Virus record (IMG/VR): IMGVR_UViG_3300025687_000189
Location: 1-32,062 of that record
DNA length: 32,062 bases
Strand: one strand, 5' to 3'
DNA from: a virus
Lineage: Duplodnaviria > Caudoviricetes
Below, piece after piece: positions 1-32,062 of this stretch; within the stretch, counting starts at the first letter, position 1; each line of letters begins with the position of its first letter. The notes under the pieces were generated by a model. That model did no database searches. It had not been told where the DNA came from and saw only the letters and a program-made list of their open reading frames with translations. A program made the translations under genes and the position numbers.

Positions 1-1500
1 CGCGATGACTTCTTGAAGTTTGTGAAGTTCACCATGCCTGCGCCGGACGCGCCGGATGACATCGAGCAGTCGATGTTTAAGGATTCAAAGCACCATCGCG
101 CATTGGCAAAGGTGCTCGAGAAGGTAGAGAAGGGCCACATTCCGCGTCTGATCGTCACGCTTCCACCCCGACATGGTAAGTCCGAGCTGATTTCGCGTCG
201 CTTCATTCCCTGGCTAATGGGGAAGGACGCATATCGCAACATCATCTTCGCAACGTATAACGAAGATTTCGCGCAGGACTTTGGTGCGGACGTTCGCAAC
301 ATTCTCCAGTCGCCATCGTTTAAGCAGACATTTCCGCAATTCGCCTTGCGCCAGGGCGGCGCGTCGAAAGGTCGCATTCAAGCAGACCGAGGCGGCATGG
401 CTGCGTTTGTGGGTCGTGGCGGATCAATCACAGGTCGTGGTGCGGATTTCCTCATCATCGACGATCCGATCAAGGACGCCGAAGAAGCGGGAAGCCCATC
501 GGTTCGGCAGAAGCTATGGGAATGGTTCACCCAAGTAGCTATGACTCGTCTGATGAATAGCGCCGCCAGCGTCATCATCGTTCACACGCGCTGGAACGAG
601 GACGACTTGATTGGCCGCCTGACTGATCCAACCAACCCGAATTACAGCGAAGAAGAGGCGTCGAAGTGGAAGGTTATCAACCTGCCTGCGATTGCCGAAA
701 ACGACGATCCGCTTGGACGTAAGAAGGGCGAGCTGCTTTGGCCTGAGCGCTTTGACATGGAATTCATGGAGGCGCAGCGTCGCTTGGACCCTAGAGGCTT
801 TTCCGCGCTCTACCAACAGCGTCCAACACCAGAGGACGGCGACTTTTTCCGGCGTGACTACATCGTTATGTACGACAAGCGCAATTTGCCGGACGACTTG
901 CGCATTTACGCCGCAAGCGATCACGCGATTGGCCAGGATCGTCGTCGCTCAGATAGCACGGTTTTGCTGGTCGTTGGCGTCGATTCGATGGGCGACATTT
1001 ACCTGCTGGATTGCTGGTGGGAGCAAGAGAGCGCAGATCATGTGGTCAACGCAATGCTGCGTATGATGAAGCGGTGGAAGCCTTTATTATGGTGGGCAGA
1101 GAAGGGCCATATTAGTAAGGCAATCGGGCCGTTTTTGCGTAAGCGCATGGTTGAAGAGCATACCTATTGCGCGATCGAGGAAGTGACCCCGGTAGCAAAC
1201 AAGGTACAGCGCGCGCAGTCGATTCAAGGCCGCATGGCGATGGGCAAGGTGAAGTTCCCCAAAGGTCCGGCCTGGGCGCATAAAGCGATCGACGAGCTGT
1301 TGAAGTTTCCGAACGCCAGGCATGACGACTTTGTGGACACGATTGCTTGGATTGGTTTGGGATTGGGGCGTCAGGCTGGGCCTGGTGCAACTAAGCCGAA
1401 GCAGGAGCTTCCTGCTACCGGATCACTTGCTTGGGTAAAGATGGACAGCAAATTCCGGGAGCGGCAGGAACGACTTGAACGTATGACAGGAGGCTTCTGA
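1..1500 (+). CDS. terL: Terminase large subunit (5'-truncated; frame open from base 1)
   Basis: Walker A-like LIVTLPPRHGKSE, Walker B FLIIDDPIKD, TRW coupling motif, C-terminal nuclease motif HDDFVD; directly upstream of the portal gene. Confidence 0.95.
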   Translation, partial: RDDFLKFVKFTMPAPDAPDDIEQSMFKDSKHHRALAKVLEKVEKGHIPRLIVTLPPRHGKSELISRRFIPWLMGKDAYRNIIFATYNEDFAQDFGADVRNILQSPSFKQTFPQFALRQGGASKGRIQADRGGMAAFVGRGGSITGRGADFLIIDDPIKDAEEAGSPSVRQKLWEWFTQVAMTRLMNSAASVIIVHTRWNEDDLIGRLTDPTNPNYSEEEASKWKVINLPAIAENDDPLGRKKGELLWPERFDMEFMEAQRRLDPRGFSALYQQRPTPEDGDFFRRDYIVMYDKRNLPDDLRIYAASDHAIGQDRRRSDSTVLLVVGVDSMGDIYLLDCWWEQESADHVVNAMLRMMKRWKPLLWWAEKGHISKAIGPFLRKRMVEEHTYCAIEEVTPVANKVQRAQSIQGRMAMGKVKFPKGPAWAHKAIDELLKFPNARHDDFVDTIAWIGLGLGRQAGPGATKPKQELPATGSLAWVKMDSKFRERQERLERMTGGF

Positions 1501-3599
1501 TGGAAGAATCAATGGAAATCATCGTCGCAACTGGCGGCGAGTGTGAGGATAAAGAGCCGACCCAGCGCCGGCAGCAGCTCGTTTCGGACGTGGTTGCGCG
1601 TGTCAATGCGGCAAAGGCGCACCACAAGAAGAAGTTTGACCAGATGCGTCGGGACATGGATATGGCCCTGCACGGTTATGACGATCGCGAGTGGGACGGC
1701 AATCGCTACACCGCAAACCTGATTAACCGTCATGTGCAGCAGCGCACCGCAGCCCTGTACGCAAAGAATCCGCGTGCTGTGGCCAAGCGTCGCAACCGCC
1801 TGGACTTTGTGAATTGGGATGGCGACGAGAAGAAACTGGCTCAGGCGTATCAGCTGAAAACGCAGGCCATGATGGCCGGCCAAATGGTCCCGCCGCAGGC
1901 AGACATGCTGATTGCTGAATACGAAGCAGTCACCGACAAGCGCCGGAAGGTCGAAGCCGTGGGCATGACCCTGGAAGCGCTGTTCAGCTATTTCATGGAC
2001 GAATCCCAGCCGAGCTTCAAGTCGCAGATGAAGAGCCTGGTTCGTCGTGTGATTACGACTTCTGCGGGCTATGTGAAGCTGGGCTTCCAGCGTGAAATGG
2101 ACCGCCATCCTGAGATCGCAGCGAAGATCAACGACATCACCGCGCAGGTCGATCACTTGCGTCGCATTGCCTCCGAGGCTGCCGAGGGCGAGATCAACCA
2201 GGATGATCCGGAAATCGAAGAACTGATGCTGTCATTGAAGGCGCTGGTGAACGAGCCGGAAATGATTATTCGCGAGGGCTTGCTGTTCGACTTCCCGGAA
2301 TCAACCGCCATTGTTGTTGATCCAATGTGCCGCCAACTGCGTGGTTTTGTTGGCGCGCGCTGGATCGCACACGAACTGTTCCTAACTCCGAACGAGGTGA
2401 AGGAAATCTATGATGTTGATTTAGAAGGGAAATTTACCCCATACGACACCAAGGGCCGCAAGCAGGACAGCGCAACCATCAAGATGGGCGTGCTGGCTGA
2501 GACTTCGACCGAGGAAACCCAGAAGGGATTGGTTTGCGTGTATGAGGTGTACGACAAACCATCTGGCCTTGTTTATGTTGTCGCCGAGGGTCATAAGGAC
2601 TTTCTGATGGAACCTGCGGCTCCGAAGCTCAAGGTCGATTCCTTCTGGCCGATCTTTGCTTTGGTGTTCAACGAAGTTGAGCACAAGGACGAAATCTATC
2701 CGCCGTCTGACGTGCAGCTGATCGCGCCGATGCAGGCCGAGTACAACCGTGCTCGCCAGGGGCTGCGCGAGCATCGTCGCGCCAATCGTCCGAAGTATGT
2801 CAGCCCGGCTGGCCGACTGGAGGACGAGGATAAGGACAAGCTCAAGGCGCATCCGGCAAATGCCGTCATCGAGATTCAGGGCATGGCCGCAGGCGAGAAG
2901 GTCGGCGACCTGATCCAGCCGGTCAAGATGATCGGTATTGATCCGAACCTGTACGAAGTGAACACAATCTTCGACGACATCCAGCTGGTCGTGGGTAGCC
3001 AGGAAGCGCAGTTTGGTGGCGTGTCTGGCTCAACGGCGACCGAAACCAGCATTGCTGAGTCTGCTCGCATGTCCGCATTGGGCGCACAGATCGACGAGTT
3101 GGATAGCTTCATGTCCGAGGTTACGCGCGCAGCAGGTCAGATCCTGTTGACCGAAATGAGCACCGAGCAGGTTAAGAAGATCGTCGGTCCGGGTGCAATC
3201 TGGCCTGAGCTGTCTTACGAAGAGATCCAGGAGGAAGTGTTCTTGGAGATCGAAGCAGGCTCGACTGGCAAGCCGAACCAAGCAGCCGAGCTGCGCAACA
3301 TCGAACGCATGCTGCCGTACTTGCTGCAAATGCCGGGCATCGATCCGAAGTGGCTGGTCAAGCAGGTACTCAAGCGCCTCGACGACAAGCTCGACATCGA
3401 TTCCGCACTCGCCAATCAGATACCTTCAATCGTATCGATGAATGCTGTTAAGAATGCAGAAGCTGCGATGGGTGGCATGGGCGGCGGTGCAGCTGATCCG
3501 AACATGCAGGGTGCAGCAGGTGGAAACAATGTGGTGGCAATGCCATCCCCTGCTCAAGCAGGCGGATCGTTGCCATCGATGGGACCAAACAATGTCTAG
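1500..3599 (+). CDS. Portal protein
   Basis: 699-aa helical protein overlapping the terL stop (TGATG). Contains SGSTATETSI, like the TATE motif of podovirus portals, and a low-complexity C-terminal tail. Confidence 0.88.
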   Translation: MEESMEIIVATGGECEDKEPTQRRQQLVSDVVARVNAAKAHHKKKFDQMRRDMDMALHGYDDREWDGNRYTANLINRHVQQRTAALYAKNPRAVAKRRNRLDFVNWDGDEKKLAQAYQLKTQAMMAGQMVPPQADMLIAEYEAVTDKRRKVEAVGMTLEALFSYFMDESQPSFKSQMKSLVRRVITTSAGYVKLGFQREMDRHPEIAAKINDITAQVDHLRRIASEAAEGEINQDDPEIEELMLSLKALVNEPEMIIREGLLFDFPESTAIVVDPMCRQLRGFVGARWIAHELFLTPNEVKEIYDVDLEGKFTPYDTKGRKQDSATIKMGVLAETSTEETQKGLVCVYEVYDKPSGLVYVVAEGHKDFLMEPAAPKLKVDSFWPIFALVFNEVEHKDEIYPPSDVQLIAPMQAEYNRARQGLREHRRANRPKYVSPAGRLEDEDKDKLKAHPANAVIEIQGMAAGEKVGDLIQPVKMIGIDPNLYEVNTIFDDIQLVVGSQEAQFGGVSGSTATETSIAESARMSALGAQIDELDSFMSEVTRAAGQILLTEMSTEQVKKIVGPGAIWPELSYEEIQEEVFLEIEAGSTGKPNQAAELRNIERMLPYLLQMPGIDPKWLVKQVLKRLDDKLDIDSALANQIPSIVSMNAVKNAEAAMGGMGGGAADPNMQGAAGGNNVVAMPSPAQAGGSLPSMGPNNV

Positions 3600-3629
3600 T
3601 TTTTTTGCGCGATAAGTGTCTGATGTCTG

Positions 3630-3658
3630 TTGTACAGCAGACAGATTGTCGGCAAAAT
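3630..3658 (+). promoter_or_regulatory. Putative internal sigma70 promoter for scaffold/capsid with operator in the spacer
   Basis: TTGTAC (3630-3635), 17 bp, CAAAAT (3653-3658). GACAGATTGTC palindrome at 3640-3650. Lies in the portal-scaffold gap. Confidence 0.5.
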
Positions 3659-3678
3659 ACAGGCATAGGAGGGACGTT

Positions 3679-4662
3679 ATGGCAGAAATGCAAAACCAGT
3701 CGGTCTCGTCCACCGACGAAGAGGATGTTACCGCAGAAGCGGTTGAAGTTGAGGCAGAGTCATCCGCTGCCGAGGGCGATGATGATGAAGGTCTGCTCGC
3801 CGTAGTCCGAAGCGCTGTTGAGGAGAAATCCGACGACAACGAAGAGGACGAAGGGAGTTCTAAAGAGGCTTCGCCAGCCGAAGAAGAGGAAACGGACCAG
3901 GGAGAAGAGCACGAAGAATTGGCCTCCGAAGCGCACGAGGAGGAGGACTATTCAAAACTGCCCTTCAACAAGCATCCGCGTTTTCAGAAGCTGATCCGTC
4001 AGCGGAATGAGTACCGGGAGAAGGCACAGAATTACGACTTCGTTCAGGAGTTCATGGACACGAATAGCCTGTCCGCCGATGAGGTGGCGCAGGGTTTCAA
4101 GCTCATGGCGATGATGAAGGCGAATCCTGAGTCGGCTTATCAGGAGTTGAGCAAGATTGTTGGGGATTTAGCCCTAGCAGCTGGCGTAACCCTACCGGAA
4201 GAATTGGCCCAGAAAGTCGAAGATGGCTATGTGGACCAAGAAACTGCTCAGACCCTATGGCGAAATCAGTTAGATGTAAAGCGCCAAGCTGATCTTGCGG
4301 CAGCTGAGAACCAGCGCTACCGCCAGGCACAGGCACAGAACGTAGCACGTTCGATGGCCGAGTCGGTGACAGCGTGGGAACAAAGCGTCCGAAAGAACGA
4401 CCCTGATTACGACCTTAAAGCAGACATGATTGAGGACCGCGTTAAAGCTCTTGTCGCCGAGAGGGGCAGGCCGCGTTCAAACCAGGAAGCACAGTCCATC
4501 GCAAAAGAAGCGTATGACTTTGTATCTGCCAGGTTGAAAACGGTCAAAGGCGTAAAACAGCCCATGAAAACAGCGGTCGGTGGAAAGGTAAGTGGAACGC
4601 CCACACCTGAGCCGCAGTCGCTTCTGGACGTTATTCAGAACACCTTGGCTCAGAGGGCATGA
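3679..4662 (+). CDS. Capsid scaffolding protein
   Basis: Very acidic N-terminus, PFNKHPRFQKLI motif and coiled coil, between portal and capsid genes. Start moved to ATG 3679, which follows SD GGAGGG. Confidence 0.82.
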   Translation: MAEMQNQSVSSTDEEDVTAEAVEVEAESSAAEGDDDEGLLAVVRSAVEEKSDDNEEDEGSSKEASPAEEEETDQGEEHEELASEAHEEEDYSKLPFNKHPRFQKLIRQRNEYREKAQNYDFVQEFMDTNSLSADEVAQGFKLMAMMKANPESAYQELSKIVGDLALAAGVTLPEELAQKVEDGYVDQETAQTLWRNQLDVKRQADLAAAENQRYRQAQAQNVARSMAESVTAWEQSVRKNDPDYDLKADMIEDRVKALVAERGRPRSNQEAQSIAKEAYDFVSARLKTVKGVKQPMKTAVGGKVSGTPTPEPQSLLDVIQNTLAQRA

Positions 4663-4692
4663 CTTTAATCATCTTCTGACGAGGTATTTATC

Positions 4693-5760
4693 ATGGCATT
4701 TACTGCTGCTGAACTGGCGAACATCGCCAACGCCGCTCTTGACTACTACATTGACAAGGGCAAGGTTTATTCACAGACCATTCAGGACAAGCCGCTGCTT
4801 GCAGCTCTTGATGCGAAGGCTAAGACCTTCCCTGGTGGCAAGGGTCAGGTTTCTGTTGGTGTTAAGGGTACTTACACCACTACCGTTGCTGGCTACACCC
4901 ACAACGACACCGTGACTTACGCTAACCCGGCAAACATCAAGCGCGCCAACTACACCTGGCGTGAGCACCATGCTGGTATCAGCGTAACCCTGACCGAGCT
5001 CAAGAACGACGGCATTTCTGTTGTCGATTCTCTGAACAGCGGTAGCGTTTCCAATCACTCTGGCCGCGATCAGACCGCTTTGGCGAATCTGCTCCAGGAC
5101 AAGCTCGAGGACATGATGGAAGGCTACGCTCGCGGCGTGAACGATCTTCTGTGGGGCGACGGTACTGCCGATCCGAAAGCGATCGCTGGTATTCGCTCTG
5201 TCGTGAAGGACGATCCGACCGCTGCGGGTACTACCGTTGGCGGCATCGACCAGTCCTTAGCTGCTAACAGCTGGTGGCGTAATCGCGTCAACTTGGCCGT
5301 TGCAACCACCGCTGGCGGCGTCGAGCTGACCGAAGAGCTGAACAGCGAATTCCGCCAGCTGCGTCGCTACGGCGGCAAGCCGGACATCGCTCTGTGTGGC
5401 TCTGACTTCCTTGATCGCCTGGCTACCGAGCTGCGCAACAAGGGTTACTTCACCCAGAACGGTTTTGCTCGCCGCACCGACATTGGCGTTGGCGACATCA
5501 CCCTTGAGGGCGTTGTATTCAAGTACGACCCGAGCATGGACGACATCGGTACGTCTTTGGGTGGCGCTACCGACTTCGCTAAGCGTTGCTACGTTGTGGA
5601 CAGCTCCAAGCTGAACCTGATGTACATGGACGGCGAAAAGATGAAGCGTCACTCACCGGCACGTCCGGCTGACCAGTACGTTATGTACCGTTCTATCACC
5701 ACGACTGCTGTTCTGGGTGCTTCCCAGCTCAACTGTCACGGTGTTTATCAGTTCTCGTAA
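4693..5760 (+). CDS. Major capsid protein
   Basis: 355 aa after the scaffold with SD GAGGT. Strongly biased codons typical of high expression (GCT, GGT, ACC, AAC), LLWGDGT motif, followed by an intrinsic terminator. Confidence 0.9.
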   Translation: MAFTAAELANIANAALDYYIDKGKVYSQTIQDKPLLAALDAKAKTFPGGKGQVSVGVKGTYTTTVAGYTHNDTVTYANPANIKRANYTWREHHAGISVTLTELKNDGISVVDSLNSGSVSNHSGRDQTALANLLQDKLEDMMEGYARGVNDLLWGDGTADPKAIAGIRSVVKDDPTAAGTTVGGIDQSLAANSWWRNRVNLAVATTAGGVELTEELNSEFRQLRRYGGKPDIALCGSDFLDRLATELRNKGYFTQNGFARRTDIGVGDITLEGVVFKYDPSMDDIGTSLGGATDFAKRCYVVDSSKLNLMYMDGEKMKRHSPARPADQYVMYRSITTTAVLGASQLNCHGVYQFS

Positions 5761-5769
5761 CTGAGGGTA

Positions 5770-5800
5770 GGGGGAGTGGCTTCGGCTGCTCCCCCTTTTT
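5770..5800 (+). terminator. Rho-independent terminator after the capsid gene
   Basis: GGGGGAGTGGC-TTCG-GCTGCTCCCCC stem with a C(UUCG)G tetraloop, followed by TTTTT. Confidence 0.88.
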
Positions 5801-5817
5801 CATATTAAGGAGATGTT

Positions 5818-6168
5818 ATGCAAATTTGCTCATGCCTCGTCCTCATCGGAGGCGATATTGGAAACAGCGTTACCAAAGACGGCGTTACCGCCCCAGAAAT
5901 TGCACTACTGCGTAGAGCGCATGGCGATGACTCTGTTCGCAATATCACCATCAAGGAAAACGCCAAAATTGACCACGATCAAGAGCGCGAGCGCTTGAGC
6001 CTGGTGTATGGCGCAGAAAAGGTAGCGAGTTTGTTTGGCCAGTTCGGCAATCTTCCAGAAACCCTGAAAGAAGCCCGCGTTCAAGACGACGTGATTGTTG
6101 AAGATCTGACCAAGAAAACACGCTCTCGCAAGGCAGCAGATACCGCTGAAACTGACTCTGGAGAATAA
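5818..6168 (+). CDS. Hypothetical virion-module protein (116 aa)
   Basis: SD AAGGAG, correct spacing, between capsid and adaptor genes. Confidence 0.8.
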   Translation: MQICSCLVLIGGDIGNSVTKDGVTAPEIALLRRAHGDDSVRNITIKENAKIDHDQERERLSLVYGAEKVASLFGQFGNLPETLKEARVQDDVIVEDLTKKTRSRKAADTAETDSGE

Positions 6169-6171
6169 GCA

Positions 6172-6882
6172 ATGTCGCGTGGCACAACCCTTGGGCAACT
6201 GATCGAAGATTTGCGTGCTGAGGCTGGCCACGCCCTTGCTCCATCACTCGGCGCTTCCACCCGCGAAGTGCTGATTTCGATTCTGCGTCGCCAGCAGAAA
6301 CGGCTTTGGGAAGATTACGCCTGGCCATTTCTGCGCGTGCGCGTAGATGTCCCTGTGCAAGCCGGACTGCGTTATTACAGCATCCCCAGCAACCTGACCT
6401 ATGAGCGCATCGAGCGCATGGAGTTCAAGTGGGGCGATCGCTGGCAGCAGCTTGGGTTCGGCATTGGTATTGAGCACCTGAATCAGTACGACTCAGACAA
6501 AGACATCCGCAGCTATCCGGTTTATCGCTACCAAGAGGCGGAGAACAATCAGATCGAAGTCTGGCCGATCCCGAGCCAGGACGGCAGCGCAGCCAATTCG
6601 GACGGCATTCTGCGCTTCACCGGAATTCGCAATCTCAATTCGCTGGTGGCAGACAGCGATCGCGCTGATCTCGACGACCAGCTGATTGTTTTGTTCGCCG
6701 CTGGTGAGCTGTTGCAGCGCCAGAAGGCGGGCGACGCCAAGGACAAATTGTTGCAGGCCGCAGCGCATTACCAGCGCCTCAAGGCTCGCAACTCCAAGTC
6801 GGATTCGTTCGTGATGAGCCAGGACGAGCCATTAGCTTACACACCGAAGGGTCCGCCGATGGTGGCCGTACAGAAGCCGTGA
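6172..6882 (+). CDS. Head-tail adaptor / tail tubular protein A-like
   Basis: 236 aa in the adaptor position, with WEDYAWPFL and IEVWPIP motifs characteristic of podovirus adaptors. Confidence 0.75.
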   Translation: MSRGTTLGQLIEDLRAEAGHALAPSLGASTREVLISILRRQQKRLWEDYAWPFLRVRVDVPVQAGLRYYSIPSNLTYERIERMEFKWGDRWQQLGFGIGIEHLNQYDSDKDIRSYPVYRYQEAENNQIEVWPIPSQDGSAANSDGILRFTGIRNLNSLVADSDRADLDDQLIVLFAAGELLQRQKAGDAKDKLLQAAAHYQRLKARNSKSDSFVMSQDEPLAYTPKGPPMVAVQKP

Positions 6883-6883
6883 C

Positions 6884-8935
6884 ATGCCGTACTTTCTTAT
6901 TGAGGATTTCAAAGCAGGGCTAGATACCCGCCGCATGGCGGTTTCAAGCGTCCCAGGATCTCTACTCCAGCTAACCAACGCGCACATTACGCGCGGTGGC
7001 GAAATCGAAAAGCGACCGGCATTCGTGCCGGTTTCTTCGTTGCCAGCCGGGTCTTTCGGCTTGCATGCCGTAGGAACCAGCTTGTACACGTTTGGGTCGG
7101 CAGCAGGTGTCACGCTTCCAGCAGACGCGCCAGCCAACCTGACGTACCAGCAGCTCTCTCATCCGAGCTCGCTGGACATGACAAAGATCCTGCACACCTC
7201 GAGCTTTAACGGTCTGCCGTATGTGATCGCGCAGTACAACGATGGCTCGGTATGGCATTTCTACAATGGCAGCCGGATTGGTAGCTGGGAAGATGGTAGA
7301 GCGCGCGCCAGCTTTACTGTGACTGGCGGCACGGCTGGTGGCGTTCAGGCAACAGCGAGCTTCGACGTGACTGGCGGGATTAACTCGCCGTCCGATACCG
7401 TGTCACAAATTCGCATTGGGACGTACCCGCTGATCTCCGGGACGGTCCAGCACGACGGCAATAACAGCTCCACCGCATCAGCGCTTGCTAATGCGATTAA
7501 CAGCTTCACCGGCAGCCCAGACTTCACGGCTTCTGCGTCCGGAACGACGGTAACGATTACCGCTGTCACCCCAGGCACAGCGTTCAATGGCATGACGCTT
7601 GCGGTGGCTACGACAGGCAGCTTTACCGTGGGCAGCCTGGTGAACATGACAGGTGGCGTGGATAACTCGATCGCCTTGATTACGGTCAATGGTGTGCGCA
7701 TCAACGGCAGCCCAATCCTGCATACCGGCGACAACACGACGACTGCCGCAGCCGTTGCCGCAGCAATCAATGACTATCCAAGCTCCCCGGATTACTTTGC
7801 CACCTCGGTTGGTGACAAGGTGAACGTGGTGGCCGTGGATGGCGGCACGACGCCGAATGGATACGGCGTTGTCCTGATTAACACGGGCGACGCGACAACC
7901 AACACCACATTAACCAATCTAGCGGGCGGCGCTGCCACCCCGAGCACTTACATTCCTGGCGAGTTCGCGAAAACCGCGAAAGCCAAAATGTACTCAGTAT
8001 CCGGGTCTGCGCTGCACTTCTCCAAAATCGACGATCCGACCGATATTACCGATACGGTTGGCGGTGCTGGCTTTGTAAATCTCTCCAACAGCGCGGAAGG
8101 CTCCGAAGCGCTGACCGCCATTGCGAGCTATCAGACCAATTTGGCCGTTTTCTCTGAGCGGACCGTGCAGATTTGGTTTATCGATGTCGATGCCGCAGCA
8201 AACCAGCAGCTCCAGGTGCTGAACAATACCGGCGCGGTTGCACCACGCTCCGTGGTGGAGTGGGGCGACGCCGACGTGTTCTACCTGTCCGAATCAGGTA
8301 TTCGCTCGCTGCGGTCTCGCGATGCGTACAACGCAGCTTTTACCAGCGATGTCGGGAACGCGATTGACTCCCTGATTACCGACGAGCTGCGCACTAACCG
8401 CCTAGCCGCACAGGATGCAGTAGGCGTTCTGGAGCCGCGTGATGGCCGCTACATGCTGGCAATCGGCGACAAAATCTATGTGTTCAGCTACTTCTCGGCG
8501 TCCAAGGTAAGCGCTTGGTCCACCTACGAGCCTGGATTCTCTGTTGAGGCTTGGGCGATTGTGGGCAGAAAGCTCTACTGCCGAGCAGACAACAATCTGT
8601 ACCTATTCGGTGGCGACGATGGCGCGACCTATGACAACTCGACGGTGACGGTCCAGCTGCCGTATCTCGACGCCAGCTCGCCTGCCACCAAGAAGTCATT
8701 TACCGGCCTCGACATTGCGTGCGAAGGCCAATGGACGATCGAAACCTGCACCGACCCCAACGATCTGACAGTTCGCCAGACCGTCGCCACGGTACACGAA
8801 ACAACCTACGACCTGGGCCATGCGTCGCTACAGGAATACGGCACGACGCTGGCGTTCAGGCTAACCAACAACACGTCGGGTGCTGCAAAAATAGGCAATA
8901 TGGTCCTGCATTACACCAGCGGTGAGGCGGGATGA
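6884..8935 (+). CDS. Tail nozzle / tail tubular protein B-like with inserted T/G/A-rich domains
   Basis: Begins YFLIEDFKAGLDTRR, beta-rich propeller-like sequence, VFYLSESGIRSL and SAWSTY motifs; follows the adaptor gene. Confidence 0.78.
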   Translation: MPYFLIEDFKAGLDTRRMAVSSVPGSLLQLTNAHITRGGEIEKRPAFVPVSSLPAGSFGLHAVGTSLYTFGSAAGVTLPADAPANLTYQQLSHPSSLDMTKILHTSSFNGLPYVIAQYNDGSVWHFYNGSRIGSWEDGRARASFTVTGGTAGGVQATASFDVTGGINSPSDTVSQIRIGTYPLISGTVQHDGNNSSTASALANAINSFTGSPDFTASASGTTVTITAVTPGTAFNGMTLAVATTGSFTVGSLVNMTGGVDNSIALITVNGVRINGSPILHTGDNTTTAAAVAAAINDYPSSPDYFATSVGDKVNVVAVDGGTTPNGYGVVLINTGDATTNTTLTNLAGGAATPSTYIPGEFAKTAKAKMYSVSGSALHFSKIDDPTDITDTVGGAGFVNLSNSAEGSEALTAIASYQTNLAVFSERTVQIWFIDVDAAANQQLQVLNNTGAVAPRSVVEWGDADVFYLSESGIRSLRSRDAYNAAFTSDVGNAIDSLITDELRTNRLAAQDAVGVLEPRDGRYMLAIGDKIYVFSYFSASKVSAWSTYEPGFSVEAWAIVGRKLYCRADNNLYLFGGDDGATYDNSTVTVQLPYLDASSPATKKSFTGLDIACEGQWTIETCTDPNDLTVRQTVATVHETTYDLGHASLQEYGTTLAFRLTNNTSGAAKIGNMVLHYTSGEAG

Positions 8936-9450
8936 GGGTATGCGATCTGGCCATCCCATTTGTCTGGGATGCGGCCTATCGGATGCGCGAAAAGGATTAC
9001 GAAGAGCTGTCCGCAATTTGCGACGTTCGCAACCGGAAAGAGTTGGCCGACAAGTTGTCGGTGGACTACGCCCCGCATCAGACGATCAAGGTGTTTTGTC
9101 TGGACGACGGCAGGCCGACGGTGGTGATGGGATGGACGATGGTTCGTCCTGGAGTGGCGCAAATCGGGATGTTTGCGACCGATGACTTCGGTAAAATAAA
9201 AGCAGCGGTAAGCAAGTATATCGTCAGACATTTTTTCGACGACATCAATACTTACAGCGTACACCGCATGGAGTGTTTTAGCCTTGGTACGCATGCCGAG
9301 GCGCACGAATGGATTGAGTGGCTGGGGCTCAAAAAAGAGTACGAGATCCCCGGTTACGGCAAAAACGGCGAAATGTTTGTGTCCTTCGCCTGGACACGCG
9401 GACCCGACGCAACGCATGTGAAATGGCGGCGCGGCGGAGAACTACGTTAG
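8932..9450 (+). CDS. GNAT-fold acyltransferase-like protein (T7 gp13 position)
   Basis: Overlaps the nozzle stop (ATGA). MREKDYEEL...GMFATD...HRMEC...AHEWIEWLGLKKE...GKNGE resembles phage GNAT-like proteins encoded before ejection proteins. Confidence 0.65.
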   Translation: MRVCDLAIPFVWDAAYRMREKDYEELSAICDVRNRKELADKLSVDYAPHQTIKVFCLDDGRPTVVMGWTMVRPGVAQIGMFATDDFGKIKAAVSKYIVRHFFDDINTYSVHRMECFSLGTHAEAHEWIEWLGLKKEYEIPGYGKNGEMFVSFAWTRGPDATHVKWRRGGELR

Positions 9451-9460
9451 AGGTGAAGGT

Positions 9461-10180
9461 ATGTGCTCATCAGGTGGCGGTGGCGGTAGACCATCTATAC
9501 AGCCGGTTCCAGTAGATCCAGCAGAGCAGGCGCGCAGGGCCGCGCAAAAGCAGCGAGAGATTGAAGAGGCAGCCCGCCAGCGCGCAGCAGAAGAAGCAGC
9601 TCGCCGCGCAGAGGAAGCCCGCATTGCAGCTGAAAAGGAACGCCAGCGTCAGATTAGCCTGGGCCGCACCAACATCGACGACGCCTTCTCACGGTTCAAC
9701 GACAGCTACTACTCGCAGCTGGACAAGCAGTACGAAGATTACGCACGCGGCGACATCGATACGCAGTATCAAGACCAGCTGCGTCGCTTGGTAGGTGCGC
9801 TTTCCGGCATCGACAACATCGCTTATGCAACCCGCAATCAGGGTGTCGAGGATCTTGGTTCGCAGTACCGCAGCGCGATCGATATGGTCGATGAGGGCGG
9901 CGATACCATTGCAGATCAAGCGCGCAACGAAGCAAACGCAGCAAGAGAACGCCTTATTCAGCGCAATTCCAGCGTAGCAAACGCATCAGCAATCGCTGAT
10001 GAGGCTCGCAAGAGCGCTGAGAATCTAGCAGGCACGTCCCGCATGTCGCGCCTGGCATCCATCTTTGTCGATCCAATGCAGTACGCAGCCAGCCGTCCAG
10101 GCTACGGCGGTCGTCCTGCGGTGTTTGGATCATCTAATTCAACTGGCACGTCGGGCGGCAGTAGCCGTGTCGTAGGGTAA
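9461..10180 (+). CDS. Putative internal virion (ejection) protein, paralogue 1
   Basis: Met-Cys start, A/Q/R/E coiled coil, position after the GNAT gene, clear similarity to the next ORF. Confidence 0.72.
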   Translation: MCSSGGGGGRPSIQPVPVDPAEQARRAAQKQREIEEAARQRAAEEAARRAEEARIAAEKERQRQISLGRTNIDDAFSRFNDSYYSQLDKQYEDYARGDIDTQYQDQLRRLVGALSGIDNIAYATRNQGVEDLGSQYRSAIDMVDEGGDTIADQARNEANAARERLIQRNSSVANASAIADEARKSAENLAGTSRMSRLASIFVDPMQYAASRPGYGGRPAVFGSSNSTGTSGGSSRVVG

Positions 10181-10190
10181 GGAGCAAGCC

Positions 10191-10892
10191 ATGTGTAACC
10201 CAACAGCAGCTGTCATCGGTATCGCATCGGCAGCATCCTATTCTGCGCAAAAGAGCGCAGCCAAGAAGGCAGAAGAAGCGCAGCGTCGAGCAGAAGAAGC
10301 TGCGGCAAAAGAAGCCGAACGCCAGCGCCAGCTCGAGATTGAGCGCCAGAACCGTATCACCGAAGGGCGCACCAGCATCGATGGCGCGTTTGGTCAGTTC
10401 GATGATGATTTCTATGGCGGTCGTTCTCAGGCATATCAGGATTACGCAATGCCTGAGCTGGAGGATCAGTTCCAAGATTCCATGCGCAGCCTGGTGGCAG
10501 CGCTGGCTCGCTCCGGCAATCTGCAATCCTCAACCCGCGCTGAAAAGATGGCGGACCTCCAGGAGCAGTACAACCAGCGCAAGCTCGACATCTACAACAC
10601 CGGCATGGATTACGCCAATCAGGCGCGTTCCAACGTCGATGCGGCACGCAACGAGCTGTACACCCAGAACCAATCGCTCGCTGATCCGAACCTGATTAGC
10701 GGTAACGCAGCGGCGCGCGCAGCAACGCTTAACCAGATGCCCAGCTTCTCTCCGTTGGGACAGCTGTTTAGCGATTTCACGGCAGGCTTGGCTACGCAGT
10801 CTGATCTCGAGCGTCGCCAGATCAATCAGTACGACCAGAACCCATTGTTTAGCCTCAATAACGGCGGCAGCGGCAAGGTTGTTGGCGGCTAA
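10191..10892 (+). CDS. Putative internal virion (ejection) protein, paralogue 2
   Basis: MCNPTAAVIGIASAAS start resembles T7 gp14-type N-termini; SD AAGGAG. Confidence 0.75.
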   Translation: MCNPTAAVIGIASAASYSAQKSAAKKAEEAQRRAEEAAAKEAERQRQLEIERQNRITEGRTSIDGAFGQFDDDFYGGRSQAYQDYAMPELEDQFQDSMRSLVAALARSGNLQSSTRAEKMADLQEQYNQRKLDIYNTGMDYANQARSNVDAARNELYTQNQSLADPNLISGNAAARAATLNQMPSFSPLGQLFSDFTAGLATQSDLERRQINQYDQNPLFSLNNGGSGKVVGG

Positions 10893-10901
10893 GGAGCAAT
10901 C

Positions 10902-11627
10902 ATGGCAGAAGCACCAGCACCAGCACCAGCAGACAGCAATACAACGCTCGGCGTGAACAACGCCGGGTGGATGTACGCATTGGGTCAACTTGGCTCTGCC
11001 TTAAATGCGCGCAGCGCAGCCAAAGCGTATGCCGCAGCGATTGACCGCAATGTGGGCCGCACCCAGGCATACACGGCTGCCGAAGCAGAGCGGCAAAAGG
11101 CGCTGACCGATGAAAACATTAAGACGTTTGGTAACAGTCTTGGGCAGTTTCAGGGCGACGTTAATGCTGAGATGGGCAATCGTGCGGCTGACCTTCGTGC
11201 TGCGTATGCAAAGCAGACAGCAGGGCAGCCTCAAGCACTCGCTTCTGCGCCGCAAGCTCGAGGCATTACGGCTGATGCTCAAGCGCGCATGAACGCAGCT
11301 GCGATGCAGCGTATTGGCACGCTTGCATCGGCCATTGCAAACCTTCGTTCGTTTGGCGATGTCATGCGAGACAAAGGCCGCGTGCTTGGCGACAACGCAG
11401 GACTCATCGATCAGAACCGTAACTTCATGCGCGGCAGCGCTCAGGTGTTGGGCTCCGAGCTGCAATCCGCTCAGCTGCCTGTTCAGGCTGGTAATTACTA
11501 CTTGGGTGACGCGCTGCGTGGCCTGGGCCAGCTCGGTATGCAGTATTTCTTGACCGATCAGGAAAAGCTGAAAGCAGCAAACCAAGGGCTCGTGACTTCA
11601 ACTCCAGCGAACGCGGGGACTAATTAA
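10902..11627 (+). CDS. Putative internal virion protein (A/Q/N-rich, helical)
   Basis: SD AAGGAG, no Cys, composition and position typical of ejection proteins. Confidence 0.7.
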   Translation: MAEAPAPAPADSNTTLGVNNAGWMYALGQLGSALNARSAAKAYAAAIDRNVGRTQAYTAAEAERQKALTDENIKTFGNSLGQFQGDVNAEMGNRAADLRAAYAKQTAGQPQALASAPQARGITADAQARMNAAAMQRIGTLASAIANLRSFGDVMRDKGRVLGDNAGLIDQNRNFMRGSAQVLGSELQSAQLPVQAGNYYLGDALRGLGQLGMQYFLTDQEKLKAANQGLVTSTPANAGTN

Positions 11628-12656
11628 ATGGGACGCAGAGACAACGCATATTCTGGCTGGATGAATCCAGGGCTTGCCGAGGGGTTTAGCAATCTCTCCA
11701 AAGCAATGTTTGGCTCTGCGACTGACGACAATGTTGCAGCGGCAGCTGCGGCCAACCGTGAATTAGCGCGTAAGCGCGGCATCGAGGCAGACAACGCAGC
11801 GGATGCGCGTTCAGCGTATCAGGCCGTTATGCCGTATATGGGTGACGTGCTCCTTAATGGCCTGCCTACGCTTCCTCAGTATGCCGACGCGCCGAGCCAG
11901 GAAGGCGCAATGATTGCTGCTGAGAACCCAGAGCTGGAAGGCTTGGCTGCACCAGACCGTGTGATGACTGCGCCAACCGGCGGCGGTTATGACATGGAAA
12001 AGATTGGCGCATTGGCGAACGCCATGATGCTGAATCCGCAAGAAACGCAAAGAATGTGGCAGAGCTTTGGGGGTGCGCGTGGATTTGATGCTGCGCAGAA
12101 TGCTCCAGAAGATATGGCGCGCTGGTTGCCGATCTTTGCTGGCGGCGGAATGCCGACCCAGAATTTCTCTCCAACGCCTCAGCGCGGTGATGCAATTCGC
12201 GAGCAGGCGGTGCAGGGCAATATGCGTCGCGATGCTGCAAAGCCACAAGCGCAAAACAGCAAAGCCAACTCAATGGGCGACAAGGTATTTAAGGCGGTCA
12301 ACGAAGGCATCCAGGGCATTGTTGAAGAGTTTGGTTTCAAAAATAACGACGCTGGTGCGCAGTCTCAGCTTGAATCCGCTGCAATCGAGATAACCAAGCA
12401 AACGCAGAATCCAGTCGCGGCGGTATTGGCAATACGCCAGGCGCTAAGAGACGGAGCTCCGGTCTTTGGTGTCGGCACGAAGGATATTGACAATAATTTC
12501 TTCAATATCTTTGCTGCGAACGACCACACCAAACTGGTAATGGGACAGCAGGGAAGCACTCCGCCAGTACCGGGTGAGATCCAAAAACTTCCATCAGGCA
12601 TTTATCGATTCAAGGGTGGCGATCCCACAGTACCTGGTAGCTGGGAGAAACTTTAA
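11628..12656 (+). CDS. Putative internal virion protein
   Basis: Abuts both neighbours, no Cys, ends in YRFKGGDPTVPGSWEKL. Confidence 0.7.
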   Translation: MGRRDNAYSGWMNPGLAEGFSNLSKAMFGSATDDNVAAAAAANRELARKRGIEADNAADARSAYQAVMPYMGDVLLNGLPTLPQYADAPSQEGAMIAAENPELEGLAAPDRVMTAPTGGGYDMEKIGALANAMMLNPQETQRMWQSFGGARGFDAAQNAPEDMARWLPIFAGGGMPTQNFSPTPQRGDAIREQAVQGNMRRDAAKPQAQNSKANSMGDKVFKAVNEGIQGIVEEFGFKNNDAGAQSQLESAAIEITKQTQNPVAAVLAIRQALRDGAPVFGVGTKDIDNNFFNIFAANDHTKLVMGQQGSTPPVPGEIQKLPSGIYRFKGGDPTVPGSWEKL

Positions 12657-15600
12657 TGGCTGGCGCTCAGTTCCCGTGGGAGCAGTACGGTGAGGCCGCT
12701 GCTCCGGCCCCAGAAGCGCCTGTAGCAAAGGCAATCGAAGCGCCACTTGCTCAGCCTATTTACCCTTGGGAGCAAACTTTTTCGGGGCCATCCAGCGATC
12801 GCATGTCGCCTCCTCCCCCCCAGGGCGACCCGCAAGGGATGGTTGTGCCGCCCACCTATCAAACGCCGGACGTGATGATTCCGCATGTTGGCGATGAGTA
12901 CCGCGAACAGCCTCTTATGACCCACGATGGGCTGCCTGCTCGCCTAAACAGCGATGGCAGCTACTCAACGGAAGTCAGCATTACGGTTACTGACCCTCGA
13001 TTGAATGGCGGCTTGCCGACCAACATTCCTTCGCTTTGGGGAGGCAAGGAGCTTAATGAATATGACGCAGTAACCGCTGCGCTTTCTTCTGGCAACAAGT
13101 ACCCATCATTTGGCTCGATTGATGACGCCGTGGCGGCAGCTAAGGCAAGGTCTGCGGCTGGGGGCGCATCAGCACCACAAGTCCCGCCGCCTCCGGTACA
13201 GCAAGAGGAGAATTCGAGTTTCTGGGAAAACGTGATGAGCGCCCCAGGCAATTTCTACGATCGCCTGCAACCACCCCAGCAAGTAAAGATCATCGATGAC
13301 GTTACTGGCGGCTATCTTGGCCGTTACTCAGGTCGCGGTGTGGACAACATGCGCAAGCAAGGCAACCTGCTGGCAGCGCTTACTGGTGTCCTGAGCCCAG
13401 AAGAGTTTGCAGCGAATATTGCCGAAATCAATCGCACCATGACGCCTCGCGATCCAAGCGTCGAAGCTGGATTGAAAGAGATCGGTGACGCAGAAGGTTT
13501 CTGGAATTCGTTTTGGGAAGTTCTGACTAACCCGAAAGCGACAGGTGCTGTCGTTCTTGAATCGCTGCCGCAGTCCGTGCCGATCATTGGTGGCGGTATT
13601 GCTGGTGGTACTGCTGGTGCAGCGACCCCGGTTCCTGGCGGCGCAATCGTTGGTGCTGGCGCAGGCGCAGGCACGATGAGCTTCGCGGTTGAGTACCTGA
13701 ATACGGTCCTCGAGCAGATGGAGCAAGCCGGCGTCGATATGAACGATCCGCAAAAGATCGTTGCTGCGTTCCAAAACGAAGAGCTGATGGCCAAAGCAAA
13801 GGAAAGCGGCGTTAAGCGCGGCATTCCAATCGCCATCTTCGATGCCATTTCAATGGGGCTGGCCAGTCGCATTGCAGCGCCGACAAGAAAAGTCGTGAAG
13901 GCTGCTGGTGCTGGCGACAAAACAGCGAAGGTTGCAGGTGCTACTGCTGAAATCGGAACCCAAGCTGGACTTGGCGGCGGCGGCGAAGCTGCGGCCCAGC
14001 TTAATGAAAAAGGCAAGATCGACAACATGGGCGAAGTCGTCCTTGAAGGTGTTGCCGAGGCTGTAACAGGTGTCGGGGAAATTGGTGCAAACCAAGCCAT
14101 CGACGCGATGACCCCGGATGGCGTAAAGATTGGGCGCGAAATGCAGCGCCAAGTCGATTCGATGCAGCCAGTACCGGGCGCAGCAGAACAAACAGCGCGC
14201 CAAGCGCTTGATCCCGAGAATGCTCAGCTGCGTGTTGTGCAATTCCCCTGGGAGCAGTACGGCGAAGGCGCACCACTTCCAGGCGCTGTGACTGCCGGCA
14301 TGAACGAGCAGGCCGACAAGCCAGAGCCAGAGCCGCAGCCCGTTGAACAAGTAGCGCAGCCGCAAGTTCAAACTGTGAACCCGCAGATGCCGCAGCAGTT
14401 TGCGCCGCAGCAAATGCAGCCGCAGCCGCAAGTTCAAGGCGTAAGTCCGATCGAGTCGCCCAATGCCGGAGGCACGCTGGCGGCGAATCAGGGACAGGTT
14501 TCTACTGTCACCGGGCAGAAGATCGACGTGAATTACGAGATCGTCGAAGGCAAGAATTTGCGCCAAGCTACCGCAGACTTGCAGCCGCGCGATCGCGAGC
14601 GTGCATCGAGTGATGCGCAGATTCGTGAGATTGCGACCGGCTTAGATCCGCAGCGCCTTGGTTATTCCGCAGAAGCAGATCGTGGTGCGCCGATCATTGG
14701 CCCAGACAACATTATCGAATCAGGTAATGGCCGCGTTCGCGCAATCAACATGGCTTATGACATGAGCGGAGCTCAAGCAGAAGCCTATCGCCGCTTCCTC
14801 GTGCAGTCTGGATTCCCAGAAGCCGCAAACATGGAGCGCCCGGTCCTGGTTCGTCGTCGCACTACACAGATGGACGACAACCAGCGTCGCCAGTTCGTCA
14901 TTGAGGCGAATCAGTCTGCGACGATGAGCATGAGCAGCACCGAGCAGGCTGGATCTGACACCGCCAAAATGACCATGCAGGTTATGGGGGCTTGGCGTGG
15001 TGGCGAAGTCACCAGCGCCGCAAACCGTGATTTCGTCCGTAAGTTCATCGAAAGCGTGGTCCCGGCGTCTGAGCGCAATCAGATGATGGGTCGCGACGGA
15101 CAGCTGAGCATCGACGGCAAGCGCCGTATTGAGAATGCGATGCTGGGCAAAGCGTTTGAGAATCCAGAAATCCTGGCTCAAATGACTGAATCGACCGACA
15201 ACAATATTCGCTCAATCTCAGGGGCGTTGCTGGACATTGCTGGCCGCTGGGCGCAGATGCGCGACGAGATCAATGCGGGCCGCATTCCAGCTGAGTACGA
15301 TGTCACCCCGCAGTTGGTAGAGGCGGCGCAGGCTGTAAGCCAGATGCGAGCAGAAAATCTGTCTGCTGCGGATTGGGTCGCTCAAGAGGATATGCTGAAT
15401 CCGCGCGATCCGGTGACGGTGGCGCTCGTTAAGAGCTTCTTCGATGCGCGCCTGACAAGAGCAGCTGGGCGTGACAAGATTGTGGACGTACTGAATGGGT
15501 ACGTCGATACCGTCATGGAGCAGAGCACCGAATCCATGTTCGGCGACCAGGTGCAGCCGGTCGATGTCATCGAGCAGCGCACCAACATCAGAAACCAGGA

Positions 15601-18600
15601 GGCTCAAGGTGGCCAGCAACAAACTCTCTTCACCCAAGGCGCGGGCGGTATTGGCGCAAGCGCTAGTAACAACAGCGGAAGCCAAGGGCGTACCCCATTA
15701 CAAGGAAATCGCCAAGGAGCTGCTGGCGAAGGGCAAGGAGCAGGCACAGCTGGAGACGCCGGAAATGCCGAAACCGCGCAGCGTCCGGAAGGGTCGCAGA
15801 ACCAGCGCACCGACACCCAAGCCAGTCCGGTAGAGGGTAGCGAGCAGACCCAGGACGATGGGCAGCCAGCTGGCTACCTCGACAAGAAGGATATTGAGGA
15901 TCTAACCAAGGACGATCCAGCCTTGGCGGCTGTGGTAGCCGCGCCAGAAGAAAGGGTTATCACCGAAAACCGCGCCAAAAAGCACGGATTCATGTCGCAA
16001 GAAGAAGCGAACGACATGATCGGCCTTTGGCGCGAAAACGCTCTCAACGAGGGCGAGACTCTATCCATTGCCGCAGACAACAGCGACAAATATGTAATTT
16101 CCCTGTTTGACTCAACTGGAATGTGGGCGCGTCCCTGGGCGGAAGCCGGATACAACGTCATTACGATTGACCTGGTTGGCGACCCGAACAACCCAACCAT
16201 TTCGATCAACGGCGAAGAAGGCGACATCAGCAATCTGAATGTTGAGTGGTTTCAGAAAATGGGCGTCGATGATGCCTGGGCTGTTCTTGCGGCGTGTCCC
16301 TGTACGGATTTCGCTGCGAGCGGCGCGCGCTGGTGGGGCGAAAAGGACGCCACGGGCCAGACCGAGAAATCAAAAGAGCTGGTCTATCAGACCATGCGCG
16401 TGATTGAGTATTTGCGTCCGCCTGTTTGGGCAATCGAAAACCCTGTTGGTCGGATTGAAAAGCAGACCGGACTGCCTCCGTACCGGATGTCGTTCAATCC
16501 AAATCATTTCGGCAACCCATACACGAAAAAGACACTTCTCTGGGGTAGCTTCAACGCTGAGCTTCCGCTGGCTCCGGTCGAGCCAACCGAAGGCTCGAAG
16601 ATGCACAGCAAGTACGGCGGCAGCAGCGCAAGAACGAAGGCTGCGCGCTCTGCAACTCCAGAAGGTTTTGCCTACTCGTTCTTTAATGCAAACAGCTATA
16701 ACAGGTTAAAACCGGCAGAAAGAACGCACCTCAGATTCCCGGCAATCGACAAGCAGCTGATCTTCAAGTCGCTGTTGTCTGGCATGTCGGAGCGCGATCT
16801 TGCTACTGCAATCGAAGATCAGTATTACGACGGCGACATTGAGGCCGCAGAAAAGATACTGTCAGACTTCATCGCAGAGAAAGACGCGAGCGATCTTAAG
16901 AAACGTGGCAATGACGACGAAGCCGCGCAAAGAAAGAAGGATCTTGATGATGCGCTGCTCCAAGCCATGCTTGGCGGAAGGCTCAAGGATGAAGCCCCCA
17001 GCAGCACTTCTAAGGCAGACGCTGGCCGCGAAAAGAACCAGCGTTTCCGTGGAACGCAAACGCAGAACCTGGAAACTGTTGCCAGCTTCACCAAGCGCAC
17101 CTCGATCTATGAGAACGCTTTTTATGAGCTAGGCGCAGATCCTGCGAAGGCGTCTTTGTGGTCGCCGGTACGCCAGTTCGATTTCCTCGCGAAAGGGCTG
17201 CGCGATACCTACCAGCTGAGCTTTGTGCAGAAAACCAAGCGCGCCAACATTCGCGAAGGCATCGACCAGCTGCTCGACGGTTATCGCAACATGCAGTTTA
17301 TGGCGCATGTTCTGGATCTTCCTTCCAGCGCAATCGGCCTTGAAGGAACCCTGGGTTTGGTGCTGCGCAGAAATGTTGAGTACCTGGGCGCGTACTATCC
17401 GCATGGTGGTCCGATTGAAGGCGTGATTACTGATGCGCCAACAATCTCAATTCCGCGTCGCTCAAATAGCTTTGCGCATGAGTGGGGCCATGCTTTCGAT
17501 TACTGGCTGATGGGCAAATACGCCGAAGGCGAGCTGCAAGGCACGCTGTCTGCGGCGGTGCGTACAGGCGAGCCGGTAAGCGACGTCATGCCACAAGATG
17601 TTAAGGAGTCGTTCACCCTGCTGATGCGGACCCTGTTCTTTGATCGGGCCGCTGAGGCGCAGCAGATCATGGACCTTGAGCGCAAAATCGAGGTAGCCAA
17701 GACCGATGAGGCGCGCAAGAAGTACCAGGACCAGCTGGATAAAGTTCTGTCCGGCCAGTCCAAGAGCCGCAAAGACCGCAGCGATTACTACAAGCAGCAA
17801 GAACAATATGTGAAGCGCCGTGGCGGCGATCTGGACTACTGGCGCAAGCCGACGGAAATGCTGGCGCGTGCGTTTGAAGCGTATGTCAGTTTCAAGGTCG
17901 AAGCCGCAGGCGGATCAACCGAGTTCATTGGTAAGGGCTCGGAAGCCTACCAATCCGACGCGACTGATCGTCTTGAGCTGACTTTCCCCAAGAACAGCGA
18001 CCGTTTCAACATCTTCCGCGCATTCGACTTGCTGTTTGATTCGGTACACCGCGAGAAGGTGTTTAAGGATGGCTCGTCTGCCGCGCGTCCGCGGGATGTC
18101 ATCCTGTCGAACCCGGCGACCTATTTCCGCGACTCAATCAATACTAAAAACACCACACTCAAGGGCGTGTTCCAAGGCGAAATGGAGCAGATGCAGCGGG
18201 AAGTTCGTCAATGGAAGGCGTTTTGGAATCGCCCCAGCGACGGTCTGGGGCCGGTTGAGCGCGTAGGTCGCGCGCTTGAAGGGGTTTATCGCACCAATCG
18301 TGGCGCTGTGCTCAAGATGGAAAAGCGCTATCGCAAGCGTGGCAACAACGCAGCAGGCAATGCGATCTGGAACATCACCAAGCGCCTAGCGTCTGACCCT
18401 GGCGCGGGCCGCTCGACCTTCGATGGTGGCACTTACACCGAAGCGCTCGATCGCGAAATGATGCGTTACGAGAATCGCTTGGATGGGCTGATCGAGCGTC
18501 ATGGCATTTTGGATTTCACCGAGAAGGAGCAGGCTGAGCTGCGCAGCGTACTGACCGCGCAGGGTGTCGAAGCCAACAGCGCCAGTCCGAAGGTGGCCGA

Positions 18601-20812
18601 AGCCGGTGCTGCGTTGCGCCGCTACATGAATGATCTCTATAGCTACATGCAGAACAAGGGTCTGGATGTTGGCTACCTTGAGGACCAGGGCTACCTGACC
18701 CGCATCTTGGATGAGGCGTCGGTGATCGAAAACTGGGAGGATTTTGTTAAAGACGCCAAGAAGGTGTACGAGGTTGTGTTCGATCGCGACGCGATCGGAT
18801 TTGAGGATGGCATCACCCGCGAGGCAATCAATGACTTGATGAAGTTTGGGCGCGAGGCGCGCATTGACTTCAAGAGCGATGATTTCAAAGCCTTCCGCCA
18901 GGCGCGCAATAAACTAAACCGCTTGCTGCGTGCGCTGGATGCTGCCAACAACGAAGGCGACGCTGACAAGGTGGCTGAGGCAGAGGCTGCGCTCGATCAG
19001 TTCTTAGAGGAAAACGCCGACTTATTCCAAGAGACCTATGAAAAGGTCCGCGACATTTGGGCTGAGGCTGCTGCGAATAATTGGGCGGGTCGCATTATGT
19101 TCGGCTCGCCAGAGGGCTGGGACAGCAACTCACCGCGTGGCAACTTTATGAAGCAGCGCAAGCTGCCGCCGGAAGCCGACAAGCTCCTGGACGCCTGGTA
19201 TATCGCTGATCCGTTGGAGCGCGTTCGCACTTATACCCGCGCAGCGATTCGCAAGACCGAGTACAACCTGCGCTTTGGCAAGCCAGCAGGGTCGCGTGGC
19301 AATTCACAGCTGCATGATCTGCTCGAGGGCTTGGTCGAGTCGGGGGTGAGCAAGGCGGATCGCGCATTCATTGAAAAGATCATTGCTCAAGAAACTGGCA
19401 CGGTCCGCAGCGGACTGCCAGGCGGGCTCGAGGCGGGACTGGATAACTTCCGTACCGTATCGGCGATTACGCTGTTGGGTCGCGTTGTGCTGACCTCGCT
19501 GGTTGAGCCGCTTACGGTGGGGCTGCAAACCGGCAAGGCGTTTGATGGCTTGAAGGGTCTGGCGATGACGATTCAAGAGATCATGCCGACCGCAACGGTG
19601 CGGGATCGTCGTGCGCTGGCACGCGCCCTGGGGATTGTGGCCAATCCGATGACCGCAGAAATGCTGAGCAATCGAATCGGGGGCCAGCACAAAGAGTCGC
19701 GGATTGTTACGCGCGCAGCGGGTGGGTATTACCGCCGTGTTGGTTTGACTGGATTGACCAACGCGCAGCGCCGCAGCTCGATGCAGCTGGGTATCAACTA
19801 CTTCTATTCGCTGTCTGAGGTGATCTTGGACGAGCGTGCGACGGACAGCGAGAAGGATGCGGCGCGTCGTGAGCTGATGGATTTTGGCTTGCAGGAATCC
19901 CAGCTGGATGAGTTTGCAGCCTGGATGACGCAGTTCGACGATCGCTTGCCGACCCCGGAAGAGGTAACGGATGTCGATGGTCGTCTGACCGATTTTGGCG
20001 AAATGCTGGCGACTGGGATTGGTCGTTTGACTACGCAATCGATCCAGGTTCCGCGTGGCATGGATGCGCCGTTCTTTGCGAATACGCCGATTGGCCGTAT
20101 TACGTTCATGCTGCTGCGCTTCTCGATGGCGTTCTTCCGCAACATCATCATCAAGAATGTCAAAAAGGTGCAGCGTGAGTCTGCTGCGCGTGGCAAGTTG
20201 GCGGGTGCAAATGTTGCGGCGCGTCAGTTTGTAGCGCCTTTGGCTTTGTTGTATGCCGGCCATGTGGTGCTGAGCATTGCGCGCGAGATCATCTTCAACC
20301 CGGATCGCTGGGAGGAGGAGAAGGAGAAAAACGACAAGAATCCGAGTGCGTTTTATCGCGCAACCGGGATTCCGAATTACATCTGGGGCTTGTCGTTCTC
20401 GCGTGCGGGTTTCACAGGGATTGCGGACCCGGTGTACAACGCGATTTATGGGCTACGGTATCAGCGCGACCTGGCTAATGTTTTCATTGGTGCGGGTGGT
20501 GCGTGGTTCTTTGGGGATCTCCAGGCGATCTTGGAGGGTTTCCAGCGTAACAGCGATGCGAACAATCGCACGGAGACGCGACAGATCAAGGCGGCGTATG
20601 AGATTACGGCGCAGCCGGCGATGGCGTTGTTGACTGGCTTGCTGCCGGCGGGTCGGGCGACGGGTTATGGCTTGGGTGCGTTGTACGGTTATCTCTCGAG
20701 TCCTGCGTTTAAGTCGCAGTTTGCGGAGTGGTTTGTGGGTCCGCAAGATCCGAAGGGGAAGCGTAGTAGTCGTTCGAGTGGTGGCGCGTCAGAGGGCTAC
20801 CGTATCAAATAG
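12656..20812 (+). CDS. Giant polyvalent internal virion protein (2718 aa): Gly-zipper region, ddrB/ParB-like domain, C5-cytosine methyltransferase, HExxH/LPD1-like domain, helical C-terminus
   Basis: LQPRDR...GAPIIGPDNIIESGNGR (~14579-14735). ISLFDSTG, CPCTDF (16295) and IENPVG (E at 16436). AHEWGHAFD (H at 17477) with EMLARAFEAYV (17855). Last gene of the structural operon. Confidence 0.85.
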   Translation: MAGAQFPWEQYGEAAAPAPEAPVAKAIEAPLAQPIYPWEQTFSGPSSDRMSPPPPQGDPQGMVVPPTYQTPDVMIPHVGDEYREQPLMTHDGLPARLNSDGSYSTEVSITVTDPRLNGGLPTNIPSLWGGKELNEYDAVTAALSSGNKYPSFGSIDDAVAAAKARSAAGGASAPQVPPPPVQQEENSSFWENVMSAPGNFYDRLQPPQQVKIIDDVTGGYLGRYSGRGVDNMRKQGNLLAALTGVLSPEEFAANIAEINRTMTPRDPSVEAGLKEIGDAEGFWNSFWEVLTNPKATGAVVLESLPQSVPIIGGGIAGGTAGAATPVPGGAIVGAGAGAGTMSFAVEYLNTVLEQMEQAGVDMNDPQKIVAAFQNEELMAKAKESGVKRGIPIAIFDAISMGLASRIAAPTRKVVKAAGAGDKTAKVAGATAEIGTQAGLGGGGEAAAQLNEKGKIDNMGEVVLEGVAEAVTGVGEIGANQAIDAMTPDGVKIGREMQRQVDSMQPVPGAAEQTARQALDPENAQLRVVQFPWEQYGEGAPLPGAVTAGMNEQADKPEPEPQPVEQVAQPQVQTVNPQMPQQFAPQQMQPQPQVQGVSPIESPNAGGTLAANQGQVSTVTGQKIDVNYEIVEGKNLRQATADLQPRDRERASSDAQIREIATGLDPQRLGYSAEADRGAPIIGPDNIIESGNGRVRAINMAYDMSGAQAEAYRRFLVQSGFPEAANMERPVLVRRRTTQMDDNQRRQFVIEANQSATMSMSSTEQAGSDTAKMTMQVMGAWRGGEVTSAANRDFVRKFIESVVPASERNQMMGRDGQLSIDGKRRIENAMLGKAFENPEILAQMTESTDNNIRSISGALLDIAGRWAQMRDEINAGRIPAEYDVTPQLVEAAQAVSQMRAENLSAADWVAQEDMLNPRDPVTVALVKSFFDARLTRAAGRDKIVDVLNGYVDTVMEQSTESMFGDQVQPVDVIEQRTNIRNQEAQGGQQQTLFTQGAGGIGASASNNSGSQGRTPLQGNRQGAAGEGQGAGTAGDAGNAETAQRPEGSQNQRTDTQASPVEGSEQTQDDGQPAGYLDKKDIEDLTKDDPALAAVVAAPEERVITENRAKKHGFMSQEEANDMIGLWRENALNEGETLSIAADNSDKYVISLFDSTGMWARPWAEAGYNVITIDLVGDPNNPTISINGEEGDISNLNVEWFQKMGVDDAWAVLAACPCTDFAASGARWWGEKDATGQTEKSKELVYQTMRVIEYLRPPVWAIENPVGRIEKQTGLPPYRMSFNPNHFGNPYTKKTLLWGSFNAELPLAPVEPTEGSKMHSKYGGSSARTKAARSATPEGFAYSFFNANSYNRLKPAERTHLRFPAIDKQLIFKSLLSGMSERDLATAIEDQYYDGDIEAAEKILSDFIAEKDASDLKKRGNDDEAAQRKKDLDDALLQAMLGGRLKDEAPSSTSKADAGREKNQRFRGTQTQNLETVASFTKRTSIYENAFYELGADPAKASLWSPVRQFDFLAKGLRDTYQLSFVQKTKRANIREGIDQLLDGYRNMQFMAHVLDLPSSAIGLEGTLGLVLRRNVEYLGAYYPHGGPIEGVITDAPTISIPRRSNSFAHEWGHAFDYWLMGKYAEGELQGTLSAAVRTGEPVSDVMPQDVKESFTLLMRTLFFDRAAEAQQIMDLERKIEVAKTDEARKKYQDQLDKVLSGQSKSRKDRSDYYKQQEQYVKRRGGDLDYWRKPTEMLARAFEAYVSFKVEAAGGSTEFIGKGSEAYQSDATDRLELTFPKNSDRFNIFRAFDLLFDSVHREKVFKDGSSAARPRDVILSNPATYFRDSINTKNTTLKGVFQGEMEQMQREVRQWKAFWNRPSDGLGPVERVGRALEGVYRTNRGAVLKMEKRYRKRGNNAAGNAIWNITKRLASDPGAGRSTFDGGTYTEALDREMMRYENRLDGLIERHGILDFTEKEQAELRSVLTAQGVEANSASPKVAEAGAALRRYMNDLYSYMQNKGLDVGYLEDQGYLTRILDEASVIENWEDFVKDAKKVYEVVFDRDAIGFEDGITREAINDLMKFGREARIDFKSDDFKAFRQARNKLNRLLRALDAANNEGDADKVAEAEAALDQFLEENADLFQETYEKVRDIWAEAAANNWAGRIMFGSPEGWDSNSPRGNFMKQRKLPPEADKLLDAWYIADPLERVRTYTRAAIRKTEYNLRFGKPAGSRGNSQLHDLLEGLVESGVSKADRAFIEKIIAQETGTVRSGLPGGLEAGLDNFRTVSAITLLGRVVLTSLVEPLTVGLQTGKAFDGLKGLAMTIQEIMPTATVRDRRALARALGIVANPMTAEMLSNRIGGQHKESRIVTRAAGGYYRRVGLTGLTNAQRRSSMQLGINYFYSLSEVILDERATDSEKDAARRELMDFGLQESQLDEFAAWMTQFDDRLPTPEEVTDVDGRLTDFGEMLATGIGRLTTQSIQVPRGMDAPFFANTPIGRITFMLLRFSMAFFRNIIIKNVKKVQRESAARGKLAGANVAARQFVAPLALLYAGHVVLSIAREIIFNPDRWEEEKEKNDKNPSAFYRATGIPNYIWGLSFSRAGFTGIADPVYNAIYGLRYQRDLANVFIGAGGAWFFGDLQAILEGFQRNSDANNRTETRQIKAAYEITAQPAMALLTGLLPAGRATGYGLGALYGYLSSPAFKSQFAEWFVGPQDPKGKRSSRSSGGASEGYRIK

Positions 20813-20831
20813 GTTGTGTACCAAAAATCTG

Positions 20832-20860
20832 TTGATCCGGCGTATGGAAATCGCTATAGT
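20832..20860 (+). promoter_or_regulatory. Sigma70 promoter pointing into the attP tRNA 5' half
   Basis: TTGATC (20832-20837), 17 bp, TATAGT (20855-20860), followed by GC-rich discriminator TCGCTCCG. Confidence 0.7.
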
Positions 20861-20941
20861 TCGCTCCGCATTAAGTATAGAACGCAACGAAAAGCGCAAC
20901 TGATATTTAATACAGCGAAAATCAGACACGGGAAGGGCTCA

Positions 20942-20954
20942 TAACCCCTTGATT
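20942..20954 (-). promoter_or_regulatory. IHF binding site in the attP left arm
   Basis: TAACCCCTTGATT; reverse complement AATCAAGGGGTTA matches WATCAANNNNTTR exactly. A weaker inverted copy TAGCAAGGGGTAG lies at 21056-21068. Confidence 0.65.
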
Positions 20955-20977
20955 CCAAACATGATTTTCGAGACCAT

Positions 20978-21016
20978 GCGGGAATAGCTCAGTTGGTAGA
21001 GCACAACCTTGCCAAG
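20978..21016 (+). other. attP: attP core: 5' half of tRNA-Gly(GCC), not a complete tRNA
   Basis: GCGGGAATAGCTCAGTTGGTAGAGCACAACCTTGCCAAG covers the acceptor 5' strand, D arm and anticodon loop (GCC). No T arm or 3' acceptor strand follows. About 100 bp from the integrase stop. Confidence 0.88.
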
Positions 21017-21034
21017 TCGGGCATCAGACAGTCT

Positions 21035-21161
21035 GTCATACACAAAATGGCGTAGTAGCAAGGGGTAGAGCAGAGTTTGTATGACGTTGTATGACGATCA
21101 TACAGCTCATTCTGCGTTTTATTGAGCTAAAAACGCAGCGTTGCGTTTTTCAGAAAACGCA
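21035..21161. repeat. attP right-arm repeats (candidate Int arm-type / Xis sites)
   Basis: TTGTATGACG twice in tandem (21077-21096), inverted GTCATACA (21035-21042) and ATCATACA (21097-21104). Alternating TGCGTTTT/AAAACGCA at 21113, 21130, 21142 and 21154. Confidence 0.7.
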
Positions 21162-22240
21162 TCAGACAACCCGACAATCGGGGCGCTACCTGCGCGCAAG
21201 CTGTTGATCGCTCCGCGTAGATAGTTCGGCTGGTAGTGCAGGTAATTCTTCTCAACAGTCTTAATGCTGTCGCCTAGAATTTGTGCAATCTCAACCATCG
21301 ACACTCCATTCATTGCCAGGCGTGACGCAAGGTTATGCCGGAATGTGTGTGCCGTAATTTCAGCCAGACCCAGCTGCTCACGCATCCGGTCAAACGACTT
21401 TCTGATCGCGCCAGGATGGAACAACACATAGTCCGTTTTGGCTTCAATCTTCGCCCGCTTTAGGATCGGCAGCAGGTAGTCGCTGATCGGTACGACCGGG
21501 CGTCGTTTGTTGGTCTGGGATCGACCGTAGGGGTTCAGCGTAATCAGCTGCCGCTGGAAATCGACCTGCTCCCATTTCAACTCACGCAGCGTAATCGAGC
21601 GCGCCCCGGTTTCGAGCAGCAGCCAGACATACAAGCTCAGGCGCGGGATCGTCGAGGGAGAGGCGGGCGGTTTGATGTAGTTCTGGATGATCTCCAACTC
21701 GTCGTCATGCACGATCCGATGTCTGGAATCCGGACGCGGCGGCATATTGATATGACACAGCGATCTCGGATCGACGCGCAGCGCCCTGGGCTCGACACGC
21801 TTGGACATGAAATTGAACACGGCGCGCATGATGGTCAGCTCTTTCAGCAGCGTACCGTCACCCACCGGCTTGTGTCCTTTCCATCCGCGACGGCGCTTGT
21901 CGCAGTACGCGCGGATGTCCTGGGCTTCGATCGTGTCGATCTCCATGTTCCCGAAATAGCTATTCAGGTTGTTCCCGACATAGCCGATCTCTTTCTGGGC
22001 GACGGAGTGGACCGTAACGTGCTGGTCGAAATACAGCTCGAAACACGCATCGAAGGTTAGGATCGTCCGCTTGATCTGCTCCTCTTCGCGTGCGCTTAAC
22101 CAGCCTTTGAGGCGATTTTGCGCTTCCTGTAAATCGCTCGTCCGAAGGCTTTGTCTTTTGCTTCGGCCATCCTCGTTGAAGAGGACATACCAGCCGCCGT
22201 TGAACTCTGCGAGCCTCGGCGGCAGCTCTTTTCTTGGCAT
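21119..22240 (-). CDS. int: Tyrosine integrase
   Basis: N-terminal arm-binding-type domain, catalytic ETGAR, HTFRH and C-terminal LGDS...KNY. Confidence 0.95.
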   Translation of the reverse strand: MPRKELPPRLAEFNGGWYVLFNEDGRSKRQSLRTSDLQEAQNRLKGWLSAREEEQIKRTILTFDACFELYFDQHVTVHSVAQKEIGYVGNNLNSYFGNMEIDTIEAQDIRAYCDKRRRGWKGHKPVGDGTLLKELTIMRAVFNFMSKRVEPRALRVDPRSLCHINMPPRPDSRHRIVHDDELEIIQNYIKPPASPSTIPRLSLYVWLLLETGARSITLRELKWEQVDFQRQLITLNPYGRSQTNKRRPVVPISDYLLPILKRAKIEAKTDYVLFHPGAIRKSFDRMREQLGLAEITAHTFRHNLASRLAMNGVSMVEIAQILGDSIKTVEKNYLHYQPNYLRGAINSLRAGSAPIVGLSDAFSEKRNAAFLAQ

Positions 22241-22404
22241 AATTGCTCCTGTATGTAGTGGTTTAGCGAGGTTTCTACAATCATCGTTGGCGCGCGTCCG
22301 CGTCCAGGCAGATACTCGAGCTGGCCCCGCTTACGCAGCTCGGCAACGAATCGTTTGCTGCGCCCAATCCTGGACGCAGCTTCTTTCTCAGTTATCAACT
22401 TCAT
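22096..22404 (-). CDS. xis: Excisionase-like helix-turn-helix protein
   Basis: LITEKEAASRIGRSKRFVAELRKRGQLEY is a MerR/HTH_17-type Xis signature; basic; overlaps the int start. Confidence 0.75.
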   Translation of the reverse strand: MKLITEKEAASRIGRSKRFVAELRKRGQLEYLPGRGRAPTMIVETSLNHYIQEQLCQEKSCRRGSQSSTAAGMSSSTRMAEAKDKAFGRAIYRKRKIASKAG

Positions 22405-22807
22405 TGAGTAGCATGAATACTTTTACTGCCAAGTCTTTCGGCAGCTTCATGTCACAACGCAAGCGCATGTAGCCGCGTTCGGCTTCGACTTCCTTAATCT
22501 CAAGGCGCGCTGACGCTTCCTCGTGCGCCGTTTCGTAATAGCTGGGCAGCAGATCCTCCGGAGCACAGCTAAGCACCTTGGCCATCTTTGTGAGGCTGAT
22601 CGGTGAGGGGAGGGATCGTGCGCGTATGTATGTCGATACGGCATCGCGGTTGATGCCTGCGTATCGAGCCAGCTGAGATTGGGTCCAGCCCTTCTCGAGC
22701 ATTTTCTGGTACAGGCGCTTGGCGAATTCGGCCTTTGTTGAGTCTCGGTTTGGCAAGATGGCTTCCTTGTCTGACAAAGGTTCTGAATGAACTTTGTATT
22801 TCGGCAC
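22388..22807 (-). CDS. XRE-family repressor (no S24 peptidase domain)
   Basis: KGWTQSQLARYAGINRDAVSTYIRARSLP HTH; GTG start with strong SD GAAGGAGA; divergent from a Cro-like gene. Confidence 0.85.
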   Translation of the reverse strand: MPKYKVHSEPLSDKEAILPNRDSTKAEFAKRLYQKMLEKGWTQSQLARYAGINRDAVSTYIRARSLPSPISLTKMAKVLSCAPEDLLPSYYETAHEEASARLEIKEVEAERGYMRLRCDMKLPKDLAVKVFMLLNEVDN

Positions 22808-22838
22808 GGTTATCTCCTTCGTAATTGTAGTTTGTGTG

Positions 22839-23004
22839 GGACAAGTTGTCCGACACCCAACTGATACTATACAGACATATTGTAGGTGTCAATTCGTCCT
22901 ACAACCTTATGAAACGCTTATATTGTCTAGGATCAGAAAATTTGATCGCAGAATTTGCGGACATTGTGTCTGTATGAAAGCCGACAGTTGGTTGACAAAG
23001 TGTC
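22839..23004. promoter_or_regulatory. Operator array of the lysis/lysogeny switch (GACA-N3-TGTC)
   Basis: GACAAGTTGTC 22840-22850, GACATATTGTA 22874-22884 (1 mismatch), GACATTGTGTC 22960-22970, GACAAAGTGTC 22994-23004. Confidence 0.8.
22864..22892 (-). promoter_or_regulatory. Leftward promoter for repressor-xis-int
   Basis: Minus strand TTGACA (22892-22887), 17 bp, TAGTAT (22869-22864). Confidence 0.75.
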
Positions 23005-23020
23005 GCTCATCAATTTTAAT
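22992..23020 (+). promoter_or_regulatory. Rightward early lytic promoter
   Basis: TTGACA (22992-22997), 17 bp, TTTAAT (23015-23020). Confidence 0.75.
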
Positions 23021-23026
23021 TTGCGA

Positions 23027-23332
23027 ATGTCAACTCAAAACGGAAATGCCGATCGTCGTCCTACATTCTCCAGACCAGCGCTCGATTGCTGGCGTGTAGT
23101 GGCGCACTTTGGTGGACTCACCTCGCTAGTAAAGATGATGCGGGAAGAAGGCGTCGATCTCAGCGCAGATGCTGTAGATAAGTGGAGACGCAGAGGGAAT
23201 ATTCCCACAAACCAGCTTGTTCACTTGGCCGCAATAGCCAGGAAGCGCGGCATGCGTTTCGACATCTACGACTTTATAAAAACAACAGACGGAACCCACA
23301 ACAATGGACTTAGAAAGAGAGCAGCTAGCTGA
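23027..23332 (+). CDS. Cro-like HTH regulator
   Basis: VVAHFGGLTSLVKMM...LSADAVDKWRRRGNIP Cro-like HTH. Start taken at ATG 23027, just downstream of the promoter. Confidence 0.75.
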   Translation: MSTQNGNADRRPTFSRPALDCWRVVAHFGGLTSLVKMMREEGVDLSADAVDKWRRRGNIPTNQLVHLAAIARKRGMRFDIYDFIKTTDGTHNNGLRKRAAS

Positions 23333-23543
23333 CCTGATTTGGGCCAGACAAGTCTTTAATGACATGGGCGATGATCGCGACGAGCCAGGACACGCGATCT
23401 GGATTACAGAACAAATTGCGCGACATGCGGACAATCAGGAAATCAGGGATTTAGCCAAGAACATCCTGAACCGCGCGCAGAATCGGTGCTACTTAAACGA
23501 GAACACGTTTTGCTTCCTGCGGGCGCAGCAGGGTAAAGCGTGA
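23304..23543 (+). CDS. Hypothetical protein (79 aa)
   Basis: Overlaps the Cro end, and its stop overlaps the next start (GTGA). Confidence 0.6.
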   Translation: MDLEREQLADLIWARQVFNDMGDDRDEPGHAIWITEQIARHADNQEIRDLAKNILNRAQNRCYLNENTFCFLRAQQGKA

Positions 23544-24040
23544 AGATCATTGGGATCGATCCAGGCATTTCTGGAGCTGTTGCCGTTTTTGATCTGAGCA
23601 ACAAGGCACTTGCCGTTCACGACATGCCAGTTGTTGAGCTGAAAAGCGGAAGCACCAAGAAAAAGTCTGTGTCTGAGGCCATGCTGGCCTCGATCTTGAA
23701 GAACATCGACGCGGAGCATGCTTTTATCGAGCATGTTTCCGCGCGACCCGGCCAGGGCGTGACTTCGATGTTCAATTTTGGCGTGGGCTACGGCGTGATT
23801 CGCGGTGTGCTTGCAGCCAGCAACATTCCTTTTACCGCAGTTGCACCTGTGAAATGGCAGCGCGATCTTGCTTTGAAGCAGGGCAAGGACGCGAACCGCG
23901 CAAAAGCAGCGGAGCTGTTTCCTGAGTTTGCTGGGTACTTCACTCGATCTAAAGATGATGGCAGGGCCGACGCTTCACTACTCGCGTGGTGGGGATGCAC
24001 GCACACCTACATCAAAAAAATTTTTGAGAAGGATGTCTGA
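23540..24040 (+). CDS. RuvC-like Holliday junction resolvase
   Basis: IIGIDPG, FIEHV, GQGVTSMFNFG and DGRADA catalytic motifs. Confidence 0.88.
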   Translation: MKIIGIDPGISGAVAVFDLSNKALAVHDMPVVELKSGSTKKKSVSEAMLASILKNIDAEHAFIEHVSARPGQGVTSMFNFGVGYGVIRGVLAASNIPFTAVAPVKWQRDLALKQGKDANRAKAAELFPEFAGYFTRSKDDGRADASLLAWWGCTHTYIKKIFEKDV

Positions 24041-24836
24041 TTTGACGACTATCACCAATGGATTTATCCAACACGGCATCGATCACCTGAGCCCCAGCTC
24101 GCTCAACATGAGCATGGGCAGCTTATCTGCTTGGTGTGTTCGCTACCTCCTTCGCCAGCGCTTTCCGTCTGGCTGGGCAGCTGAACGCGGCAAGGCAGCA
24201 GAGAACGGGGTGGCAGCGGGGCTGTTCAATCCGGATCTGTCGGACGAGGACTGCGTGAAGTTCGCGCTCGAGAGCTTCGACAACGTGGCAAAGATTGACG
24301 ACATGCTTGCGCTTGCCGATGGCAAAGAGAAAGCGCGCAAGGAAGTTGAAGCGATGGTCCCGCTCGCGCTTGCTGAGCTGCGCCCTCTAGGCGTGCCTAC
24401 CGCACCGCCGATTGGCGAGAACCAGCGCAAGATCGGACTCGACTGCCGCTTTCGTCCAGGCGAGAACGGCACGGTGCATGTCATGGGATACCTGGACTTC
24501 TATTACTCAGAGATCCCGCTCGTGGTGGACCTGAAAACCACAGGCCGCATGCCATCGAGCTTTAGCCAGGCGCACGGCATTCAGGCAGCGATTTACGCAA
24601 GGGCCATGAAGTGTCCAGTTCGCTATTTGTATGTCACGCCCAAAGCGGCGAAGTGGCTCGAGATCACAGAAGAGGAGATCGAGCACTACTTAGAGGTGGT
24701 GCGCGACAGCGTGAAGCGCCTCGAAAGATTCCTGAGCTTGAGTGACGACGGCGAGAAGCTGGCGCGCTCGGCTCCATACGACCCATCTAGTTTTTATTGG
24801 CGCGGTGCATCGCATCTGGCGCAACTCATTAGCTGA
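24033..24836 (+). CDS. PD-(D/E)XK (RecB/Cas4-like) exonuclease
   Basis: HLSPSSL, GYLDF, VVDLKTTG and QAAIY motifs. Start ATG 24033 overlaps the resolvase end. Confidence 0.85.
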   Translation: MSDLTTITNGFIQHGIDHLSPSSLNMSMGSLSAWCVRYLLRQRFPSGWAAERGKAAENGVAAGLFNPDLSDEDCVKFALESFDNVAKIDDMLALADGKEKARKEVEAMVPLALAELRPLGVPTAPPIGENQRKIGLDCRFRPGENGTVHVMGYLDFYYSEIPLVVDLKTTGRMPSSFSQAHGIQAAIYARAMKCPVRYLYVTPKAAKWLEITEEEIEHYLEVVRDSVKRLERFLSLSDDGEKLARSAPYDPSSFYWRGASHLAQLIS

Positions 24837-24844
24837 CGACGGCA

Positions 24845-25186
24845 ATGAGGGACCGCAAGGTTTGGGCTGCATGCGGCGAAGAGCTGGTCCTCGACATCGA
24901 TTACATCCTTGAGAAGAACGGATGCAGCGCACGAGAACCCGGCAACGAATTGTATTTGCACGTTGTATTGCGTGCGTTCGCGGACCTTCGGCCTTCGGCG
25001 TGGAAATCAGTCGCGATAACGAATGACGCGAGGTATTGGCTGCTGCACGACAACCATGACTTCGACCTGGTGTGCAAGTTCGCGGGAGTTGATCCCGACT
25101 GCATCCGAAAGATCGCTGAGAAATATGTGGCTTACCTCGATGGCGGGGGCAAGCCGAAACGAATCGTCCTTGGGGACGCTGAGTAG
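24845..25186 (+). CDS. Hypothetical phage protein (113 aa)
   Basis: In operon; ARYWL...DFDLVCKFAGVDPD pattern resembles small phage regulators. Confidence 0.65.
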   Translation: MRDRKVWAACGEELVLDIDYILEKNGCSAREPGNELYLHVVLRAFADLRPSAWKSVAITNDARYWLLHDNHDFDLVCKFAGVDPDCIRKIAEKYVAYLDGGGKPKRIVLGDAE

Positions 25187-25205
25187 CGGGGACTCTCCTT
25201 CCTGC

Positions 25206-25238
25206 CTGGTATCGCCGCACCAGATTAACAACGCGGCG
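25206..25238 (+). promoter_or_regulatory. H-type RNA pseudoknot in the ssb leader
   Basis: Stem 1 CTGGT(25206-10)/ACCAG(25219-23); stem 2 CGCCGC(25213-18)/GCGGCG(25233-38); loops AT and ATTAACAAC. Confidence 0.7.
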
Positions 25239-25264
25239 CTAAACTGCATAAAGGGAGCATTTTT

Positions 25265-25834
25265 ATGCCTTTAATTATCGGTGGTGGCGGCGACTCTAAG
25301 CCGTTTATTCGTTTCAAGCTCCAAGTCAATGCTTGGGAAATGAGCAGCGAAGCAGGAATGATCGAATTCGAGTGGAATTCGCCTGTTGTCTTTGACATTG
25401 AAAACATCCAGCTGGGGTGGTTGTTGCTTGGTGAGGGTCTGCGTGAATGGCAGCCGTGGCCGAACAACAACCAGACAGCAAAGCCGCATGAGGGCGAATG
25501 GAAAACCGGCTTTGAAGTTAATGTTTTCTCCAAAGCACTCTTTGGCGACGAGCCAGTTCGCCAGTTCAGCTCGAGCCAGACCGGCGCGCTCGAGTTCATC
25601 AAGAAGCTCTACAACGAATGCGAATCGAATTTTGGTAGCGGCCAAGTTCCTGTAATTGAGATTACCGGAGCAAAAGCAACCAAGATCGGCAGGGGAACAA
25701 CCCGCATTCCTGAGTTTGCGATTAAGAAATGGATTGATCGCCCAGCAGAGCTGGCATCGCAGAATCACTCTCCGTCCGCACCTCAACCAGCAGAAGCCCC
25801 AGCACCCGCTGCGGCGGAAGTTGACGAGTTTTAA
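25265..25834 (+). CDS. Putative single-stranded DNA-binding protein
   Basis: Aromatic-rich beta core, P/A-rich linker and acidic-Phe C-terminus (EVDEF); between exonuclease and primase genes; SD AAGGGAG. Confidence 0.65.
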   Translation: MPLIIGGGGDSKPFIRFKLQVNAWEMSSEAGMIEFEWNSPVVFDIENIQLGWLLLGEGLREWQPWPNNNQTAKPHEGEWKTGFEVNVFSKALFGDEPVRQFSSSQTGALEFIKKLYNECESNFGSGQVPVIEITGAKATKIGRGTTRIPEFAIKKWIDRPAELASQNHSPSAPQPAEAPAPAAAEVDEF

Positions 25835-25848
25835 GAGTAGTGGTGGTT

Positions 25849-25878
25849 GCCCGCCTCCGACGGGGGGCGGGCCTTTTT
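25849..25878 (+). terminator. Rho-independent terminator after ssb
   Basis: GCCCGCCTCC-GACG-GGGGGCGGGC stem, then CTTTTT. Confidence 0.8.
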
Positions 25879-25898
25879 AATCATGTGCGGACAGTTTA

Positions 25899-28088
25899 AT
25901 GACAACAACAACAACCTTGCTGGAGGTAGCGCGGCGCTACTTTGAGCTGGGGCTACAAGTCATACCGTGTCATACGGTGGAGGATGGCATTTGCACTTGC
26001 CGTGCGGGCAAGGACTGCGTGTCACCGGGCAAGCACCCTGCAATACCCTGGCAAAGATTTCAAAAGCACAAAATCGACGAAGCGCAGCTGGACATCTGGT
26101 TTGGCGACGGCGCTATGTATTCAAACAAGAACATCGGCATTGTCACAGGCTCGATTAGTGGCAACGTGTTTGTTGTCGATGTTGATATTGGCCAAGGAAA
26201 ACTCGGCGATGAATCCCTTGAAGAGTTACAACTCGCGAATGACGACTTACCTATCACCCTTGAAAGCAAAACTGGAGGCGGAGGCCGTCAGTTCTTTTTC
26301 AGGGCTCCAGCTGGAATGGAGATTGTTACAGATAAGAATGTACTCGGCCCAGGTATCGATACTCGCGGCGAAGGTGGATTCGTTGTCGCGCCACCAAGCC
26401 TCCATAAAAGCGGGCGTCGTTACGTCATGGATTGGGAGCCGATTGAAGATGCTCCAGGTTGGCTACTGGATATGGTGCAAGTCGGTGCTATCCATGATGG
26501 CCATGGACGCGGCATTCAGGATTCCAGCGCGTCTGATAATCCGTTCAAGGCTGGCGACGGTCGCGAAGGCGTCATGGTCCGCGTCATTCTCAGCACAATC
26601 ACGTCGTATTGGCGAGAGCATCAAGCGCTTCCTGACCTCGACACGTTAATTGATCTCGGCTATCCGAATTATGTTGAGAAGGTAAAGGCTCGAGAGGCGA
26701 CGCTCGACGCGGAAAATCGCGGCATCAAGTTATTTACGCAGCGCGCCAGCTATCAGCTGAATCGTGCAAGGCGCAATGAGTTGCGTGTTCTAACCAAAGC
26801 AAAGGAAGAACAAGCGCTCGAGGTTCGGTCGCACGGCACAATCGCCCAGGCACTTACGCGCGATGAGTTCGATGAATTCGACGAGCCAAGCGAAACAACC
26901 GCAATCAAGATCGATAGTCAGTCGCTCGAGCTGAGCGATTGGGCGATCAAACGCTTTGTCGGCGAGCCGCCGGAGATTGATTGGTTAATCGAAGGGGTGA
27001 TCCCGCACGGCATTCCTGCATTGCTGGCTGCGATCGGCGGCCTGGGTAAGTCGTTCCTGCTGCTTGATCTGGCAATGAAAGTTGCCGGCGGCGGCACAGC
27101 ATGGGACGACGAAATGCAGATGGCGTTCGGCGGCAAGGTGTCGAAGTTCGGCAAGGTGGTCTTTCTCACCGCAGAAGATTCGGCCTCGAGCGTGCATCGT
27201 CGCCTCGACTCGATGGATCACAGCGAGCTGCGAGCAAAGGCTGCGGAGAACCTGATCGTTGTTCCGCTGCCGGATGCAGGCGGCGCGTTTCCATTCATTA
27301 CCGCTGACAGCACCGGGCTTCACCACACGGCAGGTTATATCGAGCTGCGCAATCAGCTGCTCGAGCTTGGCAATGTGCAGCTGGTGATCTTCGATCCGCT
27401 CCAGGCGTTTGTGCATGCCGACGTTACGGCGGACCCAGCTGCCGCGCAATTCTGGTGGTCAACCATGAGTGAGCTGTGCGCGGTGCTCAACGCGACAGTC
27501 GTTGTCGCGCACCACATGCGCAAGGACGGCGCATTCAGCATCAAGCATGCAAGCGATGCGCGCCAAGCCATTCGCGGAACAACCGCATTGGTCGATGGTG
27601 CTCGCTTGGTGTATTCGCTGTGGTCGCTGCCGGAGCAAGAGGACGAGGAGATCAGCAGGCTGCTCGAGGTCGAGCCAGGGCAGTCCAATGTTGCGTGCGG
27701 CGCAGTCGTTAAGACCAACGAATTCGCGGACATGCACATTCGCACATTCAAACGCAGCGACGGCGGCTTGCTGGTCGATGTTACCGGCGAAGTCGAACAG
27801 CTCATGGCAGACGCCAGCAGCATCAGTCGCAGTCAAGAGAACGCCATCTTCGAGGAAATCGAAAAGCGCTGGAGCAATGGCGATCCATTCAATCCGAATC
27901 CACGCGCGCGCAGTCATTCGTTTGTGTACTGGCTGTCGCAAACGTATGGGCTGCCGAAGCGTATTGCTGAGGGGCGCATGCACGGCTGGATGAGTAGCGG
28001 ACGCCTGGTCGCGAAAACGCATGACGTTGCAAAGCGCCCTGGCTTACGCATGCACGAGCAACAACAGGAGGCACAACGATATGTATAG
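25899..28088 (+). CDS. Bifunctional primase-polymerase (Prim-Pol) fused to RepA/AAA_25-type helicase
   Basis: CTC...C..PGKHP, NIGIVTG, VVDVD and DTRGEGGFVVAPPS; Walker A AIGGLGKS, Walker B LVIFDPL, AHHMRK and RGTTALVD. Confidence 0.92.
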   Translation: MTTTTTLLEVARRYFELGLQVIPCHTVEDGICTCRAGKDCVSPGKHPAIPWQRFQKHKIDEAQLDIWFGDGAMYSNKNIGIVTGSISGNVFVVDVDIGQGKLGDESLEELQLANDDLPITLESKTGGGGRQFFFRAPAGMEIVTDKNVLGPGIDTRGEGGFVVAPPSLHKSGRRYVMDWEPIEDAPGWLLDMVQVGAIHDGHGRGIQDSSASDNPFKAGDGREGVMVRVILSTITSYWREHQALPDLDTLIDLGYPNYVEKVKAREATLDAENRGIKLFTQRASYQLNRARRNELRVLTKAKEEQALEVRSHGTIAQALTRDEFDEFDEPSETTAIKIDSQSLELSDWAIKRFVGEPPEIDWLIEGVIPHGIPALLAAIGGLGKSFLLLDLAMKVAGGGTAWDDEMQMAFGGKVSKFGKVVFLTAEDSASSVHRRLDSMDHSELRAKAAENLIVVPLPDAGGAFPFITADSTGLHHTAGYIELRNQLLELGNVQLVIFDPLQAFVHADVTADPAAAQFWWSTMSELCAVLNATVVVAHHMRKDGAFSIKHASDARQAIRGTTALVDGARLVYSLWSLPEQEDEEISRLLEVEPGQSNVACGAVVKTNEFADMHIRTFKRSDGGLLVDVTGEVEQLMADASSISRSQENAIFEEIEKRWSNGDPFNPNPRARSHSFVYWLSQTYGLPKRIAEGRMHGWMSSGRLVAKTHDVAKRPGLRMHEQQQEAQRYV

Positions 28089-28194
28089 GTTGATGAAGGA
28101 GGTCGATTATCTCGCGATCAGCGTGATTCTCGGCGTGGTGGTTGGCGTCGTTCTTGGCGTTATGGGTTTCTTCTCATGGACGATCACGCAATGA
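28081..28194 (+). CDS. Small single-pass membrane peptide (37 aa; below ORF-track cut-off)
   Basis: SD AGGAGG; MYRLMKEVDYLAISVILGVVVGVVLGVMGFFSWTITQ; stop overlaps the next ATG (ATGA). Confidence 0.7.
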   Translation: MYRLMKEVDYLAISVILGVVVGVVLGVMGFFSWTITQ

Positions 28195-28373
28195 ACAACT
28201 ATCCAAGCCGAGAGGATTTCGACCCCTATTTTTACGACCCCGATAGCGAGCTCGAGGCGCGCGATCGGATGCGATTCATAAGAGACAGAGAGGATTGGGA
28301 GGACTATGAAGGGTTCAGACAAGACCAAGAGGAAGCTGAAAACAATGCGGCTGGAAGCGTGGCTAACCCATGA
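28191..28373 (+). CDS. Small acidic protein (60 aa)
   Basis: Coupled start at 28191; 18 of 60 residues are D/E. Confidence 0.6.
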   Translation: MNNYPSREDFDPYFYDPDSELEARDRMRFIRDREDWEDYEGFRQDQEEAENNAAGSVANP

Positions 28374-28488
28374 AGGACGGCTTTGTTATTTCACGCCAAT
28401 TCAAGCACCGCTGAAAAAGATGATTCGGCTGCAAGAGTTGGATAAGGAGGTTCAGGTTATGGAGTTCGATGATGAGGCTGATAAGTGA
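28345..28488 (+). CDS. Hypothetical protein (47 aa)
   Basis: ATG 28345 after GAGGA; fills the operon gap. Confidence 0.45.
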   Translation: MRLEAWLTHEGRLCYFTPIQAPLKKMIRLQELDKEVQVMEFDDEADK

Positions 28489-28768
28489 GGCGCTGCAAAA
28501 CGCCAAGCGCAGATTGGCTTATGTCGAGGATCGGTACAAACACACCAAGCGCCGCGAATGGATGATCGAAGCGGCACACGTCGAGTACCTGATTCATTTT
28601 TTACGCGGCGAGGTTTATGGGAAAGCCAGACCGCAAAACATACCAACAGGAGGAATGAGTTATGAAGATTTCATCCGACGAATTGAAAGGGTGCGAAACC
28701 TACCGGATGCAGATGCAAGCGATCGCACTCGCAACACAAGGCTTTTGGAAGAGAAACACGGGCTATAG
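28469..28768 (+). CDS. Hypothetical protein (99 aa)
   Basis: SD GGAG upstream; overlaps the next ORF by about 107 bp, so the boundaries are uncertain. Confidence 0.5.
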   Translation: MMRLISEALQNAKRRLAYVEDRYKHTKRREWMIEAAHVEYLIHFLRGEVYGKARPQNIPTGGMSYEDFIRRIERVRNLPDADASDRTRNTRLLEEKHGL

Positions 28769-29012
28769 AAACATCGAGACCGAGGCGTTGAAGGCGGTGG
28801 TTAAGTTGCGCAGCGACTACGACCGTCTCTGCACCCAGGGCAAGCCGAAGTATTCGCGCGACGACGTGCTGATGCTGGCGGTGCAGGCGGGTGTGTTCGA
28901 TGTGTGGTCGCAGCTGAGCGAGTCTCGATACGACAAGTTGAGCCCGATGATCCACGCACTCGAGCGTTTTTACGAGCTTGCTGTCGGAAATGAGGACAGC
29001 CGGACGACATGA
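28662..29012 (+). CDS. Hypothetical protein (up to 116 aa)
   Basis: SD AGGAGG upstream; stop overlaps the next ATG. Confidence 0.55.
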   Translation: MKISSDELKGCETYRMQMQAIALATQGFWKRNTGYRNIETEALKAVVKLRSDYDRLCTQGKPKYSRDDVLMLAVQAGVFDVWSQLSESRYDKLSPMIHALERFYELAVGNEDSRTT

Positions 29013-29776
29013 ACCCAGACAGGTACGACGACCCGATCTGGGGCGATCTCTTTCGAGAGGCCGACGAAGAGTGGGATCAGGCGTGCGCAAAAGCCAAAAA
29101 GCAACACGAAAAGAAACACGGAAAGCTGAAAGAAGGACAGGTCTGGGGAGCCAGACCGGGAAAGAAGGGGCGGCCTGCTGAGCTCGTCCCTGTGCCAGAC
29201 CCAAAGCATTTCCTGGAGTTACTGAAAGGAACCGACATGCGGACACACAGAACACCTTCGGGAGCCGTCCCGAAGAAAGATCCAGACGAACAGATCAAGG
29301 CGGTCTTAGCCCCGCTCGAGCGCGTTGCAGCGGAGCTCGAGGACAAGTGGGGCCGGGATCGACTGTGCGGGCTGGTCGATGAAGAGATGGCGGGCCGATT
29401 CGGCAGCGCTGCGGCGAAGCTCGAGGAAGCTCGACGCGGCAAAAACATCGAGCAGATCAAGAAGAAGGCCGAGGTGATGCGTCGCGGCTGGATGAAGCTC
29501 GACGAGCTGGCCGAGGCCGCAGGACATGAACCCTGGCAGCAGCCGGACGTGTGGGAAGGACGCCAGCCGGACGGCACGGTGTTCCTGATTGCAAAGGATC
29601 GCAGCACCGCGATCGCTGCGCACAAACAAAGCGGGGTGGGCGTGTGGACGCTGGAAGAGATCGGCAAATTGATCCAGCACCACGACCCGAAAGGCCTGAC
29701 CCAAGCCATGAAGGACACCTTCGATGCTGAGCTGGTCAGCTGCTCCGCCACCCACGACGACGACCTGCCGTTTTGA
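29009..29776 (+). CDS. Hypothetical phage protein (255 aa)
   Basis: Long ORF with phage-like codon use; KWGRDRL...RF and RRGW motifs; ends in DDDLPF. Confidence 0.8.
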   Translation: MNPDRYDDPIWGDLFREADEEWDQACAKAKKQHEKKHGKLKEGQVWGARPGKKGRPAELVPVPDPKHFLELLKGTDMRTHRTPSGAVPKKDPDEQIKAVLAPLERVAAELEDKWGRDRLCGLVDEEMAGRFGSAAAKLEEARRGKNIEQIKKKAEVMRRGWMKLDELAEAAGHEPWQQPDVWEGRQPDGTVFLIAKDRSTAIAAHKQSGVGVWTLEEIGKLIQHHDPKGLTQAMKDTFDAELVSCSATHDDDLPF

Positions 29777-29796
29777 CAACCTATAAGGAAAAACTT

Positions 29797-30615
29797 ATGA
29801 GTGAAGAAACGTACCCGGAAGCAATCGAGCAGCTGATCGATGTCATCCGCCGCCGCACCCCGAAGGGGCCGGGCAGAGCAAAGCAAAAACCCAATCCGCG
29901 CGGCAAGCCGATCCGCCCCAAGATCTTCCGCAACCGCATGGTCAAGTTCATGCGGGAGCGGCTGCATTGGACGGTCGAGATCAACAAGGCTGTCCTCGAC
30001 CCGCTCACAGGGACGTACAAGCGCACAGACGCCCCCAGCGTGGTCATCACCCATCCGTACCGCATCGCCATCGAGCTCAGTTCCAACAAGCCTGTAGCGA
30101 CCCAGACGGAGCGCCTGAGCACATTCGACGGCTTCCGCGTCATCCTGCTGACCAACACCGGGGAATACGACCCCAACCTGGACAAGCGCGGGCAGTTCCA
30201 CCGCATCAGCGACGAGCAGCTGAGTCAGATCGACTACTTGATCGGGGTGAGAACGGCGACGGTCAAACCGCAAACACCGGAAGAGATCCAGCGCGGCTAT
30301 CACTTGTTCGAGTTCGACGACGACATGAAGCTGGAAACGCTCAAGCTGATCCAGCAGGCATGGGAGAGCAAAACACCGCTGTCCGATCACGCCAATGTCC
30401 GCAAGCTGCACGAGTATCGAAACATCAATGGGGAGCGCTACCTCCCGGCTGTGCTCAACGAGCAGCTAGGGGTGCATCATCGAGCTGCGCAGGCGAACGC
30501 GAAGCGGATGAAAGCGGAAGGACTCATCGAGCACAGCATGCACCCGTACTACCGGATGCGCGGCTTCCGTCTCACAAAAAAAGGGGGGGAATTTCTCGCT
30601 AAAGCGACCTCCTAA
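29797..30615 (+). CDS. Basic putative DNA-binding protein with C-terminal winged-helix-like domain
   Basis: SD AAGGA before ATG 29797; K/R-rich N-terminus; C-terminal LNEQLGVHHRAAQANAKRMKAEGLIE...GFRLTKKG. Confidence 0.72.
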   Translation: MSEETYPEAIEQLIDVIRRRTPKGPGRAKQKPNPRGKPIRPKIFRNRMVKFMRERLHWTVEINKAVLDPLTGTYKRTDAPSVVITHPYRIAIELSSNKPVATQTERLSTFDGFRVILLTNTGEYDPNLDKRGQFHRISDEQLSQIDYLIGVRTATVKPQTPEEIQRGYHLFEFDDDMKLETLKLIQQAWESKTPLSDHANVRKLHEYRNINGERYLPAVLNEQLGVHHRAAQANAKRMKAEGLIEHSMHPYYRMRGFRLTKKGGEFLAKATS

Positions 30616-30619
30616 ACCC

Positions 30620-30705
30620 GGACATGTTGTCTACACAAAAACACCCTTCTACCCCCCCATACCCCCCAGGGTATACGTTTTACACTTTTCGAGGGACATG
30701 TTGTC
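30620..30705. repeat. Direct repeat GGACATGTTGTC (two operator-like palindromes) flanking C-tracts
   Basis: Copies at 30620-30631 and 30694-30705. Confidence 0.85.
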
Positions 30706-30720
30706 CGGTATTGGAACCTC

Positions 30721-30939
30721 GGGGGGAGCGGGCGCGTGGAGTCGCCGCCGCGCGTCCGCGCCCCCCTCCGAGAGTGCTGCGGAGCGCACCTTCGCAGGTG
30801 CTTACCTGTCCTCGCACTCTCGGCGGGGCAGCGGACAGGTGCAAGGTGAAAGTTGGTGGAGCTGCACAGCAGCACAGCAGCACAGCATCGAGCCGTGAGC
30901 CGCGACGGATTGGAGCGGAGATCCGGAGGGGCTGGATTT
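30721..30939 (+). ncRNA. Candidate structured non-coding RNA (or single-strand DNA structure)
   Basis: Consecutive hairpins at 30721-30766, 30766-30784, 30786-30801, 30804-30840 and 30919-30939; 10-nt complementarity between 30768-30777 and 30814-30823; G-T pairs favour the + strand. Confidence 0.45.
30864..30887 (+). repeat. Tandem repeat (GCACAGCA)x3
   Basis: Three exact 8-mers; also (GATCGAGCA)x2 at 30997-31014. Confidence 0.9.
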
Positions 30940-31017
30940 AAGCGGAAACAAACTAGCTGGAGGAGGGAAGGAAACCCGCCGCCGCGCAGGTCGCAGGATC
31001 GAGCAGATCGAGCAGGC

Positions 31018-31045
31018 AAAAAAAGACCCGGCGAGTAGCCGGGTC
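31018..31045 (-). terminator. Rho-independent terminator of the leftward small-gene operon
   Basis: Minus strand GACCCGGC-TACTC-GCCGGGTC followed by T7. Confidence 0.85.
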
Positions 31046-31072
31046 AAAGTGCCGCCATCAGCACGGAGGAGA

Positions 31073-31198
31073 TTAGGTGAGTTCGAGGAAGGCCAGCACC
31101 ACGCCCGCGACGCACACGGTCAGGATCGCAACGTCGGTGAGGAAGCCGTAGGCGTCGAGCGAAAGTTCCCGCCGCAGGTAAGCTAAGAAATTAGACAC
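31073..31198 (-). CDS. Small membrane peptide (41 aa)
   Basis: GTG at 31198 with SD GAGGAG; hydrophobic VAILTVCVAGVVLAFL; immediately before the terminator. Confidence 0.55.
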   Translation of the reverse strand: MSNFLAYLRRELSLDAYGFLTDVAILTVCVAGVVLAFLELT

Positions 31199-31478
31199 TC
31201 CAGCGCTCCTCGAAATAGGTGTCGCCGTCGTGCCGCTCATGCGTCGCGACAAAGCCCAGAACATTGACGTAGTGGTGTGATGGGCCGTACACCCAAACCG
31301 AAGTCCTCAGTTCCAGATCGCCCTCGTCGTCGTCCTCATACTCGTCGCACTCGACGACCGACCAGATCTGATCGACGTCGAACCCGGCAGCGTGAGCGTC
31401 CGCAGCGCTAAAGAACAAATTGCCGCCCTCGGCGCGTATTTCCTCGAATGGGAAGTTCTCAACGACGGTATAGGTCAT
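31191..31478 (-). CDS. Hypothetical acidic protein (95 aa)
   Basis: ATGA coupling to the upstream gene, SD GGAG, acidic run ECDEYEDDDEGD. Confidence 0.75.
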   Translation of the reverse strand: MTYTVVENFPFEEIRAEGGNLFFSAADAHAAGFDVDQIWSVVECDEYEDDDEGDLELRTSVWVYGPSHHYVNVLGFVATHERHDGDTYFEERWSV

Positions 31479-31753
31479 GCTGTAGGCTCCTGTGCGTCCC
31501 GTAGGGATTGAATCAGCGCGTCTAGGTAGTCGGATAGCGCATGGGCCGCTGTTCCGCTAGGAAGGTCGGCCACGCAGTCTGAGAGGCCATCCTTGTTGCG
31601 CAGGTACACCGACCAGTAGGAGGGCTCGATGTTCTCGCTCGGATGCAGAACGCGCCCGAAGCAGTCGTCCTCGGCCAGAACCGGGTGCGCTTCTGCGTGC
31701 GTGTAGTCCTCAAGCGCATTGCTGCGCGGAGTCTGTATCCAGTAGTCGCTCAT
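31475..31753 (-). CDS. Hypothetical protein (92 aa)
   Basis: SD GGAGG, ATGA coupling, YWSVYLR...CVAD motif. Confidence 0.75.
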   Translation of the reverse strand: MSDYWIQTPRSNALEDYTHAEAHPVLAEDDCFGRVLHPSENIEPSYWSVYLRNKDGLSDCVADLPSGTAAHALSDYLDALIQSLRDAQEPTA

Positions 31754-32061
31754 GCTGCACCTCCAGCCGTCGAACAGTAGGACGCCATCGCGTGAATGGG
31801 CGAATAGGCGTCGTGGATCTCGTCAGGCTCGATGTGGTCGGCCATCCAGCGGGAAGCGGTCTCGCGGCTCACCTCAAGCCCCTCGGCCTTGATGCTGGAA
31901 TTGATGAATAGCGAAAGATCGCCGTCCTCCTCAAGATAAACGTCGTCGCCCTGCTGGTAGCTGTAGTGGCTCACACGATCCTCGATGTCGAGTCTCCGCA
32001 GGCTCTCGCGCGGTACGCGCAGCCAGCCGTGGGATGGGTCGGAAAAGAATTGGTATTTCAT
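31750..32061 (-). CDS. Hypothetical phage early protein (DPxHGWL...YLEED type)
   Basis: SDPSHGWLRV and VYLEEDGD motifs recur in small phage/MGE proteins; start lies at the window edge. Confidence 0.75.
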   Translation of the reverse strand: MKYQFFSDPSHGWLRVPRESLRRLDIEDRVSHYSYQQGDDVYLEEDGDLSLFINSSIKAEGLEVSRETASRWMADHIEPDEIHDAYSPIHAMASYCSTAGGAA

Positions 32062-32062
32062 G

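Follow-up and report, generated by a model that had tools for sequence, protein, structure and literature searches.

A phage attachment site that carries the 5' half of a tRNA-Gly(GCC) gene downstream of a conserved promoter-like site

Which promoter transcribes a host tRNA gene once a phage has integrated through the 5' half of that gene? The promoter that attP sites of this kind must supply has received little attention so far. The question is raised by the window analyzed here (the whole stretch of DNA, a 32,062-base virus record), in which terminase, portal, capsid, and giant virion-associated genes on the plus strand are followed by an integrase gene (int) and a candidate excisionase gene (xis) on the minus strand. 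The locus presents a specific and conserved candidate promoter in front of a tRNA that usually leads a tRNA-Cys gene. Judged from its sequence, we consider it likely that integration rebuilds the tRNA at the late-gene end and that the conserved promoter-like site of the phage (20832-20860) drives the rebuilt gene.

By capsid protein, the only similar named phages were Microcystis phage Mae-Yong1326-1 (47%) and Rhizobium phage RHph_N65 (43%). Sampled words of the att region, half or more of them present, were found in 20 public runs among the matches listed, from freshwater, estuary, and marine metagenomes; none of these runs was an RNA data set. Three further assemblies (L061 to L063; the window itself is L060) had the same core, and the integrase of L061 was 92% identical to that of the window. 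Similarity between the window and L061 or L062 began at the late-gene stop (boundary 20811); in these two relatives, the module of promoter-like site, att, and int was joined to a different late-gene end (window 20811-20850). In run X1, the contig depth doubled from 20830 onward, hinting at a further variant.

The initial annotation had described 39 bp of the 5' half of tRNA-Gly(GCC) ending just past the anticodon loop, and the match was indeed exact: positions 20978-21016 correspond to nucleotides 1 to 39 of the tRNA and run from the acceptor 5' strand through the D arm and the anticodon 5' strand to the loop TTGCCAA (21009-21015) plus one further base. The identity of the core to a host tRNA gene takes in the 7-nucleotide loop, and attP holds the 5' part of the tRNA without the 3' part. 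ARAGORN found no complete tRNA in the window (a 32-kb contig and hence an incomplete genome), and an Rfam search gave a chance hit only. The exact 39-mer was present in 110 of 301 genomes and its reversed control in none; the sample was drawn from one class, that of a "Candidatus Thiodiazotropha" genome, which we take to be the Gammaproteobacteria, and the count takes in two unpublished genomes (G045 and G302). In all 30 host loci inspected, the tRNA 3' half (GTTGGGG...), missing from the phage, followed the 39-mer. The next gene was tRNA-Cys in 22 of these loci, 14 of which also had tRNA-Leu(TAA); in the remaining loci, the target was followed by a second tRNA-Gly gene (1 locus), stood alone (4 loci), or was cut (3 loci). 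The expectation that the target tRNA heads an operon was thus borne out, as it usually leads a Gly-Cys(-Leu) cluster. Position 20977, just outside the tRNA, was T in the window and C in most other assemblies. In estuary runs holding the phage, the 39-mer also occurred as an abundant separate unitig (depth of 1700 versus 13 to 22 in run X9).

The core is flanked by arm-type repeats and a putative site for a bending protein (Table 1), as indicated by sequence repeats and by a perfect match, at 20942-20954 on the minus strand and likewise perfect in L061, to what we take to be the IHF consensus. The same tandem pair of left arm repeats was found in 16 of 17 loci examined. All 39 core positions were identical in the window and L061, yet the flanks were identical at only 5 of 9 and 3 of 6 positions. 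The core ends 102 nucleotides from the int stop codon and so lies outside the int frame. In an alignment of 44 homologues, integrase residues R214, H298, R301, and Y333 did not vary, and the second His position was Asp throughout; the usual LGH motif reads LGD, with G323 and D324 invariant (P0001). Because the 39-bp core lies between arm repeats and a predicted IHF site and faces an intact tyrosine integrase gene, 20978-21016 and its surroundings can be securely assigned, from this architecture, as the attP of a temperate aquatic phage.

Table 1. Positions of features in and around the attachment region of the window, with identity to the relative L061 where given
Feature	Position	Strand	Remark
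Gene for a giant virion-associated protein (2718 aa)	12656..20812	+	ddrB-ParB, LPD1, and methyltransferase-like domains; stop codon is the left edge of the integration module
A-tract 5' of the -35 box, putatively UP-element-like	20821..20831	+	10/11 identical in L061
Sigma-70-type promoter-like site TTGATC-17-TATAGT, candidate replacement promoter	20832..20860	+	9/12 matches
G+C-rich discriminator, predicted start near 20867	20861..20868	+	5/8 identical in L061, still G+C-rich
Left arm-type repeat pair (A/G)CGCAA, putative Int arm-binding sites	20881..20900		21/23 identical in L061
ATCAGACA repeat, candidate accessory-factor site	20921..20928, 21023-21030, 21161-21168		Repeat family D4; kept in L061
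attP common core, 5' half (nt 1-39) of tRNA-Gly(GCC)	20978..21016	+	39/39 identical in L061
GTATGAC/GTCATAC repeats between core and right arm, candidate Xis sites	21035..21105		Similar repeats in relatives
Right arm-type repeats	21112..21161		Overlap int stop codon; hairpin-forming on both strands
Tyrosine integrase, 373 aa, intact	21119..22240	-	PF00589 above cut-off
Candidate excisionase (HTH)	22096..22404	-	phrog_66, E 8e-5; PF12728 below curated cut-off

The proposal that crossover separates the tRNA from its host promoter follows from the geometry for any exchange within the 39 bp, and since any such exchange gives the same two sides, the exact crossover point is immaterial to the outcome. 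On one side, the host promoter would be left with the 5' half alone, directed toward the int 3' end; on the other, phage DNA would precede the whole tRNA and then any host tRNA-Cys and tRNA-Leu genes. The narrower claim of a crossover in the anticodon loop held for a sister integrase (55% identical), and no junction was found for the phage of the window. Two sister loci, L001 and L065, were 98.4% identical over 4262 bases and diverged just past the anticodon loop of tRNA-Val(CAC); beyond this point, L065 continued with a tRNA 3' half, a hairpin resembling a terminator, and cellular-type genes (thioesterase and Fe-S). To judge by their sequences, L001 and L065 are an attP and its junction, which shows that the sister integrase crosses over at the anticodon loop. 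On the basis of this pair, the integrase of the window likely recombines at the anticodon loop as well, with a predicted 7-bp overlap at 21009-21015. The loci L197 and L240 were 86 to 90% identical over the late genes to the 5'-half phages L011 and L012 and ran from the arms through the 5' half into 11 nucleotides of the tRNA-Val(GAC) 3' half, where the contig ended. L011 turned to phage DNA where L197 entered the 3' half, and its half tRNA ended at the loop. L197 and L240 look like the expected late-gene junction and are possibly the integrated form, an ambiguous case; L197 could also be a phage whose tRNA copy is longer, or its assembly may have run on into a host tRNA. Motif scans (of 96 and of 21 loci) returned only L011, L012, and L197 as relevant, and a further scan brought up these three contigs again.

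A scan of genomes for lysogens yielded three loci from 46 candidates, two at 25 to 27% identity and one a 36-residue fragment at a contig end. The metagenome scan yielded four loci at at least 90%, one of them the window, all with an intact attP and with no integrated copy. Neither the tRNA half nor the promoter nor the end of the giant protein gave a hit in scans of viral records, from which near ones may be missing. Contigs of seven public runs contained no phage-host joints, an absence that is uninformative on lysogeny because the contigs break at the 39-bp repeat.

The promoter-like hexamers were present, as first annotated, about 120 bp upstream of the core, and no phage gene was found behind them: int lies on the opposite strand, and there is no open reading frame of a recognized family between the promoter-like site and int. 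The presence of such a site would by itself be modest evidence. Overall, a promoter scan found 4 sites versus 2.0 +/- 1.6 in shuffled sequence, which is not above chance, and at least 9 of 12 matches were reached by 11 of 3000 75-nucleotide stretches drawn at random from the window and by 203 of 3000 shuffled versions of the local 75 nucleotides. The main support comes from conservation. L061 and L062 have TTGATC-17-TATATT at the same place, despite an unrelated upstream gene (33/73), and 20821-20860 was identical at 35 of 40 positions between the window and L061, compared with 0.63 to 0.65 at four-fold sites of int (binomial P of about 0.001 at a neutral identity of 0.65 and 0.009 at 0.70, for limits set after the alignment had been viewed). 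This test involves one independent relative, as L061 and L062 are near-identical there, and within it the phage-supplied site was conserved above the neutral rate.

The site differed from the host promoters that it might replace. Scored on a matrix from 25 host tRNA-Gly promoters, it reached 6.7 and ranked 8 of 192198 placements in the window, and the host promoters reached 13.6 to 24.2 (n = 25), scores that are inflated because the hosts were scored on their own matrix; the best-scoring sites in AT-rich relatives of another layout reached up to 6.0. TTGAC was found in 25 of 25 host promoters and a 16-bp spacer in 20 of 25, at 11 to 25 nucleotides from the tRNA. The phage site lies about 117 nucleotides from the half tRNA, outside the arms. 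What stood of the proposed stable-RNA-like character was the G+C-rich discriminator, which is real (6/8 G+C; 7/8 in L061) but unremarkable in a genome of 55% G+C; the -35 box TTGATC and the 17-bp spacer are unlike those of most host tRNA-Gly promoters. By these comparisons, the phage site is a poorer match than the host tRNA-Gly promoters, and it is not exclusive to the 5'-half layout. At the same position, the 3'-half relatives L002, L095, and L018 had 9, 8, and 6 of 12 matches, respectively, and the 5'-half phages L011 and L197 had 6 and 7. Another 5'-half relative, L075, had a host-like TTGACA-17-TAAACT 14 nucleotides before its half tRNA, inside the arms.

These comparisons bear on a different history, in which the promoter-like site would be older and mainly phage serving (convergent or antisense, facing int) and would have enabled the switch to a 5' half, with transcription of the tRNA as a side effect. 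We regard this as unlikely. In its favor, the 3'-half locus L002 has a site with 9 of 12 matches in the equivalent place, also directed toward int, L095 shares the -10 box of that site, and in -35 box, spacer, and distance, the phage site is no copy of host tRNA promoters; against this, L002 and L095 differ in the -35 box, L018 has only 6 matches, and since tRNA-Cys lies behind the target in 22 of 30 host loci, there would be selection for tRNA expression whatever the origin of the site. Decidedly unlikely, in our view, is that the hexamers are not a working promoter at all and that either read-through within the prophage makes the tRNA or a second tRNA-Gly copy makes the rebuilt one dispensable. 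The frequency of such sites in local shuffles would fit this, as would L011 and L197, which have the same layout without a clear site, and the 8 of 110 genomes in which the target occurs in two exact copies; it is opposed by the conservation above the neutral rate and by the single exact copy in 102 of the 110 genomes (many of which are drafts). Late genes should be silent in a lysogen, which likewise speaks against read-through from those upstream. That the 39 bp are left over from a tRNA gene once carried by the phage, or are an assembly artifact, rather than an active att core is very improbable, since, although relatives carry whole tRNA genes near att (a decayed one in L019) and public-run contigs break at this repeat, the core is identical in phages that differ on both sides of it, sits between arm repeats, recurs in L061 to L063, and ends one base past the loop, comparable to the half tRNA of L011 ending at the loop.

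In the preferred reading, transcription of the rebuilt tRNA from the phage site, Int, IHF, and probably Xis would assemble on about 20880-21160, and strands would be exchanged at 21009-21015. Transcription of the rebuilt tRNA and its operon would then likely be driven by the site at 20832-20860, with a leader of about 110 nucleotides spanning the arm and IHF sites (leader plus tRNA half, fold z of -2.2). RNase P would remove this leader. The phage promoter is probably weaker than the host promoter that it would replace, as suggested by the matrix scores. In 22 of 30 host loci, the gene behind the target is tRNA-Cys, which is usually essential and present once, and a lysogen at such a locus would need a new promoter. 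The detached host promoter would in a lysogen face the 3' end of int about 100 nucleotides past the core, and a terminator scan found none on the plus strand between core and int. The initial annotation had proposed antisense transcription into int from the excised circle; such transcription would not be confined to that state, and the pressure on int would be greater, and indeed greatest, in the lysogen because there the host promoter faces int with no clear terminator between. Hairpins at 21112-21161 were considered as a terminator shielding int from antisense transcription; they coincide with the arm repeats, and none is claimed. A second promoter-like site, TCAACA-17-TAGAAT, lies inside int at 21252-21280 (plus strand), antisense to int, and scored 10.5, above the att promoter-like site (6.7).

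An extension of the preferred reading, which we consider quite unlikely, is that the two-way exchange of promoters acts as a switch. The host tRNA-Gly-Cys-Leu operon would come under the weaker phage promoter, with a leader crossing Int arm and IHF sites, so that Int occupancy would tune host tRNA supply, and the strong host tRNA promoter would make an RNA headed by the tRNA half and antisense to int, tying excision to growth rate and the stringent response. If the exchange were regulatory in this way, essential host tRNAs would be supplied at a level set by the prophage.

Integration through a 5' tRNA half is uncommon but already described, and the window is a further case. Zhao and Williams reportedly described in 2002 a Mesorhizobium loti element with a 5' tDNA fragment. 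In the accessible text of the surveys, a 5' fragment was found in 159 of 3919 islands by Islander (PMC4383910) and in 9 of 88 cases in Sinorhizobium meliloti (PMC11476347), and targeting of the 5' part is given as the minority case (PMC6563490, PMC1635311, PMC11476347). These islands share the reversed orientation of the target with the window; they are integrated elements, whereas here we have a free attP with a promoter-like site checked for conservation. The pelagiphages are alike in that attP, next to int, contains the 5'-terminal part of a host tRNA gene (about 40 bp) and that integration rebuilds the tRNA: as far as the available text of the reports goes, the core of HTVC028P lies downstream of int, is 40 bp long, and corresponds to the 5' end of tRNA-Asn, and PCR confirmed the junctions (PMC8477408); HTVC019P-type phages mix 5'-end rebuilding and whole-tRNA replacement in one group (10.1101/410191). 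They differ in phage family, host, and tRNA, and the replacement promoter is unaddressed in the main texts of both reports, from which the word "promoter" is absent (Fig. S2 of the latter may show upstream sequence).

Myxococcus phage Mx9 (OQ709411.1) has a 5' half of tRNA-Gly(CCC) with TTGACG-17-TATACC about 14 nucleotides upstream and thus resembles the window in that a tRNA-Gly 5' half runs antisense to int and is closely preceded by a promoter-like site; it differs in anticodon, in the distance of that site, and in an attP inside int. From pTN3-, Mx8-, and Mx9-type sites, all inside int, the window differs by its core 102 nucleotides beyond the int stop codon. For archaeal elements of the pTN3 type, the portion of the report available describes an attB that is a tRNA 5' half and a rebuilt tRNA expressed from an element promoter, seldom met in bacteria (PMC8371274); there the promoter is, per the same text, that of the integrase itself and int is split on integration, whereas int of the window stays whole and faces the other way. 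In tRNA-dependent lysogeny, as outlined in the accessible part of PMC10865867, a short anticodon core is combined with a whole phage tRNA, which fits the sisters L001, L003, L004, L013, and others, unlike the window with its 39-bp core and no whole tRNA. IMEVchUSA3 at dusA and SXT at prfC are stated in the available text of PMC8409611 to insert at the 5' end of a gene and supply a new promoter, measured in the dusA element to be weaker than the native one; their targets are protein genes and not a tRNA operon. The accessible portions of PMC9934374 and PMC11610982 contain nothing on tRNA promoters. In the literature searched, which covered few subscription papers, we found no case in which a phage promoter dedicated to a rebuilt bacterial tRNA had been measured.

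Layouts of relatives with integrases 43% or more identical, classed by eye and with duplicates kept, indicated that one integrase clade uses 3' halves, 5' halves, and whole tRNA copies. A 5' half opposite to int was found in L060 to L063 (Gly GCC) and in L011, L012, L067, L068, and L075 (Val GAC), and a 3' half in line with int was found in L002, L095, and L018. Fourteen loci (L001, L003 to L006, L013, L014, L016, L017, L066, L069 to L071, and L076) combined a short anticodon core with a whole tRNA-Val(CAC) just outside the arm. L065 and L072 were a junction or junction-like; L007, L008, L015, L064, and L074 were cut too short to class; L019 had an ambiguous layout; and L073 repeated the match of L018. 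The 5'-half loci fell on three branches of a 33-row tree, and the fewest layout changes numbered 6. An independent origin of the 5'-half layout is not claimed, because an AU test (21 rows) left a single clade unrejected (P = 0.27 and 0.25). With its three ways of keeping the target tRNA working, the clade is a convenient set for studying flips of att sites and changes of target.

Several of these relatives are of interest in their own right. The whole tRNA-Val(CAC) lies outside the far arm and in line with the target (L001:4359-4433, L004:4337-4411, L013:4354-4428, and 11 more), and a junction of this layout is at L065:4215-4330. Once the phage is integrated, transcription from the host promoter could pass the broken half and reach the phage copy, an arrangement that from its sequence is possibly tRNA-dependent lysogeny outside the Actinobacteria and possibly one without a phage promoter. 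L075 (2183-2400) has a tRNA-Val(GAC) 5'-half attP whose arms enclose its host-like promoter and a terminator-like hairpin in reverse orientation, which looks as if upstream host DNA had been captured. In L019 (4047-4400), a decayed 3' remnant of tRNA-Val(CAC) lies beside three arm repeats and the core matches no tRNA (by eye), possibly reflecting a target switch. A more distant subclade provided a junction/attP pair (L101:3398-3474 and L093:3972-4200), with an intact tRNA-Pro(TGG) followed by phage DNA and a core at the tRNA 3' end, opposite to int.

In the window itself, divergent strong promoter-like sites at 22824-22892 (minus strand) and 22992-23020 (plus strand) lie between xis and the early genes and had the top matrix score on each strand; no repressor was recognized among the adjoining open reading frames. 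An extra open reading frame between int and att shifts attP about 400 nucleotides away in L003, L006, L007, L015, and L071, and RHph_N65 has an annotated HNH endonuclease where the L003-type loci have this frame. RHph_N65 (L262:3200-3760) also has similar arm repeats and, by eye, a tRNA-Thr(CGT) 3' half in line with int, an arrangement that by its sequence is the classic layout.
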